A stretch of 61,747 bases of DNA, counting the filler. It is 7 parts of 7 records of this genome, joined end to end, with 100 filler letters (N's around TTAATTAATTAA, not from the genome) between each part and the next. Parts side by side here need not be neighbours in the genome. Positions count along the whole stretch, not along the records: positions 1 to 15,199 come from SRR31147125_8147; 6 more parts are not named here. One strand, written 5' to 3'. The number at the start of each line of letters is the position of its first letter. Positions within the stretch are counted from its first letter, which is position 1. Of the stretch, positions 1 through 61,747 are shown one piece after another. The position numbers and the translations under genes are program-made. The notes under the pieces are model-generated. The model ran no database searches. It was not told the origin of the DNA and saw only the letters and a list, made by a program, of their open reading frames with translations.

Positions 1-1201
1 TTTTTCCGGTCCTGCTACTATCTCAACATGAGTTTGTTTTGTAGTGGCATTCATCATTTGTGAAGCAATGTAGCGGCACCAAATTAAACTATATAGTTGA
101 TATTGATCGTCATTCAGAAATCGTTTTATTTTTTTGGCGTTCTCTTTACGGATGTCGGGCTAATAGCTGTGTTTCCATTTAATTGGTTTTTGGCAGATTC
201 GTAATGATGAGGTTTTATTGGGATATATTCTTTACCGTAATCCTCAAAAATAAGTTCTCGTGCGTTTGTTGTTGCCAGCTCCGGCATGCAACATGAATCG
301 GTATAAATGTGAGTAATAAGACCCACGAACACAGGCTTGCCCAGTGATATCCCTTCATAAAGTTGTTGCGCAATTTGCATGGTTTTTTTTATTGTATAGC
401 CGAAACGTTCTGATGCTGCTTGTGCCAGGGTGCTGGTTGTAAAGGGTGGGAGGGGATCGTTGCTAATTTTATTAAGGGAGAATTGGCTGACAGTAAATGG
501 ATACTCTTTTAGGTTAATAATGACAGCCTTGGCATAATTCAAATCCGGAATATTCGGTTTTCCCCCTTTTATCAACTGGAGATCGGCATTAAAGACGTTA
601 TTTTTTTTTGTTTTTAGTTTTGCCTGAATACCATAATGTTTTTGCGGGGTGAACAAGTCAATTTCATGTTCCCTGTCACACAATAAACCCAGGGCAATGA
701 CCTGTGGTAAACAATTATCCGGTTTTTTTAAAGGCGTTTTAAGAACGGATTTTAACCTGGAATAGGCGAGTTGATTAACAATGAGTCGTGCTCTGTGTGC
801 TTGAGCAAAATTTTTATTGATTTTATGTGGATTTTGGATGGCTTTTTTGATGATCTTTTTAGTAATTTGGTCAAACGAAATTCGTTTAATGCAGATTCCA
901 GAGTCGCCAAGTTCCTGAGCTAAATGGAGTGCATTATCTTCACCCACCGGCCCCAAGGGAGTTGCTATTAAAATTTGATCAACATCTTTTAACTTTTTCT
1001 TAGCGAATTCAGGAAATTTTTTGTTTTACTCGTTGTTTGAAATACGGTCTCATAACCGTTGTTCGTGTTCAGGTCGAGATTTTCTTGTGTCAATTCCTTG
1101 ATATTCCCGAGGATGGGGGACACAAGAAAATCTTTACCTAAAAAATCACGAAAGATCTGGCTTTGATTCTCGTTCTCAACTAAAATCAACGAATTATTCA
1201 T
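1..1201 (-). CDS. topA: Degenerate DNA topoisomerase IA (TopA) homolog, split by two frameshifts and running off the window edge; catalytic motifs absent
   Basis: ORFs 989-1201 and 126-956 plus the continuation KRFLNDDQYQLYSLIWCRYIASQM below nt 126 follow TopA in order (LILVE..., RISFDQITKK, PFTTSTLAQAAS, KTMQIAQQLYEG). Both breaks fall in poly-A runs. It lies directly downstream of smg, the usual smg-topA arrangement. Confidence 0.85.
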
Positions 1202-1236
1202 AAAATCCTTTGATAGGATAAAAAACTCGAAATGTC

Positions 1237-1704
1237 CTAATGACGGAGCCCTGTCGATGTAAATTGAAAGTAACCATTGGAAGCACTATTTTCAAAATCT
1301 AAAACGACGACTGCAATCAGGTCCTGCATATCTTCAATATCCATTTGTGGTACATGCAGGTTAACAGCACGGTCGATAATGGATTCCATATCATCGTCAC
1401 TCAAAAGATTGAGTTCTCTGAGATGGAAAAGATAGCTAAATGCTTCGGATGAAATGGTATTTCGTTCCATTTCATTTAAATGACGCCACAGGGGGCGGGG
1501 AATACCGGAGTTTTTGTTTCGATAAGATATATCCAGTTTATCGCCATGGTTCATTAACCAGCCCATGGCTGACTGTATTTCATCATCGCTAAAGCCTCGT
1601 TCCGACAGAATATTCATAAGAAATTCCAGATCAACATCATCGAAAAAGTTCTGTTGTATCTCTTTCATGACAAATGTCAATATCTCAAGAATGCGTTTAT
1701 TCAT
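1237..1704 (-). CDS. smg: Smg/DUF494 family protein
   Basis: 155-aa acidic protein with LSERGFSDDEIQSAMGWL and a RHLNEME motif typical of DUF494; upstream of topA. Confidence 0.75.
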   Translation of the reverse strand: MNKRILEILTFVMKEIQQNFFDDVDLEFLMNILSERGFSDDEIQSAMGWLMNHGDKLDISYRNKNSGIPRPLWRHLNEMERNTISSEAFSYLFHLRELNLLSDDDMESIIDRAVNLHVPQMDIEDMQDLIAVVVLDFENSASNGYFQFTSTGLRH

Positions 1705-1902
1705 TTATAATAATCCCATAATCTTTCACATGAGCAACCATATTATCAGCATGAATTATCGTCTGTGATAACATCCTATTTGTGCTGAAAGATATGCTTC
1801 TCCCTTCAATTTAGGAAAAAATAATTTAAAAGCAAGTATTTCAATTAGCAGCTTTGTTCTGTTTGTTAAATTGTTGCAAATATGGTACCTGAATTAATCA
1901 GA

Positions 1903-4900
1903 TCACATGTTTTTACCACAACATTGTTTGTATTTTTTACCGCTACCACAAGGGCAGGGATCGTTACGACCGACCCGCGTGGTATTCACGACGGTTCGTT
2001 GTCTTCCTGATTGTTCTGCTATCCGATTTTGTTTTTGATTTTGTGCGCTTGTACTCTGTGCTTGTTTGTATATCTCTACCTGAGAATGCGAGGTTCTGAA
2101 ATTTTTCGGTTCTACGCGACGGATTTGTTTTTCTTCTATTTCACCACCAATATCGAATATTTTAAATAACGTACTTACCACATCCCGGTTGACACGATCA
2201 ATCATTTTAACGAACATTTTATAGCCTTCGGATTTGTACTCCAGGAGTGGATCTTTCTGACCATATCCCCTTAATCCAATTCCTTCCCGAAGTTCATCCA
2301 TGGCATTGAGATGTTGCCGCCAATTTTCATCAATTTTATCAAGAATATAATATCGCTCATATCTGATTGCCAGGTTATCGCCGATTTCACTAACACGCTT
2401 GCGGTATAAATCTTGTGCCCAGGTGCTTAATTTATCCATGACTAAATTTGGATCCATGCGTTCATCGCTATCATCCTGGAGACGTGGAGATTGTCTAAAC
2501 AGTAACCGGCTCTCTGCCTGAATGCGTGGTATCGCCGAGTCGTCCAGGTCTGTCTCATTACCCAGAACATTGCTTATCACAGAATAGATAGCGTCATCTA
2601 TTGACATCAAAACAGAATCGCGGACAATTTCGCTGCTTAATTTTTCCTGACTGAGTCTTTCCTCTTTATATGCATGGTCTTCATATAAAGCCGAATCCCA
2701 TGCGATCAACTCTTCTGTGAAAGATGCCAGAGTATTTACGTCGTTATTTTCCGGTATTGATTTTTGTGGTTTTTGCAAAAACATGCAATATAGCCTCTGT
2801 GAGAGCTGCTGTTGGGTTGTTGCGGATATTTGATTTGAAATCAACATTTCCCTGCATACAGCCATTATAGAGGCTTCAATAAATTCTTCGATAGAAGCAT
2901 GTGATAACATGAATGCATCATAAGCGGTCATGTTTTTTTGCAGCGTTTTTGTAAATGCGTTATGAACAGAATTTACGATTTGTGATGCTGTTTGGTCTTC
3001 GTCAGAGTTTGAAACGATGTTGAGATCTTTAAACACTCTTTCCAGGAATGCGTGCTGATCTGCGTTAAACTGATATTTGTCTTTACCATTTCCTTCCGGA
3101 TTTGAAGTAATGAGATACTCTAAAATAGAATTGACGAAATTTTGTAGAGAAAAATAACCCAGAATTCGATGTCTGATGGGCGCGTGATCATTCTCATTAA
3201 TCGATAATGAAACGATCCATTCCTGAAGCAATTCACGGATTTTGTCACGACGAATGGTTTTAATTTCGTTATGTCCGATATTGGGTTTGGCCAGGAATAC
3301 TCGCTCCAATGCATCAAAAAACTCATCCGTGTTCCATGAAACAGAGGGGACAGAGCTATTCAGATGCAGCGTCATCAGACCAGCCAGAAAGATGTTAATC
3401 ATTTCATGGATTGTTAATTCGGCAAAGGTCGATTCATTGATACCTGTAAGGTTTTCTTGTACCATACTGGTGTATTTTTCTTTAACCCAATCAACTAATT
3501 GATTCTCAAATTGATCTGCAGTTAAATCTGCAGTTGGATTTTGAATGAAATCCGGATAACTCTTGAATATTCGTTCAATTTCATATTGGATGCCTTCAAA
3601 ATTCCAGACTGATATATCTCTTGTACCGGCATCATGCAATCTGATCTTTATTTTTACAAGCTCAGCAAGAAGCTTGTCCATGGAACAATAGCCCATGATT
3701 CGATGTCTTAATTGCGTTTCTTTTAAATGGCTATCTTCCTGCAACCGGGTGTCTATCCATGTTCCGATGGTTTCTTTTATGGATGCCTGATTTTGAGACT
3801 CCAGATCCGCCTCTGTAAATTCAGGCTCGCGATTGAAAAATCGTTGTAGATCCTGAATCAGGTCTTTAAGGTTCCATTCATCCTGATTGTTTTCTTCGCT
3901 AAAATAGATTTTGGTTTTCGATTCGACAAAGTCACTTGTCTGGGCAAAGCCCATTAAATTTTGTCTTCGTTTGTATATGATTTTTCGTTGTTCATTTAAT
4001 ACATCGTCATATTGAAGCAGGTTTTTTCGAATATCAAAATTGCGTTCTTCTACTTTCTTCTGAGCTCGCTCAATTGATCTTGTGATAAGTGGATGTTCGA
4101 TTCGTTCACCTTCTTCAGAAGGACCCAGTTTTGTCATAATGTTCGCTATTCGATCAGAGCCAAACAGACGCATCAGATCATCTTCCAGGGACAGATAAAA
4201 ACGAGATGATCCGGAATCACCCTGACGGCCGGATCGTCCTCTTAATTGACGATCGATTCGTCGAGCTTCATGTTTTTCAGAGCCTACAATATGAAGGCCG
4301 CCTTTTTCAATCACTTGAGGAGATAGTTTGATATCCGTCCCTCGACCAGCCATGTTGGTTGCAATTGTTATAGCACCCGGCACACCTGCTTTTGCCACAA
4401 TTTCCGCTTCATTTTGGTGATATTTCGCGTTCAGGACAGTGTGGAATCGACCGGATTCCAGTTCCCGGCTCACATCTCCTTTTTTCAGCCAGTTGGCTAT
4501 TGGAACGCCTCTTTGGGTAAACATCTGGCTTAATTTTTGTGAAACGTCAACAGAGACTGTACCTATCAGGACAGGACGACCATTATTGTGCATTTCAATG
4601 GCTTCATCGATGACGGCATTGTATTTTTCAAGTTTTGTTCTATAAATGACATCGTTCTGGTCATCTCGGACGACAGGTCTATTCGTCGGGATGACGATCA
4701 CTTCAAGTTTATAAGTACTAAAAAATTCCTGAGCCTCTGTTTCTGCCGTACCGGTCATGCCAGCCAGCTTTTCATAGATTCGGAAAAAATTCTGAATTGT
4801 GACGGTTGCCAGCGTTTGACTTTCAGACTGAACTTCGACACCCTCTTTTGCTTCCAGAGCTTCGTGCAAACCATCACTAAATCGTCTTCCCGGCATTAAA

Positions 4901-7900
4901 CGTCCGGTAAATTGATCGACAATCATGACTGCTTTTCGACCTTTTGTACCTGAGCCTTTGCCTCTGGTTTCTACTTCATCAACAGATTTAACAACGTATT
5001 CAACATCTTTATGATAGAGTGTATAGGCGCGTAAGAGTTGTGAAATGTTTTGAATACGTTCTTCTATATCATTGTATTCCCGCCATAAACGATCTCGTTG
5101 ATTTTCCAGCAGTTTTCGTGGTTTTCGATCAAAATAGAGCCGGCACCAATGTTCAATTTCTTCCGGAGTCAATACAGTATTGGGCGCATGAGCTTTTGAA
5201 ATCAGTTCATTTAATTCACCGTCGTCCAGAATGATTTTCTTTGCTCGCAGATGAGCTTTATCCTTTGATATAATACTATCCAGCTCAGCCCGGGTGTTTA
5301 CCTTTTTACTGCTCAGCCGCAGAATTTCTTCCCGAAATTGACGCAGTTCTTCAGAAAAACTGAAAAAGGGCAAACCATCAAGTAATTGTGTATTTACGGC
5401 TTTTCGTAATTTTGTTGGATAATTTTTTTCACTTAATTCAAAGATAGCATCCAGTTCGATATCCGAATTATCTAACAGGGCCAGCAAGCGCTCTGCGATC
5501 TGTTTGCGATCATCGGCATCATTTAACAGGGTGTGTACACCATTGTCGGACAATCCATTAAATCGTATTTGATCGATATTTTCAGTATCGACTGAGAAAT
5601 CCGCATCGAGTTCAAAATATCTTTTCAGTAATCGTTGTTTTTCAGAAGAGGACAAATCAGATCGATAAAGATTAGAAAACAGGATATTCATAATCCTGGC
5701 GATTCGTTCCACTTCTTCAAAGCGCCGGGAAATGCTTTTGGTGTCTTTGATATCTGTCTGGTCTACAGAAGAATTAAGGAAAGCATCCAGGCTGAATCGG
5801 AGGCTGATAGAATTTTCATTCTGGTCAGCCGTATGGGTTTCCCGCCACTCTTTTATTTTATTCTCGATTTCTGTATACGAATGACCAAGTAAACGATCTT
5901 TTTCCTGAGGAGCCAGACCAACTATTTTTCCTTCTTTAAAACTAAAAAGGTCTTTAAGGTTTTGCCTGGATGTTTGCAGGTTTTTATCAAAAGTGGACAC
6001 TACTGAGCGAGTTTGATCTGCGAAATCGGAAATAAACGCATTAAATGTATCCGTAACTTTCAAATTATAAACAGATGTCTGGTCACCCTGGGTTTGGGTG
6101 TCTACCTGGTAAAATAAAGCAATATTGTTCTCTGTTTTACCTTCAGGGCTATTTGTTATAAATTCTCCAATTTCCTGCAGATCCTGAGCCAGACGCTCCA
6201 CAGAGGTGGCCCGGGCAGCATAGTCAAATGAGACCTGATTTAACGTCTGATCCATAATTTTTTGAATTTCACTATCCCTGAGCTCAACAATGCTTCTATC
6301 AGGCAAGACATAAATATCCGGATTGCCACCTAAAATAGCAATTCTACCTTTTTCTGTAATATTTCGAACTATAGTACCATTATGTGAAAAATCAAAATAT
6401 TCTCGTTTTCGTTCATTTAGTGCATTCGTATCGCCCCCATTTTGTCCCCCATTTTTTGCAGAGCTGATATCTTTGTTTTTTAACAAAGCATTCAGTTTGG
6501 CAATAAAGGGAACCAGCATCGGATTACCATTATTTTTAAGAGCGATAAGGGCTGCTTTACCATCTTCTGTCAGGCCGATTGGGCAACCAAACTGTTTTTC
6601 AGTTACAAAAAAGGTCTCTTGCAGTAGACGTCTTTTATCCTGAATGGAACGACTTGCCGGGCCTTCATCCACATCAGCTTCTTGCTTTATCTTTTCAAAT
6701 AAAGGCGGTAAAAAATCGACAAGTGCTTTAAAAGAGCTGTTTTGTTCGGCGCTTTGAATGAATTCAAGGGTAGCAGTGGTGAGTCCATTTATTATTCGGT
6801 CACCTTTTTTAGCAAAATTAAAATATTGTCTCCATGCAGATGCTTTGTCTGTTTTTTTATTTTGAATGAGATCGGATATGTGATCATGTAATTTATTTAG
6901 GATTTTATCCAGAGTGTCCAGGAATCGCGTGTCTTCATCCGTTATTTTTGCATTTGTACTACAGAGGGCAATTTTCCCTTCCAGAGTGAGGCCATCACAA
7001 TAACCGGTAATAGAGTCGGTAGTAAAATAACGACTAGCATTTTTTTGCTCGCTCAGGTTTGCTAATAAATCATCAATTTTATCTAATTGCACGATCTGTT
7101 GAGCCACATCCTGATCACGGCCACCGGACAGAAAGATTCTGCCTTTTTCTGTAATGTCAAGAACGTGGGTTTTTTCGTCAATTATATAATAGAGTTCAGC
7201 ATCTACCTCGGACATGGTTTTATTTATTTCATATTGTCCCTGCAGGCGTTCGATAAGTTTTTTGACCCAAAATTCAGAAGTTAGAATTTCCAGGAGAGCG
7301 GGATTTTTGGGATTTCCTCGTTGAGCCCGTAACAGCATTAATGCGGCTGTTTCTTCATCTTTTTCTAATAGTTCCTTGCCATCTTTGACGAGTTTGTCAA
7401 CAAGCTCTTTTTGGCGTTTATAAAGATTGGCGACGACAGGTTTCAATTCATAGTAAACATTACGTGGTGCACCAACAGCTCCGGAAATAATAAGAGGTGT
7501 TCGAGCTTCGTCAATTAAAACACTATCAACTTCATCAACAATCGCATAATGTAGACCTCGTTGCACCACAGACCAGATATCTACAGCCATGTTGTCGCGG
7601 AGATAATCAAAACCAAATTCATTGTTCGTACCATAGGTAATATCCGCGTTATAAGCTTGTCTTTTCTCGTTCGGATCCATATCATTGTGCAACGCTGCTG
7701 TGCGGAGGCCGAGGAAATCATAAATTGCACCCATCCACTCACGGTCACGCTGTGCAAGATAATCGTTGACTGTGATTAAATGAGCCCCTTTACCTTCAAG
7801 GGCATTTAGATACAATGGAAAGGTAGCGACAAGCGTTTTACCTTCACCTGTAGCCATTTCAGCGATTTTTCCTTCATGTAGAACAATTCCACCCAGAATT

Positions 7901-8211
7901 TGCACGTCATAAGGAATCATATTCCATTCAATTTCCTGACCGCGTACGAGCCATTTTTTACCCACAAGGCGACGACAGGTATCTTTGACAGCGGCAAAGG
8001 CTTCCGGCAGGATATCATCCAGGGTCTCACCCATGCGGAGACGATATTTAAATTCCAGAGTTTTCGCTTTTAATTCATCATCTGTAAGTTTTTTATAGCC
8101 TTCAGCGATTTCATTTATTTCATTAACGCGCGGTTGTAATCTTTTGGCTTCACGTTCATTTTTCGTGCCGCCCATTACTTTCGCAAACGCTTTTTCGATC
8201 TTGGTAAACAT
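1903..8211 (-). CDS. secA: Preprotein translocase ATPase SecA, giant 2102-aa form with two large repeat expansions
   Basis: Walker [93 protein letters not shown] and C-terminal SEC-C motif [18 protein letters not shown] are all intact in one uninterrupted frame. Confidence 0.97.
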
Positions 8212-8263
8212 GGAACAGAGCCTCTCTTAGAAAATTAAAAAACTACTCTATTAGAAAAACCAT

Positions 8264-8283
8264 CGCCGCTCGAAAGAGCGGCG
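8264..8283 (-). terminator. GC-rich hairpin between nusB and secA (possible terminator or 5'-UTR structure of secA)
   Basis: Perfect 8-bp stem CGCCGCTC/GAGCGGCG with 4-nt loop; on the minus strand it is followed by ATGGTTTTT. Confidence 0.45.
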
Positions 8284-8333
8284 TTAATATAGGTAAATTT
8301 AAAAAAATATTAATCTCTTTCAATAATATTCAA

Positions 8334-8858
8334 CTAATCTTTACGACCCGATGTTTCTTTGAGTCCACGCCCGGATTTCACGAGTTGGTTTGTTTTTTTT
8401 AGTTCCAACAAAATAGCGTCCAGAATGCCATTTACGAACCGTCCGCTTTTTTCCGTGCTGTACACCTTGGATAATTCGATGGCCTCATCAATAGAGACCT
8501 TTGGAGGAATATCAAAAAAATATAAAAATTCGCAGATAGCCATTCTCATAATAAGTTTATCAATAATAGCAATTCGATTAAAGTCCCAATTTGCTGCTCG
8601 TTTTATGATATAGCTATCTAAATCCTGGCGATTTGCGTATGTTTTCTCTATCATTTTGTCTGCGAAATCCATCGCTTCAGCGTCTGCATCCGGATTGTCA
8701 CGAATTTGTCCGAGGACCATTTGCAGGGAATTCCCTGATAGTTCAAGGGCATAGAGGCCTTGTAATGTAATTTCACGAGCATGGCGCCTTGTGCCCGCAG
8801 AAGATGAGGATTTATACTCTTCATCTTCAAATCGTGTTGAATTATTTGATGTAATCAT
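8334..8858 (-). CDS. nusB: Transcription antitermination factor NusB
   Basis: RRHAREITLQGLY, NWDFNRIAIIDKLIMR, PPKVSIDEAIELSK, FVNGILD. Start uncertain; ATG at 8858 chosen over the ORF-track start at 8885. Confidence 0.93.
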   Translation of the reverse strand: MITSNNSTRFEDEEYKSSSSAGTRRHAREITLQGLYALELSGNSLQMVLGQIRDNPDADAEAMDFADKMIEKTYANRQDLDSYIIKRAANWDFNRIAIIDKLIMRMAICEFLYFFDIPPKVSIDEAIELSKVYSTEKSGRFVNGILDAILLELKKTNQLVKSGRGLKETSGRKD

Positions 8859-9768
8859 GCCACCCGTAAGTATCTTCACATTCACCGTTTACATAGTCAA
8901 AATAACGTTTTTGAATTTTTTCTGTTAATGGACCTCGGCGGCCTTTACCAATTTGAATTCGATCCACAGAACGAATTGGTGTAATTTCAGCAGCCGTACC
9001 AGAGAAGAAAATCTCATCTGCAATGTATAACATCTCTCTGGGGATGTTTCTTTCCACTACTTTGATATTTAATTCTTCAGCGATCTTTAAGACGGAATCG
9101 CGAGTGATGCCAGGCAAAATACTTGAGGCAAAGGCTGGCGTATAAATGACACCGTCTCTAATGACGAATATATTTTCACCACTTCCTTCACTGACCTGAC
9201 CATTGACGTCCAGGCCGATACCCTCTGTAAAACCATTTTGCATGGCTTCCATTTTAATTAATTGAGAATTCATATAATTGGAGCCAGCTTTGGCCAGGCT
9301 TGGCATTGTATTGGGAGCCATTCTATTCCAGGACGACACGCCTACATCAACACCAATCTCAATACCTTCTTCTCCCAAATAGGCTCCCCAGTTCAGCGCT
9401 CCAATAACAACGTCAACAGGACATTTGCTGGGATCCACTCCAAGGCTATGATAGCCACGATAAATGATAGGACGAACATAAGCGGATTCAAAACCATTTA
9501 TTTTTATGGTTTCATTACAAGCGCTTATAACTTCATCCAGGCTGAATTCAATCGGCATTCTATAAATTTTAGCCGAATCAAACAACCTGCGGATATGATC
9601 CGCAAGTCTGAATATGCTTGGCCCATGCGGCGTTTTATAACATCTCATTCCTTCAAACACACTTGTGCCATAGTGGATAACATGAGACATAACATGAATT
9701 TTCGCATCCGGCCAATCTACAAATTGACCATTAACCCAAATTTTTCCTTTTTCATCTCTTGGATCCAT
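8842..9768 (-). CDS. ilvE: Branched-chain amino acid aminotransferase
   Basis: HYGTSVFEGMRCY, KAGSNY, EGSGENIF, ILPGITR, GTAAEITPI (PLP fold type IV). Confidence 0.95.
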   Translation of the reverse strand: MDPRDEKGKIWVNGQFVDWPDAKIHVMSHVIHYGTSVFEGMRCYKTPHGPSIFRLADHIRRLFDSAKIYRMPIEFSLDEVISACNETIKINGFESAYVRPIIYRGYHSLGVDPSKCPVDVVIGALNWGAYLGEEGIEIGVDVGVSSWNRMAPNTMPSLAKAGSNYMNSQLIKMEAMQNGFTEGIGLDVNGQVSEGSGENIFVIRDGVIYTPAFASSILPGITRDSVLKIAEELNIKVVERNIPREMLYIADEIFFSGTAAEITPIRSVDRIQIGKGRRGPLTEKIQKRYFDYVNGECEDTYGWHDYIK

Positions 9769-9807
9769 TAAAGTCTCCCAAACATTTTTTATTTTAAATT
9801 TCTGTTG

Positions 9808-11505
9808 TTAGCGCAGATCTTTCGCGCGTAATTGTATGTTTTTTCTTCCCATATATTCGTTTTCTTCTATCACGTAAGCAAGATCCAGATCATGATTGCC
9901 GGGATTGAGGCGATAATATAAATCACCCATTCCAAATCCGATGACATCGAATACGTGACTGTTTTGACGAATTTTAAATTTGAGGTGATTCATTCCAACA
10001 ATGGATGGCGTGCCAACCACCTGAACATGTTGACTCATAAAAACGGGTCGTGTGTTGTGCGGGCCAAAGGGAGCGAACATTTTAAGTAATTTAACGAGTT
10101 TCGGATCAATGTCCTCAAGGCTTAGTTCCGCTTCGATGGCCAGCTTTGGAATGAGATCTTCCTCATTCAAATGGTCACCAGCGATTTGTTCAAACTTTTC
10201 AATAAACGCTGGTATATTCTTTTGTTCGATTGTTAAACCTGCGGCATACTTGTGACCACCGTAACCTATTAACAGGTCTTCACATTTTTTAAATGCATCG
10301 TATAGGTCGAAACCTTCAACACTTCGGGCTGAACCTTTTCCCACACCATCTTCTATAGAAATGAGAACAGTCGGACGATAAAATTTTTCAACAACACGGG
10401 AAGCGACAATACCAATAACGCCGGAATGCCAGCCTTCCTTATGAAGAACCAAAGAACGCGTTTGTGCAGGATCGAATTGTTGCTCCGCTTGCTCAAGAGC
10501 TTCATGAAACGTTTCTTCATCAACGCTTTTACGGTTTCGATTTTCCTGCTCCAGTATAGCTGCAATTTCGGTGGCTTCCTGTGCATCTTCGGTTGTCAGT
10601 AATTTAACAGCTCTTTCAGCATCTCCCATGCGACCGACCGCGTTAATTCTGGGAGCCAGAACAAAAACGATCTGGCCAGTGCCAATTTCCCTGTGCCGTA
10701 AATTAGAGGCATTTATAAGAGCCGCTAATCCGATATTTTCTGTTTCATTTAGCTTTGCCAGGCCATTCTTTACAAAAATTCTGTTTTCATCCACAAGCGG
10801 AACGATATCCGCGGCTGTTCCGATTGCGACAAGTTCAATATATTTCTCCAGAATGGAAAGATCTATTTCCATTCTTATCAATAAACCCTGAGCAAGTTTA
10901 TATGCGACACCGACGCCAGCGAGCTGTTTAAATGGATAACCACAATCATGTCTTTTGGGATCAAGAACTGCAATTGCATTGGGTAAAACAGGCGTAGGCT
11001 CGTGATGATCACTTACGATAACATCGATTCCATAGGAACGGGCGCGATCAATCTCATCGTGGCCGGTTATACCGCAGTCCACGGTGATGATCAAGTTAAT
11101 GCCATTCTCGTTGGCTTTATCAATTCCTTTATCTGAAAGGCCATAACCTTCCAATTGTCTATCCGGAATATAATAAAATACGTTTGACCCAAGTTCCTTT
11201 AAAATAAGATAAAGAAAAGAAATAGAGGTGATTCCATCTACATCGTAATCTCCATAGATTAAAATATTTTCATCACTCAGCACGGCACGGCGTAATCTTT
11301 CTATTGCCTTGTCCATGTCTTGCATCAAAAAAGGATCATTGAGAAAATCAATTGAAGATTTAAAAAACTTTTTTGCTGTTTCCAGATTGTCTATTCCACG
11401 TCTGAGTAATATTTGAGAAATGAGAAGGGGAACGTTTAAACTGGTAGCAAGAGAATTTACTTCTTCTTTGAAATTATCATTTGCCATTACCCAATTAAGG
11501 TCCAT
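9808..11505 (-). CDS. recJ: Single-stranded-DNA-specific exonuclease RecJ
   Basis: YGDYDVDG, TVDCG, DHH, GTAADIVPL, PRINAVGR, GSARS, GGHKYAAG. Confidence 0.96.
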   Translation of the reverse strand: MDLNWVMANDNFKEEVNSLATSLNVPLLISQILLRRGIDNLETAKKFFKSSIDFLNDPFLMQDMDKAIERLRRAVLSDENILIYGDYDVDGITSISFLYLILKELGSNVFYYIPDRQLEGYGLSDKGIDKANENGINLIITVDCGITGHDEIDRARSYGIDVIVSDHHEPTPVLPNAIAVLDPKRHDCGYPFKQLAGVGVAYKLAQGLLIRMEIDLSILEKYIELVAIGTAADIVPLVDENRIFVKNGLAKLNETENIGLAALINASNLRHREIGTGQIVFVLAPRINAVGRMGDAERAVKLLTTEDAQEATEIAAILEQENRNRKSVDEETFHEALEQAEQQFDPAQTRSLVLHKEGWHSGVIGIVASRVVEKFYRPTVLISIEDGVGKGSARSVEGFDLYDAFKKCEDLLIGYGGHKYAAGLTIEQKNIPAFIEKFEQIAGDHLNEEDLIPKLAIEAELSLEDIDPKLVKLLKMFAPFGPHNTRPVFMSQHVQVVGTPSIVGMNHLKFKIRQNSHVFDVIGFGMGDLYYRLNPGNHDLDLAYVIEENEYMGRKNIQLRAKDLR

Positions 11506-11567
11506 AAATAGCTAACTCCAACCGGTCTCTAGTATATTAAATATGAGGAAAATTACTTTTAAAAAAA

Positions 11568-11933
11568 TCCAAAGCAGGTCGATAAGCCGAATTCTGTAAT
11601 CCAATGGTTATTGGATTGACGATCATTTATCTAGGACATCGATTGCCCGATATCTCAAGCGACCTACCCAAGAGTCAAATGAGGCGGACGACCTCTTCTC
11701 TCTTATTTGGTCTTGCTCCGGGTGGGGTTTACCATGCCTCTGATGTCACCATCAAAGCGGTGAGCTCTTACCTCACCCTTTCACCTTAACCCTGATAAAA
11801 ATCAGGGATGTTTGCTTTCTGTGGCACTTTCCTCGCCTCACGACGAGTCCGCGTTACGGACCACCCTGTCCTGTGGAGTTCGGACTTTCCTCATCCGGAT
11901 CGAGCCGGACGCGATCGTCTGACCTGCTTTGGA
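11568..11933 (-). ncRNA. rnpB: RNase P RNA (bacterial type A)
   Basis: Minus strand has GAGGAAAGTCCG near the 5' end, AGTGCCACAGAAA, GGTAAACCCCACCCGGAGCAAG and ACAGAATTCGGCTTAT near the 3' end. The ends TCCAAAGCAGGTC/GACCTGCTTTGGA pair as P1. Confidence 0.96.
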
Positions 11934-11992
11934 CTTTTATTTTAACATAGTTGAGCTATATCATCTACAAATAAATCCTTGATTTGAAAAAA

Positions 11993-12739
11993 TTACATAT
12001 TACCGTTATCGTCATCCAGGCAATTTCCCTTATAATCAGGGCTCCATACAAGAATTCGTCCACAAACTTCGCAAAAATAGAGTTTGTTCATCATCCTGAT
12101 TTCCAGGCCACGCTGAGGTGGTATCCGAGAGGAACATTTGCTGCAGGCGCCATCTTTAAGAAGAGCAAGGGCACTACCACCCCTGCCATTACGGATACGC
12201 TCATATGTTCCTATAACCGGTTTTGAGAGTTGAGTAATAATCGTGTTTCGTTGCGCTAAAAGAAGTTCTTCTTCTTCACGCGTTTTTACCAGTAACTCAT
12301 CCAGGACGGCATTTGTTTCAGTTAATTCTTTTTTCTTTTCCTCAACTTCTTGTTCCAACGTCTTTGCTTCAGTTTCTGAATTGGTAATCACCTCGTCAAT
12401 TTCCAACGTATCTAATTCGAGTTGATCAATCGCTTCTTTTGCGTTTTCAATTTCAAGCGTCACAGCATCATACTCTTTATTAGTTTTGACCTGGTAAAGC
12501 TGAGTTTGATATTTTTTTAGTTTGTCCTGAAGCAGAGCAAGATCACCTTCAAATTTGACGTGATCGGATTTCAAATTCTTATTTTGTAGACGTTTGTTCT
12601 CGAGGTTTTGTCCCAGATTTTCAACTTCCGTAGATAGAGCCTTAACTTTTTGAGGGAAATCCCCTTTGGATTGCTCTAATTTTAGTATTTTATAGTCAAC
12701 TTCCTGCAGATCGATTAGAGCTTCCAAAGCAATTTTCAA
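11993..12739 (-). CDS. Coiled-coil protein with C-terminal C4 zinc ribbon (DUF164/CT398-like)
   Basis: Long coiled coil, KTNKEYDA, YERIR, CSKC...CEVCGRIL. TTG start at 12739 follows an AGGAG RBS. Confidence 0.88.
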   Translation of the reverse strand: MKIALEALIDLQEVDYKILKLEQSKGDFPQKVKALSTEVENLGQNLENKRLQNKNLKSDHVKFEGDLALLQDKLKKYQTQLYQVKTNKEYDAVTLEIENAKEAIDQLELDTLEIDEVITNSETEAKTLEQEVEEKKKELTETNAVLDELLVKTREEEELLLAQRNTIITQLSKPVIGTYERIRNGRGGSALALLKDGACSKCSSRIPPQRGLEIRMMNKLYFCEVCGRILVWSPDYKGNCLDDDNGNM

Positions 12740-12796
12740 TTTAACACTCCTTGCACAAACAGTACACATTTCTTGTTAGACGTGATTTATTATTTA

Positions 12797-12832
12797 TAAA
12801 AAAAAGTGCACCCAAATAAATGAATGCACTTT
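12797..12832 (-). terminator. Intrinsic terminator-like hairpin in the leader of the zinc-ribbon gene
   Basis: Minus strand AAAGTGCATTCA-TTTATT-TGGGTGCACTTT followed by a T run. Confidence 0.55.
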
Positions 12833-12949
12833 AATAACTATAGCATACCCACAATGTTAATTGTGTTCGAAAATCCGAACAATATTTTTTACTCTCAGTT
12901 TTCAAAGAAGTATCAAACTCCTGAATAGAATAACAGTTCTTTTTCTTTA

Positions 12950-12978
12950 AAGATAACCGTATATGCATTAAAAATCAA
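12950..12978 (-). promoter_or_regulatory. Putative sigma70-type promoter
   Basis: TTGATT-17 nt-TATCTT on the minus strand; AT-rich context raises the chance of a coincidental match. Confidence 0.4.
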
Positions 12979-13059
12979 GCAAAAAGTGGGATCTGTTAAT
13001 TAAGTGATGTTAAAGAGCTGTCACTCTCTGTTTTTTAATTCAGGACGATTTTGTCATAG

Positions 13060-14220
13060 CTATATAGTGTCATGAAAACATTGATATGCACCGTTTTGTA
13101 TCAAAAGAGATGGTGTGCCATTTTGCATATAAAGATAAATTGATTTTATTTTTATACGTGGCTGCGTTTCAGGTATGTAAATTCGATCAATATGAATCAC
13201 GTGTTCTGGTGCAGAGAACTGGGCTGGACCCACCATTCCGCCAAAATGATCACTACGACCAAAAGCGATATGAAATCCAAGTTTTTCATCCAATAACACC
13301 TCTCCAATGGGCTTGAGACCAAAGTCCGCAAGGACTCCAAATCCCAGTTCAGCCATATTGGCGTAGGCAGGTTCGTTTTTTATCGTTTTTTTCTCTTTTT
13401 CACTAACAGGTCCTTCACTCACAATGTCAATTGCCTGATTTTGGTGGATAGAATAGATCACGATTTCATCGTCAAATTGAACAGGTAACAAGCCATTGGT
13501 TTCGGATTTTTCATCCATTTCACCTTCGTAGGGGACGATGTATGTTTCGCCACTTGGGAGGTTGCCTGCGGTTCCCTTGAGTGGAAATCGGCCGCCACTT
13601 GCATGAGCATTGCGAAAGCGTAAATCAAATTTCATGTTATATTCATGCTGATCATCCACAAGAAAGGTTGTTTCTGCCAATCTTGCCATATCCAGTTTTT
13701 CTTTCAATAGTTGTGTTCTCGCATTAATCTCATTATAGTCCAGTTTCAGGGCAGAAATCATGTTAACCGAGAATCCAGGCATGGTGGCCGCCCGAAAACC
13801 GTATTCTGCGGCCGCTATTTTCATAGGTGCTGTGGCAGAATATTCCGTCAGAACGAGAAAGAGATGACATTGGGTAAAGACCGATTTTTTGGATATGACA
13901 GGCGCTTCCTTGTCAATGGCATCAAACGCAGGTGGGAGAGAATCCTTTAAAAGGTACATATTCTCAGGTAAATCGGCATTGTTGGATCCAACATTCTTAT
14001 AAGCAACAAGTTTAATTTTATCTAAATTTAATAACGATAATTGTTTTTCAAGTTTTAGAGTCCAATCCAATGCTATTTGGCGTCTTTTAGCCCAATTTTT
14101 ATTATCCTCAGTTTTCCTAGTTGGCAAGTCTACCATTATCGCTAACACCCGATGTTCAGACAAAGGAGGAAAAACGGACATGACCAGATTCGTGAGTTCA
14201 GTTGTTGTAAGAGTTTCCAT
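13060..14220 (-). CDS. Aminopeptidase-like metalloprotein (thermophilic metalloprotease M29-like)
   Basis: GNLPSGE, AELGFG, DEKLGFHIAFG and HID motifs. Confidence 0.7.
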   Translation of the reverse strand: METLTTTELTNLVMSVFPPLSEHRVLAIMVDLPTRKTEDNKNWAKRRQIALDWTLKLEKQLSLLNLDKIKLVAYKNVGSNNADLPENMYLLKDSLPPAFDAIDKEAPVISKKSVFTQCHLFLVLTEYSATAPMKIAAAEYGFRAATMPGFSVNMISALKLDYNEINARTQLLKEKLDMARLAETTFLVDDQHEYNMKFDLRFRNAHASGGRFPLKGTAGNLPSGETYIVPYEGEMDEKSETNGLLPVQFDDEIVIYSIHQNQAIDIVSEGPVSEKEKKTIKNEPAYANMAELGFGVLADFGLKPIGEVLLDEKLGFHIAFGRSDHFGGMVGPAQFSAPEHVIHIDRIYIPETQPRIKIKSIYLYMQNGTPSLLIQNGAYQCFHDTI

Positions 14221-14544
14221 AAAGCCCTATCCTTGATTAAGAATGTTATTTTTTGAAAAAATGAGTTATATATTTATTCTGAAAGATTCATTTTTATCTA
14301 TAGATAGTATTGTAATTTTTAACAAGAAAACATAGTGATAATTTTGTTTTTTTATTCAGGATCTGGAAAAAAATTACCTGTGCTATAAAAAAGATAGATG
14401 GGGCAATGCCATCCAAAAGAAATATCCTGATTCGAGTTCTAAAGAAAAAGATGGTTGCATCTTTCTATATGAACAATATATTAAAATATGAGAATAGTAA
14501 AATAAATTTACAGGTATGACTTTAACTCTCATTCCGAGGGAATA

Positions 14545-15199
14545 ATGGAACTTCTTTATAAAGAAATATTAAATCATACACCTACGTGTACTTGTGTTAC
14601 GGACAAATGGTTTCAAATTATTTTCGCAAATCGAGCTTTTTTGAAGCTGACAGGATACAATAGCGAAGAATTTATCGGATCTAATCTGCAAGACCATTTC
14701 GCGTATATCGCTCCTGAATTGGATCTAACCTGTCTTGTCGAAGAATATACCAAAAAGAAAGTTGATGACCATTTTCCAGGTGTGCTGGTTCAAAAAAATG
14801 CAGGAATGAAGCCGGTTATCATTCGTGCAGAACTGGTTTGTTCGAAATCTAAAGATTGTTTTCTGGTTTTCAAAATCGAGGAACATTTTCTCCAAATTAA
14901 TGCCTCCAAGCCTGGTAATAAAGACGTGTTGAGTCTTTATGATGATAAATTGCAAAGTGCTTTTATACTTGATACACAAGCGAGATGTGTATATGTAGCC
15001 GATCACATTTTAAAACGGACAGGTCAATCCGAAAAATCATATTTAGGAAAGAGTGTTTTGGAGCTGATAATTGAGGAAGACAAATCGACGGCAGCGACTT
15101 ATTTTAATAGAACGTTAGAGGGTGAAAATCTTTTACCTGTTGAATTGGGATTGCATACAGATAAAAGTAATCTGATGTGGGTCGTTGTTCATTCGTCTC
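14545..15199 (+). CDS. PAS-domain sensor protein (partial, cut by contig end)
   Basis: Two PAS-like repeats (IIFANRAFLKLTGYNSEEFIG; CVYVADHILKRTGQSEKSYLGKS). Confidence 0.75.
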
Positions 15200-15299
15200 N
15201 NNNNNNNNNNNNNNNNNNNNNNNNNNNNNNNNNNNNNNNNNNNTTAATTAATTAANNNNNNNNNNNNNNNNNNNNNNNNNNNNNNNNNNNNNNNNNNNN
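15200..15299. other. Artificial contig linker
   Basis: N44-TTAATTAATTAA-N44; stop codons in all six frames. Confidence 0.98.
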
Positions 15300-15464
15300 A
15301 ATCCAACCAAAACAAAGTGCCTGGTCAACCGATTCCGACCAGGTCATTGAAGGTTTCTTGCTGGCTACTTTATAGAATCCAACAGTTAACTCTGTTTCTG
15401 TTTTATGGTTTTCTTCCAACCATTTTCTAAATTCAATTTGTGAAGGAAAAAATATTAATGCCAT
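15300..15464 (-). CDS. YdeI/OmpD-associated family protein (N-terminal part)
   Basis: FRKWLEENH...VGFYK...SMTWSESVDQALCFGWI. Confidence 0.85.
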
Positions 15465-15499
15465 TTTCTGTTATTTTAATATTTTTTGTGCTGTTTACA

Positions 15500-15645
15500 C
15501 ATTATAACCGTAAATGTTAATATAAGAATAGTAGCCCGCTACGTGGTACTTATGTGTCAGGTAACAAGAAAGTTGAAGCGGACTGCCATCTTATAAATTT
15601 ACAACTATCCAGGCTTTTATTTTTTACATTATTAAGGCCGGTTTT
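15500..15645 (-). repeat. Degenerate attC-like imperfect inverted repeat
   Basis: Arm TATAAGAATAGTAGCC (15521-15536) imperfectly complements GGCTTTTATTTTTTACA (15612-15628); sits between two co-oriented genes and resembles Bacteroidales cassette-associated repeats. Confidence 0.45.
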
Positions 15646-15714
15646 TGTAATAAACAAAAATACTTTTAAGCATTAACTTCCATGTAATCACACCTCTGAA
15701 TCTTTTGCATTTTG

Positions 15715-18198
15715 CTAAAAAACATCATCATCAACAGCATTAATTACATAAGTTCCTGTCTGAAATTCAAATATATTGAATTCATCCGATTTTGAATAAT
15801 GTGAAATCTTTTTGTTAGTCTTTATGAACTTCCCGTCTTTCCAGATTTTCTCATCATTCACATAGACAGCAAAATTTTCAACCGGCTGAACCGGGATATA
15901 AATCTGCGCTGTTGTATTTTCGGGCACCACAGTTTCAATTTGTAAACCAGTTTCGGCATTGTCTTTTGCAAGCTTTTTCAGTTTTACACTTATGTCTCCT
16001 GCCACTGAGGGAATTACCCCTTCTGCCCATTCTAAATCGTACAGATTAGGTTGAATTTTAAACTCCTTCCATCCGGGCTGAATGGGTTCCACTCCCAACA
16101 CTATCTCGGGTAGAAGAGCTGTATATCCTGAACACCAGGCATGAGATTTTGACATCCCCGGTGACGACTCCCACATTTCGTGCCAGGCACCGTTAAAGTC
16201 TTCTTCGTTCATTTGTGCTCCCCAGTAGGTACGCATATAGTCAAGTGCCCATTGCCCTTCACCTTCAGAAGAGAGGGTATTAAGCAGCCAGTACGAGAAT
16301 GACTGCTCGCACGATCGTCCCTGGCTTGTTGCAAATTTTACTACCGGTGCTTTCTTATCTTCAGGAACAAGTCCGTATTTTAGCGCATAAACCTGTGTTT
16401 GTTGTGTAATACGTGAGCTTTCATAACCATCTTTAAACGCATTGTCTTTCTCAGACCACAAATATTTCAGAATTGAATTTTTTACAGCCTGCGCCTTTTG
16501 CTCGCATTCAGTTGCCTGTTGGTTATCGTCCATAATATTTCGGGCTATCCATGCAGCCGAGTTTAGTGCATCGTAGTACAGGCAGTTCACCGATGTGTTT
16601 TCACCATCCACATCTTGTTTGTAAGTATCGGGATGATCGAGTACCACCCAGCCGGGTACTTTTCCAACAAGCCCTCTTTCTGCCGATAGGTAGCCCTCGA
16701 AGTATTGTAATAGCTTCTTCAAATTCGGATAGACCTGTTTAACCAGTTGTGGATTCTCATAATACATGTGGTATTCCTGAAGCATCAGGATCCATTCTAG
16801 CTGATAGTCGGGAATATAAGTTGAAGTAGTGGGTCCCAGATGGTATCCTGTTGGATAACGTGAGCGTATGGCACCTTCATTGGAATGGCGCTGCGAAAAT
16901 GCTCCGCTGAGAATGTTGTAATCGTGCAATAACCTGATGTTAGGAGCAAATGCAAAGGAAGAATATCGAATATTATACCTGGTATCGCCCGAGATATATT
17001 GTGTTTGTTCGCGCCATGGAGTATCCATCCAGGTGTCGTGGGCACAAATCTGCATTGTCCAGCTGCCAATCTCCCATATTTTATTCAATTCCTCATCGGA
17101 GCAAGTAAAGCTACCCGCGTTTTTTACCGGGAAAGACCGGAATTCTCCGCTAACATTATCAATTGAAACATCGGGATTCTCTTTAATGGCCAGGTATCGG
17201 AAGCCACGCCAGGTAAGAGGTTGCCAGCTCTGTTTACCTTCTTTTGTTATGTAAGTATCGGTATAATCCACATTATCTTTCATTAACGGAATACTGTCGC
17301 TGTCCAGTCTTTCTCCGGTGCCAAGAATCACTTCCACACCTGCTTTGGTTGCAGTAACCGAAAAACGGGGAAAAGCAGTAATGCCTTTGCCAAAATCATA
17401 CACTTTATATCCCTTTACTTTCCATTCCGAAACAGGTTTAAGGTTTTTGTACAACAGTCGTTCTCTTTTTACTACAACAATCTGGTTCCATGGATTCAAT
17501 GGGGGCACGCCAATCTCTTTGGCCGGCTCCCAGGCTGAATCGTCGAAAGATGGTTCCTGCCAGCCTTTGTACTCCAGCCGTGCATCGTAGCTCTCCCTAA
17601 AGCCAATGGTGTGGTCGTTCTGACGGTATTTTGTGTCGTCATCCCAGGCAACAGCCTGAGCTACGCGCCAGCTATTGTCACTAATCAACTTTGTAACTTC
17701 TCCTTTATTGTCGGTAACGGCCGCCTGAAAGAAAAAACCTCCGCGCGCGTCCATACGGTGGTGCAAGCCTTCACCGGCATTGTACACAAGTGCTGCAATT
17801 GTGTTCATCCCTTTCTTTAGGTAAGGAACAAGGTCTATCTCTTCGTAAGTCTGATACGCGGGGTCTGGATTTGTTGGCATACGATCTATGTATTGTCCGT
17901 TTATATAAAGTTCGGCAAATGCAAAAGCAGATATAAATGCCCTGGCTTCTTTTACCGGGTTATTTAACGTAAAACTTTTGCGGACATGCAAATAGTAGTT
18001 TCTTGGATTAATCTCCCCGGAATCCCAAATCCAGGATGCTTCTGGCTGTATGCCGTCAAGAAAATGAGAGGGAGGTAAAATATAGCCCTCTCCTTTAATT
18101 TCAATCTCTGTTTTATCTTCTGTTTTATTGTTCTGTTGAGTACAGGAATGTGCGATACACGCTAATAGCAAAAGTGCCAGTTTTGTTTTTATTTTCAT
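15715..18198 (-). CDS. Glycoside hydrolase family 78 (alpha-L-rhamnosidase-like) lipoprotein
   Basis: Lipoprotein signal (IAHSC), YDFG, WRGFRY, GSFTCSDEELNKIW, DTPWREQTQY, SKSHAW. Confidence 0.85.
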   Translation of the reverse strand: MKIKTKLALLLLACIAHSCTQQNNKTEDKTEIEIKGEGYILPPSHFLDGIQPEASWIWDSGEINPRNYYLHVRKSFTLNNPVKEARAFISAFAFAELYINGQYIDRMPTNPDPAYQTYEEIDLVPYLKKGMNTIAALVYNAGEGLHHRMDARGGFFFQAAVTDNKGEVTKLISDNSWRVAQAVAWDDDTKYRQNDHTIGFRESYDARLEYKGWQEPSFDDSAWEPAKEIGVPPLNPWNQIVVVKRERLLYKNLKPVSEWKVKGYKVYDFGKGITAFPRFSVTATKAGVEVILGTGERLDSDSIPLMKDNVDYTDTYITKEGKQSWQPLTWRGFRYLAIKENPDVSIDNVSGEFRSFPVKNAGSFTCSDEELNKIWEIGSWTMQICAHDTWMDTPWREQTQYISGDTRYNIRYSSFAFAPNIRLLHDYNILSGAFSQRHSNEGAIRSRYPTGYHLGPTTSTYIPDYQLEWILMLQEYHMYYENPQLVKQVYPNLKKLLQYFEGYLSAERGLVGKVPGWVVLDHPDTYKQDVDGENTSVNCLYYDALNSAAWIARNIMDDNQQATECEQKAQAVKNSILKYLWSEKDNAFKDGYESSRITQQTQVYALKYGLVPEDKKAPVVKFATSQGRSCEQSFSYWLLNTLSSEGEGQWALDYMRTYWGAQMNEEDFNGAWHEMWESSPGMSKSHAWCSGYTALLPEIVLGVEPIQPGWKEFKIQPNLYDLEWAEGVIPSVAGDISVKLKKLAKDNAETGLQIETVVPENTTAQIYIPVQPVENFAVYVNDEKIWKDGKFIKTNKKISHYSKSDEFNIFEFQTGTYVINAVDDDVF

Positions 18199-18362
18199 TT
18201 TATAAATTCTTACCCGGCAATTATCATTTGCAGGTTATAATAAATTGTATTTATACTGATATTGATTATCTCAGGAATTTAATTGGTTATAGTTGTTTAT
18301 GTATGTGGATAGGATTTCGGAGAGTATTTTTCAGTCAGCCGACTGACAGAAAAGTGCTGCTG

Positions 18363-18402
18363 GAATCTGCAGTTGCCAACCGCACCAATACCGCTCTGAA
18401 AT
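18363..18402. repeat. Dispersed repeat, copy A (matches 20340-20379)
   Basis: 31/40 ungapped identity to 20340-20379 by manual alignment. Confidence 0.7.
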
Positions 18403-18467
18403 TTGTTATTAGTTACTACTGGTGTGTTATAAATTTATCGATTAATAAAATTTAATAGTTTGCGTAT

Positions 18468-19769
18468 TTAATATTTTGAAACAGAAAATTTAAATGTACT
18501 GCCTTTATTTAATTCACTCTCTACGGTTATAATTTCACCAAGTTTTTCAACCAGCTCTTTTGTAATAATTAAACCAAGCCCTTTACTTTCTTCTCCTTCA
18601 GTACCACTTCTGTTTGAATTAATGTTAAATTGAAAAAGACTTTCCGAAACCTGTTTTTCCATTCCAATCCCATTGTCTTTTACAATTATAAAAATTTTAT
18701 TTTTGTCGAACTTCTCGACGGAAATTTGAATTTCGCCTCCACCTGGCGTAAATTTTATTGCATTTGACAAAAGGTTTCTAATTATGGTATTTAAAATCGT
18801 TTTATCTACAAAAACGTGAATGTCATTAGCGATTGAATTATTTATTACAATATTTTTTTGTTTGTAATTATCACTAAAAAGAAGAATAATTTCATTCACA
18901 TTTTGGTTCAGATTTATTACCTGTGGATTGGATTGAATATTATCCATCTGTATTTTCCCCCATTCCAAAAGCGACTCCAGAAGTTCAAGCGTTTTTTGTG
19001 ATTTTTGATTTATTAGTTCAGCAAATTCCTGAAATTCATCTTTTTTGAGATTTTCTGATTTATCTGCCATTAGAGAGGTCATTCCCAAAATACCATTGAA
19101 AGGGTTTCTTAAATCATGTGCAATAATGTTAAATAACAAATCCTTGGATTTATTCAGGTTGTTTAATTGATTGTTTTTGGATGTAATTGTTTTTTTAAAA
19201 TAATTTATAATGATAAAGCATAAAATTAAAGCAGCTAAATATCCAAAAGCCAAATCTATTTCCCTTGTTTTATTATCGCTGTAAGGATTAATAAAACTTG
19301 CCAGGAAGAAGCGTTCAGAAACAAATAAACCTAAAAGTACAGTTGCTGAAATAATAAATACAAAAGTCTGATGTTTTGAATTGCAGATGGTAACGAAAAT
19401 TATAATGAATATAATATAGAGAGAAGGTATTGAACCATTTAAGCCATCATTTAATATATACAATAAGGACAAAAATAGTAACGATATATATACATAAGCT
19501 AAAGGATTGAATTTGTTTTTGAAGCGCGCATTGTAATACAGCAGAAAATATAATACCATAAAAAATCCAACCAATACATTCAATTTTCCTGGCATGCCTA
19601 AAAATAAATCCCAGAATAAACCTACAAGAGCTCCTATGAAAGTAATTAAAGACACACTAATAAATACTCTTTTTTCCAAATTGTTTTCATCTGTTTCTCC
19701 AAAGAATATTTTAGTAAAGTGTTCAATAAATAATTTCATATTTTCTTTTTTAAAATTTTGCCTATTCAA
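18468..19769 (-). CDS. Membrane sensor histidine kinase
   Basis: Several N-terminal TM helices, H-box IIAHDLRNP, N-box RNLLSNAIKFT, G boxes DNGIG and GLGL. Confidence 0.93.
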   Translation of the reverse strand: MNRQNFKKENMKLFIEHFTKIFFGETDENNLEKRVFISVSLITFIGALVGLFWDLFLGMPGKLNVLVGFFMVLYFLLYYNARFKNKFNPLAYVYISLLFLSLLYILNDGLNGSIPSLYIIFIIIFVTICNSKHQTFVFIISATVLLGLFVSERFFLASFINPYSDNKTREIDLAFGYLAALILCFIIINYFKKTITSKNNQLNNLNKSKDLLFNIIAHDLRNPFNGILGMTSLMADKSENLKKDEFQEFAELINQKSQKTLELLESLLEWGKIQMDNIQSNPQVINLNQNVNEIILLFSDNYKQKNIVINNSIANDIHVFVDKTILNTIIRNLLSNAIKFTPGGGEIQISVEKFDKNKIFIIVKDNGIGMEKQVSESLFQFNINSNRSGTEGEESKGLGLIITKELVEKLGEIITVESELNKGSTFKFSVSKY

Positions 19770-20339
19770 TTTTTTGATAAATTGATTAGGTGAGCATGTA
19801 TGTTATGGTTTTTTCTTTATAAAAGTTTGGATTAGACTTTACACTAAATTAGTTTCTGGGCTTACTGATTCTTCTCTTGTTCTTAATTCTTTTTCATTGA
19901 AGCTACCAAAAGTACGTTTATGTAAAACACCTTCCAAATTCATTCCCGGTTTTTTATGCACCAACAATTTTTCCAATCCATCTTATTGACATGCAGACCC
20001 GGTATAATGCGTACCGGCGCATTACGACATTTTGGCTTTACACCTGGCTTTCGACTGGTAAATAAATAAGAGGTTTAATTTCGCTGGGAATGGTTTTTTG
20101 TCTTCTGTTTGAGAAGTAGTATTTCTGAATTGAAATCTATTGACTGAACTATGTTTTATGGGAATTGCCCCATTGCCCGGATTTAAAATCCTAAAATCTC
20201 AATAATCCATTAAATCCCGGTTCAGACATTTTTCACAATTTTAATTTCCCCACTGTTAAATTGTACAAAAATGTGCGGCAAAAAAGCATGTCTGGTAGTG
20301 AAGGGGTGATTACAGGGCTGGGCTGAAAAAGGGATGCGA

Positions 20340-20379
20340 GAATCCGCAGTTGATTGCCGCACTAACATCGCTTTGAAAT
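20340..20379. repeat. Dispersed repeat, copy B (matches 18363-18402)
   Basis: 31/40 ungapped identity to 18363-18402. Confidence 0.7.
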
Positions 20380-20402
20380 ATGTACTTTGTTGTACACAGT
20401 TT

Positions 20403-21032
20403 TTATTTTTTCTTCATAATTTTTAGGTGTGGAAGTTTTTTAATTGTTCTTTCTAAAACTTCAGAATCTAATTCTTCTCCAATTTCGGATTCAGCAACTA
20501 CTTCTCTGTAAGATTCTAAATTACCTTTTACAAAATCCTTTTCCATTTGAAGGACATTTTTTTCTAATTTTTCTTGTACCTGCAAAAGAGAAAGCATTAT
20601 TGTGATTTCTTCCGAAAGTTTGAAAAACAAAAATTTGTATTTATCATCTGCATCCTTTTTGTCTTCAAGGTCATACCATTTTTCTAGTTGATTTTTAATT
20701 TGTGTCCCATTTTTGGCAACTTCAAACAATCTTTCAAAAGAGTCCACTGTTTGTACGTGAGCAAACTTATTTCTAATATTCATTAAGCATGTCAACTTTT
20801 TTGCCATTTCAGATTCAAGTCCTTTTATGTCTTGAATAATTTGAACCTTCTGACTAAAAGAAAGTGCGGTTGAATCAAAACCAAAGGATTTTGAAGTTTC
20901 GTAATTAACTCCCAATAAACTCCCAATCGCTTCAGATATTAAAGTTTCAATATGCAATGTATGTTCGATTATATAAAGCCTTATGTTATCTGTTTTTGAT
21001 AACACTTGAATATCTGTTTTTTCTTTTTTCAT
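20403..21032 (-). CDS. Hypothetical helical protein with HEPN/MtlR-like Rx4H motif
   Basis: LSFSQKV...NIRNKFAH pattern; flanked by perfect 10-bp inverted repeats. Confidence 0.6.
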   Translation of the reverse strand: MKKEKTDIQVLSKTDNIRLYIIEHTLHIETLISEAIGSLLGVNYETSKSFGFDSTALSFSQKVQIIQDIKGLESEMAKKLTCLMNIRNKFAHVQTVDSFERLFEVAKNGTQIKNQLEKWYDLEDKKDADDKYKFLFFKLSEEITIMLSLLQVQEKLEKNVLQMEKDFVKGNLESYREVVAESEIGEELDSEVLERTIKKLPHLKIMKKK

Positions 21033-21203
21033 TTTTAATTTTCAAATTGTGTACAACGGTTGTATAACAACACCTTTATTCCTCTTAATTTTCCAGACAC
21101 ATTTTACTATAGGTGTCATTACATCCATTATGCGATGTAAAGTATTACTTTTTATGTATCGTTTAAAATTTATGTATTTGTAAAAAGGAGTCATTATGTT
21201 TTG

Positions 21204-21303
21204 NNNNNNNNNNNNNNNNNNNNNNNNNNNNNNNNNNNNNNNNNNNNTTAATTAATTAANNNNNNNNNNNNNNNNNNNNNNNNNNNNNNNNNNNNNNNNN
21301 NNN
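21204..21303. other. Artificial contig linker
   Basis: N44-TTAATTAATTAA-N44. Confidence 0.98.
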
Positions 21304-21752
21304 AGTGTTGAGATATACGTAAAAAACCTAACTCCCACATCCTGGATATCAAAAACCATAATATCGATATCTTTTAGGTCCTCGCTCTTTGGCTTATAAT
21401 TATTACCATAAATAGAGATTATAGGCACACCTGTTTTTGAATCAACAGAATCATCTACTGTTTCCCCGGCTTCAGCTTCACCACGAAAACCATGTTCCGG
21501 AGCAAACACTTTTTTTATGTTCAATTCAAACGACAGAAGAGTATCAACAAGGTGAGTGGAATATACAATAGATGTTTGGTTAGAAACAATGCCTACAGAT
21601 TTATTTTCCAGCAAACCCAGGTATTTGTCAAACCGCTGCGCACCAACAAGAATTTCTTTGTTTTCGACTTCCTTTTCATTACTGGTTTGATTTGAACATG
21701 AATAAAGGCTTAGAAAATAAAATAGTAGTAGTGATATCAATATGCTTCTCAT
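21304..21752 (-). CDS. DUF1343/NamZ-family exo-beta-N-acetylmuramidase lipoprotein (N-terminal part)
   Basis: NQTS, FAPEHGFRG, FDIQDVGVRFFTYIST. Confidence 0.9.
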
Positions 21753-21793
21753 CAGTTAACTTTCTAAAATTGTCTTACTTTTGCTAAAAATAC

Positions 21794-23042
21794 TTGGCGT
21801 TGAACACAGAGTTATTTATTGCACGTAAAATACTTTTTGACAAAGAAAACAAAAAAAGAGTTTCGAGACCTATTATTTCCATTGCCATTATTGGAATTGC
21901 ATTGAGCCTTACAGTAATGTTAATATCAATAATGGTTGTTACAGGTTTTAAAAATGAAATCACCCGGAAAATTATTGGATTTGGCTCGCACATTCAGGTT
22001 GTAAACTACGATTCTAATAATTCGTACGAAACATCGCCTATTGAAAAAAATCAGGAATTTCTGAACAATATAAAAAATAATGATGATGTAAAACACATAC
22101 AAGTCTACGCGACAAAACCAGGTATTATCAAAACCAAAGAAGATATTCAAGGAATTTTACTCAAAGGAATTGATGGCAACTTCGATTGGAGCTTTTTTAA
22201 TGAACATTTAATTGAAGGAGAAACGCTTAATCTCAGCGATTCGGCAACGAGTAACAATGTAATAATATCAAAGTATTTATCCTCTTTATTGAAGTTAAAT
22301 GTTGGTGATAGATTTATTACTTATTTCATACAGGATCCACCTAGACAACGGGTATTTACTGTAAAAGGAATTTACAAAACCACTCTTGAGACATTCGACC
22401 AACTTTATATTTTGGCAGATATTCAACATATTCAAAAATTAAATAATTGGAGCAGCAATCAGATTTCTGGTTTCGAAATTAACGTTGATGACTTCAAAAA
22501 CCTCGATTATTTGACCTATAAAATCCGCTCAGAAGTCGGCACAAGTATTTCCGCAGAGGGAAACCTGTTACGTGTTTCCAATATAAAAGAAAAATACCCT
22601 CATATATTCGATTGGTTAAACCTACAGGATATTAATGTTGTAGTAATTTTACTTCTTGTAATTAGTGTAGCTATAATTACAATGACATCAGGAGTAATTA
22701 TTCTAATTCTTGAAAAGACTAATTTTATTGGAATCTTTAAAGCATTAGGAGCTACAAATAACATTGTAAAAAAATATTTATATATCAATCAGGATACTTA
22801 ATTCTTAAAGGGCTTTTTGGGGAAATTTAATTGCTTTAGCCATAAGCTATATTCAAATAAAATTTGAAATCATTAAACTCGATCCTTCAACATATTATTT
22901 AGAAACAGCACCAATAAATATTAATGCCACACACATTATATTAACAAATATTGCAACACTTGCTGTTATTACCATTGCCATGATGTTGCCTGCAATAATG
23001 ATATCTAATATAAAACCCGAGCGAACAATCAGATTTGATTAG
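21794..23042 (+). CDS. ABC transporter permease, LolC/E (FtsX/MacB) family, frameshifted near the 3' end
   Basis: ISIAIIGIALS...GFKNEI; the natural C-terminus IIKLDPSTYYLETAP...IKPERTIRFD* continues in another frame to 23042 after homopolymer slips at about 22770-22820. Confidence 0.85.
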
Positions 23043-23693
23043 ATGATTGCAAATAAAAAGATAGATGAATTCAGGAAATTAATTTCATTGGCTCTTAAAG
23101 ATCCATTACCAGGTTCAGCGTCACAGCTTAAACTTTCTCCGCCATATCGAGAACAAGTTGCCCCTGGAAATGATAAGAAGGATGCAGCGGTTCTCATATT
23201 AATATATCCACGCGGCAATAGCATTTCAACTGTTTTTATTCAAAGAAATAGATATGATGGTCCTCATAGCGGTCAAATAAGTTTTCCCGGTGGCAAATTC
23301 GACAAGTCTGATCCATCAATAGAATATACTGCCATTCGTGAGACAAACGAAGAAATTGGAACGAACCTAACCACTGATGATTTAATTGGTAAGCTTACAC
23401 CTTTATACATTCCAATTAGTAAGTTTTATGTTTGGCCTTTTATTGCAATCAGTAGTCAAGAGCCAATTTTTGAAAAAGATGACCATGAGGTACATTGCAT
23501 TATTGAAATTACTCTCAAAACACTTCTATCTGAAAGTGCTATAAATTCTATGCTTTTTGAACATAAAGGTAAAAAAATTACCGTCCCGTGCTTTAAATTT
23601 TATAATAACGAAATATGGGGAGCAACAGCTATGATGCTTAATGAATTTATAGATATTTTAAAGAAAGATAAAAATATTAGTTCCTTATTATAG
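23043..23693 (+). CDS. Nudix hydrolase, CoA pyrophosphatase type
   Basis: AAVLIL, HSGQISFPGG, AIRETNEEIG, IWGATAM. Confidence 0.9.
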   Translation: MIANKKIDEFRKLISLALKDPLPGSASQLKLSPPYREQVAPGNDKKDAAVLILIYPRGNSISTVFIQRNRYDGPHSGQISFPGGKFDKSDPSIEYTAIRETNEEIGTNLTTDDLIGKLTPLYIPISKFYVWPFIAISSQEPIFEKDDHEVHCIIEITLKTLLSESAINSMLFEHKGKKITVPCFKFYNNEIWGATAMMLNEFIDILKKDKNISSLL

Positions 23694-25104
23694 ATTTGTA
23701 TCGATCATATCTTTCAAGGATATCGTAGACATAATTATAAGGCTCACGCCCCCTGCAATATCCAAACTGTACTACTGGATCCTCATAATATTCAGGATTT
23801 GATTTATTCAGCAAATAAAAATCTACATTCTCTTCCCATAAGTATGGGTTTTTATCATTCTTTTCTGCTAATCGCATAGCGTCTCTAACATGTCCATATC
23901 CAGCATTATATGATGCAAGTATAAACTTTATGCGTTCATCCTTATTTTCGATAACATCATCGAATTGATTGTTGAGCCATGCAATAAATTTAACCCCGGC
24001 ACTTATATTTTCGACGGGAGAACTGGTTGAGTCAACACCAAATTTGGCAGCAGTTCTTGGCATTAGTTGCATTAACCCATAAGCACCTGCCCATGAACGT
24101 ACATCAGGTTTAAATCTAGATTCCTGGTAAATCATAGATGCCAGTAATCGCCAGTCCCAATCTATGGTTTCACTGTAACGCTTAATATCGTCATCGAACA
24201 CAGAAATTTTACCACCATCATGTGCTAAAAATTCGCTTTCTCTGTATTTTTTTGCGTTCGAATGATTATAGTATTTTGAGTAAATAACCCTATACCTACT
24301 TGTCTTTTTAAAACTTTCGAGCCAGGTATTTACCTCTTCTAAGAGTTCTGTTTCTCCTTTTCTTACAGCCCAGGCTACATGTTGTGGAAAACTAACTGGC
24401 GTAGATACATCAAGATTTTCGTAATACGCTTGATTTAAGTTTGCTACCGCTTCATCGCCAATTGTATAATTTATTTTTCCCTCGGCAACCATTTGAATAA
24501 GCTCTTCTGTTTCTTTATTTACTTCTTCAATAAAAATGGTATCCCCAACTTCGTTTGATAAATTCTTAAGTCGGTTCGCAAAAACAGAACCTTTCTTAAC
24601 AAAAATCACTTTACCTTTTAAATCAAGTTGATTTCTTATCAGGTTTTTGTCTAGTTCAGACTTTTTCATTTCATCCCATCCTGCTGGCTTTCTTTGAACC
24701 AATACTTGCCTTGTTTCACCATATGGAATTGTAAAATCAACGAGGTTTTTACGATCTCTTGTAACGGTTAGATTTGATGCTATTAAATTAGCTTCTCCTC
24801 TTGCTATTTTTCTAAATTTCTTATCAAAATCGTTTTCTACTATTACATCTAACTTCTTTCCTGTATGATCAGCGAATTCTTGTAATAGCTCATATTGAAA
24901 GCCCATTAAATGGCCTCTGTAAATAAAATAATTTGTAGAATTAAAATCAGTAACAGCAATAATATTATCATTTTCAGGCTCTAAATCAACACTTTGTTCT
25001 TCATTCATCAGAAGAACTTGTGAAGATATCATCCTCGTATTATCTTGCTGGCAAGCAAAAATAAATAGTAGGATTAAAAATAAGTTTATGTATATTTTTT
25101 TCAT
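23677..25104 (-). CDS. mltF: Membrane-bound lytic murein transglycosylase F-like (substrate-binding domain + SLT)
   Basis: GFQYELL, DWRLLASMIYQESRF, GAYGLMQLMP, LASYNAGYGHVRDA. Confidence 0.88.
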   Translation of the reverse strand: MKKIYINLFLILLFIFACQQDNTRMISSQVLLMNEEQSVDLEPENDNIIAVTDFNSTNYFIYRGHLMGFQYELLQEFADHTGKKLDVIVENDFDKKFRKIARGEANLIASNLTVTRDRKNLVDFTIPYGETRQVLVQRKPAGWDEMKKSELDKNLIRNQLDLKGKVIFVKKGSVFANRLKNLSNEVGDTIFIEEVNKETEELIQMVAEGKINYTIGDEAVANLNQAYYENLDVSTPVSFPQHVAWAVRKGETELLEEVNTWLESFKKTSRYRVIYSKYYNHSNAKKYRESEFLAHDGGKISVFDDDIKRYSETIDWDWRLLASMIYQESRFKPDVRSWAGAYGLMQLMPRTAAKFGVDSTSSPVENISAGVKFIAWLNNQFDDVIENKDERIKFILASYNAGYGHVRDAMRLAEKNDKNPYLWEENVDFYLLNKSNPEYYEDPVVQFGYCRGREPYNYVYDILERYDRYKSIIRN

Positions 25105-25301
25105 AGTTTCTTATTAAGTTGGAAAATAGCTACACGTCTAATCGTGAATACTTTATAGGTTCTATATGAGTTTATCTGAATAATCCATTTTTATTTTAAA
25201 TCTCGAGGATTACAACAGCAAAATTACAATCTATGTTCTTTCAAAAGAAAATTTCTTGATGAATTAGAAAAAACTCATGATGAATTGAATAAGGTTACTT
25301 A

Positions 25302-27170
25302 TTAATCATAAAAATGCCAGAATAATCCAAACTTTAAATTATTCGGGTTTCTAGGGTTATTAACAAGCGAATAGTAGTTTTTCTTATCGTTAATTAATTG
25401 ATTTATATGCTCATACTTAAAATAAAACCTTACTTTTTTAATTTGTACATTTAAGAATGGTGTTACATATGGATACCCACCAATTCTTCTCTCCTTTTGT
25501 AAATAAAACTGCTCGAAAACAGGATTATACTTATATCCATAAAATCTACTTTTGTAATAAAAATCAGTTCCCAATTGAAATGCAATCTTGCCTCCAGTAA
25601 GTTTAAAATTGATAACATAATCAAGGTAAATTGAACTATGAAATATCCACTCTGGAACAGCCAAATAGTTAGTTGCATTGGTCTGTTGATATATTCCTTT
25701 ACCCAACAATTTTAACTTCCATAATTCTATTATTTTTTCAGCTTCAATCGATAAAACATTTGCCACCTTATCTGCTTGGCTTGGTAATGCATCTTCATTA
25801 AAATAAATTAAATTCGTAGTTAATCTATTGTTTACTTGCGCTTTAAACTTATGCCTCTTGCTAACAAAAGCAGCACCAATATCATTTACTTGTATTTTAT
25901 TAAATGAGTTATTCCAACTAAAATGATTCGATTCGTAATTCTTATATAAGAAATCAGGTTCAATATTTTTAAAATTGTAATAGCCAGACAATTCATAATC
26001 TAAAACACGAAATGTTATTTTTGAGTTGAAATTGATGTCGAATTGCTTATAACCTGCAAAATAATAATCTCCATTCACATTCCAGTAATAGTATTTTTTG
26101 TCTTGTCCTAAATTCCATATTAACGACAAATTTGTTGTTTGTAAAGAATTTTCAGAAACAAAACTACTATCAGTGTCTGCGGTTGTGTTAAATTGTTGTA
26201 CGTTTTCCATGTTAAGGCCAACATGCCCGAAAACAGAAAACAAGTTACTATCTGATTCGTATACCTCAAATCGTATTTGATTGGTTAGATTTTGATAGTA
26301 TGAAGTGTCAAATGTATTATCATAAAATGTTTGAGCATAATATGCGGAATCTCCAGAGCTTAAATTATCAACGAACGTTCTTTTATTCTGTTCAAAAGAA
26401 ATAGTATGTGCAAAAGCTCCTAATGATCTTTTGGTATTCTGGAGCGTATCAATTTTTATCCCTAAACGATACTTTTGAGTAATTTGAAAACTTTTATTTT
26501 TAATTTCTGATTCTGCGAATGACAAATTTGGAGAAGCCGCTACATCATCATCAATGAATAGACTGTCATCAAGACCTCCATTCTGTTCTAGAAGAAAATT
26601 AGTGATGTTTGCATTTACAAATAACTCATATTTTATTCCATCATAATGTGCGAATATTGTACCATTACCATTTGTGGTTTTTTGTCTTTCATAAAGACCT
26701 TTTCCTCCCATATGAAGAATATTAAACCCAACATTTAATGTTCCAAAATTCTGCGTATGTAAAACACTAACATTATGCTCGCTTATTTCTTTACCACCCG
26801 TATTTGTATGATAACCAATATTCGTGAATGGTTTATTCGTATTGTAATATATTTTATCTTCAGGTCTAGAGAAATATAGCCTATATGGGCTTAATAAATA
26901 AAAGTCACTTGAAAAATCACGTTTATAAAAAACATCATTAATATAAGGGGATGCAAGATTTCCTGTAAATGAATAAGAAATACCGTCTTTAAAAAGAGGA
27001 TCGGTTATATGTAGGTTATGTAACCCTGTATCTATCCGGTTTTGTACAAGATCAGAATACTTGTTTTTAAGTGAATAAGCTTCAAGAATGGTTTTAGTTG
27101 AGTCTTCTTGACTAAGAATAAGAGATAGATTACCAAAAATCCAAAAGATTATTATAAAAGATTTCTTCAT
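25302..27170 (-). CDS. Putative outer-membrane porin (Bacteroidota porin-like family)
   Basis: Signal peptide, GNLASP, YYNTNKPFT, LHTQN, IGGYP, beta-strand-rich C-terminus KFGLFWHFYD. Confidence 0.75.
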   Translation of the reverse strand: MKKSFIIIFWIFGNLSLILSQEDSTKTILEAYSLKNKYSDLVQNRIDTGLHNLHITDPLFKDGISYSFTGNLASPYINDVFYKRDFSSDFYLLSPYRLYFSRPEDKIYYNTNKPFTNIGYHTNTGGKEISEHNVSVLHTQNFGTLNVGFNILHMGGKGLYERQKTTNGNGTIFAHYDGIKYELFVNANITNFLLEQNGGLDDSLFIDDDVAASPNLSFAESEIKNKSFQITQKYRLGIKIDTLQNTKRSLGAFAHTISFEQNKRTFVDNLSSGDSAYYAQTFYDNTFDTSYYQNLTNQIRFEVYESDSNLFSVFGHVGLNMENVQQFNTTADTDSSFVSENSLQTTNLSLIWNLGQDKKYYYWNVNGDYYFAGYKQFDINFNSKITFRVLDYELSGYYNFKNIEPDFLYKNYESNHFSWNNSFNKIQVNDIGAAFVSKRHKFKAQVNNRLTTNLIYFNEDALPSQADKVANVLSIEAEKIIELWKLKLLGKGIYQQTNATNYLAVPEWIFHSSIYLDYVINFKLTGGKIAFQLGTDFYYKSRFYGYKYNPVFEQFYLQKERRIGGYPYVTPFLNVQIKKVRFYFKYEHINQLINDKKNYYSLVNNPRNPNNLKFGLFWHFYD

Positions 27171-27208
27171 TTCGTAAAAATAAAAAATCCTGTTCCAAAA
27201 TCAGGCCA

Positions 27209-27308
27209 NNNNNNNNNNNNNNNNNNNNNNNNNNNNNNNNNNNNNNNNNNNNTTAATTAATTAANNNNNNNNNNNNNNNNNNNNNNNNNNNNNNNNNNNN
27301 NNNNNNNN
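27209..27308. other. Artificial contig linker
   Basis: N44-TTAATTAATTAA-N44. Confidence 0.98.
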
Positions 27309-27616
27309 AAAAAATAATGTAATAAGGTTAATGGATTTTATGGTTATTGATTCTATTAAGGTTAAAGAGCTTAAAATAAGGTTTTGATTTGTTACATAAA
27401 ATTTGTATTGGTGATAATATTGTATGGGGGTTAGGCTCAATTCACTGTCTGAACAGGGATTGGATTTCCCCGAGTGATCAGAATAATAAATTTGATAAGA
27501 TTGTTTGTTATTAAGGAAAGAGGTTCGCGCATTTTCTCATTATTTTCAGATATCCTGTTAATCACCAAAGGTTCTGTTCGACTATAGAGCCAAACAAATA
27601 ATTAAAAAAAACGAAA

Positions 27617-28513
27617 ATGAAAAAGACTATAATAAGAAAGATACTATTCGGATTTTTGTTTCTGGGGTCGAGTCATTTTGTACCTGTTTTATACTCACAA
27701 ACGGGTGCTGCTTCTGATTTCTATCCCTTAGAGGTGGGCAATTATTGGAATTATACAAATGGTTTTTTCCCGCAAACGGAAAGAATAATTGATACCACCC
27801 GAATCAATGGGCTGTTATATTATGGTCTTGCTATGGGATCCGGTGACATTCCGGAATACTGGCTGAGAACTGAGGATGAGACCGTTTATCTGTATCATGA
27901 AAAAGACAGCACGGAATACATCTTGTTTATTTTTAATGCCGATATCGATATAAGCTGGCAATTGCCTGCCGAGTATGGCTGTTCCTTTGGCACGGAAATC
28001 ACTGTGGCGGGTGTTCATGATACAATCATCACGCCGTCGGGTGTATATACGAATACATTTCACTTTCGGCATTTTCCCCAATGCGCAGACGCAGGTACCT
28101 TTGATACATGGTTTGCCAAAGATGTTGGAAAAGTGAGGTTCATTGCCGATAATATTGCCGGTGCCATGGACAATAAATTGGTGGATTATTCAGTTTTAGC
28201 GACAAAGGTTTCCCAGGAACTGTCAGGCATTCCTAATTCATACCATTTATACCCAAATTATCCCAACCCCTTTAATCCTTCCACCACAATCCAATACGAA
28301 TTACCAATTTCGTCTCATGTAAGTCTGACTATTTACGATGTGAAGGGCTGTCATGTAAAAACTCTGGTGGATGAGATAAGGCAGGCTGGATTATATGAAA
28401 TCACGTGGAATGGAACGAATGAGTTTGAGGATCAAGTTGCCGGGGGAATCTATCTCTGTCGCATGAAAACCGAACAATTTGTACATGTGTTAAAAATGAT
28501 TTTGGTGCGCTAA
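27617..28513 (+). CDS. Secreted protein with C-terminal T9SS-type/FlgD-Ig sorting domain
   Basis: Signal peptide, FYPLEVGNYWNY, C-terminal LYPNYPNPFNPSTTIQY...WNG...GIY...KMILVR. Confidence 0.8.
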   Translation: MKKTIIRKILFGFLFLGSSHFVPVLYSQTGAASDFYPLEVGNYWNYTNGFFPQTERIIDTTRINGLLYYGLAMGSGDIPEYWLRTEDETVYLYHEKDSTEYILFIFNADIDISWQLPAEYGCSFGTEITVAGVHDTIITPSGVYTNTFHFRHFPQCADAGTFDTWFAKDVGKVRFIADNIAGAMDNKLVDYSVLATKVSQELSGIPNSYHLYPNYPNPFNPSTTIQYELPISSHVSLTIYDVKGCHVKTLVDEIRQAGLYEITWNGTNEFEDQVAGGIYLCRMKTEQFVHVLKMILVR

Positions 28514-28517
28514 AACC

Positions 28518-28550
28518 AACCTCCCGGAGGTTACGAACCTCCGGGAGGTT
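28518..28550. repeat. REP-like palindrome doublet, left
   Basis: AACCTCCCGGAGGTT-ACG-AACCTCCGGGAGGTT, a perfect 15-bp inverted repeat. Confidence 0.9.
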
Positions 28551-28579
28551 TCTGATCAAATAAACAGGGGGAATAAACT

Positions 28580-29155
28580 ATGCCACCTCGTGAAGATATC
28601 TTTTATGCTGGCCATTATTATCATGCTTTTAATCGTGGAATTAATAAAGAAAATATTTTTTTAAGTAAAAATAATTATTTCCACTGTTTAAGATTAATAA
28701 AAAAGTACTCGAAAAAGTATGATATCTCTGTAATTGCTTACTGTTTGATGCCGAATCACTACCATTTTTTATTATATCAAAATGGTGAAAAAATGATATC
28801 CCAATTTATAGGCACTTTATTTAATGCTTACGCTCAGGCATTTAATAACGAAAGACATCGTAAGGGAGCGTTGTTTGAGGGGCGATTTAAACATGTCCAT
28901 GTTGATAAAGAAGCCTATTTAATTTACCTGTGCAGGTATATCCACCGCAATCCTGTTGATGCCAATATTGTAAAACAACCTGAGGACTGGATGTTTTCCA
29001 ATTATCGGGAATGGGTAGGACAACGAAACTGAATTCTTTTTGACAAAGACTTTATGACTGAGTATTTCAAAAGTTCGCAAATCTATCGTGAATTTGTGTC
29101 AGATAATGTTGATGATGAAACAGATGATAGGTTAAAGCCCTATTATCTGGATTAA
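28580..29155 (+). pseudogene. REP-associated tyrosine transposase (Y1/HUH) with in-frame TGA at 29030-29032
   Basis: YYHAFNRG, AYCLMPNHYH (HUH), LFEGRF, YIHRNPV. The frame stays open for 40 codons after the TGA and ends at TAA 29155. Confidence 0.8.
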
Positions 29156-29173
29156 GTTATAATGACGATAATA

Positions 29174-29206
29174 AACCTTCCGGAGGTTCAAAACCTCCGG
29201 GAGGTT
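29174..29206. repeat. REP-like palindrome doublet, right
   Basis: AACCTTCCGGAGGTT-CAA-AACCTCCGGGAGGTT. Confidence 0.9.
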
Positions 29207-29372
29207 CCTGCTTATGGAAACAAATGTGCATTGATTTTCACTAAATATCTAATATATTAGTAAAAAACGTCAATATCTCCACCCGTTAGCTGCAGCTTTT
29301 CTTAACAGATTATTTTATGATCGTTTTAATTCCGGAATAAACCATAACAATATTTAAAGAGTGGAATCTTTT

Positions 29373-31655
29373 ATGAAAAAAAACATAATCTGTTTTACAA
29401 TGTGTTTATTCGTTCTGATTTTTTTCTGCAGCGAATCCGGTAATAAGAAAAGAAATTCATCACAACCTGTTTATAAAGATGTTCCTTATTTACAGGATTG
29501 CGCTGTTAAATATTATGTCAATGATGAAAACATGGAACTCAAAAAAGTATATACCGATCGTAACGGTGTCGTACAGGTATTTGCATCGGACGGATTATAT
29601 CGTCCCAATAATGGTCATTTCCAATATCCCGGTACATTAGAGTCTGATATCACCTACCGTCCTATGGCTGATAAACGAGTCAGTGATATGACGCTTTATA
29701 AAAACCAATTTGTGTATGTGGATGACAAGGCGGTTCTGAGTAATGCCTGGGCTGGTAAACTTTATTCTCGCCACAGTATGCAAAACGTCAAGCTGGTTTG
29801 TGGAGGAATGGATTTCACTTTTATGATATCTGATGGACAGACGCTTGTCTGTATAAAAGATTCTGAATCCATATGGACCGGGGTACTGAATGGAGATAAA
29901 GTTATACAGATAAAGTATAATGAAGGAACAGGTCATTTTTTGATTCTTGGTAAAGAGTCACTCTATTCCTTTTCTGTCAACTCGAACGAGTTAAAATCCA
30001 TTTACAAGGGTAGCAATTTCACCTGTTTTGAAAAGCTTGAGAATGGCAAGGGATTCATCATCGGCACGTCCGAGGGTTATGTGGAACTGGACGCAAGCGG
30101 AAAACAAAAAGGGGAGATGCATAAAAAACTCCCATGGCCGGAATTGACAGCTGTCAAAAATATAAATGGAAAATTATGGTTTGGTTCCACCAGGGGCACG
30201 TTTATGCTTCGCGAGGATGGCACATTCAATTACTACTATGGTGCGCGTTGGTTACCGGGCAATAATGTAAAACATATTGAGGCGGGTCCGGATAATTCCG
30301 TACTCATTCTCACGGAGAAAGGTTTGGGACAGATCTGTTTCAGGGAAATGACCCTGGAAGATAAAGCCATGATGTACGAAAAGCAGGTGCGCAAAAGGCA
30401 AATACGGTATGGTATAAACAGTAATGTTACCAGATTGGAAAATCATGACTTGTCCACTGCCGAAAACCATGTGGCAGACAGTGATAATCTGTGGACAGGC
30501 ATGTATCTGGGCAGCCAGTTATTCCGTTATCTTGTCACAAGATCAGAAGAAGCCAAACAGAACTGTTATGAAGCCTTTGAAGCCATGGAACGCATGCACC
30601 AGATCAACGGGATAAAAGGCTTGTTTGGTCGCTCATTCGAACGCAGGGGATACCAGGAATTCCGTCAGGAGTTCAGATCTTATGTCGATAACTATTGGTA
30701 TGATGGTTACCAGGGAACCATAAGCTGGCGTCATGCGGACGATCCAGAGTGGGACTGGAGAGCATCTGCCAGTAGTGACCAGACCGTGGGGCAGATTTTC
30801 GCTGTGACCCTGATCGCGGAATATATGGATGATGAGGCCTGGCGGAACAGGGCTGTTACACTTTTAGATGAATTGATGACCTACATTGTCGAGAATGATA
30901 TGTGCCTGGTGGATTATAACGGTTTGCCTTCCCTCTGGGGTCGCTGGCATCCGCAGTATGTGAACCGTTTTGATACCATGATAGGGGACAGAGAAGTATG
31001 CTCATCAAATATCATCGCCTTTTTACATACAGCGTACCGCTTTACCGGAAAAAAGATTTACAAGGAAAAAGCCTTTGAATTGATGCATGAACATGGTTAT
31101 CTTGAGAACCTCATGCGCCCGGTTGCCGATATCGGTCCGGCACCGGAGGATGCAGATGGCTGGAGCAAAATGTTGTCAGAGGAATGGAATCATTCTGATG
31201 ACGAGATGTATTTTCTGGCGTACTGGGGCCTGTATCCCTATGCTTTTAACGATACGTTGAAAGAAAACTATCGCCAGGCCATAAAAGACCACTGGAACGC
31301 GGAACGTCCGGAGAAAAATGCGTTGTGGAATTTTTGTTATGCCATGACAGGTGCTACCGAGTTTGATCTGGATGAATCCATCTGGCATCTGAAAGAATTC
31401 CCATTGGATTTGATCCAATTTGCGACAAAAAATAGCCACAGGAAAGATATAGAGATATTGGAACCCAATTTCCGGGGGCAAATAACATCAAAAGTGCTGC
31501 CACCGGATGAACGCCCGGAATTAAAACATAACCGCAATCTCTTTACCCTTGATGCCGGGGACCGGCATAGTGAGCTAAGTGCCGGGGATACCTTCCTGCT
31601 TCCCTACTGGATGGGCCGGTATTTAGGTGTTATCAGCGCACCAGTGCGGGATTAA
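29373..31655 (+). CDS. Uncharacterised large lipoprotein (beta-propeller-like N-half, helical toroid-like C-half)
   Basis: Signal with Cys; propeller-type blades (LWFGSTRG, WLPGNNVKHI); Trp/Asp-rich helical C-half (DSDNLWTGMYL, SSDQ, NHSDDEM, FLLPYWMGRY). Fold assignment is inference. Confidence 0.65.
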   Translation: MKKNIICFTMCLFVLIFFCSESGNKKRNSSQPVYKDVPYLQDCAVKYYVNDENMELKKVYTDRNGVVQVFASDGLYRPNNGHFQYPGTLESDITYRPMADKRVSDMTLYKNQFVYVDDKAVLSNAWAGKLYSRHSMQNVKLVCGGMDFTFMISDGQTLVCIKDSESIWTGVLNGDKVIQIKYNEGTGHFLILGKESLYSFSVNSNELKSIYKGSNFTCFEKLENGKGFIIGTSEGYVELDASGKQKGEMHKKLPWPELTAVKNINGKLWFGSTRGTFMLREDGTFNYYYGARWLPGNNVKHIEAGPDNSVLILTEKGLGQICFREMTLEDKAMMYEKQVRKRQIRYGINSNVTRLENHDLSTAENHVADSDNLWTGMYLGSQLFRYLVTRSEEAKQNCYEAFEAMERMHQINGIKGLFGRSFERRGYQEFRQEFRSYVDNYWYDGYQGTISWRHADDPEWDWRASASSDQTVGQIFAVTLIAEYMDDEAWRNRAVTLLDELMTYIVENDMCLVDYNGLPSLWGRWHPQYVNRFDTMIGDREVCSSNIIAFLHTAYRFTGKKIYKEKAFELMHEHGYLENLMRPVADIGPAPEDADGWSKMLSEEWNHSDDEMYFLAYWGLYPYAFNDTLKENYRQAIKDHWNAERPEKNALWNFCYAMTGATEFDLDESIWHLKEFPLDLIQFATKNSHRKDIEILEPNFRGQITSKVLPPDERPELKHNRNLFTLDAGDRHSELSAGDTFLLPYWMGRYLGVISAPVRD

Positions 31656-31724
31656 AAATGTCTTATCAGAATTAGTAAAAGATTTGTGCAATAATTTTGA
31701 GTACATATATTTGTATAATCAGGT

Positions 31725-33612
31725 ATGGAACCTGAAAAAAAACTTTCAAACGATAATCCGGAGACACTTGTCATGGAGAACAGGAAATTGTACGATCAAA
31801 TCAGAAAAAAAACCATTAATTCTCTTTTTATTCTAACTGCAATGTTATTTGCGTCCATTATTCCTTCGCCGGTTTCAGCCGTAACGACCAGCATGTACAA
31901 CGTCACAGAATTTGGTGCAATTGGAGATGGCGAGACACTCAACACCACGGCCATTCAGGCGGTTATTGACGAGTGTGCAGAAAAAGGAGGCGGTACCGTC
32001 TACTTTCCCGCTGGCACGTATTTATCAGGCACAATTTATTTAAAAAGTCATATTCGATTATTTCTCGACGCCGGATCAATTCTCCTGGGCAGTAAAAAGG
32101 TGGAAGATTATCCTTTAAACGTGAGTAGCTTTCCTTCCGGTGCGGATCGATATGTGGCCAGAGCGCTCATTTGGGGGGATGGATTGAATGATATCACAAT
32201 AACAGGCCAGGGAACGATTGATGGCCAGGGTTCTTTTTTCACAGATCATGAACTGCCTCAGGATAAATGGCTGGGATTGGTTAAAGATTATAAAGATAAG
32301 ACGCGTTTCCGTCCTGAAGGTGGCTATATAAATCGACCTTATATCATTCGATTTGTCTCCTGTCGGCATGTTCTGGTAGAGAAAATTTCCCTTCTTAAAC
32401 CGGCCATGTGGATGCAGTTATACCAGAACTGTGATTACGTAACCATTCGGGATATTTATGTATTTAGTCACGGTAATCCGAATAACGATCTGATAGACAT
32501 TGACGGCAGCCGCAATGTGGTCATTAACGGAGTTACCGGGGATTCGGATGACGATGGTATTACATTAAAGAGCACCAGCGCAGCGCCGGTGCAAAACGTC
32601 ACCATTTCCGACTGCATCATTCGTTCCCGTACCAATGCCATAAAAGCAGGGACAGAATCCTCTGGTGGTTTTAAGGATATCACGATTAGCAATTGCGTTA
32701 TCAAGGCATCGGAAGTAAAAGAGGGGTACTCCGGCCGGAATGAGGGACTGGCAGGTATTGCTCTGGAGATCGTGGACGGCGGTTCTCTGGACCGGGTAAC
32801 CATATCCAATATCGCTATTGAAGATATGGCCGCGCCACTATTTCTTCGTTTGGGAAACCGGGCACGACCCTACCGACCGAATCAAAGTAAAGCATTGGTC
32901 GGTACTTTTCAAAACGTCAAAATCAGCAATATCACAGCGTCCAATGCCGGCAAAAACGGCTGCTCTATTCTTGGAATCAAGGATCATTTTATAAAAAATG
33001 TCCTGATCTCCAACGTTCATATAAATTTTGATGGTGGCGGAAGCAAAGAGCTGGGTGAATCCGATTACCCGGAGAATGATACGGATTATCCGGAGAGTAC
33101 ACGGTATGGTGATCTGCCTGCATACGGCTTTTTTTGTCGCCATGTAGATGGCCTGACTTTTCGTGACGTCAGTTTTACCTATAATACACCGGAGCATAGA
33201 CCTCCATTCATCTGTGATGATGTTAAAAATCTAAAACTGTATAATTTTAACGCGCAGGTTTCTCCGCAGGCTGCGGCACAAATGGTTTTGCGGAACACGC
33301 AAAATGTTTTTGTGAGCGGCTGCGGTCCGAGAGATTGTGAAAATTTTATGCGACTGGAAGATTACTGTGATCAGGTGAAACTGGTTGGTAATGATCTCCA
33401 ACAGGTGAAAAGGCCCTTTGTACTGGATGAAACAATAAAATTATCCGCACTTGCTGTTGCCGGTAACATTGCCGATAGCTCAACTGTATTTGGTATGCTG
33501 GAACCATTAGTGAAAAGAGACGAATTTGGCCTTGTATCCATCAGATCTTTCACCACGGATTCGGATATCCGTTATACCCTGGACGGTATAGAACCGACTC
33601 TAAAGTCAAAAA
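31725..33612 (+). CDS. Glycoside hydrolase family 28-like (pectin-lyase fold) protein, partial
   Basis: YNVTEFGAIGDG, PAGTYLSG, NNDLIDID, DDDGITLKS, IKAGTES; start uncertain, 3' end cut by linker. Confidence 0.85.
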
Positions 33613-33712
33613 NNNNNNNNNNNNNNNNNNNNNNNNNNNNNNNNNNNNNNNNNNNNTTAATTAATTAANNNNNNNNNNNNNNNNNNNNNNNNNNNNNNNN
33701 NNNNNNNNNNNN
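33613..33712. other. Artificial contig linker
   Basis: N44-TTAATTAATTAA-N44. Confidence 0.98.
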
Positions 33713-33769
33713 TTTTTTGATTAAAACAGAGACAATATGTCCGTTTTCCTCTAAATTTTTGATTACATT

Positions 33770-34260
33770 TTTAAAAAGATGATAATGTGCAGGATGTCCT
33801 AAATAAAATAATAAATTCATTGATTATTATATAGCCAATCTTTCTCGTACGTAAAATATTTCTTTTATTTTTCTTAGATTGCAAACGCAAACATACCGTT
33901 AAATTTATCAGAATATTTCTCGCCCATTCATAATATGCAGCAAGAACAACTTCTTTATTGGTGCTTTTTCTAGATTTGTACTGTATTTTTAATTTATCTT
34001 CTATTTCAAGACCATACCACAATTCTTCATTATAAATAAAAACATATCGCTCATTATGCGATACGAATGTTAATGTCCTAATTCACATATATATAGTATA
34101 CTTAGTCCAAAAAACTCTAAACCTACTTTATTATCAAAAAAACACCTTCATCATCTAGGCCACGATGCTTCATTTGATGGATAATGATTCTGATTTTCTT
34201 TTCTTCAACTTTTTAACCAATATAATTTACTATTATGGATATTTTCCATATTTCAAACAT
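33770..34260 (-). pseudogene. Degraded asparagine synthase (glutamine-hydrolysing, AsnB-like) remnant
   Basis: Fragments in different frames: MKHRGLDDEGVF (cf. HRGPDDEG) and STNKEVVLAAYYEW (cf. TDTEVIL..Y.EWG), with multiple stops and shifts. Confidence 0.6.
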
Positions 34261-35212
34261 TTAAAATTGAATTATAAATATTTATTATTTTATTTGCCAT
34301 AATACCTGATTCTAGATGAGAAATATTTTTTCTCCCATTAGTTCTTTTCCCAAATTTTAACGCTTTGTCTATTTTTTCGGCAACATCATTTGCATCAAAC
34401 GATGTTATAAAACAACCTTCAGTTTTTGAAATCACTTCTCTTACATCACCGACATCGGTAGAGACAATAGGACAGTTACAGGCCATTGCTTCTTTTATTA
34501 CATTTGGAGAACCTTCATTAAAAGATGTTAGAACAAAAACATCACAGGCATTAAAGAAATCTGGAACTTGGCTATTATCAACGGGATATGGATTAATTAT
34601 TTCATAGTCTCCGTTACTTAACAGATTACATGCTTTAATAAATAATTGATAGTTTTTTCTAGGATCTTTTATATTTGCCAAATATAATATTAATTTTTTA
34701 TTGCTTAGTAATTTCAGTTTTTCTCTAGATTTGATTTGATCCATTGGAATAAATTTTTCAAAATTTACACCATTAGGAATAATAAATGCTTTATTTCTTA
34801 AATATATGTAATCATAAATATTTTTAGACTTCACTATTATTCTCTTCACAAAAGGTTGAATAAGCTGAGTTAAAAACATTACAAAATAACTACTTTTAAT
34901 ACGTTTACCATTAATTTTAGATTTTCCATATGCATCAACACCCATTAATGATAATATTATTGGTATTCCAGAAAAGGCGAGTACGCATACCATACCTGTA
35001 AATGAATAATGTGCATGAATTATATCATAGTTATTTTTTTTTATATGTTTTCTTAATTTAGCAACATTACTCAAGTATCCTCTAAATCCTTTTCCTTTAA
35101 TTGTAAAATAATCTAATATTAAACCTTTCTCACGAAGAGATTCTCCCTGATTTTTTATGAAAGGAACTATCCCGTAATGAGAATTACCACTACTTACAAA
35201 CAAAACTTTCAT
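34253..35212 (-). CDS. Glycosyltransferase family 4
   Basis: DIIHAHY, IPNGV, EGSPNVIKEAMA, STDVGD. Confidence 0.9.
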   Translation of the reverse strand: MKVLFVSSGNSHYGIVPFIKNQGESLREKGLILDYFTIKGKGFRGYLSNVAKLRKHIKKNNYDIIHAHYSFTGMVCVLAFSGIPIILSLMGVDAYGKSKINGKRIKSSYFVMFLTQLIQPFVKRIIVKSKNIYDYIYLRNKAFIIPNGVNFEKFIPMDQIKSREKLKLLSNKKLILYLANIKDPRKNYQLFIKACNLLSNGDYEIINPYPVDNSQVPDFFNACDVFVLTSFNEGSPNVIKEAMACNCPIVSTDVGDVREVISKTEGCFITSFDANDVAEKIDKALKFGKRTNGRKNISHLESGIMANKIINIYNSILNV

Positions 35213-35333
35213 TAAAAATACCTGTTATTACCTAAATGATCTAAATTTAAATAAATTAAAAATATGATAATAAAATGATGAAAAAATCCAACTAATATTT
35301 TAGTATTTATGGTTACCTAAAATAAATATGCAC

Positions 35334-36555
35334 TTATAATGCTGAATTAATAAAATTATCAATCCTGCTTGCTACATTTAAATAATGTAGATTATTTTGC
35401 ATCCAACTATACCCATTCTCTGCAATTTTCTTTGATAATAATGGATCATTAATTAATAGCTCTACACCTTTAAAAAAAGATTTAGGCTTATCTGGTTCAA
35501 TTAGGATAACATCTTTTTTATTAGTAAAATGCTTTGCAATATCTCCTACCTTGGTTATAACCACAGGTTTTTTACATGCAAAATACTCCCCAAGTTTTGT
35601 TGGAAAACCTGCCTCAGCAAATACTCCGTTTGGTCTTATCAATACAAGTATATTGCAGGAATTTAAAAGGGAAGAAACCATTTCAAATGGAACTAAACCG
35701 GTAAATTTAACTTTATTTTCAATACCAATTTCTTTACAGTATGTTTTTAACTTTGGGATTGATGATTTCCCATTTGTAATGTCGCCAATAATAAGAAGAT
35801 TCGTATTTTCATATTTGGAATTAATAAGCTTAAAGCCATCAAGCATCTCATAAATCCCATCTTTTCTTGTAGGTGTGCCAGAATAACCTATTATAATGCT
35901 ATTATTAGTAGTAGTGGCTTTTGTTTCAATGTTAAAATCTGAAGGATCAATAATATTAGGTTGAACAATAATTGGTTTTTTACATTTTAGTCTTGATGAA
36001 ATATAATTCTCTAAAAAGCCTGATAAAACAATGAAACCATCAGCGAGCCAGCTAATATTTTTTATTCCCCAATAAAAATCAAACCATTTTAATTTCTTCA
36101 AAGAAAATTTCTTTAAATTTGGTTTTTCGTAATATTCAGACACTATGATTAGTAGCTTTACTTTTAATATTTTTGCTACTATCGCTAAAGCTAGATTTGT
36201 CGAAATTGTAACATTATATCTTAAAAGTACATCCACATCTCCTTTGCATTTGCTAATTATTATATCAATTAATACCCTTAAATTACCATAAAAAATATCA
36301 ACGGCTTTTAATAGATAATTTCTGGGGTGCTTTGCAAAGCAAAGATGAATATATTTTACGTTTTTTATATTTCCTTTTTTTGCAATACCTTTTTCTATAT
36401 AATTACCATAGTAGTTTCCTTTTGGTAGCAATACGGTTACATCATTGCCAAGTTCACTTAGCCCTAAACTTAAATTACGAAGAAAATTTGCAGATGCACC
36501 ACCATAAGGAAAGTTGCCATTCGTAATTATTCTGATATATTTTTTTAATGTTCAT
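35334..36555 (-). CDS. Glycosyltransferase family 4 (frameshift in poly-A just after the likely start)
   Basis: GFPTKLGEYFA, ITKVGD. The frame extends upstream of 36431 as KYIRIITNGNFPYGGASAN and joins ATG 36555 if one A is removed. Confidence 0.8.
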
Positions 36556-37687
36556 TTATTCCAAACCACATATTACTCAGTTTAGCGGTACCCACAATAG
36601 TTTTTAATACTCTCCAAGAAGTTTTTTCAATCTGATACTCAGGCGTTATTTGATTATAACCATTATCCTTATGCTCATCAATTACTAACTTTACAGAAGC
36701 AAGAACTACATCAGGATTCAATCCTGTTAATACAATTGTTCCAGCATCAATGGCTTCAGGCCTCTCTATAGAGTTACGAATTGTGATTGCTGGAAAATTA
36801 AGTATGGCCGATTCCTCGCTAATGGTACCACTATCAGAGATAGCACATATAGCATTCATTTGTAAATAATTGTAATCCATAAAACCAAAAGGTGTTAAAA
36901 ACATTACACGATCATCAATCATAACATCATTGAGTGATGCAATGCGTTTTTTGGTGCGTGGATGTGTAGAGACAATAACAGGCATGTCATAATGTTGGGC
37001 TAAATTATTAATTATAGAAAGTATCTTTCTCAAATTTTCAGGATAATCTACGTTCTCTTCTCTATGGGCACTGAATATGAAAAAACCTTTCTTTGTCAAC
37101 TCCAACTTTCCCAAAATATCTGAATTATCAATCTTTGGCCGATAGTATTGAAGAACTTCATACATAGGTGACCCGGTTAAATAAATTCGGCGATGTGGTA
37201 AACCTTCCGCTAATAAATGTCTTCTGGAGTTTTCAGTATATACCAAATTAAAATCTGCCGTGTGATCAATAATGCATCGATTAATTTCTTCAGGCACATT
37301 TAAATCAAAACTTCTGTTTCCTGCTTCCATATGATAGATAGGAATTTTCATCCTTTTTGCCATAATAGCAGCAATAGATGCATTTGTGTCACCCAGGATC
37401 AACACAGCATCAGGTTTTTCTTTAAGAAAAACCTCTTCAATTTTGACAAGTGTTTCCCCTAATACATGGCCCAGTGAACTTGTATCTACACCTAAATAAT
37501 AATCTGGTTTACGAAGCTCCAAATCATTATAAAAAATTTCATTCAATTCATAATCATAGTTCTGGCCTGTGTGTACTGTGATATGATTAACATATTTATC
37601 CAAAAGGCACATTACCCTAGAAAGTCTAATAATTTCTGGTCTTGTACCAATAATTGTTATAACTTTTAATTTAGATTGTTTCATCAA
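36545..37687 (-). CDS. UDP-N-acetylglucosamine 2-epimerase family, FnlC/WbjD type
   Basis: GTRPEIIRLS, HTGQNYDYELN, HMEAGNRSFD, SDSGTISEES. Confidence 0.92.
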   Translation of the reverse strand: MMKQSKLKVITIIGTRPEIIRLSRVMCLLDKYVNHITVHTGQNYDYELNEIFYNDLELRKPDYYLGVDTSSLGHVLGETLVKIEEVFLKEKPDAVLILGDTNASIAAIMAKRMKIPIYHMEAGNRSFDLNVPEEINRCIIDHTADFNLVYTENSRRHLLAEGLPHRRIYLTGSPMYEVLQYYRPKIDNSDILGKLELTKKGFFIFSAHREENVDYPENLRKILSIINNLAQHYDMPVIVSTHPRTKKRIASLNDVMIDDRVMFLTPFGFMDYNYLQMNAICAISDSGTISEESAILNFPAITIRNSIERPEAIDAGTIVLTGLNPDVVLASVKLVIDEHKDNGYNQITPEYQIEKTSWRVLKTIVGTAKLSNMWFGINEH

Positions 37688-37776
37688 TTCTCCAAAAAGG
37701 ACAAAGTAATGCTTGTTCTTATAATAATATCTTGTTTCACATTTATTTATTATTTAGGCATTTCTTATTTGACATT

Positions 37777-38889
37777 TTACACTTTTTCATAAAAAGTATC
37801 TGGATCTTCGGCATCATAAAATTCATTAATCCAAAATATTGTATAAAGATCATCATTCCCAATATTTGTAATATTATGCGTATACCAGACTGGCATATCA
37901 ACATAACCGGGCTTTTCACCTGATAATCTGTATTCTATAACTTTATCTGTTCCAATACGCCTTAATTGTATAAGAGCCTCTCCCTTTATAACAGCAAATC
38001 GTTCTATCTTTCTAGTATGAAAATGGTTTCCACGCGTAATTCCAGGTTTTGTTGTTGAAAATGAAATTTGGCCTTGATTCATGGTTTTCACAGTTTCTAC
38101 AAATGCACCCCTATCATCCGAATGTAATTTAAAATAACGTGGGAAATAATCCATTTCAAGATAAGATCTAAATGTATTAAATAAACATAACTCAAAGTGA
38201 TTCGTTAAATCTGGAAAGATACCCGCTTCTGTATATGTATTATGGTAATAGTTAAATTTTTTCAAAATAGCACTTACTGTTGATGTGCCTGTATGTCCAA
38301 CTAGAAATTCATTTTTATAAATTTTATTTTTTATTGTATTAAAAATTTCTTTTATCAAATCCTGAACATATATTAAATCCATCTCGGCATCTATCTGTAT
38401 CTCAGGATTTTGTTCATGCGCTATCTGGTAAGCAAATGTAGATACTACAGAATTATAAAATGGCTTTCCGAAAGGACCAAAAACATTTGGAATAATCATC
38501 CCGGTAAATTTATTTCCATTTTTTTCTGCCCATTCTATAAATAACTTTCTACCTTCCTTCTTGGATTTTCCATAATCATTATCTCTCTCTTCCTGGGAAG
38601 AAGAAGACATAATGATATGAGGCTGTGAGTTTGTTCTCTCCAGAGAATCTATCAATTGTTTTACTAATTTAATATTAGTATCATATATTAGTTTTGTATC
38701 GCCATTACGGTTCATTGCTGCCAAATGTACTATTACATCACATGAAGCAACGAAATCATCTAATATATCCTGATTTTCATAGTACTCATCTTGAAATTCT
38801 ACGCGTTGTATATCTTTTTTTAAACCAAGATAATTGTATAGATTGGTGCCTATAAATCCGGCCTGTCCGGTTATCCCTACTTTAATCAT
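37777..38889 (-). CDS. FnlB/CapF-type NAD-dependent reductase with C-terminal cupin
   Basis: GQAGFIG, PNVFG..KPFYNSVV, TRGNHFHTRKIE, DPDTF. Confidence 0.9.
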   Translation of the reverse strand: MIKVGITGQAGFIGTNLYNYLGLKKDIQRVEFQDEYYENQDILDDFVASCDVIVHLAAMNRNGDTKLIYDTNIKLVKQLIDSLERTNSQPHIIMSSSSQEERDNDYGKSKKEGRKLFIEWAEKNGNKFTGMIIPNVFGPFGKPFYNSVVSTFAYQIAHEQNPEIQIDAEMDLIYVQDLIKEIFNTIKNKIYKNEFLVGHTGTSTVSAILKKFNYYHNTYTEAGIFPDLTNHFELCLFNTFRSYLEMDYFPRYFKLHSDDRGAFVETVKTMNQGQISFSTTKPGITRGNHFHTRKIERFAVIKGEALIQLRRIGTDKVIEYRLSGEKPGYVDMPVWYTHNITNIGNDDLYTIFWINEFYDAEDPDTFYEKV

Positions 38890-38985
38890 TATTTATCCAT
38901 TTTTTACATTAAACTCTTTTCCGATCCATATCTATCGTATCCATGCCGTAGCATATCAAACGAACAGTAACAATTATATCTAGGG

Positions 38986-39420
38986 TTATCTCCCCCAATC
39001 ATACCAAAGTTTTGTATCAAATCGGTAATTATCATTTTTTGCATATTCTAGGTTTTGAGAAGAAAAAACTAACAATTTTGAATTTGGCTCAATTTCTTTT
39101 ATACCGTTGGCATATCCTGGTGGTATCATCAAAATCTGACTTTTTGTGTCTGAAAGTACAAATTTGCCAACAGGTAAGTTTTTTGACGGATTATCCCAAT
39201 TATCAACTAGTACACTACATATTAGAAAAGAACCTGAAACAACAAAAAAATATTTTCTTTCAATCTTGTGTCCTTGCCAGGCTCTTATAGTTTTTTCAGA
39301 ATAATTCGAAATCGTATAAAATCTTTTTACTTTATCAAATCCAAAGCTATTTACAAACTTGAGCTCGCCTCGTTCATCTGTAAATATTCCACCATCAATA
39401 ATAAAAGGTTTTTCAATCAT
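38986..39420 (-). CDS. Cupin-fold nucleotide-sugar epimerase/isomerase (RmlC/WxcM-like)
   Basis: DERG, IRAWQGH, IPPGYANG. Confidence 0.8.
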   Translation of the reverse strand: MIEKPFIIDGGIFTDERGELKFVNSFGFDKVKRFYTISNYSEKTIRAWQGHKIERKYFFVVSGSFLICSVLVDNWDNPSKNLPVGKFVLSDTKSQILMIPPGYANGIKEIEPNSKLLVFSSQNLEYAKNDNYRFDTKLWYDWGR

Positions 39421-40429
39421 TATTTTCCCTGAATATCTTTTCTGATAAAATTCAACTTTAAAAGTAATTTTTTTGTTTCTTCTATATCCAACCGATGTGT
39501 GTTATGCGATGTGTATTCAACAACCTTGGAAATTTCATCTTTTCCTTCAGAAAAATATTGATTATAATTAAGATCACGGTCATCTGCTGGTATTCCATAA
39601 AAATCCCCCAGATCTTTCGCTCTAGCCATTTCTTCCCTATTCACCAGAGATTCAAAAAGTTTTTCGCCATGCCGAGTACCAATGATCTTTATTTCATTAT
39701 CGGAGTTATATAGCTCCTTTAATGCATATGCCAAATCTTTGATGGTTGATGCTGGCGCCTTTTGTACAAAAATATCACCTGAATTACCATTTTTAAATGC
39801 GTATAAAACAAGATCAACAGCATCATCCAGCGTCATCATAAAACGGGTCATGTTAGGGTCTGTAATTGTGATAGGCTTTTTTCCTTGATTTGCTGTACGA
39901 ATAGAGGAATAACGGAACCACGAGAAGCCATCACATTACCATATCTTGTACCACATAATATAGTAGTATGATTTGCATCTCTGGATTTAGCAATCATAAC
40001 TTTCTCCATCAAAGCTTTGGACATTCCCATTGCATTTATAGGATTAACCGCTTTGTCTGTACTGAGAACAATTACTTTTTTTACCTTACAGGAAATAGCG
40101 GCATTCAATACATTTTCAGCTCCTAATATATTTGTTTTTACTGCTTGCATAGGAAAAAACTCACACGAAGGAACTTGTTTTAGTGCAGCAGCATGGAACA
40201 CATAATCGACATTATGCATTACACTTAATACACTGTTATAATCTCTTACATCACCAATATAGTATTTAACCTTAGGATTATTTATCTTTTTACGCATATC
40301 ATCCTGTTTTTTTTCATCACGTGAAAATATACGTATTTCTTTCAGGTCGGAATCTATAAATCGTTTTAATGCAGCATTACCAAATGAACCAGTGCCACCG
40401 GTAATCAATAAAGTTTTGTTATAAAACAT
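39420..40429 (-). CDS. FnlA/CapE-type UDP-GlcNAc 4,6-dehydratase, single gene split by a homopolymer frameshift near 39880
   Basis: GGTGSFG, FSRDEKKQ, AALKQVPSCEF, STDKAV, RYGNVMASRGSV; PITITDPNMTRF resumes in the second frame. Confidence 0.92.
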
Positions 40430-40711
40430 ACATCCTCATATAATTCACTATCGTTATGATAAAAATATTTATTTACATTTCTCAAATTTCGAAGAAAATT
40501 GATCTCCCCATTGTTCTACTAACTTACTATTTATATATAGGTTATAAATATTCTCACTTAGAATAAAATCAATCCCACAATTTTTTACAAATTTCTTTAT
40601 TTGTTAATTTAATAAAAACACGTCCAGTAGATATCTTAGATTCAGTAATTTCTTATTTAATAATTTTACTTTTCTACTGCCGGTACAATTTTAATAGCCA
40701 TCGGGTAAATA

Positions 40712-41268
40712 TCAAACAAATTTGTTTTTATATATAATTAAATATAAACCTAATCCAAAAATACCCCACATAAATGGTGCGGCCCAAAAGGAAGCATAAT
40801 AACAATTTGTAAAGTTAATATTTATTATCTCTAAAATTAATATTGCACCAAATACTTTTAATAAATTTGCATTTTTATTAAAAATCGTTGAAATAATTTT
40901 TTTAAGTACCAATAATAACAAAATAAAATTGGGAATAAATAAAAAAAGACCCCCTCCTCCTAAAACAGCTAAATAAAAATTATGTGCTTGCCAAATATTG
41001 CGAAATGAAGTCTCGTTTAATCCATAAAAATTATAAGCATCACTTATTTTATTCTGTGTAAAACCAACACCAAATAACATATTATCTTTAAAATTATCCC
41101 AAATAAATTCCCACCTTATCAATCTAGTAGAAATAGTTGATAAATCTGTTGTATTTACAAACATATCATTCAGATTTCTAGATCCTTGATGGAAATAAGA
41201 TATCCCATAATCCGAAGCATATTCTATTATAAAATCAGCAAAAATTAAAATAATAACAAATAAAATTG
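40712..41268 (-). CDS. O-antigen ligase/polymerase family membrane protein (C-terminal part)
   Basis: R..W...FGVG and AHNFYL motifs with TM segments. Confidence 0.7.
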
Positions 41269-41368
41269 NNNNNNNNNNNNNNNNNNNNNNNNNNNNNNNN
41301 NNNNNNNNNNNNTTAATTAATTAANNNNNNNNNNNNNNNNNNNNNNNNNNNNNNNNNNNNNNNNNNNN
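41269..41368. other. Artificial contig linker
   Basis: N44-TTAATTAATTAA-N44. Confidence 0.98.
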
Positions 41369-41559
41369 TTTTCAGGGTTTTTTAGAGCTGCCTTCAAGGC
41401 CTCGTCAAGGAGTTTGTCGTAGTTGCCGTTGAGAAAGGCAGCTTCTCCGACTATATTCTCCTGAGCATATAGGCTACATGAGAGCAGAAGCAGAAGGAAT
41501 GTAGCTGTAAGTTTGAGCTTTATGCTATAATATGATTTTATCATTGTTATTGCTTTCAT
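41369..41559 (-). CDS. Hypothetical exported protein (N-terminal part)
   Basis: Signal-peptide-like hydrophobic stretch ending LYA; cut by linker. Confidence 0.45.
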
Positions 41560-41868
41560 AATTATATGATAACTGAGAGTTCAACTGCAGTCTGCATAAT
41601 AGCAGGCTGGTCTTTGTGAAAATCGCTATGTTAAATTGTACATATTACTTATGTCAGACCAAAGAAAAAAGTTGGCTTTGCTACAGCAGAGGCTCTTCCT
41701 GAAAGAAAATATTTTTTTGTATTTTGTTTTATGGTAGAGAGACTTATAATTTTTTTGTCTAAGTATATTCTGATTTAGGCGGATAATGGTTTTTATGGTA
41801 CCGATGAGTTATGAGGTTGTTTGGTTTTGTTCACAATGACAACAGGCAGATAAGTAATAGATGGAATT

Positions 41869-44748
41869 ATGGCACGTATAGAGTTATCACATGAAAGACA
41901 TGTTCAGGAGTATGAGGTTGGCGATAAGGTTGTTATCGGCAGAAGCAATTCTTGTAGAGTAAAAGTGCCTTCGACCAAAGCATCCAGACGGCACTGTCAT
42001 GTTTATAAAGCTATTGGCGGTTATTTTCTTGAAGATCTTGGCTCTGCTAATGGGACTTTGCTCAATGGCGTCAGGGTAGGGAGGAAGCTGCTCAAGCATA
42101 ATGATATCATCAGTATCGGTAATGTCAGTCTGAGGTTTATTGATAAACGCGAAGACCCTCTGCTCGGACGGAGATTTGGCAAATATCAGGTTGTGGAAAA
42201 ATTAGGGGCAGGGGCAGAAGGGGTAATCTACAGGGCTCGTCAGGTAGCTCTCAATCAGGAAGTTGTACTAAAAATATTTCATTCGCAGTATCTCAGTGCA
42301 CGTGGAGGAGCGGAGAATCTCAGGTATTATGCGGATATACGAATTCTCCTGCAGCAGGAGAATATTGTCCGTACTTATGAGTTTGCTGAGCTTAAAGGTA
42401 AATACTATTATATACTTGGGTATCTTGCAGGAGAGAATTTGCAGGACAGTCTGATCAGGCAGGGCAGGCTCAAGCAGGAGGATGTGATCGGTTATGGAAT
42501 CAATATTGCTTCTGCTCTTGAATATATACATTCTTTCGGGGTGATTCACGGTGATATCAAGCCTGCCAGTATGACTGTTACTCCGGAGAATAAGGTAGTT
42601 ATTCATGATACTGGTCTTCTTGTGAAGCTGGCAGACAGTATCGAGCTGGAAGGGCATGAAGATATTTCCGGTTATCTCAATAAGGAAGAGTCTGATCTGC
42701 AGCCGCTTGCATATATTGCACCAGAAATTTTTCGTGGTGACAGAGCTGTTGTCGGCAGTGATGTTTATTCTCTTGCTGTGCTGCTATATCAGTTACTTAC
42801 CGGCAGTCTGCCATTTACTGGTAGTAGCAGAGAAGAATTGCTTGCAGCAAAATTGCAGGTAGATCGGGGTAGTATAAAAGAGAGTGGGGTAACAATATCT
42901 CAGGAACTGGAAGATCTGCTCTTTCTGGGTATGAGTTTTGACCCTGCAGAGCGGCCGGAGTCTGCGGTAGTATTCAAAGAGAGTCTTCTGCAGCTGGTAG
43001 GGAAATCCTCACGCAGAAGCAGTCGAAGTAAGGTTGTCAGAGAGGAAAATACTGCTGCAAAGCCTGAAAGTGTCAGGTTGAAAGTAGGAAGGAAGGGGCA
43101 ATCTTTTCCTTTTATCAAAGTATTTTTACTTATTATTGTTCTTGGTGGACTTACTTTTGTCGCTTACCAGCAGTATGAAAAATATCAATTACGCAAAAGA
43201 GTGGAATTACAGAAAGATTTTAAGCTTGCGCAGGAGTTGTATCGTCAGCGGGATTATGAGAGAGCCAGAAATATTTTTGCTGATATTCTTGAGAAGAGTC
43301 CGCCAGCTGAAATGTCTGAGGTTGTGCAGCAGAGACTCAAGCAGTTAATGCTTTCTAGAGCTCAGCTTGAACTGCTCAATATGCAGGAGAAACTTGTTGC
43401 AGGTGAGTTGACAGAAGGTGATGTTATAGAAATCATACAACGTAAATTGCGGAGTGATATGTTGAGTAAGCAGGAGCTTGTTGAGTATAAAGAATATCTT
43501 ATAAGCCTTGGAGGTGATGCAGATATGCGTTACAGCTGGCAGAAAGAGGCGGATAAATTTCTTGAGCAGAAGGAGGTGCTGCAGGCTTATAAGCAGCTTC
43601 AGGGTGTTAGGCTTGATAGAGGTGAAGATCTTCAGTTGGTAGAACTGAGGAAGTATAAGGAGAGAGTCAGAGCTGAGTTGAATAAAAGTATTACTGCGGA
43701 GTATTCACAAGCTGGAGAGCTTCTTAAAGAGGGTAAGGGAAGTAAGGGTTTTGAAGTGCTTGAAGAGATAGCCAATAAGTATCCGGTAGAGCTTGGCTGG
43801 CAGGGTAGAATTATCAGTTATTTTGCTGAAGTTAATTTGAAGCAGGGTGAGTACATTCTCAGTAAGTATAAAGCTGCTTTACAAGCTGTCAGTAAGGTTG
43901 AACAGGTTGCCTTGCAGGAGATAGCGTATCAGCTGGAAGAAGTGCTGCGAAAGCAGCCGGGTGGTTTTTTACTGTTGAGTATTGATAGGATTGATGGTTT
44001 CTTTGCTGCTTATCTGGCTGAGCTGCAGAGACGGCTTGAGGTTGATCCGGTGAGTGGGGTTGGTAGAGAGGTTGCGGAGCTGGAGATTGCAGGCAGGAGA
44101 GATCTTGTTGAGCTGGTTTATAAAGAAGGGAAGTATCTGGCTCTGAAAGAGGATAGCAGTAGGGAAGTTAGTCTGGCTGAGGTTAGTGTTGAATCCCTGG
44201 AGAAGCTTTCTCCACTCTTTGAGCTTGATAACAAGGCTTTGATCGGGGCTGGGTTGTATTTTATCAGCAGAGGAAGTGTTGAGCTTGGTAAGGGGTATCT
44301 CAATACAGCACTTGAGAGTGAGTTCAAAGAGCAGGTACAGGATTATTTGGCGCTGACAGAACAGGTGCTCCGGTTGTCTGGTAGCAGGAGTGCTGCTGGT
44401 AAGCTAAGAGTTGCGAGCGCTGTGAATATCGGTGGAAGTAGCTTTGTCTGGGATTATTCAAGCGGAAAAGAGCTTGTTTTTGCGGCGTCTTCTGGAGAAG
44501 AGTTTATTCTTACAGTGACCAATGGCAGTCTTACTGCTGTATTGGGAGAGAATAAACTACTTGATGCTGTGCCTGTTGGTAGTGAGGGTAATATGCTTGA
44601 ACTGGTTGGGTATTGGGATAGGGTTTTGCTGATGAGTTCTGGCGTGGTGCTGGCGGAGGTTAAGCAGGAGAAAATTGGCGAACTGGCTATTGCTCCATAT
44701 GTTCCTGCAACAGGGCTGGAGATAGAAATTAAATTTAAGAGTAAGTAA
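41869..44748 (+). CDS. FHA domain + Ser/Thr kinase-like domain + TM helix + large helical C-terminal region
   Basis: FHA (IGRS, SRRH, DLGSANGT), kinase-like LGAGAEG, VVLK, HGDIKP, YIAPE, SDVYSL; TM FLLIIVLGGLTFVAY. Confidence 0.85.
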   Translation: MARIELSHERHVQEYEVGDKVVIGRSNSCRVKVPSTKASRRHCHVYKAIGGYFLEDLGSANGTLLNGVRVGRKLLKHNDIISIGNVSLRFIDKREDPLLGRRFGKYQVVEKLGAGAEGVIYRARQVALNQEVVLKIFHSQYLSARGGAENLRYYADIRILLQQENIVRTYEFAELKGKYYYILGYLAGENLQDSLIRQGRLKQEDVIGYGINIASALEYIHSFGVIHGDIKPASMTVTPENKVVIHDTGLLVKLADSIELEGHEDISGYLNKEESDLQPLAYIAPEIFRGDRAVVGSDVYSLAVLLYQLLTGSLPFTGSSREELLAAKLQVDRGSIKESGVTISQELEDLLFLGMSFDPAERPESAVVFKESLLQLVGKSSRRSSRSKVVREENTAAKPESVRLKVGRKGQSFPFIKVFLLIIVLGGLTFVAYQQYEKYQLRKRVELQKDFKLAQELYRQRDYERARNIFADILEKSPPAEMSEVVQQRLKQLMLSRAQLELLNMQEKLVAGELTEGDVIEIIQRKLRSDMLSKQELVEYKEYLISLGGDADMRYSWQKEADKFLEQKEVLQAYKQLQGVRLDRGEDLQLVELRKYKERVRAELNKSITAEYSQAGELLKEGKGSKGFEVLEEIANKYPVELGWQGRIISYFAEVNLKQGEYILSKYKAALQAVSKVEQVALQEIAYQLEEVLRKQPGGFLLLSIDRIDGFFAAYLAELQRRLEVDPVSGVGREVAELEIAGRRDLVELVYKEGKYLALKEDSSREVSLAEVSVESLEKLSPLFELDNKALIGAGLYFISRGSVELGKGYLNTALESEFKEQVQDYLALTEQVLRLSGSRSAAGKLRVASAVNIGGSSFVWDYSSGKELVFAASSGEEFILTVTNGSLTAVLGENKLLDAVPVGSEGNMLELVGYWDRVLLMSSGVVLAEVKQEKIGELAIAPYVPATGLEIEIKFKSK

Positions 44749-44828
44749 ATTATACTAAGATGCAGAGAGATTTTGGGCAGACTAGGAATGATTCATTTGT
44801 TTGGAGTGTTCTTTGTGATTATTGCATT

Positions 44829-44867
44829 AAAAAAGGGTAACTTCTATTTGTGAGTTACCCTTTTTTT
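44829..44867. terminator. Bidirectional intrinsic terminator between convergent genes
   Basis: AAAAAAGGGTAACT...AGTTACCCTTTTTTT. Confidence 0.8.
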
Positions 44868-44885
44868 GTAATATATATGACTATT

Positions 44886-45977
44886 CTACTCTTCAGGGTT
44901 TTTCAGGATTTCGTAGCCGTGATCTTGACAGAGTACATCTCTTTCAACCACACTCAAGTCAAAATCCATCATCTCCTTAACAAGTTCTTCAAAGCTTGTT
45001 TCCGGTACCCAGCCAAGTTTTTCTTTAGCCTTTGTCGGGTCACCAAGGAGTGTCTCTACCTCGCAAGGACGGAAGTAGACAGGATCGACCTCTACAATGC
45101 ACTTTCCTGTAGCATTGTCATAGCCTTTTTCCTCAATTCCTGTGCCTTCCCAGCGGATATCAATACCTACTTCTTTACACGCACACTCTACAAAATAACG
45201 GACAGAATACTGTTTGCCAGTAGCAATAACAAAGTCTTCTGGTTTGTCCTGTTGCAGCATCAGCCACATCATCTGGACATAGTCACGGGCATGACCCCAG
45301 TCTCGGAGTGCGTCCATATTTCCAAGGTAAAGTTTTTCTTGCAGATTATGTTTGATACGTGAGATTGCACGGGTTATTTTGCGGGTCACAAATGTTTCGC
45401 CACGGCGTGGAGATTCATGATTGAAAAGAATGCCGTTGCAGGCATAAATACCATATGATTCGCGGTAGTTGATAGTTATCCAGTAACCATACAGCTTTGC
45501 GACCCCATAAGGTGAGCGTGGGTAAAATGGGGTGGTTTCTTTTTGTGGAATCTCCTGAACTTTACCGAATAATTCAGAGGTAGAAGCCTGATAGACACGG
45601 GTCTTTTTCTCAAGACCTAGAATGCGGATCGCTTCCAGTATGCGCATTGTGCCACCAGCATCTACATCGAGAGTATATTCTGGGGAATCAAAAGATACTT
45701 TTACATGGCTCTGAGCACCAAGATTATAGATTTCATCGGGCTGTACTTCCTGGATGAGTCTGATGAGGTTTGTTGAGTCAGATAGATCCCCATAATGAAG
45801 AAAGAATTTTGCTCCGTCATCGTGGAAATCCTGATAGATAGAATTTATTCGTTCTGTATTGAAAGAAGATGAACGTCTTTTAATACCGTGAACAATATAA
45901 CCTTTATCCAGTAGAAATTCTGCAAGATATGATCCGTCCTGTCCGGTAATACCTGAAATAAGAGCAACTTTACTCAT
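44886..45977 (-). CDS. gmd: GDP-mannose 4,6-dehydratase
   Basis: [48 protein letters not shown]. Confidence 0.97.
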
Positions 45978-46218
45978 AATGAATTATTCTTTCTGTTATT
46001 TTACCAATATGTTCGACATAACTATTTATATTAATGAATAAAGTATCTGAATTTATAGTGCAATTGTCAAGTAAATTAGTCTTTACAGGAAGACTTTCCA
46101 CCTTTACCGGAAAGGGGAGGGATTTGGCAAAGTTTGAAAATCAGAGTGTCGATAAATTAGAACAGATTTGTTAATTGAATATGGCTATTTACTTTATTTA
46201 CTTGCGGAATTTACTTTG

Positions 46219-46977
46219 ATGGATAGAAGAGATTTTTTAAAGATATGCGGTTCAGTCTTTGCTGTTGGTGCTTTGGCTGGTTGTACAGGAAAAAAAACAG
46301 AGACAAGTAGTGCGCGCGAGTTGATAGATGATGATATCTTATCAGGAGGTTCATTTCCCTCACACAAGGAACGAGTAATCCAGAGGTTTTATCCATCTAC
46401 TCAGCCTCACAGAAATGAAGTAATACTGAATAATCCGAAGTTTACTCCGGTGGCTCCTCAGCATTCAGGTAAAATTATAGCTTATTCGCGAGACAAATGG
46501 TGTGCTAAACCAATAATCAGAAGTCGCCTCAAACCTATGAATGGCGTGAATCGTATAACTGTTCATCATGAAGGCAACCCTAAACCAAATTATGCTACAC
46601 ATCCACGTGATGTGGAGCGTTCAATCAGACAGATTCAGAAAGTGCATTTCAAGGTTCTCGGAGCTGGTGATATCGCATATCATTATGTGATCGACCGTAA
46701 CGGGAGGATCTGGCAGGGTAGAGATATATCATATCAGGGAGCGCATGCCAAGAGTAATAACTCTCATAATATAGGTATTATGTGTCTGGGTAATTTTAAT
46801 ATTCAGAAACCTTCTGCTGAGCAGGTGGCAACTCTTGAGCGACTTTGTGGAGGTTTGATGCGTGGGTATAGTATTGCTCCTTCGAAATTATATGGGCATA
46901 GAGAGCTGAAAAGTACTGCTTGTCCCGGGAAGCATCTTTTTTCACATGTGAAACGCATCAGAACATTGTATTCATAA
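46219..46977 (+). CDS. N-acetylmuramoyl-L-alanine amidase (Amidase_2/PGRP-like), Tat lipoprotein
   Basis: MDRRDFLK twin-arginine motif, LAGC lipobox, TVHH, DIAYHY, GAH, GHRE..TACPG. Confidence 0.88.
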   Translation: MDRRDFLKICGSVFAVGALAGCTGKKTETSSARELIDDDILSGGSFPSHKERVIQRFYPSTQPHRNEVILNNPKFTPVAPQHSGKIIAYSRDKWCAKPIIRSRLKPMNGVNRITVHHEGNPKPNYATHPRDVERSIRQIQKVHFKVLGAGDIAYHYVIDRNGRIWQGRDISYQGAHAKSNNSHNIGIMCLGNFNIQKPSAEQVATLERLCGGLMRGYSIAPSKLYGHRELKSTACPGKHLFSHVKRIRTLYS

Positions 46978-46981
46978 GCTG

Positions 46982-47081
46982 NNNNNNNNNNNNNNNNNNN
47001 NNNNNNNNNNNNNNNNNNNNNNNNNTTAATTAATTAANNNNNNNNNNNNNNNNNNNNNNNNNNNNNNNNNNNNNNNNNNNN
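46982..47081. other. Artificial contig linker
   Basis: N44-TTAATTAATTAA-N44. Confidence 0.98.
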
Positions 47082-47507
47082 CCAAAATTCACGTTTGCTT
47101 ATTTTTTCAGCAGGTATATTTGCGATTTCGCCGTGCAGTCCATAATTTTTGCCATCAACTGAACAAGGGGTCCCGATGTTATTCAGTCCACTGGTAGTCA
47201 AAAGTCCACCATAGAAACTATCAAGAAAGCCCTTGCCCTGATTTTCATAAAAATATTGAGGATTCCTTAACCCCGATTTCGATATATACCCAAGTGGAAT
47301 ACCTTTGTAAGTTGCCTGACCAATGTCTAAGCACCTTGAACTCAATATAGAAAAATTCAAATCACCAGTGTTGACATCAATAGCATCAACACCTTTAGCT
47401 CTTCCACTATTATACGTATATTCTTTAAAACCGCAAATTTGCGATAGACTCCCAGTCTTCTTCAATAACTCCTCTTTTTTATACGATTTCCCATATAATT
47501 TAACCAT
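47082..47507 (-). CDS. Aldose 1-epimerase-like (DUF4432) protein, N-terminal part
   Basis: GRAKGV, RCLDI, FYGGLLTTSGL, LHG. Confidence 0.8.
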
Positions 47508-49233
47508 TTATGCACCTCCTTATGTTTTTATCATGGATAAAAAAACCTCGATTATATAATATCTCTGTAATATATGCACAAGCCGTACCAATAACATGCG
47601 TACACTTACTAATGTGTGCTCCTGCTTCTTCAAAATCATCTCTAACCGCCTTTGTTCTAAGACAATAAGCTTTGTCAAAAATCTCTTTATGAATATCTTC
47701 ACATATGACGCTTCCGTATATATCAATATACTTTTCTCTTAGTTCTTGTGCCATTTCATAGGAAGCATACTGATCCTGTTTATCACCATCAATCAACATT
47801 TCTTTATATCTTCTTCCTATTATGCTCCCCATAAACAGTATCCCTCCAGCATATCCACCACAAACCCCATCACCTGAAATAGCCATACCTCCAGAAAATC
47901 CACTAGCGCTTTTATACAATATCTCATTCACACTACCAGTCATTTCAAACAGTCCTTGTAATGTACATTGAGCGCAACCTTTATACGTCTTCTCGCTCAA
48001 AAACCCAACTCTATAGGCTTGCTTCATTAGCTTTATTTTTTTCTCATCTTCTATTTCTTCATGTGCCTGAAGGCGATCATGGTGCTCTTTAACCAGTTCT
48101 AATAGCTCGGGTTCCTTATGTAATCCACAGTATTTCCCCACAGCCGATTTTATTCCATAATAATCAACATATTCCCTTATTATGGTAGCATTCACATCGG
48201 TAGTGTCTGGATATAAAAAGGCAGCAGCAATAGTCATTGTAATATAATATGGCCATACGCCATTGTTCTTACATAAAACGACTGCCCCTGTCAACCTGTC
48301 CTCTTTGCCCAATTTCTTAATTGGATTGCGCCCCACACGATCAACAGTGTCTTCGCTACCCAAAATACTAAAATGTTCTATAACATTTTGCTTCATTGCT
48401 TCTATTTCCTGAGTTGAACAGCAATATTGAATGCCTAAAGCTTCACCGATTTCATCCAAAGCGCCCTTAGCAATGCTTTGAATCTCTTCATCAGCAGCAC
48501 TTTCAATAATTGTTTTATAGCCTCTCAAAGCGCCAAAATAAGCATATACAGCATGAACCATGTTATATACAAAAAGCTTCTTTTGCATTTCGATATAAAT
48601 ATTATCGACGAGATATGCACTCATAATACTTGGTGGTTCTCCGATAAGTGCAGATTTTTCAAGTAAAATTTTGTTTTCACCGAAGACTAATAAGGAAAAT
48701 GAATATTCATTTAACTCCTCCGGCTCTGGAGTTAACGCAGTATCAATAATTACTGTATTTACTAACCCAAAATGCCGTTCAAAAAATATTTTTTCTTCTA
48801 CTCTAACTTTTGAAAGAATCGTTCTCTTCAAAACTTCAGATGCATTAAGTTTATTTGCAAATACTAAAACATTAATATCTTTTGTCAATTGATTCTCAAC
48901 CATATATCGAATAACGTCTATCAGCTGAAGACCTACATTCTCTAAATCTTCTGACAATACGGTTACCATCATATAGTCACAGTCCATAAGTGAATTAACA
49001 AGAGCACTTTTGTCCGATACATGGATCATGCGATAATTACTAATCCGAATGTCTTCCAGTCTTCCATCATAATGCTTGCGCTGAACTCTATATTCGCGTT
49101 GGTTATTTAACTGCTCTACCCGCTCTTTGTTGCGATCAACAAATACGATAGTGTCACCTTTTGATTGAAAAAGGCTGGCTATTGCACCTCGCCCAATTTT
49201 CCCTGCACCCCATATGACAATCTTTCTATCCAC
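47500..49233 (-). CDS. Mannitol-1-phosphate dehydrogenase-like protein fused to a C-GCAxxG-C-C putative redox domain
   Basis: N-terminal WGAGKIGRG, KKLFVYNMVH, DTVDRVGRNPIKKL..DRL; C-terminal GCAQ, CGGYAGG, C.DI, C..V. Confidence 0.8.
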   Translation of the reverse strand: MDRKIVIWGAGKIGRGAIASLFQSKGDTIVFVDRNKERVEQLNNQREYRVQRKHYDGRLEDIRISNYRMIHVSDKSALVNSLMDCDYMMVTVLSEDLENVGLQLIDVIRYMVENQLTKDINVLVFANKLNASEVLKRTILSKVRVEEKIFFERHFGLVNTVIIDTALTPEPEELNEYSFSLLVFGENKILLEKSALIGEPPSIMSAYLVDNIYIEMQKKLFVYNMVHAVYAYFGALRGYKTIIESAADEEIQSIAKGALDEIGEALGIQYCCSTQEIEAMKQNVIEHFSILGSEDTVDRVGRNPIKKLGKEDRLTGAVVLCKNNGVWPYYITMTIAAAFLYPDTTDVNATIIREYVDYYGIKSAVGKYCGLHKEPELLELVKEHHDRLQAHEEIEDEKKIKLMKQAYRVGFLSEKTYKGCAQCTLQGLFEMTGSVNEILYKSASGFSGGMAISGDGVCGGYAGGILFMGSIIGRRYKEMLIDGDKQDQYASYEMAQELREKYIDIYGSVICEDIHKEIFDKAYCLRTKAVRDDFEEAGAHISKCTHVIGTACAYITEILYNRGFFIHDKNIRRCING

Positions 49234-49350
49234 TTATATACTCTCACTTTCTTCTTTGCTTTAATCCTGTACAACAAGTGTTTGGAGTTTGAAAAATCTT
49301 CTAATTCACCCTGTTGAACTATGAATCACTTAACACAAAGACTTCCCAAA

Positions 49351-50316
49351 CTATTTTACCTTACTCTTTCTAAGCTGATCAATCAATACTGCTGCAACAA
49401 TCAAAGCTCCAACTAAAATATCCAAAATAAACGTATTAATACCAAGCAAATTTCCACCATTTCGGATCATTGCTATAATTAAAGTCCCTAAAACTGTTCC
49501 AGGAACACTACCAATTGCACCGCTTAAAGAACCTCCTCCAACAACAACTGCTGCCACTGCATCCAACTCATAGCCATCTCCTGCAGTCGGTACACCGCTA
49601 CCTAATCTTGTTGTCATTAGAATCCCTGCAATAGAAGCCATAAGTGCACTATAAGCATATATACCACAAATATTCAAACCAATCTTTATGCCAGAAAGTC
49701 TTGCGGCTTCTTCATTACTTCCTATTGAATAAACATTTCGCCCAAAAACAGTCAATTTCGATACTAACCAGCCAATAATCACCACAATAAACCAAATATA
49801 CGCCATTGCTGGAATTCCAAAAATCCTTAATACAGCAAAATCCCCAATTGCATCTGGTAATCCCGTAATTTTTTTTGCACTGCTCATTAACATAACTGAT
49901 CCACGAACAATTGTCATCCCTCCAAGGGTGGCAATAAAAGCTGGGACTTTTCCAAAATGAATTATGATTCCCATAAATACCCCAAGAAACGATCCAGCCA
50001 AAAGAGCAATAATGATAGAAAGCGTAATCGAGAAACCCGAAACCATCAATTTCGAGGCAAGAATACTGCTAAACGCTAAAACAGAACCTACTGAAAGATC
50101 AATACCGCCTGAAATAATTACAAAAGTCATACCTACCGCCAACACACCAATAATCGCTGTTTGCCTCAAAAGATTAGTAACATTTGTAAATGATAAAAAC
50201 TTGCTATTTAATAACCATAGCCCCAATATTAAAACAATTGTAATAATAATCAAGTTACTTTCCGCGATACGATTAAATTTTTTTATGATATTGTTCCTTT
50301 TCCCCGCCTTACCCAT
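49351..50316 (-). CDS. Sugar ABC transporter permease (RbsC family)
   Basis: GGIDLSVGS, PAFIATLG, GSNEEAARLSG, YELDAVAAVVVGG. Confidence 0.93.
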   Translation of the reverse strand: MGKAGKRNNIIKKFNRIAESNLIIITIVLILGLWLLNSKFLSFTNVTNLLRQTAIIGVLAVGMTFVIISGGIDLSVGSVLAFSSILASKLMVSGFSITLSIIIALLAGSFLGVFMGIIIHFGKVPAFIATLGGMTIVRGSVMLMSSAKKITGLPDAIGDFAVLRIFGIPAMAYIWFIVVIIGWLVSKLTVFGRNVYSIGSNEEAARLSGIKIGLNICGIYAYSALMASIAGILMTTRLGSGVPTAGDGYELDAVAAVVVGGGSLSGAIGSVPGTVLGTLIIAMIRNGGNLLGINTFILDILVGALIVAAVLIDQLRKSKVK

Positions 50317-51854
50317 TACTCTACTCCTCCATTAGCAAAAATATTTTTATTCTCTAAGCCCGAAGCTTTTCTCAATAATTTTTCATCATTGTATTCGTCT
50401 CTGTCTACAATCCCTGCGCTGTGACCTTCGCTGATTACAATAACTCGATCCGCAACACCCATAATTTCTGGCAAATATGAAGAAATCATAATAACGGCAT
50501 TTCCTTCCGCAAGAAGTTTTTCTAATAATTTATAGATTTCTGTCTTCGCCCCAACATCAACACCTACTGTTGGTTCATCAAAAATAAATATTTTACTTTC
50601 CTTACATAGCCATTTACCAATAACCACTTTTTGTTGGTTTCCACCACTTAAATTAATAACTTTTTGGTGAATACCAGGGGTCACTATACGTAAATTCTCA
50701 ACGTATTTTTGTGCGTTCTCTTTTTCCCTTTTAATTTTGATAAAACCAGCTTTTGAAATAGCATTATACGATGCCATATTAATATTTTCTTTCAATGATG
50801 TATGCAACGCAAGACCCTGAATTTTTCTATCCTCAGGCAAAAAGCCCAATCCATATTTAATTCCATCAATTGGATGCTTTATCTCTCGTTTAACACCGTT
50901 CACATAGACTTCGCCTGAATCATACTTATCAGCACCAAAAATAGCACGCATGATATCTGTACGCCCTGAGCCGACCAAACCAAAAAAACCTAAAATTTCA
51001 CCACGATGTAATTCAAAAGAAATATCATTAAACACGCCTTTTTTAGTAAGGTTTTTTACTTCGAGAACTTTTTCACCTTGTTTAAAATGCCGAATAGAAT
51101 ACATGTCTTCTATTGTTCTGCCTACCATTTTTGCGACAAGATCGTCCTCATTTGTCTCCTCAATCGCCAATGTTTGTACTTTTTTGCCATCCTTCAAAAT
51201 AGTGGCAACATCACATATTTCAAATATTTCTTCCATTCTATGCGATATATAAACAATGGCCTTCCCTTCTTTTTTAAACTTGCCAATTATTTTAAACAGC
51301 TCTGTTACTTCTTCATTTGCAAGTAACGCTGTAGGTTCATCAAATATTATTAGTTCACTCTTATCAAAATATTTTTTTGCAATAACTACCATTTCCTGTT
51401 GTGCTATTGACAGATCTTTTACCAGCATTCTCGCATTAATTGAAATATTGAGTTTGTCTAATGCCTTTTGTGTTTCCTCAAAAATATATTTCCACCTAAT
51501 AACTCCAAGCTTTGTCTTTGGCAATTTCCCTAAGAAAAAATTCTCTGCAACCGTAAGATGGCGCGCAATTGTAACATCCTGATAAACAGCACTCAAGCCT
51601 AAATCTCTCGATTTAATTGGATCAACGATGCTTTCTCGCTTCCCATTTATATATATATCACCGCTTGTCTTTTGATGTACACCCATCAAAATTTTAATTA
51701 ATGTTGATTTTCCAGCTCCATTCTCACCAACAAGCGCATGCACCTCACCTTTCTTAAACCCAATACTGACATTATCTAGTGCTTGCACGCCAGGAAAAAC
51801 CTTACAGATATTCTCCATATATACAAAATCATTATTTACCATACTCTTCTCCAA
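50316..51854 (-). CDS. Sugar ABC transporter ATP-binding protein (RbsA family)
   Basis: GENGAGKST, DEPT, LSGGNQQKV, DEPTVGVDVGAK. Confidence 0.95.
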   Translation of the reverse strand: MEKSMVNNDFVYMENICKVFPGVQALDNVSIGFKKGEVHALVGENGAGKSTLIKILMGVHQKTSGDIYINGKRESIVDPIKSRDLGLSAVYQDVTIARHLTVAENFFLGKLPKTKLGVIRWKYIFEETQKALDKLNISINARMLVKDLSIAQQEMVVIAKKYFDKSELIIFDEPTALLANEEVTELFKIIGKFKKEGKAIVYISHRMEEIFEICDVATILKDGKKVQTLAIEETNEDDLVAKMVGRTIEDMYSIRHFKQGEKVLEVKNLTKKGVFNDISFELHRGEILGFFGLVGSGRTDIMRAIFGADKYDSGEVYVNGVKREIKHPIDGIKYGLGFLPEDRKIQGLALHTSLKENINMASYNAISKAGFIKIKREKENAQKYVENLRIVTPGIHQKVINLSGGNQQKVVIGKWLCKESKIFIFDEPTVGVDVGAKTEIYKLLEKLLAEGNAVIMISSYLPEIMGVADRVIVISEGHSAGIVDRDEYNDEKLLRKASGLENKNIFANGGVE

Positions 51855-51938
51855 ATATCCAATCCTATTGTATTCTAATTCTTCAACTGTTATAATGCTA
51901 ATATATCTATCTTTGTATGTTCAAAGTGGATTATAAGG

Positions 51939-51965
51939 GGATATCCGGAGGTCATCCGGATATCC
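51939..51965. other. Stem-loop after the substrate-binding protein gene (mRNA stabiliser or partial terminator)
   Basis: GGATATCCGGA-GGTCA-TCCGGATATCC, perfect 11-bp stem. Confidence 0.6.
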
Positions 51966-51973
51966 ACATCTCA

Positions 51974-52981
51974 TTACTCTACATTGTCGGCTGTAGTGAC
52001 TTTTACACCAGTATCGATGAAAGAATCTACTTCATCACCATTCAACACTTTAACTGCATAAGCACATCCAGAATATCCCATGTTGTACGAATCTTGAATG
52101 ATTAGCGCTTTAATTACACCTTCTTTAAGAAATTTTATTTCATCTTCATCATTGTCAAAGGCAACAACAAAAACACTGTCCTGTAGACCTGCTTGCTTAA
52201 TAGCCATACCTACACCATCACCCATATGATTGTTATCAGCATATATTCCAATTAGATCATCGCCTTCACGTGTGATAATTTGCTCGGTTTCTGTCATAGC
52301 AGTCGCAATTTCATTATCACAATATACAGGATCTAAGATAGTAATGTCAGGTGCAAGTTTTGCCAGGCTATCGACGAAACCCCCATCCCTTTCTAATACT
52401 GTTTGCACACCAGCCACAGCAGATACTAGTGCTACTGTACCTTTTAGTTCCTTACCAGTTTCTGTTAACTGCGAAACCATTTCTTCAGCCGCCAACGCAC
52501 CACCCAGTTCATTATCGGTTGCTAAGTGGGTTGAAATTTTATCAGACGGAATTGTTGTATCAATACTGATTACCACAATACCTTTCGCCGTTGCTTCTTC
52601 AATAACAGCAACTGCACCTTCGCCTGCGTTAGAGGCAATAACGATTGCATCTGGCTCGCTCGTAATAACATCTTCCAATATTGTAATTGATTCATCAATA
52701 TTAGACTCTGATGCAGGTCCATATATTGTCACGTTCACATCGTTATTTTCAGCGCCAAAGGCTTCGCCACCACTAATAACACTTTGCCAAAATGTTGAGT
52801 CAGTTGCTTTTACAATCAAAGCCACCTCAACTGTTTCAACTTCACCCTGCGACACATCTGTATCATCAGTTGTTGCCACTTCAGCTTCTGTTTCACTGCC
52901 AGCATCACTTTCACTTGCACAGCCTATAAATAGGACCAACATTAGCAAAACTGAAAGTACTAAAACAAATACTCTTTTCAT
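51974..52981 (-). CDS. Sugar ABC transporter substrate-binding lipoprotein (RbsB family)
   Basis: Lipobox FIGC, FWQSV, ATDN..GG, QDSYNMGY, IDTG. Confidence 0.92.
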   Translation of the reverse strand: MKRVFVLVLSVLLMLVLFIGCASESDAGSETEAEVATTDDTDVSQGEVETVEVALIVKATDSTFWQSVISGGEAFGAENNDVNVTIYGPASESNIDESITILEDVITSEPDAIVIASNAGEGAVAVIEEATAKGIVVISIDTTIPSDKISTHLATDNELGGALAAEEMVSQLTETGKELKGTVALVSAVAGVQTVLERDGGFVDSLAKLAPDITILDPVYCDNEIATAMTETEQIITREGDDLIGIYADNNHMGDGVGMAIKQAGLQDSVFVVAFDNDEDEIKFLKEGVIKALIIQDSYNMGYSGCAYAVKVLNGDEVDSFIDTGVKVTTADNVE

Positions 52982-53026
52982 CCTTTTTTCCTCCTACTAT
53001 TATTTTTCTAAAAGAGCTATGCTCTT

Positions 53027-54061
53027 TTAAACTAAATTCGCAACTGATTCTGTCATATGGATACTTGTTTTTAATTCAACATTTATTGGTTTGTAGTCTT
53101 CCATACCTATTTTCATTCTATCTAATAATAAATCTGCCGTTTTTTCTCCCAATTCATCAAGCGGTTGACATATACTTGTAAACTCTGGACGAATACTACG
53201 TGTAAACCCAAAATAAGGTACTGATGAAATTCTATCAAAAGTAATAACCGATACATCCTTCGGAATATCCAAATTATATTCAATCATTGCCTCAAGTGCC
53301 CCTATTGCAATATAAACATTTGAACAAAAGATCAATGTTGGTGGCGTAGGTAAGTTAAGCAAACGCATAAACTGACGAGTTGCATCGTGCTCAATTAAAT
53401 CAGCTTTAGCGATATATTCCTCATTAAATGCAATGTTATTATTTTTTAAAGCATCGACAAAACCTTTGAATCTTAAATTCTCCGAATATAAATCCGTTAC
53501 ACGAATGTATCCAATTTTAGTATGTCCTTTTCTGATAGCAAGTGTTATTGCATCAAATGTCGCTTGATAGTTGTCTACCAAAACGCTATCACACGAAAAC
53601 CCTTCAATCATTCTATCCAGCAAAACAGCAGGAATCTTATTATCTAAACATTCCTGTATGTGTTCTGGATTTTCACTGCTAGTTACAACAACCATACCAT
53701 CAACACGTTTGTTTGCTAATGCTTTTACTTGATCAATTTCAAGCTGAACATCCGTATTGTAGCTATTCAAAATCGTTTGATAGCCATTTTTACGCATCTT
53801 CTCCTGAAAACTTTTAATAACTTCTGGGAAAAACGGACTGGTAATATCCGGCAATACAAAGCCAACTGTCTTGGTGGTTTTTAATTTCAGACCACTAGCA
53901 ATCGGATTGAGTTTATATGATAATTCATTAATCGCCTGTTCTACCTTTTCTCTATTTTCATCCGTAATGTTTTTACCATTAAGGTATCTTGAAATGGTTG
54001 AGCGAGATACCCCTGAGAGCCTTTCAACATCCAAAATTGTCGACATATTCATTCCTTTCAT
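53027..54061 (-). CDS. LacI-family transcriptional regulator
   Basis: TILDVERLSGVSRSTISRYLN HTH followed by a periplasmic-binding-type sensor domain. Confidence 0.94.
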   Translation of the reverse strand: MKGMNMSTILDVERLSGVSRSTISRYLNGKNITDENREKVEQAINELSYKLNPIASGLKLKTTKTVGFVLPDITSPFFPEVIKSFQEKMRKNGYQTILNSYNTDVQLEIDQVKALANKRVDGMVVVTSSENPEHIQECLDNKIPAVLLDRMIEGFSCDSVLVDNYQATFDAITLAIRKGHTKIGYIRVTDLYSENLRFKGFVDALKNNNIAFNEEYIAKADLIEHDATRQFMRLLNLPTPPTLIFCSNVYIAIGALEAMIEYNLDIPKDVSVITFDRISSVPYFGFTRSIRPEFTSICQPLDELGEKTADLLLDRMKIGMEDYKPINVELKTSIHMTESVANLV

Positions 54062-54082
54062 AAAACATAAATCCTAATCTCA

Positions 54083-54958
54083 TTAATCTGCCATTGTGGC
54101 TTGCGGCACTGCACCAGTTTTGGATGCGACAGAAGCCCCTAATATATTACCTTTTTTGATTGAACTCTTTATATCTCCTGTTTTAATAAAGTTCATAATA
54201 AATCCAGCTGAAAAAGCATCCCCAGCACCTACCGTATCTTTAACTTGTACTTTTATAGCAGGCTCATCAAATCTATCTGTACGAGTAAATGCGCTGACTC
54301 CATCACCACCTCTTGTGACGATGATAATCTGCACAGAATATTTTGAAAAAATCCAGGATATACACTGCTCTTCTGATTCCAAATCAAGGTTAAATATTTC
54401 AATGAGCTTTTTAACCTCATCATCATTTAATTTCAATATATCTGTATGCTTAAGCGAAAAATCAACTATTGTTTCAGAATAGTGCCCCTCTCTTAAGTTG
54501 ATATCGTAAAATCGAAACTTAAAGTCTATTTGTTCTAATAATGTTCTTAATGTATCAGCTGTTGTGGAAGTTCTTTGAACCACCGTACCAAAATACAATA
54601 AATCGTAAGAGTTTTTCTTTAAATTGTTTAACTGCTCATTTGTTAGTGAAATATAGTCATATGCAACATCTCTTTTTATTTCAAATGAGGGAAGTCCATG
54701 TTTATCTACTATTACATCAACACACCCAGTTTCATGTTTAGGGTCAATTTTAACATATGCTTCATCAACATGATTGTCTAACAATATCTGTAATGCCGTG
54801 TCCCCCAGCTGATCCTGTCCAATTGCTGAAACCAGTGTTGGCTTTTCCCCCTGCAACGACATATGTAATGATACATTTACTGCCGGTCCGCCAATATAAT
54901 CTTTATTATCAATCCTATCAAAAATAACCATCCCAAAAACCAAAATATTAAACATCAT
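54083..54958 (-). CDS. PfkB-family carbohydrate kinase
   Basis: GGPAVN, DINLR, KLNDDE, DTVGAGDAF; ATG at 54958 follows a GAAGGAGG RBS. Confidence 0.93.
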   Translation of the reverse strand: MMFNILVFGMVIFDRIDNKDYIGGPAVNVSLHMSLQGEKPTLVSAIGQDQLGDTALQILLDNHVDEAYVKIDPKHETGCVDVIVDKHGLPSFEIKRDVAYDYISLTNEQLNNLKKNSYDLLYFGTVVQRTSTTADTLRTLLEQIDFKFRFYDINLREGHYSETIVDFSLKHTDILKLNDDEVKKLIEIFNLDLESEEQCISWIFSKYSVQIIIVTRGGDGVSAFTRTDRFDEPAIKVQVKDTVGAGDAFSAGFIMNFIKTGDIKSSIKKGNILGASVASKTGAVPQATMAD

Positions 54959-54979
54959 TCCTCCTTCAAGTGACTCACT

Positions 54980-54997
54980 AGTGAGAACGTTCTCACT
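54980..54997. promoter_or_regulatory. Putative LacI-family operator
   Basis: Perfect 18-bp palindrome AGTGAGAACGTTCTCACT with central CG, between promoter and RBS. Confidence 0.8.
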
Positions 54998-55009
54998 TAA
55001 CATATCCCA

Positions 55010-55038
55010 ATTATATACCCTCTATCCAATATTGTAAA
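55010..55038 (-). promoter_or_regulatory. SigA-type promoter of the pfkB-lacI-ABC operon
   Basis: TTTACA-17 nt-TATAAT on the minus strand. Confidence 0.75.
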
Positions 55039-55249
55039 TACTTTTTTAAAAATATTTGATTATTTGTATGAACGTTCTTACTATATGCAGGATTGCATAT
55101 TTTCGTTTTTCATAGCATAGCAATATCAGCAATTGCATATCATTCGACATATTTTACAATCAAAATACCCATCCCCCCTTATTACCATTAGCAGTATTTT
55201 CACTATAATATTTTTTCTCAAGGTTCGCCATTTTGACACAAGGTATTTG

Positions 55250-55412
55250 TCAGTACTTATCAAGTGAATGTAAATTATGTGGAGTTTTAATACTTTTTTG
55301 AAGTTTTTTGTCTCTAGTTTGTCTCTTCGCTCTGAAACAAAGAAATCTACTATATATCCATCGGAATCAACAGCTCTATATAAATAAGCATCATTACCCT
55401 TTATTCTAATAC
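55250..55412 (-). mobile_element. IS6-family transposase remnant
   Basis: Minus-strand translation IRIRGNDAYLYRAVDSDGYIVDFFVSERRD matches the IS6 YLYRAVD..G..IDF..S..RD motif; no full ORF. Confidence 0.75.
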
Positions 55413-55617
55413 AAAGTTCCGCACAAAACTTGAGGTCATTTGAACAGATTTTCGGCCAAAATAATAGCTCCAGACGATATTTTTGAAATTACATTACTTT
55501 AATCAAGTCAGTACCTACTTCTTTAAAAAACAATATATACCTAACAGAAAAATTTGGGTTTAATAAAGCTTTTACACTGCCATATTATAATCTTTCAAAA
55601 CAATAACAGAGAAAAAT

Positions 55618-55665
55618 AATAGTCTCTCATGACTTAATTGAGTAATTATATCACGTGAGACTATT
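55618..55665 (-). terminator. Possible terminator downstream of the E1 gene
   Basis: AATAGTCTC...GAGACTATT inverted repeat with T-rich tail on the minus strand. Confidence 0.45.
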
Positions 55666-55725
55666 TATATGTTTTTATTAATTATTTGTATCGGAGTCAA
55701 ATCCTCGAGCAATATCACTCAGCGT

Positions 55726-56829
55726 TTATACTCCTAATTTTGCTTTTCTGATCATGCTAGCATTATTAAATGTTCTACTCGGTTCATATCCTTCTAAAGG
55801 ACGGATTTTCTGATGATATGCATCAATTATCCAATCAGCATGTGGGAAAAAATCAGATTCCAGTTCATATACTGGCGTAATCCAATTTTGCGCACCCAAG
55901 ACAATTGGCGGTGCATCTAAGTAATCAAATGCTAGACTCGTTATATTTTGCGCAAAATCATTGATAATAGAGCTTCTTTGACAAGCATCACTCGCTACAA
56001 TAAATTTGCCTGTTTTTTTTACAGACTCTATCACTGGGTCATAGTTAAACGGAACGACTGATCTCGCATCAATAACCTCAACACTTATTCCAAACTTTTC
56101 TTCAAAAATTTTCGCACTATCAAGCGCAGTATACAAAGTTTTACCGATTGTCAAAATTGTTAAGTCGCTTCCTTTCCTTTTGATGTCTGGCTCCCCAATC
56201 GGTATTTCGTAATACTCTCTTGGAACCTCTTTTTGGAACAATTCTCCGTAACCATATAAACTTTGATGCTCAAAATATATAACTGGATCAGTTCCCGCAA
56301 GTGCCGAATTAAGCAAGCCTTTAGCATCATAAGGTGTCACTGGGAATACTACTTTTAAACCTGGAACATGAGCACATAAACTTGACCAATCTTGTGAATG
56401 TTGTGCACCGTATTTTGATCCAACGCCCATTCTAACCACAACCGGCATATCCAGTTGTCCCGCTGTCATCGCCTGCCATTTTGCAAGTTGGTTGAAAACC
56501 TCATCACCTGCTCTACCAAGAAAATCGCAATACATAAGTTCTGGCGCACTCCTACCCCCCATCATCGCGTAACCGACTGATGCGGCGATAATTGCAGATT
56601 CAGAAATTGGAGTATTAAATAATCTACAATATGGTACTGATAAGTCGAGTTCCTTATACGCGCCGTAAGCGCTTCCCCAAATTCTTAAGTCTTCACCAAA
56701 CGAGATAAAAGATGGATCTTCATAGAACTTATCGTGAATCGCTTCAAATATAGCATCCCTAATTTGAATAACACCAGCACTAGGTAACTCTTTTCCGTTT
56801 TTCATCCCACTTCTGCTTCTCTTCTCCAA
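55726..56829 (-). CDS. 2-oxoacid dehydrogenase E1 beta module (probably fused to the alpha module upstream)
   Basis: FGED, NTPISE, ELMYCDF, GAQHSQ, DAKGLL, EVIDARS. Confidence 0.88.
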   Translation of the reverse strand: MEKRSRSGMKNGKELPSAGVIQIRDAIFEAIHDKFYEDPSFISFGEDLRIWGSAYGAYKELDLSVPYCRLFNTPISESAIIAASVGYAMMGGRSAPELMYCDFLGRAGDEVFNQLAKWQAMTAGQLDMPVVVRMGVGSKYGAQHSQDWSSLCAHVPGLKVVFPVTPYDAKGLLNSALAGTDPVIYFEHQSLYGYGELFQKEVPREYYEIPIGEPDIKRKGSDLTILTIGKTLYTALDSAKIFEEKFGISVEVIDARSVVPFNYDPVIESVKKTGKFIVASDACQRSSIINDFAQNITSLAFDYLDAPPIVLGAQNWITPVYELESDFFPHADWIIDAYHQKIRPLEGYEPSRTFNNASMIRKAKLGV

Positions 56830-58183
56830 TCTTTTTCACTCGCGGATTCACATCTTTTTCAGCAAGAACATGTGGTTTTTCTTCAGACATTTTTAAAACA
56901 TGCTTATTGGAGAACATATATTTTTCAATCGAGTCTTTTTCTTTTATCAAATCCATATATGGCGAAATACTTTCATCTATAGAGAGTTTAAATACTTCAT
57001 TCATTAATGTCTTTATATCGTCTTCTATTGTATCAACTTCAATTTGCTTACACACACCTGATAAAATCAATTGGTCTTGATAGTTTTTCAAGCCATCGTT
57101 TTGCGTCCACTCATCAATTTCCTGCTGAGATCTGTTTGGATTAGTATCCGAAGTTGAATGTCCGCAGAATCGATAAGTGATTACATCTAAAAGCGCAGGG
57201 CCTTTTCCCTTCAATAAAAGATCTTTCTTTCTCCTCACAGCATCTATCACAGCAAAAACATTGAATCCATCAACAGTTTCTGCATTCATCGCATCTGGGT
57301 TTATTCCTGCTCCAACCCTTGCAAGATCTTGATATCCCATTGTTTCTCCATGAGTTTGACCGCCCATGCCGTAGCCGTTATTATTAAAATTGAACAGTAT
57401 TGGCAATCCGCCTTTTTCTTCCCAAAGTGTATTAAACTGATCCATACTAGCAAAGTTCATAGCTTCCCAAACAGGTCCACAACCTAGCGACCCATCACCA
57501 GCATTTGCAACCACAATTCCGCTTTTTTTCATTACCTTTTTATAAAGCGCAGCTCCTGTTGCTACTGGAGCAGATCCTCCAACAATTGCATTATTAGGGA
57601 ATATTGAAAAAGGTATAAAAAAGACATGCATTGAATTTCCAAGTCCCATCGAAAATCCTGTTTCTCTTCCAAATATCTCCGCCATCAATCCGTATATAAA
57701 GAATCTTCTTGCTAAATCTTTAACATTACCTTCAAATCCTTTTTTTACAATGTCAAGCTGCTTACCATCATGAAAACTCTCCATAATCGTCATTAGTTGA
57801 TCATCCTCTAATTTTCTGATTGCAGAAAACCCTTTTGCAATTACCTCACCATGACTTCTATGCGTTCCAAAAATTGCATCTTCAACATCTAAAGCAAACG
57901 CCTGTCCAACTGCAGCACTTTCTTGCCCTATACATAGATGTGCAGGACCTGTATAATTGTACTCTAACCCATCATATTTCCCTGTAAGCCTTAAATCTTG
58001 AAGCATCGTTTCAAACTCACGAATCACTTTCATGTCAAAAAGCATACCGGACAATTCGTTCTTTTTGTACTCATCCTTAACATCTATTAAGGTTTTTTGA
58101 TACTGGTTTTTTTTAATATTAGGTGTAGTAATTTCACCTTTTTGTCTTGATACCTTTGGATCTATATAAATTGATTTTGTCAT
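56780..58183 (-). CDS. 2-oxoacid dehydrogenase E1 alpha module (TPP-dependent)
   Basis: HLCIGQE, THRSHG, GDG...NNN TPP motif, TYRFCGHS. Confidence 0.9.
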   Translation of the reverse strand: MTKSIYIDPKVSRQKGEITTPNIKKNQYQKTLIDVKDEYKKNELSGMLFDMKVIREFETMLQDLRLTGKYDGLEYNYTGPAHLCIGQESAAVGQAFALDVEDAIFGTHRSHGEVIAKGFSAIRKLEDDQLMTIMESFHDGKQLDIVKKGFEGNVKDLARRFFIYGLMAEIFGRETGFSMGLGNSMHVFFIPFSIFPNNAIVGGSAPVATGAALYKKVMKKSGIVVANAGDGSLGCGPVWEAMNFASMDQFNTLWEEKGGLPILFNFNNNGYGMGGQTHGETMGYQDLARVGAGINPDAMNAETVDGFNVFAVIDAVRRKKDLLLKGKGPALLDVITYRFCGHSTSDTNPNRSQQEIDEWTQNDGLKNYQDQLILSGVCKQIEVDTIEDDIKTLMNEVFKLSIDESISPYMDLIKEKDSIEKYMFSNKHVLKMSEEKPHVLAEKDVNPRVKKIGEEKQKWDEKRKRVT

Positions 58184-58194
58184 AATAATCCTCT

Positions 58195-59520
58195 TTATCT
58201 TAATACTTCTTTTATTACTTCACTTACTGTTGGATGTGGAAAGATGACTTTGCTAACAGCTTGTATAGGAATTTTATTCTGAATAGCCAGTACTAGAACA
58301 CTGATTATTTCTGAAGAATATGTTCCAATCATTCCGCCTCCAAGAATAATGTCTTTATCTTTGTCCACGATTAGCTTGCATATACCGTCAGACAATCCAT
58401 TTTCCGCAACATGTCTGCCACTTGCATTAACAGAAATCTTCTTAACGGTATAACTATAACCTTTATCTTTGGCTTGTTTTTCAGTAAGACCTGCCCATGC
58501 AACTTCTGGCTTCGTATACACAACACTTGGCACAGCACTATAATCTTTTTTATCCTCAAGTCCAATAATATGATTAACTGCAATTTCCGCATGTCTATAT
58601 GCTACATGAGCAAGCATGAACTCGCCTGTAACATCTCCAATAGCATACACACCGCAAACATTAGTTTCACAATGGTCATCTATGCATATATTTCCTCTTT
58701 CAATTTGCACACCAATGTTTTCTAAGCCATCAATCGAACTCGCTTTTCTACCAACGCTAACAAGTACTTTGTCACAAATTACTTCTTGTTCCTTTTTACC
58801 TTTTTCAAAAACAACATCTTTTGATCCAACTTTCTTCACGCAGCTATTTATATGAAACTCAATTCCCTGTTTTTCAAGGTTGTTTTTAAGCAATTCGGAA
58901 ATTTCTTCATCCATATTTCCTCCTACTTTATCCATCATCTCAACAACACAGACTTGCGAACCTGCAGCATTATAGTAAGCTGCCATTTCAAGCCCTACTA
59001 CACCACCTCCAATTACACACAGCTTTTTCGGAACTTCTCTTAAATCTAGTAATTCTTTACTTGTAACAGCATACCCTTTTTCCAAAGCTTCACCCAAACC
59101 ATCAATATTTGGTATTAACGGCTGAGATCCTGTAGCAATAATCAATTTATCGCAGATAATTGTCTCACCAGAAACTTCAATAACATATCCATTTTGCTCT
59201 TTACCTATGATGCTTGCATTACCAAAAATTACTTTTACTTTGTTCTTTCTTAAAGCAGATGCAACACCGTTAACTAACGTTTCTACCGTTTTATCTTTAC
59301 TATCAATTACAGCATTTTGGTCAAAACCCTGCTTCGAATTCGAATAAGCCTTTGCACTATAAAGAAGCGATTTTGTAGGAATGCATCCTTCATTTAGGCA
59401 AACACCACCTAAGTTTTTCTTCTCTATAATCAAACATTTAAGACCATTTTTGCCAGCTAGTTCAGCTGCAAGATACCCACCTGGACCAGCTCCAATTACT
59501 ATTAAATCGTATTTATTCAT
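58195..59520 (-). CDS. lpdA: Dihydrolipoyl dehydrogenase (E3)
   Basis: GAGPGG, GGVCLNEGCIPTK, GGGVVGLE, LAHVA, HPTVSE. Confidence 0.95.
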   Translation of the reverse strand: MNKYDLIVIGAGPGGYLAAELAGKNGLKCLIIEKKNLGGVCLNEGCIPTKSLLYSAKAYSNSKQGFDQNAVIDSKDKTVETLVNGVASALRKNKVKVIFGNASIIGKEQNGYVIEVSGETIICDKLIIATGSQPLIPNIDGLGEALEKGYAVTSKELLDLREVPKKLCVIGGGVVGLEMAAYYNAAGSQVCVVEMMDKVGGNMDEEISELLKNNLEKQGIEFHINSCVKKVGSKDVVFEKGKKEQEVICDKVLVSVGRKASSIDGLENIGVQIERGNICIDDHCETNVCGVYAIGDVTGEFMLAHVAYRHAEIAVNHIIGLEDKKDYSAVPSVVYTKPEVAWAGLTEKQAKDKGYSYTVKKISVNASGRHVAENGLSDGICKLIVDKDKDIILGGGMIGTYSSEIISVLVLAIQNKIPIQAVSKVIFPHPTVSEVIKEVLR

Positions 59521-59529
59521 ATTAGACCC

Positions 59530-60747
59530 TTATATTATTTCTTTTATATTTTCTAATTTATTGCATAGTTTTTTTAAAAATCTCGCACTTGGTGCACCAT
59601 CAATAGCACGATGATCGTACGTCAAAGAAAGATAGCAAGCCGGATAAAACTCCATGCCTCTTTTCGTTTTTCTTGCCATATAATCCATGTTTCCTACACC
59701 CAAAATACCAACCTGAGGCGGGTTAATTATTGGAGTGAAATATCTTACTCCTTCTCCCCCCAAGTTTGAAACAGTAAAAGTACCAGCAGTTAGTTTATCT
59801 GGCGATATGCTTCCTTCCCTACATCCCAACGCAAGACTCTTTACTTGATTCGATAATTCTTCAATGCATAAATGATTAGCTCCCATTACAGTTGGTACCA
59901 TCAACCCTCTTTCAGTATCAACTGCTACTCCTAAATTAACATCACTAAACAAAACCATTTCGTCTTCATTTAGTAAGTGAGCATTCATCTCTGGGAATTC
60001 TATTAGAGTTTTTACAACTCCAAATAATATGATATCGCCAATAGTAATATTTTTATTATCTTGTTTATATGATTCTCGAAGATCTAAAACTTGAGATGCA
60101 TCAAAAAGTGTATGACTTGTCAATTGAGCCATTCCACTTAATGAATTCATCATATTTTCAGCAATGATTTTTCTAATTCTTGTTAGCTTCACACGCTTTG
60201 TTTCAGCGACTGTCTTGAATTTAGCACTGCCATTCATGATATTTAGTATATCCTGTTCAACGATACGATTTTCTGCTCCACTCGGCGATATATTATGATA
60301 TTCAACCCCATTCATTTTCGCCAACCTTTTTGCTCTTGGCGAAATTCTCAAAATACCGTCTTGAATATCATCTTTGGAAGCAGCTTGCACACTATTGCTA
60401 TTTTCTTCAGTATTGCCTCCTTTAGAAATTTCACCTTGCCCTGCATCTATTTGAGAATCTGCTTTATGCAACTCTGTAAATTCAGAAATAAGGTTCTCAA
60501 TATTTTCTTCTTTTTCTCCAATAATACATACAGGTGTCAAAACTTTTACCGTATCAAAATTCTCGTAAAAAAGTTTTAGTACTGCGCCCTTTTGCTCAGC
60601 AGTAACTGTAAAAGTTGATTTATCTGTTTCAACAGTAAATAGTTCGTCATTTACTGCAACTTCATCACCCTCATTAATAAGGATTTCGCCAATTAAGTTC
60701 TCTTCTTCATTCAAACCAATCCTCGGCATATTAATAAAATTCGCCAA
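59530..60747 (-). CDS. Dihydrolipoamide acyltransferase (E2)
   Basis: Lipoyl motif ETDKS, E3-binding ISPRAKRLA, PIINPPQ, DHRAIDG. Confidence 0.93.
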   Translation of the reverse strand: MANFINMPRIGLNEEENLIGEILINEGDEVAVNDELFTVETDKSTFTVTAEQKGAVLKLFYENFDTVKVLTPVCIIGEKEENIENLISEFTELHKADSQIDAGQGEISKGGNTEENSNSVQAASKDDIQDGILRISPRAKRLAKMNGVEYHNISPSGAENRIVEQDILNIMNGSAKFKTVAETKRVKLTRIRKIIAENMMNSLSGMAQLTSHTLFDASQVLDLRESYKQDNKNITIGDIILFGVVKTLIEFPEMNAHLLNEDEMVLFSDVNLGVAVDTERGLMVPTVMGANHLCIEELSNQVKSLALGCREGSISPDKLTAGTFTVSNLGGEGVRYFTPIINPPQVGILGVGNMDYMARKTKRGMEFYPACYLSLTYDHRAIDGAPSARFLKKLCNKLENIKEII

Positions 60748-60764
60748 AACTATTTACTCCTTCT

Positions 60765-61736
60765 CTATTTCGAGCTTCTCTTCTTTAATGTGTCTAAATA
60801 TACTGCAAATAGTATTACAAGACCTTTCACCACCATTTGTAAGAAAGAAGATACATTTAGTAAATTAAGTCCATTACTAATCACACCAATTACCAGTGCA
60901 CCTATAAGAGTACCGCCAAGCGTTCCTGCCCCGCCTGACATACTTGTTCCTCCAAGGACAGTTGCCGCAATCGCATCCAGTTCTGCTCCGTTTCCTATAG
61001 CAGGCTGACCTGTGTACATACGAGCAGAAAGAACAACACCTGTAAATCCAGCTAATAGTCCACTTAATCCAAAAACCAACATTTGAACATTTGCTATATT
61101 GATACCGCTAAACTTAGCAGCTTCCCTATTTCCGCCAATCGCATATATATAACGTCCAACTTTTGTTCGATTCAGCACGTACCACAATATCCCCATAATA
61201 ATGAACATATAAATGATTGGAAACGCAATTGGTCCAGCAAAACCAGCACCAATTTGATTAAAAGCATCTTCCGAGACTCTTGTTGGCTTTCCATCTCCTA
61301 CAATATACGCAAGACCACGAGCTATCGTCATCATCGCTAGTGTCACAATAAATTCCGGTATACCCGTTTTTGCAATAATTACACCATTAAACAATCCGCA
61401 AGCAAGACCAGCCAAAATTGCTAATAATACAGCAATAGGAACCGGAACACCTAAGTTAGTTATAAGCACTGCCGCAATCATTCCGCTTAAAGCTTGTACC
61501 GACCCAATAGAAAGATCGATCCCGCCAGTCAGTATTACAAACGTCATTCCAAACGCAACTATTGTGTTAGTGGAAATTTGCATCAATATATTCAGCAAAT
61601 TATTTTGCTTCAAAAAATATGGCGATGCAAAACTCATAACTCCACATATTAATATTAATCCTATCAGCACTCCTAAATTATCTTTAAAGTATCTTAAAAT
61701 TGCTTTTTGTCCAAAAAAATTGTTTTTCTCTTCCAT
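60765..61736 (-). CDS. Sugar ABC transporter permease (RbsC family)
   Basis: GGIDLSIGS, FIVTLA, GGNREAAKFSG, ELDAIAATVLGG. Confidence 0.93.
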   Translation of the reverse strand: MEEKNNFFGQKAILRYFKDNLGVLIGLILICGVMSFASPYFLKQNNLLNILMQISTNTIVAFGMTFVILTGGIDLSIGSVQALSGMIAAVLITNLGVPVPIAVLLAILAGLACGLFNGVIIAKTGIPEFIVTLAMMTIARGLAYIVGDGKPTRVSEDAFNQIGAGFAGPIAFPIIYMFIIMGILWYVLNRTKVGRYIYAIGGNREAAKFSGINIANVQMLVFGLSGLLAGFTGVVLSARMYTGQPAIGNGAELDAIAATVLGGTSMSGGAGTLGGTLIGALVIGVISNGLNLLNVSSFLQMVVKGLVILFAVYLDTLKKRSSK

Positions 61737-61747
61737 AATCTCTTCCC

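Follow-up and report, generated by a model that had tools for sequence, protein, structure and literature searches.

Accessory SecA proteins (SecA2 and "secondary SecA_DEAD" forms) are second copies carried beside a housekeeping SecA, and they are usually shorter or truncated. Canonical SecAs, represented by the structures from B. subtilis (1tf2/1m6n), E. coli (2fsf) and T. maritima (3din), have chains of 778–997 aa in the list of solved relatives, with one hairpin unit and one wing unit each. Published structural studies describe SecA as lying flat on SecY with NBD1, NBD2, PPXD and HWD as its four corners, place preprotein density atop the PPXD in cells, and have the PBD of wide-open SecA packing on both wing and scaffold. 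The gene analysed here lies in a window of 61,747 nucleotides (seven joined parts of one genome, separated by filler) and encodes a SecA of 2102 aa, against ~1009 aa in the nearest ordinary forms, so that the ~1100 extra residues counted in an earlier sequence-only reading were correct. Its five domains follow the canonical order and keep the Walker motifs, clamp loops, finger and zinc tail, but the hairpin and wing units number about nine and about six.

The gene and its conserved core

The secA ORF (Table 1) is uninterrupted, with an ATG start, 2102 codons plus a stop and no internal stops, and predicts a product of 241 kDa with a pI of 5.5. Pfam matches were obtained to SecA_DEAD (E 3.1e-121, in two stretches), P-loop_SecA (E 5.4e-69), SecA_SW (E 1.3e-54, in two stretches), SecA_PP_bind (aa 1050–1120, covering only profile positions 56–110 of 110) and SEC-C; together with the ORF check and the family alignment, these bear out the initial description of a single frame with all SecA domains and motifs. 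The protein passes two NCBIfam SecA models, NF009538 (955 bits, cut-off 814) and TIGR00963 (897 bits, cut-off 800), and scores under the cut-offs of all four SecA2 models. Its best solved relative is B. subtilis SecA (1tf2, E 9.8e-206), to which aa 19–270, 1056–1458 and 1917–2100 align.

Walker A (G122–T126), Walker B (D226–D229), the finger loop (L1980–P1988) and the Cys/zinc tail are invariant in all 45 aligned members of the family, as are the clamp residues. The functional elements of the PPXD (stem, C loop, PP loop and 3-beta tip) are conserved and all lie outside the insertion, and the proximal helical PPXD part, within aa 1–362, is also present in ordinary FCB-type SecAs. Judged from these residues, the protein has the ATPase motor, polypeptide clamp, two-helix finger and zinc tail of an ordinary SecA. 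The gene order recJ–ilvE-like–nusB–secA–smg, which had been read correctly at the outset, recurs in the related loci to the extent that their contigs cover it.

Table 1. Features of the giant secA locus, in window coordinates. PPXD loop names and B. subtilis numbering are taken from PMC9926265.
Feature	Residues	Nucleotides	Strand	Basis or remark
secA ORF	1–2102	1903..8211	-	
N-terminus, first part of NBD1, PPXD stem and proximal helical PPXD, up to the first hairpin unit	1–362	7126..8211	-	Aligns without large gaps to ordinary-SecA profiles; invariant residues
Walker A	122–126	7834–7848	-	
Walker B	226–229			
PPXD array, nine units of beta-hairpin, short helix and long helices	338–1035	5107..7200	-	Self hhalign, unit pairs, AlphaFold2
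PPXD units 1–9	338–391, 392–459, 460–530, 531–601, 602–696, 697–751, 752–861, 862–919, 920–1035			
Distal conserved PPXD, second part of NBD1, NBD2, long scaffold helix	1037–1427	3931..5103	-	Pfam, 1tf2 alignment, family alignment
Distal PPXD elements: C loop; PP loop LMPGRR; clamp strand ESQTLA	PP loop 1105–1110; clamp strand 1130–1135	within 3931..5103	-	
Wing array, six units of ~90 aa	1428–1950	2362..3930	-	Self hhalign, unit pairs, AlphaFold2, superposition
Wing units, in order	1428–1517, 1518–1607, 1608–1696, 1697–1781, 1782–1874, 1875–1950			
Remaining scaffold with two-helix finger, basic linker, SEC-C tail	1951–2102	1906..2361	-	
Two-helix finger loop LRGYGQKDP	1980–1988	2248–2274	-	
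SEC-C zinc-binding tail	2082–2100	1912–1968	-	Pfam SEC-C match
smg (DUF494), downstream neighbour		1237..1704	-	Adjoins giant secA in 4/5 related loci; the fifth contig ends first
nusB, upstream neighbour		8334..8885	-	Kept in 5/5 related loci
Class IV aminotransferase (ilvE-like)		8842..9768	-	Kept in 4/5 related loci
recJ		9808..11505	-	Kept in 5/5 related loci

Origin and fold of the two inserts

Alignment to 1tf2 and to the profiles of 85 ordinary SecAs places the extra sequence in the PPXD and the HWD, as had been proposed. The net PPXD insertion spans ~aa 363–1036 (~675 aa; nt 5104–7125), almost exactly the aa 365–1035 first delimited; the second block, given as aa 1425–1950, takes in the whole wing array but includes the native unit, the net insertion being ~aa 1499–1944 (~445 aa). 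Two blocks are thus present as described, but they are arrays of SecA's own sub-modules rather than extra domains. Self-comparison with hhalign gave strong off-diagonal matches in both: 395–960 against 341–790 in the PPXD (E 1.2e-14), and 1608–1942 against 1428–1759 (E 2.5e-16) and 1477–1937 against 1393–1844 (E 6.1e-15) in the wing, where one unit, of ~90 residues, comprises the end of the scaffold helix together with the HWD. Nine of the 36 pairs of PPXD units match at ≥75% probability over more than 12 columns, and five of the 15 pairs of wing units at ≥90%. Profiles of ordinary SecAs are matched, at 69–99%, by PPXD units 1, 5 and 6 (PPXD profile) and by wing units 0 and 1 (HWD profile). 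PPXD units 7 and 9 (best probability 40% each) and wing unit 4 (63%) are weak by sequence and are counted mainly from the repeat in predicted secondary structure.

Structure prediction agrees with this division. AlphaFold2 models of the isolated inserts, built from 45 fairly close sequences, show nine hairpins in the PPXD array (pLDDT 84.3, pTM 0.71) and an all-helical wing array (pLDDT 90.4, pTM 0.87), with either array forming a single well-ordered body in the prediction. Searched against 48,161 chains, the wing model matched the E. coli SecA HWD best, its residues 1–73 superposing on E. coli 680–754 with a middling Z of 7.9 and an rmsd of 2.0 Å; the structural search returned no match to either whole array. 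On the architectural and evolutionary side, the profile self-comparison and the predicted structures make it very probable that small modules native to SecA were duplicated in tandem at two sites to give the ~1100 extra residues; in the PPXD the duplicated module is a beta-hairpin plus helix of the distal lobe.

Proposed role of the arrays

The explanation that we consider probable overall is that of a housekeeping SecA with duplicated modules, whose arrays enlarge the surface receiving preproteins or partners; its functional part, taken by itself, is put forward tentatively. Since the motor, clamp, finger and zinc tail are of the ordinary SecA type, the giant form would most likely work like other SecAs, driving preproteins across one normal SecYEG channel. 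The two outer corners of SecA that move are the PPXD and the HWD, and because these flank the entry route of the preprotein, arrays riding on them may enlarge the receiving surface, where unfolded preproteins or partners may be received and held before and during threading. In effect, the arrays would act as a built-in holding or docking platform. Of the roles proposed earlier (adaptation to very large substrates, a built-in chaperone surface, or the docking of extra partners), the data favour none over the others.

A second, somewhat unlikely possibility is that the arrays serve partners rather than substrates, as docking or spacing scaffolds, the wing array extending in the membrane plane towards SecDF, YidC or an adjacent translocon and the PPXD array towards the ribosome or a further SecA. 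Maps from M. pneumoniae cells (bioRxiv 10.1101/2025.04.25.650208) have the SecA HWD contacting SecDF and SecA bound at the ribosome exit; SecD and SecF form an adjacent pair in all three genomes searched, and the high pTM of both models suggests rigid bodies rather than flexible brushes. However, the genes beside secA (nusB, smg, ilvE-like and recJ) include no conserved lineage-specific partner, SecY has the ordinary length, and no obvious matching expansion is seen in the frames of SecD (687–701 aa) and SecF (308–321 aa). Both arrays are also acidic (net −18 and −25), which makes binding to acidic membrane or rRNA unlikely, although the charge has little weight either way for function.

Alternatively, the arrays may have no specific ligand: replication slippage in tolerant loops at the surface would have created them, and they would then have been locked in as units packed on each other and on the core, so that selection now keeps only the fold (constructive neutral evolution). 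The over-long metagenomic SecAs P0089, P0092 and P0094 carry unrelated inserts of 550–665 aa at the same PPXD site, so this site tolerates large additions; the inserts of the giant SecA evolve 2–4 times faster than its core, and their invariant residues are mostly Trp, Leu, Phe and Gly, of the fold-core type. Such a history is nonetheless rather improbable. Both arrays are under purifying selection: dN/dS was 0.144 for the PPXD insert, 0.12 for the wing insert and 0.036 for the core in one pair of sequences (L001/L004), and 0.051, 0.053 and 0.022 in another (L002/L005). All 15 units are strictly retained in the 45 aligned sequences, with lengths varying by a few residues, despite the cost of ~1100 residues in an abundant essential protein, and the long stem of the giant clade means that the SecA core changed as well as the arrays.

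Distribution and number of copies

Of 167 species genomes from one phylum, 42 carry the PPXD insert, 34 of them in frames of 2060–2166 aa, and the giant proteins form one clade with support of 100 in both SecA trees, as expected of the lineage-specific expansion proposed earlier. This clade is not nested among the ordinary SecAs of the same phylum; its stem is long (0.48–0.65) and the backbone of the tree is poorly resolved, and an origin within the phylum therefore rests on genome taxonomy. Intermediates with two to five units were found neither among the 85 ordinary SecAs from loci nor among 10 from the same phylum.

The giant gene seems to stand alone. Its PF07517 match is the sole one in four of five genomes, including a complete 6.5-Mb chromosome, and 41 of the 42 genomes with the insert gave no ordinary SecA_SW match, their best one being split and weak (E 1e-26 to 1e-35). 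Each of five genomes has one SecY, of normal size (453–460 aa). SecB was found in none of five related genomes, which lends a built-in chaperone weak support, the control search having recovered SecB in just four of 14 reference genomes. With no second SecA in 41 of the 42 genomes, a single normal SecY and no SecB, the giant protein appears to act as housekeeping SecA in a clade of uncultured bacteria of the KSB1 type, and the suggestion that it may be the primary SecA is supported. It is very improbable that it is a specialised, SecA2-like accessory for special substrates, with a normal SecA doing the housekeeping. One genome (G003) does encode, in addition to the giant form, an ordinary SecA (≥884 aa), but this copy lies at a contig end, where a segment of ≥150 kb has ~50% GC against 37–41% in the rest of the contig and likewise in the remaining genome, which suggests a chimeric contig or a foreign segment. 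The accessory reading is largely refuted by the 41 genomes, the single SecY and the scores against the SecA and SecA2 models.

That the long ORF is an assembly chimera, or contains inteins or mobile-element domains, has a negligible probability, found no support in the analysis and was rejected, since the whole architecture recurs in 44 further protein clusters (2049–2111 aa, 53–95% identity, 100% coverage) and 42 genomes from many studies, independent contigs are colinear with the ORF, no DNA-level tandem repeats able to mislead an assembler were found in the gene, GC is even along it (0.37–0.45), the seven Pfam matches (E up to 0.1) include no intein or mobile family, and the inserts resemble SecA itself. 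A 62,924-nt contig from another assembler, whose source sample may be the same, has no differences across the ORF, and nt 1500–6681 are matched colinearly, at ~93% identity, by an 11,936-nt contig of a different study, whose sole indel is an in-frame deletion of 6 nt.

Comparison with other SecAs

A literature search found no description of a giant repeat-built SecA, in keeping with the first impression that the architecture might be undescribed; the sequences themselves are already public, under vague names. The giant protein falls in the same broad region of the SecA tree as the FCB-type SecAs of ~1000–1150 aa (NF009536/PRK12901, 1118 positions), with which it has in common an extra helical PPXD segment at aa ~262–340 and the motif DEK..(L/I)TEKG....G.P..(F/Y)V(I/L)PD. 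However, it scores 1080 bits against NF009536, under the cut-off of 1493, and FCB-type and other ordinary SecAs, including the same-phylum forms of 1037–1183 aa, have a single unit at each site. Closer in size are the over-long metagenomic proteins P0089 (1705 aa), P0092 (1644 aa), P0094 (1580 aa, labelled Chitinivibrionales) and P0110 (1350 aa), with large insertions of repetitive, helical look at the same PPXD site and, in P0110, also in the wing region. Their inserts are unrelated in sequence to the giant arrays (hhalign probability <4%), none has both arrays, and they occur in different parts of the tree and therefore represent independent events. SecA2 and "secondary SecA_DEAD" proteins likewise belong to the SecA superfamily and carry lineage-specific changes, but the giant SecA differs from them in being the sole copy, complete and longer.

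Sequence and domain organization of the giant SecA

The giant secA gene is a single open reading frame of 2102 codons with an ATG start, no internal stops and an even GC content along its length (0.37-0.45). By every sequence criterion tested, its product belongs to the SecA family. Its scores exceed the cut-offs of two NCBIfam equivalog models, NF009538 (955.1 against 814) and TIGR00963 (897.1 against 800); with the FCB-type model NF009536, of 1118 positions, the score of 1080.5 lies below the cut-off of 1493. The best solved match, B. subtilis SecA (1tf2, E 9.8e-206), aligns in three pieces: residues 19-270 with 16-253, 1056-1458 with 293-667, and 1917-2100 with 686-842 of the B. subtilis protein. 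The reading frame, the Pfam and NCBIfam matches and the 1tf2 alignment agree with the description of this gene in the sequence-only reading, that of one uninterrupted frame carrying the SecA motifs. That reading had also named a match of the inserts to known inteins or mobile domains as a finding that would count against it. Such an origin was rejected, as no such family is found among the seven Pfam families matched at E <=0.1 (five SecA families, DEAD and one sub-threshold DUF) and the inserts resemble SecA's own units.

Features of the giant SecA and of its surroundings in the window (PPXD, preprotein-binding domain; the family alignment holds 45 giant SecAs)
Feature	Position	Observation
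Giant secA	window 1903-8211 (-)	2102 aa, 241 kDa
SecA_DEAD (PF07517)	two stretches	Pfam, E 3.1e-121
SecA_PP_bind (PF01043)	aa 1050-1120	Pfam, C-terminal half of model only
P-loop_SecA (PF21090)		Pfam, E 5.4e-69
SecA_SW (PF07516)	two stretches, split by wing array	Pfam, E 1.3e-54
SEC-C		Pfam match
Walker A, GEGKT	aa 122-126	unchanged in 45/45 family members
Walker B, DEVD	aa 226-229	unchanged in 45/45 family members
Loop of two-helix finger, LRGYGQKDP		unchanged across family alignment (n=45)
LMPGRR	aa 1105-1110	aligns with B. subtilis PP loop; mostly invariant in family
ESQTLA	aa 1130-1135	aligns with B. subtilis clamp strand; mostly invariant in family
Tom20/TPR-like segment	aa 262-330 (window 7222-7428)	Z 7.7, rmsd 2.7 A, 62 residues
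PPXD array	aa 338-1035	
Net PPXD insertion	~aa 363-1036	~675 aa, 77 kDa
Wing array	aa 1428-1950	
Net wing insertion	~aa 1499-1944	~445 aa, 52 kDa
topA-like gene	window 1-1285 (-)	three frames: 989-1285, 126-1025, 1-159 (off window)
RNase P RNA, bacterial class A	window 11567-11930 (-)	full length, 307 bits
CT398-like coiled-coil/zinc-ribbon gene	window 11993-12769	

A contig scan with the whole-family alignment fixed on universal SecA motifs and yielded ordinary SecAs alone, which served for comparison. The extra residues were located with profiles built from the translated loci of ordinary SecAs (855-996 aa, n=7; 1000-1059 aa, n=17; 1095 aa or longer, n=61). When the giant family profile is aligned to these, the matched stretches are residues 1-362, a middle one that starts at 1036-1055 and stops at 1486-1502, and a last one running from 1933-1945 to the C-terminus; the net insertions in the PPXD and in the helical wing domain (HWD) were placed where these stretches break. 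The stem, C loop, PP loop, clamp strand and 3-beta tip of the PPXD, as defined in PMC9926265 and PMC11610655, all lie outside the PPXD insertion and are invariant or nearly so. A helical segment at residues ~262-340 is without counterpart in B. subtilis and common to ordinary FCB-type SecAs, and so lies outside what is new in the giant protein. Most of this segment superposes best on Tom20 and TPR repeats; the score is middling, and the likeness may reflect a common helical arrangement or hairpin. Tom20 is a presequence receptor, and the Tom20-like segment sits in a signal-peptide-binding domain.

Authenticity, conservation and gene neighbourhood

When searched with the giant SecA, a set of 5.8 billion protein clusters gave 44 matches of 2049-2111 aa, from NCBI, ENA, JGI and Logan assemblies, with 100% query coverage and 53-95% identity; the next full-length matches are ordinary SecAs covering ~20% of the query. 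The organism, where depositors name it, is a "candidate division KSB1 bacterium". The gene is present in five species-representative genomes, one of them a complete 6.5-Mb chromosome. Its product is deposited as "hypothetical protein" or "SEC-C metal-binding domain-containing protein", and as SecA at JGI; with the vague NCBI names, surveys could wrongly score the clade as lacking SecA.

Independent contigs bear on the proposal, made together with the original description, that read mapping might reveal a chimeric frame. A 62,924-nt contig from another assembler, whose run is possibly the source sample, spans nucleotides 1500-8700 with no differences inside the frame; an 11,936-nt contig from a different study is colinear over nucleotides 1500-6681 at ~93% identity with one in-frame 6-nt deletion; and a third run tiles the frame at ~92%. 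The frame is not a misassembly. Apparent "joints" in the read comparison were disregarded, as their sides are short (20-39 nt), fall at conserved SecA motifs and belong to contigs of other organisms. DNA-level tandem repeats were not found in the frame, and two short traces of DNA similarity lie at the two most conserved repeated protein motifs. In G090, one of the 42 insert-bearing genomes described below, the gene (contig C1, 77610-79548) occupies two adjacent frames of 804 and 1324 aa. The frame changes within the PPXD array, perhaps through an error in sequencing or because the gene is truly disrupted.

Giant secA is flanked by genes for Smg/DUF494, NusB, a class IV aminotransferase and RecJ, followed by RNase P RNA, and the order CT398-like - recJ - ilvE-like - nusB - secA - smg is retained in related loci up to the contig ends; the context recJ-ilvE-nusB-secA-smg had been recognized correctly from the sequence. 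The RNase P RNA gene lies directly upstream of recJ. Downstream of smg, the topA-like gene matches Pfam Topoisom_bac over only positions 44-224 of 411, in its middle piece; it either carries two frameshifts, as a pseudogene or through sequence errors, or is unusually arranged. The giant SecAs of L001 and L004, two loci from bins labelled Actinomycetota and Calditrichota, are almost the same (with tree branches of 0.016 and 0.021), and one or both labels are therefore wrong.

Origin of the two arrays

Comparison of the 45-sequence family profile with itself (hhalign) gave strong off-diagonal alignments within both inserts: residues 1608-1942 on 1428-1759 (E 2.5e-16, shift ~180), 1477-1937 on 1393-1844 (E 6.1e-15, shift ~90) and 395-960 on 341-790 (E 1.2e-14). 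The wing array consists of six units of ~90 aa with the pattern W-x3-L-x3-L-x3-F ... W, every one starting with a duplicate of the final part of the long scaffold helix (RQNLMGF, recurring as RHRIMGY and RHRILGY). Five of the 15 unit pairs align at 92.6-98.8% probability (0-2, 1-3, 0-1, 1-5 and 1-2), unit 4 is weaker (best pair 63%), and units 0 and 1 also resemble the HWD in profiles of ordinary SecAs, with probabilities of 69-90%. The PPXD array consists of nine units, each opening like a native 21-residue element. Nine of the 36 pairs align at 77-96% probability over more than 12 columns, joining units 1-6 and 8, with units 7 and 9 weak by sequence; three adjacent pairs aligning over exactly 12 columns were left out, this overlap being built into neighbouring units. 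The ordinary PPXD profile is matched by units 1 (99%), 5 (94%) and 6 (83%), and in the ordinary sequence the head of unit 1 runs straight into the tail of unit 5, the trace expected from tandem duplication inside the unit.

In both arrays, then, the units resemble one another and the native unit, share one predicted fold and stand head to tail, with weak likeness for PPXD units 7 and 9 and wing unit 4. These comparisons indicate that the arrays derive from SecA's own modules.

Predicted structure

Each insert region was modelled apart by AlphaFold2 with the family alignment. The wing array (residues 1425-1950) is predicted to be all helical, with a mean pLDDT of 90.4 and a pTM of 0.87. In the PPXD region (residues 262-1050; pLDDT 84.3, pTM 0.71), the model contains nine beta-hairpins, one exactly at each sequence unit, and every hairpin leads into a short helix with longer ones after it. 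Because the pTM values are high, the models suggest a single ordered body for each array, not a chain of separate beads. A complex prediction of PPXD units 1-5 (residues 338-700) with the wing array scored 0.00, a run in which the alignment was unused and the fold of the partner uncertain.

Foldseek searches of the PDB with both array models returned nothing at E <= 0.001, and a search of the ESM Atlas gave no usable match for either array. Among 48,161 representative chains, the top match of the wing model is the HWD of E. coli SecA (Z 7.9, rmsd 2.0 A over 72 residues), with model residues 1-73 superposed on E. coli residues 680-754. With its middling Z-score, this match fits the derivation of the predicted units from the wing domain. 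VIA-align matches of the PPXD model, to TPR-like helices, were limited to model residues 1-68, the part shared with ordinary FCB SecAs.

Distribution and the question of a second SecA

A phmmer search of 1.84 billion representative proteins with the PPXD insert gave five matches, all giant SecAs or fragments of them, and a word-indexed search with the wing insert gave 15 proteins, all of the giant-SecA family. Searching with each insert, as the sequence-only reading had proposed, thus found matches confined to this family. Among the 167 species genomes of the phylum of the complete-chromosome relative, the PPXD insert is matched in 46. The match is strong in 42 (best E 7.7e-75 or lower), of which 34 have frames of 2060-2166 aa and the other eight have frames broken or cut by contig ends. 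The remaining four have a match only at E ~5e-4, inside ordinary SecAs of 1010-1135 aa.

Whether a second SecA exists was addressed in these genomes of relatives of the window's organism. The SecA_SW model matches in 158 of the 167. All 42 insert-bearing genomes show a split, weak pattern (best E 1e-26 to 1e-35) except G003, which has an extra ordinary match (2.2e-65); 115 other genomes have one strong match, the listed frames being mostly 1010-1183 aa. Two of the genomes in these tallies, G159 and G163, are unpublished; both belong to the ordinary group, and without them 115 becomes 113. Thus 41 of the 42 insert-bearing genomes are without an ordinary SecA_SW match. With PF07517, the giant gene stands alone in four of five genomes; SecY (453-460 aa) and RecA are each present in one copy in all five. 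Hence the suggestion that the giant protein may be the primary SecA, and the associated check for a second, normal SecA, were borne out in the relatives.

The ordinary SecA of G003 is encoded next to guaB, in a terminal part of contig C23 (950 kb) that spans at least 150 kb and has ~50% GC. Other parts of C23 have 37-41% GC (at 100-120 kb and 400-420 kb), and the rest of G003, with its giant-SecA and SecY loci, has 38-40%; this shift likely means that the contig was joined chimerically or that its end is foreign DNA of very large extent. Identity of the giant protein as a SecA2 was rejected, since all four SecA2 models score below their cut-offs (TIGR03714, 626 against 930; TIGR04221, 504 against 725; TIGR04397, 767 against 1085; NF012136, 550 against 1100), each of five genomes has one SecY, and in 41 of 42 genomes there is no other SecA. 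SecD and SecF form an ordinary adjacent pair in the three genomes searched. SecB was found in none of five, in a search whose control found SecB in just four of 14 reference genomes.

Evolution of the giant SecAs

In a FastTree phylogeny of 119 SecAs (1048 columns, 17 giants), the giants form one clade (support 100, stem 0.65), with a Cloacimonadota SecA and one further SecA (P0055) as weakly supported sisters. A quick IQ-TREE tree of 46 rows, with 10 giants and 10 ordinary SecAs of the same phylum, places giants (support 100, stem 0.48) and ordinary proteins (support 95) in separate clades on an unresolved backbone. The single clade in both trees argues that the two arrays were gained once and then kept. 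Intermediates with two to five units were not seen among the SecAs compared. All 15 units are present in 45/45 sequences, with unit lengths constant to within a few residues. For close giant pairs, dN/dS is 0.036 or 0.022 in the core, 0.144 or 0.051 in the PPXD insert and 0.12 or 0.053 in the wing insert. The architecture has been kept over long evolutionary time, in at least 42 species-level genomes.

Possible function of the arrays

With the motor, clamp, finger and zinc tail intact, one normal channel and no other SecA, the sequences imply that the giant SecA should work as the general export motor. According to three studies (bioRxiv 10.1101/2025.04.25.650208, PMC9926265 and PMC11610655), SecA lies flat on SecY, its four corners being NBD1, NBD2 (the nucleotide-binding halves of the motor), PPXD and HWD; the PPXD moves through ~70 degrees as it swings between the wing and NBD2 sides, and in cells preprotein density is found atop the PPXD while the HWD contacts SecDF. 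The arrays would hang on the PPXD and HWD corners, growing from surface elements and leaving the clamp loops free. The data presented above lead us to propose, tentatively, a model in which the arrays enlarge the surface that captures and holds unfolded preproteins, as a built-in holding platform; it is the reading we favour. That the two multi-copy arrays together make up a holdase, or a chamber that receives preproteins where they enter the motor, is a more doubtful proposal.

The arrays might instead act as docks or spacers for partners, with the ribosome, SecDF and YidC as examples, a role compatible with the SecDF contact of the HWD and one we consider rather improbable. Both arrays are acidic (net charge -18 and -25; family medians -21 and -19), which makes resting on the membrane or on rRNA less likely, although the charge decides nothing. 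Less probable again is a locked-in structural expansion without a ligand of its own.

If the arrays do form such a chamber or holdase, one 241-kDa polypeptide would take the place of the SecA and separate chaperones or adaptors of other bacteria, and the HWD, whose role in ordinary SecA is poorly understood, would prove to be a binding element of modular build. Presumably it is the useful units that were amplified, and the giant SecA offers a natural experiment on the roles of the PPXD distal lobe and the wing domain.

Comparison with other SecAs

Few bacterial machines have been studied as thoroughly as SecA, which is usually considered to have a roughly constant size of 800-1100 residues. 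The protein described here is a sole, essential-type SecA of 2102 residues whose mobile outer domains have been multiplied nine-fold and six-fold around an intact motor, a clean example of an essential enzyme growing by internal module amplification. In the openly searchable literature, no account was found of a SecA of ~2000 aa or of a duplicated PPXD or HWD; the available text of the Zhuqueibacterota paper (PMC11683472) contains no occurrence of SecA. The novelty suspected in the sequence-only reading holds within that literature.

Three other long SecAs, P0089 (1705 aa), P0092 (1644 aa) and P0094 (1580 aa), carry repetitive helical inserts of 550-665 aa where the giants have their PPXD insertion. 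In sequence these inserts bear no relation to the giant-SecA arrays (hhalign probability <4%), and the proteins fall elsewhere in the SecA tree; the PPXD distal lobe seems to be a recurrent hot spot for large insertions. P0094 has a DUF3106 annotation. The giant SecA is real, conserved and a new variant of the known SecA machine. It differs from the SecAs found described in the literature in its size, in having two arrays and in the derivation of both arrays from modules of SecA itself.

Follow-up and report, generated by a model that had tools for sequence, protein, structure and literature searches.

Results

The secA locus

The window studied here (the whole stretch of DNA that was analysed, 61,747 nucleotides with its filler) carries a secA gene of double size, a single open frame encoding 2102 amino acids, within the conserved gene order rnpB-recJ-ilvE-nusB-secA-smg-topA-like (Table 1). 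The Pfam domains SecA_DEAD, SecA_PP_bind, P-loop_SecA, SecA_SW and SEC-C were all recognized in the product and the motifs of the protein are intact, with Walker A at residue 119, DEVD at 226, GRSGRQG at 1322, GYGQKDP at around 1979-1981 and SEC-C at 2086. The protein passed the cut-offs of TIGR00963 (897 bits, cut-off 800) and PRK12904 (955, cut-off 814); its top NCBIfam score was obtained with PRK12901 (1080 bits, below the cut-off of 1493 for that model), and it stayed below all four SecA2 cut-offs.

Judged by sequence, one bacterial order uses this protein as its housekeeping SecA. It has the NBD1 and NBD2 motifs, an equivalog score above the cut-off, the two-helix finger and the zinc motif (SEC-C was present in 51 of 52 members of the giant family), and its relatives point to a sole, orthologous secA: of the order's 43 genomes, 39 gave no second SecA_DEAD match above the cut-off, among them G001, a single chromosome record of 6.5 Mb. 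An accessory SecA2 is not consistent with the low scores, the presence of the C-terminal tail and the fact that the gene is usually the only copy in the genome. The comparison set consisted of 20 secA loci found in the phylum outside this order, all encoding SecAs with a single wing and 1028-1127 amino acids (L034-L053). In 32 of 34 giant loci the gene immediately upstream of secA is nusB, as it is in 18 of 20 of these sister loci, so the enlargement of the housekeeping gene took place at the ancestral locus. Four genomes of the order also carry a short SecA (934, 856, 808 and 795 aa); three of these second copies (L060, L061 and L062, 795-856 aa) resemble SecA2 in their lack of SEC-C and have a hydrophobic C-terminal stretch.

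Table 1. Position of secA, its domains and repeat units, and nusB in the window.
Feature	Residues	Window position	Strand	Basis
nusB, upstream neighbour of secA, also upstream in single-wing sisters		8334..8885	-	
secA, preprotein translocase ATPase, double size		1903..8211	-	TIGR00963, PRK12904, motif positions
PPXD array I, modules h1-h5; h1 is the ancestral hairpin	336-630	6322..7206	-	
PPXD array II, modules h6-h9, at the tip of the helical hairpin common to sister SecAs	664-950	5362..6222	-	
NBD2 and helical scaffold, with a family-specific 19-aa insert inside	1136-1419	3955..4806	-	
Wing unit 1, A-type, ends in RHR..G linker	1420-1507	3691..3954	-	Sister-HWD profile, E 2.3e-9
Wing unit 2, B-type	1508-1597	3421..3690	-	Sister-HWD profile, E 1.9e-7
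Wing unit 3, A-type, copy of unit 1	1598-1685	3157..3420	-	Sister HWD, E 9.2e-7
Wing unit 4, B-type, most diverged	1686-1770	2902..3156	-	U2-U4 E 1.7e-8, combined profile
Wing unit 5, no A/B type assigned	1771-1858	2638..2901	-	Combined profile
Wing unit 6, most conserved	1859-1948	2368..2637	-	Sister HWD, E 1.4e-7 over 89 columns
IRA1/two-helix finger	1949-2020	2152..2367	-	SecA_SW match, B. subtilis SecA alignment
SEC-C zinc-binding motif	2082-2100	1912..1968	-	PF02810, E 1.6e-9

A repeat in the wing region

An earlier note on this DNA had described six copies of the helical wing domain (HWD) with a period of about 90 residues. Every motif quoted in it was found at the residue given (W1446, W1536, W1626 and F1715; the terminal Phe at 1459, 1549, 1639, 1727, 1811 and 1905), as were the recurring RHRIMGY at 1502 and RHRILGY at 1680, and 90 was indeed the top autocorrelation lag in residues 1420-1955 (z 4.98, equalled in 1 of 1000 shuffles, p=0.001), 178 being the second best. 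Block 1420-1600 aligned with block 1601-1780 at z 19.6 and with the third block at z 6.2; the second and third blocks did not align to each other (z -0.1). Within this single protein, 7 of the 15 unit pairs gave p<0.01 against shuffles and the pairs among units 3-6 were weak, so that family profiles were needed. The Pfam scan with SecA_SW that had been proposed to reveal repeated partial matches returned no internal repeat in the 2102-aa protein, nor did a BLAST self-comparison, and a genome scan with wing peptides of the single protein gave no matches.

Across 37 non-redundant family members, the five helix-C Trp residues singled out in the note (1485, 1575, 1665, 1838 and 1931) are each at least 95% invariant. 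Units 2, 3, 5 and 6 also have an equally invariant Pro four residues past their terminal Phe. The largest direct DNA repeat in the wing is 26 nt long, with 85% identity, around the RHR..GY motif and 534 nt apart; since DNA similarity is limited to this stretch, the repeat is old. A collapsed assembly or a fusion artefact was considered and excluded, given this low DNA repetition, 28 homologues (36-91% identity) that span the entire wing region, a contig depth that is flat across the wing in the sequencing run that may be the source, and a contig from a separate study that covers window positions 1700-6681.

The six units are homologues of the helical wing domain

Residues 1420-1948 consist of six homologues of the HWD, of about 88 aa each, as supported by profiles, a tree, length arithmetic and predicted fold. 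Between the flanking motifs there are 559 residues in the giant protein and 120-123 in the single-wing sisters (19 of 20 parsed), and the surplus of 438 equals 5 x 87.6 residues. When aligned with the giant, B. subtilis SecA runs as far as residue 1458, in unit 1, and picks up again at residue 1917, in unit 6, passing over some 440 residues beyond its own gap.

An HMM built from 19 single wings was run on 52 family wings, a set that includes near-duplicates; units 1, 2 and 6 were matched in register in all of them and unit 3 in 51. With the window protein, units 1, 2, 6 and 3 scored 23.9, 7.9, 14.6 and 13.5 bits, respectively, the maximum with reversed wings as a control being 8.3 bits; units 4 and 5 were not detected with this HMM. 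In profile-profile comparisons based on 39 sequences with less than 90% identity, the sister wing gave E 2.5e-3 with U4 and no direct match to U5 (E 0.076), and the best partners of U5 were U2 (E 1.3e-4) and U3 (E 4e-4). A combined wing profile made without units 4 and 5 gave scores of 29.8 over 74 columns for unit 4 and 34.1 over 72 for unit 5, with a maximum of 17.2 in a null set of 68 windows. Homology to the HWD in register is direct for units 1, 2, 3 and 6, and for units 4 and 5 it runs solely through U2 or the combined profile.

The AlphaFold2 model of the wing (34 sequences; pLDDT 89, pTM 0.85) repeats a helix A/B/C pattern six times, so the structure prediction that the note had proposed as a check yielded six three-helix units. 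Foldseek retrieved nothing at E<=0.001 for either the wing model or that of the preprotein cross-linking domain (PPXD). The wing model was also compared with 48,161 chains in a wide structural search that gives one row per entry. The top match was residues 673-754 of E. coli SecA (2FSF), reported against unit 1 alone (Z 8.1, rmsd 2.7, 77 residues aligned); Z values close to this are common among helical bundles. Several compact chains in the fold-search table align across residues ~2-22 and 522-536 of the wing model, which suggests that the first and last units lie together, and a closed loop is also expected because both ends of the array must join the helical scaffold. The six wings would thus pack as a rigid closed loop, a geometry derived from the aligned ranges of the fold search rather than from coordinates. 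With a pTM of 0.85 and the first and last units apparently together, the 'beads on a string' arrangement suggested previously is disfavoured.

Duplication history of the wing

The strongest pair of units was U1-U3 (E 2.1e-13), which also formed a clade in the unit tree (support 96/83); U2 and U4 matched at E 1.7e-8 and were grouped with support 86/97. U5 was not placed, and U6 resembles U2 (E 4e-8) yet clusters with the ancestral single wings (95/78). This tree was based on 95 columns from 8 giant proteins and 10 of the 19 sister wings, and many of its forks stayed open. The duplication of a two-unit block of 178-180 aa put forward in the earlier note therefore stands for units 1-2 and 3-4; a third A/B copy in units 5-6 is partly supported, with U6 falling beside the ancestral wing, and the alternation is borne out by U1 with U3 and U2 with U4 and not by the remaining two units. 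A strict ABABAB history received no support from the unit tree, and an extension of the two-unit doubling to units 5-6 is only suggested.

In a tree of SecA cores (32 rows, 9 having been dropped for parsing), the giant proteins form one clade with SH-aLRT 100 and a long stem of 0.65. We infer that one wing doubled and that the pair was then duplicated (1-2 giving 3-4), all on this long stem branch of the order. Unit 6, joined to the two-helix finger, is likely the ancestral wing.

A second expansion in the same gene

The PPXD, on which the earlier note did not comment, is also enlarged, with a span of 869 aa as compared with 210-212 in 18 of the 20 sisters. It contains about nine putative hairpin-helix modules in two arrays (window 5167-7206, minus strand; residues 336-1015). 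The 51 proteins that could be parsed all have a PPXD span of 823-869 aa, so the expansion is fixed throughout the order. In the family alignment, a motif of the form aromatic-hairpin-G..L[TS]..G-helix recurs. By profile comparison, h1 matches the sister hairpin at E 2e-19, and the modules are linked through h1-h5 (9e-8), h2-h4 (3e-7), h4-h5 (1e-7), h1-h6 (5e-8) and h3-h8 (4e-7), with weaker links for h7-h9 and h4-h9 (E ~6e-5 to 7e-5). Modules h1-h6 and h8 are in this way chained at E <= 4e-7, and h7 and h9 at ~6e-5; the single protein by itself gave neither significant links nor a significant period.

The AlphaFold2 model of the PPXD (pLDDT 80, pTM 0.66) shows nine hairpin-plus-helix units, five beta-hairpin and helix units in array I and four hairpins in array II, and fails in the last 68 residues. 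The stem helices at 639-655 and ~1045-1055 align as a pair in the structural search, and there was no SecA chain among the matches of fold searches with this model. Elsewhere in the protein, giant SecAs lack the NBD1 insert (~45 aa) and the variable NBD2 insert of the sisters and gain inserts of 19 and 15 aa. In many sister SecAs the variable NBD2 site, after GRGTDIK, holds a Cys-rich insert (4-6 Cys) that could be a metal site. A helical PPXD insert that the giant has in common with the sisters (window 7240-7434, minus strand; residues 260-324) matched TPR-like folds, most closely the presequence receptor Tom20 of rat (Z 6.3, rmsd 3.1, 63 of 66 residues aligned), a middling Z for helices and a lead only.

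Distribution and constraint

Among 167 genomes of the phylum, the six-wing array, as detected by matches to units 2-5, was found in 41 of the 43 genomes of one order and in none of the 124 others. The two members without a match are G101, in which the gene is cut by the end of a contig, and G093. A family-specific motif identified 33 loci in species-representative genomes, labelled candidate division KSB1 (8), UBA2214 (1), uncultured Cytophagia (11), Calditrichota (2), Actinomycetota (1) and bacterium (10). From the record titles and from what is stated in parts of PMC11683472, the group would correspond to KSB1/Zhuqueibacterota; the main text of that article contains 0 occurrences of SecA.

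All 56 parsed proteins have a wing span of 549-560 aa, so that its length is fixed and no unit has been lost. The wing array is under purifying selection: its dN/dS was 0.06-0.33 as compared with 0.02-0.10 in the core, 2-5 times the core value, in the ten closest pairs, partly overlapping, among 27 genes. Intermediates with 1-5 extra wings, or with one array alone, were absent from 91 further long SecAs and 17 metagenome loci, and also from the phylum scan among the matches listed.

Comparison with other SecA proteins

The giant shares its domain order and all catalytic motifs with canonical SecA (E. coli 2FSF, B. subtilis 1TF2/1M6N), which has one HWD in ~840-900 aa, whereas six HWDs and a PPXD of 869 aa are found here. 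The helical PPXD insert and an NPD..LPD motif are common to the long SecA of the FCB group (PRK12901 type) and to the single-wing SecAs of the phylum. The latter occupy the same nusB-secA locus as the giant and differ from it in the lengths of wing and PPXD given above and in its long stem branch. HWD length is also the variable part of SecA2 according to passages of PMC7503281, where the domain is described as shortened in many of these proteins; SecA2 has shortened wings and has lost the tail, whereas the giant is a main SecA with SEC-C.

A search for SecAs longer than 1825 aa yielded 251 proteins, of which 120 were listed, 44 from the six-wing family and 76 others (P0136-P0211). Among the matches listed, 52 of these 76 have a wing region of 1264-1408 aa with a 63-aa period and Anaerolineae labels, 6 a wing region of 802-822 aa (one with a Planctomycetota label), one a 1058-aa wing and one a 366-aa wing, 2 were unparsed, and 14, which carry Abditibacteria/Armatimonadetes labels, have inserts in the PPXD and NBD2 next to a wing of normal size. 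At least three other groups of SecA with 2000-2600 aa can thus be told apart. The KSB1 wing profile gave at most 2 matches in each of the 76 listed. The Anaerolineae-labelled giants (~2000-2220 aa) are thus expanded at the same site with a different period; those with Planctomycetota labels (~2500-2620 aa) join a wing of ~810 aa to an NBD1 insert of ~850 aa, and some non-KSB1 giants show no clear wing period. In contrast to the KSB1 giant, those labelled Abditibacteria/Armatimonadetes (~2220-2300 aa) keep a wing of normal size (127-144). Gigantism at the wing site is thus recurrent and, as these data suggest, convergent, with independent origins. We know of no published description of any of these other giants. 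As for the six-wing architecture, no description was found in the literature searched, most subscription papers and supplements lying outside the search, and within that scope it appears to be a previously undescribed variant of a known machine.

Discussion

Few bacterial machines are as conserved as SecA, whose wing domain has a poorly defined role. Passages of PMC3685266 and PMC5963308 place the signal sequence between PPXD and HWD, PMC3685266 describes in part the PPXD resting at the HWD as a low-ATPase state, and sections of PMC7503281 implicate HWD residues in substrate binding and in contact with SecY and lipids. PPXD and HWD, the pair that flanks the signal-sequence site, are the domains multiplied in the giant SecA.

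The reading we favour, with a probability of about 0.4, is that the six-wing loop and the multiplied PPXD enlarge a cytoplasmic cradle holding unfolded preproteins before SecY. The rigid wing loop would, together with the PPXD arrays, widen the space for unfolded clients, which would be held there and then fed to SecY. Unit 6 may keep the ancestral wing contacts, i.e. the PPXD rest site, the signal-sequence groove and SecY, and the contribution of units 1-5 may lie in their shape and overall acidic surface and not in five sites of specific binding, because conservation drops from the attached units 6 (0.67, 22 of 90 positions invariant) and 1 (0.63) to the distal U4 (0.40, 1 of 85 invariant). 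Every wing unit is net acidic, with family means of -1.6 to -7.5 (-9.3 for the single sister wing), a charge that would favour unfolded clients and the basic ends of signal peptides over rRNA or anionic lipid. SecB was not found in 3 giant or in 2 sister genomes; being absent from both sets, its loss as a chaperone does not account for the gain of wings.

The cradle model is weakened by the lack of invariant surface patches on the distal units and by a dN/dS higher in the wing than in the core, and entrenchment in an essential protein equally predicts selection and a fixed length. A neutral expansion is therefore nearly as likely an alternative: duplications at a permissive peripheral site would have become fixed by drift on the order's stem branch, and the packed units would now be kept only since their loss or misfolding would harm an essential protein. 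The low conservation of the distal units agrees with this, as do the unchanged sizes of SecY, SecD/F and trigger factor in the 3 giant and 2 sister genomes, the enlargement of the same site in unrelated giants by arrays that the KSB1 wing profile misses, and the shortened HWD of many SecA2 described in part in PMC7503281. However, some 1,100 extra residues are costly on a motor protein and not even one unit has been lost in 56 of 56 proteins; besides, two domains that flank one groove grew along a single branch, two inserts of the sister type are absent, and repeated independent gains may equally signal repeated benefit.

The array could also act, through one conserved face, as a docking platform for a lineage-specific partner such as the ribosome, SecYEG/lipid or another protein. 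Such a face would be provided by the RHR..G linkers, the NEIR motif of unit 3 and clusters of invariant polar residues in unit 6, and the canonical HWD does contact SecY and lipids in the portion of PMC7503281 referred to above, but we consider this unlikely given that no order-specific neighbour gene occurs in the block from rnpB to the topA-like gene, that SecY frames measure 452-460 aa in the 3 giant and 2 sister genomes alike, and that an acidic array is ill-suited to rRNA or anionic lipid. We regard as very unlikely an intramolecular dimer mimic or brake, in which extra wings and PPXD modules would supply in cis the cross-contacts of a dimer and keep ATPase activity low until SecYEG is reached. 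The inactive kinetic state with the PPXD beside the HWD (PMC3685266, in part), the PPXD/HWD cross-contacts used in SecA dimer models (sections of PMC7503281) and the multiplication of both domains fit this proposal; nevertheless, the copy numbers differ (9 versus 6), what is amplified in the PPXD is a module smaller than a domain, and a single wing already regulates in other bacteria.

The existence of a six-wing SecA across an order, along with unrelated expansions, shows the wing site to be structurally permissive. Sister genomes with one wing or six at a shared locus constitute natural constructs with which wing functions could be addressed, namely substrate capture, ATPase braking and SecY docking. 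A broader speculation, rather doubtful as it stands, is that wing and clamp are evolvable modules polymerised by unrelated lineages, and that here they form the two jaws of a chaperone-like antechamber that would unite motor and holdase in one chain. For annotation it is relevant that giant secA genes are often labelled as hypothetical or SEC-C domain proteins.

Other features of the window

Downstream of smg, the topA-like gene (window ~1-1210, minus strand) has an active-site segment that departs from the usual YMRTDS, and the departure was also seen in all 16 matching relatives. The copy in the window changes frame twice, possibly through assembly indels. The gene may be a TopA paralogue that has lost catalytic activity and is retained by synteny. 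Between nusB and secA, 3 of 3 sequencing runs have one A more than the window at position 8300, which is noncoding, so that the window probably contains a single-base error there. Away from secA, positions 15200-47081 contain 44-base runs of N in six pairs, the two runs of each pair being separated by 12 bases; these are masked or scaffold gaps. A class A RNase P RNA was identified at window positions 11567-11930 (minus strand) with 307 bits, within the conserved block from rnpB to smg.

Follow-up and report, generated by a model that had tools for sequence, protein, structure and literature searches.

The window analysed here, a stretch of 61,747 nucleotides with filler included, carries on its minus strand (1903..8211; 2,102 codons plus stop) an ORF that encodes a SecA of about twice the usual size. 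With a probability of roughly 85%, this giant is the product of a functional chromosomal secA gene of KSB1 and owes about 650 residues of the bulb of its preprotein cross-linking domain (PPXD) to ancient duplication of a single native element, repeated serially in tandem. The host would belong to the candidate phylum KSB1 (Candidatus Zhuqueibacterota) in the FCB group. The duplicated element would consist of a beta-hairpin, a short helix (G-L/I-T-x-x-G-K/R), a PD-x-aromatic-x-x-PD turn and a longer helix. Five copies are clear (U1-U5, aa 336-660), two more are supported (U6 and U8) and two are marginal (U7 and U9), which agrees with the range of five to nine units proposed in the preliminary description of this DNA. 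In the first block of copies, the outer halves have retained ancestral sequence, the DEK hairpin being kept in U1 and the PD motif in U5.

The gene product and its identity as SecA

SecA is among the most conserved and best studied of bacterial machines; it is essential, and its usual length is about 800-1,100 residues. The giant SecA presents the complete canonical set of Pfam domains (SecA_DEAD, P-loop_SecA, SecA_PP_bind, SecA_SW and SEC-C). The motor is conserved, with 404.5 bits for NBD1 (PF07517) and 232.4 bits for NBD2 (PF21090). The wing and scaffold region (PF07516) scores 185.8 bits in two stretches, and the C-terminal SEC-C zinc motif (PF02810) 37.8 bits at aa 2082-2100. The preprotein-binding domain SecA_PP_bind (PF01043), inserted in NBD1, reaches 69.2 bits against a cut-off of 23.5, in a match that comprises only profile positions 56-110, the C-terminal half of the model, at aa 1050-1120.

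The protein passes the curated equivalog cut-offs of the NCBIfam models NF009538 (955.1 vs 814) and TIGR00963 (897.1 vs 800). Its top NCBIfam model is NF009536, which represents the FCB-type long SecA; the 1,080.5 bits obtained in five stretches lie below the cut-off of 1,493, which places the giant outside that type as the model delimits it. The purifying selection found on the motor (dN/dS 0.004-0.11) is consistent with ATP-driven preprotein translocation via SecYEG.

Position of the insert in the PPXD

The first part of the protein, aa 1-335 (7207..8211, minus strand), includes NBD1 and the N-terminal PPXD with the helical elaboration typical of the FCB-type long SecA. Residues 230-345 align to NF009536 positions 303-424 (E 6.8e-25), and aa 230-278, in the conserved stem-proximal part, align to E. 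coli SecA 201-249. Taking the one-copy FCB-type SecA as reference, the insert of about 650 aa starts right after the native PPXD beta-hairpin/helix: U1 corresponds to NF009536 positions 409-467 and aa 1041-1135 correspond to positions 479-557, with no match to the model between them. In relation to E. coli SecA, the approximately 48 residues at 249-297 correspond to approximately 777 residues of the giant (aa 278-1055).

The insert ends in a helical return segment, aa 976-1050 (5062..5286, minus strand), which AF2 predicts as helices, including a long one at aa 1016-1068, and which has a mean identity of 0.57 among the giants. It leads into the conserved C-terminal half of the PPXD, aa 1051-1135 (4807..5061, minus strand), corresponding to Pfam SecA_PP_bind positions 57-110. 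Its counterpart is E. coli SecA 297-356, in an alignment that opens a gap of 16 residues on the E. coli side; within aa 1076-1094, this half contains a 16-residue Gly/Lys/Arg-rich loop absent from E. coli SecA.

The first five units and their descent from the native hairpin-helix

The span reported in the preliminary description (5107-7194) corresponds to aa 340-1035 of the giant SecA. All units are encoded on the minus strand. U1, aa 336-392 (7036..7206), is the native hairpin-helix, with the DEK hairpin, the ITEKGRIFL helix and a degenerate PD motif. It is followed by U2, aa 393-458 (6838..7035); U3, aa 459-529 (6625..6837), the most diverged among the five; U4, aa 530-600 (6412..6624); and U5, aa 601-660 (6232..6411). 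The last of these bears the ancestral PD motif at aa 628-638 (window 6298-6330), whose residues are invariant in alignment A1. The strings first recognized as copies were located at aa 340-361, 394-416 (G407), 462-485 (G476), 533-555 (G546) and 604-626 (N617), and NPDIYVLPD was located at aa 630-638. The spacings between the landmarks of these five copies, 55, 69, 70 and 71 aa, are within the 55-71 aa that had been claimed.

Profiles were built from 37 homologues for 70-aa tiles starting at aa 316-1051 and compared by hhalign, with 210 reversed-sequence pairs as controls. The maximum among the controls was 21.8, and 44 of the 210 real tile pairs exceeded it. The top pairs fell in the register originally described: U1-U2 (42.7), U4-U5 (41.4), U2-U3 (37.3) and U2-U4 (37.2). 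An HMM built from all five units matches those units by construction and is therefore not counted as evidence; its leave-one-unit-out version, used instead, recovered U1 (5e-7), U2 (1.8e-6), U5 (2e-5) and U4 (6e-4) and did not recover U3.

In the single sequence, Smith-Waterman alignments compared with 1000 shuffles gave the best results for U1-U5 (score 49, reached by 0/1000 shuffles), U2-U4 (41, 3/1000), U3-U5 (35, 4/1000) and U1-U2 (37, 6/1000); the remaining unit pairs were weaker, and most unit pairs overall were not significant. Self BLASTP of the whole giant SecA returned the diagonal only. As read from these comparisons, the repeat signal is modest in a single sequence and strong with homologue profiles. 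Tandem Repeats Finder detected no unit-sized tandem repeat in the DNA of the gene, only three trivial short arrays, which indicates that the duplication is old.

As a further comparison, each unit was set against the aligned PPXDs of 89 one-copy FCB-type SecAs, for which reversed controls scored 9.2-15.4. The best local match of each of U1-U6 and U8 falls on the same native hairpin-helix, in register, with scores of 96.5 for U1 (E 2e-17), 19.2 for U2, 28.2 for U3, 25.6 for U4, 55.4 for U5 (E 2e-9, aligned through the PD motif), 29.0 for U6 and 22.1 for U8. Thus seven of the nine units are above the reversed controls and in register on the native element. This alignment was used in place of the Pfam SecA_PP_bind model, against which a check of each unit had been suggested. 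At the sensitivity of HMMER that check fails, since the Pfam model matches none of the units, the native U1 included; in particular, no unit matches the N-terminal half of PF01043.

The position of the PD motif is an additional trace of the duplication. A P[DE]-x-aromatic-x-x-PD motif occurs in 81 of the 89 one-copy relatives, directly after the single hairpin-helix in the 14 examples listed. In the giant SecA, copy 1 is without the motif and copy 5 has it, an arrangement that sets the protein apart from the one-copy form and bears out the displacement noted in the preliminary description. In the one-copy relatives, the PD motif region is separated from the QN-x-SQLLRAY helix by about 55 residues, a figure read by eye from the listed examples, since a regular-expression count of the distance succeeded in only 1 of the 89. 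Four independent lines, namely the profile similarity among units, the in-register match to the native element, the order of secondary structure elements in the AF2 model and the position of the motif, support the proposal that the insert arose from the native PPXD hairpin-helix by duplication within the protein.

Conservation, selection and the possible role of the insert

Mean identity among the giants is 0.73 in U1, 0.71 in U5, 0.33-0.39 in U2-U4 and 0.30-0.35 in U6-U8, next to 0.76 in NBD1 and 0.85 in NBD2. U1 and U5 approximately equal the motor in conservation, and the inner units change at about double the rate of these two. Such a pattern would be expected if the array ends still contacted the PPXD core natively while the part between them looped outward as an arm specific to the lineage.

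Each of the seven unit classes forms a pure clade over 37-38 proteins, with support of 0.88-0.99. The units cluster by position and not by species, which indicates that the array is old and fixed and that the units predate the radiation of the clade. The distance from U1 to U5 is 241-268 aa, and that from U5 to the anchor at the end of the insert is 411-435 aa, in 73 sequences. The comparison of copy number among homologues that had been suggested earlier brought no variation to light: the anchor distances differ by less than one unit across these 73 sequences, and the copy number is fixed. In seven close pairs, dN/dS was 0.05-0.22 for U2-U4 and 0.05-0.29 for aa 661-1040; by these ratios, the insert is under purifying selection.

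The helical wing domain has, separately, been expanded as well. Copies of this domain are arranged in series at aa 1426-1939 (2395..3936, minus strand), with the copy at the native position at aa 1852-1939, and 37 of 91 tile pairs in the region exceed the control maximum of 18.3. A one-copy wing profile matches aa 1852-1939 (48.1), 1510-1585 (42.7), 1426-1489 (36.5) and 1600-1669 (20.2), the control being 15.9. The insert in the wing domain amounts to about 430 aa in relation to the FCB-type long SecA. In the wide-open state of SecA, the PPXD and the helical wing domain lie opposite one another as facing lobes, and the expansion of both may point to a shared functional surface.

Under the duplication model, the PPXD would still move, like that of ordinary SecA, between the wing domain and NBD2. 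The enlarged bulb and the multiplied wing domain could then jointly offer a larger surface on which unfolded preproteins are held or sorted or a partner docks, and the insert may act as a multivalent preprotein-binding arm, as the preliminary description had supposed. There is a substantial, somewhat less than even, chance that the arrays do not bind substrate at all and serve oligomerisation, autoinhibition or regulation of the clamp, or docking to the ribosome, the membrane or an accessory Sec factor, or that they are a tolerated elaboration, kept only because removal would misfold the domain. The rapid evolution of the inner units (identity 0.30-0.39) favours such a role, as do the conserved positions inside the units, which are mostly of core type (aromatic-aromatic, G-L-T, G, L). 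Against it, neither length nor copy number varies by as much as one unit across the 73 sequences, the dN/dS values reveal constraint on the insert, and both of the facing lobes have been expanded.

Extent of the array and predicted structure

Downstream of U5, four further units were considered: U6, aa 693-750 (5962..6135), a diverged unit with a long hairpin; U7, aa 751-800 (5812..5961), a possible unit; U8, aa 858-916 (5464..5640), a diverged unit with RYFELD in its sequence; and U9, aa 917-975 (5287..5463), also a possible unit, all four on the minus strand. A profile of the first five units finds aa 855-908, 693-741 and 917-959, and aa 661-692 and 801-857 match no unit. Against this profile, U8 scores 38.4 (E 2.6e-6) and U6 28.0 (E 2.6e-4), with controls at or below 16.7. 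U9 gives hhalign scores of 19.8 (control maximum 16.7) and 17.3 (control maximum 18.0), and a tile pair with U4 (aa 531-556 with 920-944) at 25.1 against 21.8. For U7, the sequence support is weak, with one tile pair at 23.4 against the same maximum. Neither U7 nor U9 shows anything above the controls when compared with the native element or with a seven-unit profile. The 11-residue strings reported at aa 765 and 886 are present; among the weaker copies proposed near aa 717, 765, 886 and 934, those near 717 (U6) and 886 (U8) are above controls, and the other two, U7 near 765 and U9 near 934, are marginal.

An AF2 model covering aa 230-1130 (901 residues) has a mean pLDDT of 77, with 663 of 901 residues at or above 70, and the U1 hairpin has low pLDDT in this truncated model. 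The strand-strand-helix-helix order is predicted at all nine proposed unit positions. In U2, for example, there are strands at aa 396-398 and 405-408 and helices at 410-415 and 425-452, and the same pattern is obtained when this unit is modelled alone; U3 and U8 likewise present the hairpin and helices. U6 has strands at aa 701-708 and 712-719 followed by helices; U7, strands at aa 756-759 and 762-766 and helices at 768-775 and 779-792; and U9, strands at aa 924-926 and 932-935 followed by helices. A Foldseek search of the PDB with the 901-aa model returned large helical proteins with a best E of 0.09 and TM below 0.1, which are meaningless matches. With isolated U2, a very small query, the best E was 2.3 (RRM and MarR-like chains), and there was no SecA among the 50 matches listed, an outcome that speaks neither for nor against a common fold.

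These data bear on the idea that descent from the hairpin-helix is limited to U1-U5 and that aa 661-1040, the 380 distal residues, are for the most part unrelated helical filler whose hairpins are convergent. The stretches that match no unit, the long helices without hairpins that AF2 also predicts in the distal part, and the failure of U7 and U9 to exceed the controls agree with this idea, which is nevertheless somewhat unlikely: U6 and U8 surpass the controls against the five-unit profile and match the native element in register, the predicted strand-strand-helix-helix order extends to U7 and U9, and two tile pairs involving the distal part (aa 719-766 with 887-935, at 31.8, and the U4-U9 pair) beat the control maximum.

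Distribution and origin of the insert

Searching 185,579 species genomes with a degenerate DNA version of the invariant U5 motif revealed 38 loci, many of them labelled KSB1. One of these loci lies on a 6.5-Mb chromosome and another on a 2.4-Mb contig. At 30 of these, the frames are complete and encode 2,060-2,166 aa, and the other eight are cut by contig ends. The gene neighbourhood is conserved, with nusB adjoining the giant secA at 36 of the 38 loci. In addition, 37 database proteins have the same architecture. The giant form appears to be confined to the uncultured phylum KSB1.

Two shorter proteins were examined as possible intermediate forms and rejected: P0035 (1,575 aa) starts inside the insert and is thus a fragment, and P0021 (1,429 aa) has its anchors at the giant positions, so that its shortness lies C-terminally. 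A search for shorter proteins matching the insert found only fragments of giant SecAs.

No ordinary secA was found in 687,457 bases of flanks of the giant loci. It has been considered that the giant could be the sole SecA of the whole KSB1/Zhuqueibacterota, and that its two arrays, of approximately nine PPXD and five wing units, could pack against one another as a large built-in preprotein cradle by the signal-peptide groove. We regard this as quite unlikely; if true, it would amount to a holdase fused to the motor and would alter the way in which substrates are taken up by a machine that is essential and otherwise almost invariant.

An outside origin of the insert, as a fused gene, a mobile-element remnant or an intein-like insertion, is very improbable. 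It could be suggested by the lack of any Pfam or NCBIfam family in aa 366-1040, as well as in U2-U9 taken singly, and by an exhaustive phmmer search with the insert in 1.84 billion representatives, whose five matches were all giant SecAs or fragments thereof; among solved chains, none matches the insert by sequence, and an ESM Atlas look-alike search with aa 390-1040 gave no usable match. On the other hand, these Pfam, NCBIfam and ESM Atlas searches detected no foreign family either, the units are in register with the native element of one-copy SecAs and with the native U1, the frame is continuous in the 30 complete genes, and dN/dS is well below 1. Finally, a chance or compositional likeness of amphipathic helices, or an assembly artefact, is scarcely credible even though most unit pairs are weakly similar in the single sequence, the DNA is without repeats and genes elsewhere in the window, such as topA, are split between frames, since reversed controls that keep composition and helical periodicity never exceed the value surpassed by 44 real pairs and the same architecture is found in 38 independently assembled species genomes and in the 37 database proteins.

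Comparison with known forms of SecA

The nearest known form is the long SecA of the FCB group (NF009536 / PRK12901), with about 1,015-1,120 aa, found in Marinimicrobia and other FCB members. It shares with the giant the helical elaboration of the N-terminal PPXD, the hairpin-helix (positions 409-467, equivalent to U1), the PD motif, the motor, the wing/scaffold and the SEC-C. The giant differs by the approximately 650 aa between model positions 467 and 479 and the approximately 430 aa in the wing domain, and by bearing the PD motif after copy 5, whereas the one-copy form has a single hairpin-helix with the motif directly after it.

Canonical SecA, as represented by E. coli (2fsf/2vda), B. subtilis (1m6n) and T. 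maritima (3din), has the same domain order as the giant, and the stem-proximal part and C-terminal half of its PPXD align to the giant (E. coli 201-249 and 297-356). In ordinary SecA, according to the review PMC11610655, the PPXD bulb rotates about its stem between the wing domain and NBD2; this rotation is presumably retained in the giant.

Non-universal elaborations on the SecA core include the VAR subdomain in NBD2 of E. coli SecA, which modulates the motor. It differs from the arrays of the giant in that it lies in another domain, is small and is not repetitive.

Conserved inserts have also been reported in the SecA of thermophiles, 50 aa long in Thermotogales and Aquificales and 76 aa long in Thermales (PMC7023208). 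In the portion of that paper dealing with them, these inserts are, like those of the giant, clade-specific, length-conserved, surface-exposed and usable as taxonomic signatures; each is presented there as one segment, 50-76 aa long, of the ATPase domain (NBD1 for the one of 50 aa), with no mention of repeats. The inserts of the giant, unlike these, have about 650 and 430 aa, are located in the PPXD and the wing domain and consist of copies of native elements.

In the literature searched, no description of a giant self-duplicated SecA was found. SecA, Sec and translocase each have no occurrence in the phylum-level genome paper PMC11683472, which names the sister phylum JdFR-76. In a second such paper, PMC9012183, translocase does not occur and Sec occurs four times, with nothing on SecA among the 12 of 25 places listed.

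Biological significance

SecA has here doubled to about 2,100 residues without a foreign domain, by copying two of its own peripheral modules, and the giant form has been kept fixed under purifying selection in at least 38 species. It would be a clean example of intradomain duplication enlarging an essential protein while the ancestral contacts are kept by the array's outer halves. For an uncultured phylum, the giant SecA offers a clear signature at the molecular level, and it would also represent a natural experiment on the role of the PPXD bulb, offering a multivalent form of its sub-element that could be used in tests of substrate or partner binding.

Identity, neighbourhood and distribution of the giant secA

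The giant secA gene (window 1903..8211, minus strand) is a single long ORF of 2,102 codons, in which residue n begins at window position 8211-3(n-1). It encloses the span of the preliminary description, window 5107-7194, which corresponds to aa 340-1035. Judged by its sequence, the product is a SecA. The Pfam families SecA_DEAD, P-loop_SecA, SecA_SW and SEC-C are present, and SecA_PP_bind is represented by its C-terminal half only (profile 56-110 at aa 1050-1120). The general SecA equivalogs of NCBIfam were passed (NF009538, 955.1 against a cut-off of 814; TIGR00963, 897.1 against 800), and the top model was the long FCB-type NF009536 (1,080.5). FCB-type long SecA is the closest known protein and has everything in common with the giant except two arrays; the curated cut-off of that model (1,493) is not reached by the giant.

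The surroundings are ordinary housekeeping genes: DUF494 and topA, split between frames, downstream; nusB, a class IV aminotransferase, recJ and RNase P RNA upstream. The last (11567-11930, minus strand; bacterial class A, full length, 307 bits) lies immediately upstream of recJ. Past DUF494, topA (window 1-1285, minus strand) is spread over three or more frames (989-1285, 126-1025 and 1-159) and is either a pseudogene or a product of assembly indel errors. Other genes of the window appear truncated or split at 39423-40429 (minus strand), 21255-21752, 40715-41164 and 47037-47507; a Polysacc_synt_2 gene is spread over two neighbouring ORFs, short pieces of NamZ, Wzy_C and DUF4432 occur, and some of the truncated or split genes lie within low-GC stretches. 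Over window 14000-41000 GC content is strongly uneven: it falls to 27-32% at about 14-15 kb, 18-28 kb and 34-41 kb, in blocks interspersed with others of 40-45%. Genes for glycosyltransferases and polysaccharides lie in the low-GC blocks, as do a porin and an IS200-like transposase (28580-29029).

A database search with aa 330-1050 returned 37 proteins, nearly all of 2,049-2,111 aa and 39-95% identical over the insert, the few named ones being labelled candidate division KSB1. Giant SecAs are in public databases, under generic names, and they align almost without gaps (alignment A1, 38 rows and 2,161 columns). When aa 366-1040 were run exhaustively with phmmer on 1.84 billion representative proteins, there were 5 matches, all giant SecAs or their fragments. 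Searching the genomes of 185,579 species for the invariant motif of the fifth repeat unit, written as a degenerate DNA pattern, gave 38 loci, and all 38 encode this SecA, with 30 complete stop-to-stop frames of 2,060-2,166 aa and eight cut by contig ends. By record title, the loci belong to candidate division KSB1, carry automatic labels such as 'bacterium' or, in many cases, 'uncultured Cytophagia', or are given as 'Calditrichota/Calditrichaeota' (two) or 'Actinomycetota' (one). The protein of the 'Actinomycetota bacterium' is 94% identical to that of a 'Calditrichota bacterium', so the submitter labels of these MAGs look unreliable. In the NCBI taxonomy, KSB1 is Candidatus Zhuqueibacterota, of the FCB group. 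Conserved neighbours are nusB (36/38 loci), recJ (34/38) and DUF494 (31/38). No second secA occurs within the 687,457 bases around the loci, a weak guide to whole genomes.

Internal repeats in the PPXD insert

The preliminary description had proposed that the preprotein cross-linking domain (PPXD) is expanded by tandem copies of its own hairpin-helix. All protein strings that it quoted were located in place, with landmark residues of successive units 55, 69, 70 and 71 aa apart. The proposed units are U1 (aa 336-392), U2 (393-458), U3 (459-529), U4 (530-600), U5 (601-660), U6 (693-750), U7 (751-800), U8 (858-916) and U9 (917-975). Within the single sequence their similarity is modest: U1-U5 scored 49 (reached by 0 of 1000 shuffles), U2-U4 41 (3), U3-U5 35 (4) and U1-U2 37 (6), and the remaining pairs were weaker. 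No unit-sized repeat was found at the DNA level in giant secA.

The repeat signal came out in alignment A1, cut over the PPXD region into 70-aa tiles (starts aa 316-1051) and compared by hhalign in all non-adjacent pairs: 44 of the 210 pairs exceeded 21.8, the maximum of 210 control pairs with one tile reversed. The best pairs kept the proposed register, namely aa 337-385 with 391-440 (42.7), 534-566 with 605-633 (41.4), 393-443 with 461-513 (37.3), 393-440 with 532-579 (37.2) and 345-364 with 610-629 (37.2). HMMs of four unit classes recovered the fifth for U1 (5e-7), U2 (1.8e-6), U5 (1.8e-5) and U4 (6e-4); U3 was not recovered by the HMM of the other four.

Descent from the native PPXD element

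In a fragment scan with the FCB-type NCBIfam model, aa 230-345 matched positions 303-424, U1 409-467 and aa 1041-1135 479-557; between U1 and aa 1041 there was no NCBIfam family match. Against solved structures, aa 230-278 align with E. coli SecA 201-249 and aa 1055-1130 with 297-356, so that where E. coli SecA has about 48 residues, the giant has about 777. Relative to FCB-type SecA, the giant PPXD has about 650 extra residues. Searched among shorter proteins, aa 225-400 led to SecAs of about 1,015-1,120 aa from Marinimicrobia and other FCB bacteria. In these one-copy SecAs (those of at least 990 aa), P[DE]-x-aromatic-x-x-PD is present in 81 of 89, directly after the single hairpin-helix in 14 printed examples. 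In the giant, SGGRDQ follows copy 1 and [11 protein letters not shown] follows copy 5; the shift of the NPDIYVLPD-type motif from copy 1 to copy 5 had been read correctly.

Each unit's sub-alignment was also compared with the alignment of 89 one-copy PPXDs, a test independent of the giant's U1. For seven units the best local match fell on one common native element, with the register preserved: U1 96.5, U5 55.4 (through the PD motif), U6 29.0, U3 28.2, U4 25.6, U8 22.1 and U2 19.2, with reversed controls at 9.2-15.4. These seven units support an origin of the insert by internal duplication; U7 (10.3) and U9 (13.9) did not exceed the reversed controls. Foldseek with the whole 901-residue model and an isolated U2 model (pLDDT 81.8) returned nothing meaningful.

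Number of units

A five-unit profile run against aa 655-1050 matched aa 855-908 (38.4, E 2.6e-6), 693-741 (28.0, E 2.6e-4) and 917-959 (19.8), with controls (rest of the protein and reversed regions) at 16.7 or less. Widening it with U6 and U8 did not raise U9 (17.3, control maximum 18.0), and U7 was not found. AlphaFold2 on aa 230-1130 with the 39-row alignment A2 (mean pLDDT 77, and at least 70 in 663 of the 901 residues; pTM 0.55) predicted the order strand-strand-short helix-long helix nine times, starting near aa 342, 396, 464, 535, 606, 701, 756, 866 and 924. Confidence was low for the U1 hairpin in this model, which covers only part of the protein. After the units, a long helix (aa 1016-1068) connects to the conserved PPXD half. 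The profile scores and predicted units together therefore give five strong units (U1-U5) and two more with sequence support (U6, U8); U7 and U9 are marginal candidates, for which only the predicted secondary structure and borderline tile scores speak. Of the weaker copies described earlier, those near aa 717 (U6) and 886 (U8) thus held under the five-unit profile, and those near 765 (U7) and 934 (U9) stayed marginal.

Age and selection

A tree built from 263 unit sequences placed all 37-38 members of each of the seven unit classes in a pure clade (support 0.88-0.99); therefore, all duplications are older than the clade's radiation, and the units show no concerted evolution. Over 73 sequences, a set in which database proteins and locus ORFs overlap, the U1-to-U5 distance is 241-268 aa and the U5[12 protein letters not shown] distance 411-435 aa. 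The suggested comparison of copy number among homologues gave no contrast, each interval varying by less than one unit.

The PPXD insert is under selection as a part of the giant SecA. Nei-Gojobori dN/dS over seven close genome pairs was 0.05-0.22 for U2-U4, 0.05-0.29 for aa 661-1040 and 0.004-0.11 for the motor. Averaged over pairs of the 36 full-length giants, identity was 0.73 for U1, 0.71 for U5 and 0.76 for NBD1, and 0.33-0.39 for U2-U4 and 0.30-0.35 for U6-U8. In the first block, the outer halves (U1 DEK hairpin, U5 PD motif) are as tightly held as the core, a pattern that staggered tandem duplication, with outer halves retaining ancestral contacts, would produce.

Wing-domain expansion and loop

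The helical wing domain is likewise present in serial copies, which make up another insert, of about 430 aa (window 2395-3936, minus strand, aa 1426-1939). Self-repetition was seen in aa ~1426-1851, the stretch that separates the scaffold helix from the conserved C-terminal part: 37 of 91 tile pairs scored above every control (maximum 18.3), the periods were about 90 and 180 aa, and a W-N/D-x-x-x-hydrophobic motif recurs at aa 1446, 1536 and 1626. The one-copy wing-domain profile matched aa 1852-1939 (48.1), 1510-1585 (42.7), 1426-1489 (36.5) and 1600-1669 (20.2; reversed control 15.9). Both of the inserts that double the protein in size are therefore made up of native modules in copy. A Gly/Lys/Arg-rich loop of 16 residues (window 4930-4986, minus strand, within aa 1076-1094) lies between two strands after DVEYVVK in the conserved PPXD half, and is absent from E. 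coli SecA (alignment gap) and the printed one-copy FCB SecAs.

Relation to known SecAs and proposed working

Full-text literature searches found no description of a giant or repeat-expanded SecA. In the main text of the KSB1 genome paper PMC11683472, a term search gave 0 occurrences of 'SecA', 'Sec' and 'translocase'; in that of PMC9012183, also on KSB1 genomes, 'translocase' occurs 0 times and 'Sec' 4 times, with no SecA among 12 of the 25 places listed. Lineage-specific SecA inserts described in passages of PMC7023208 are single segments of 50 aa and 76 aa in the ATPase domain of thermophiles.

Conserved and strongly constrained in the giant are the motor, the stem-proximal PPXD, the C-terminal PPXD half, the two-helix-finger region and the SEC-C motif. 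The review PMC11610655 describes a PPXD bulb that turns on its stem through up to about 70 degrees, from a place at the wing domain in the wide-open state to one at NBD2 in the closed state, and a bivalent binding of preprotein to the PPXD and adjacent regions. The giant would be a SecA running the same clamp cycle, in which the enlarged bulb and enlarged wing domain, facing each other when wide-open, would together offer an enlarged surface on which unfolded clients could be held or sorted, or a partner could dock. As a putative substrate cradle this is doubtful, and the arrays may instead serve regulation or oligomerisation, or may be a tolerated structural elaboration. To the structural and evolutionary account we give a probability of about 0.85.
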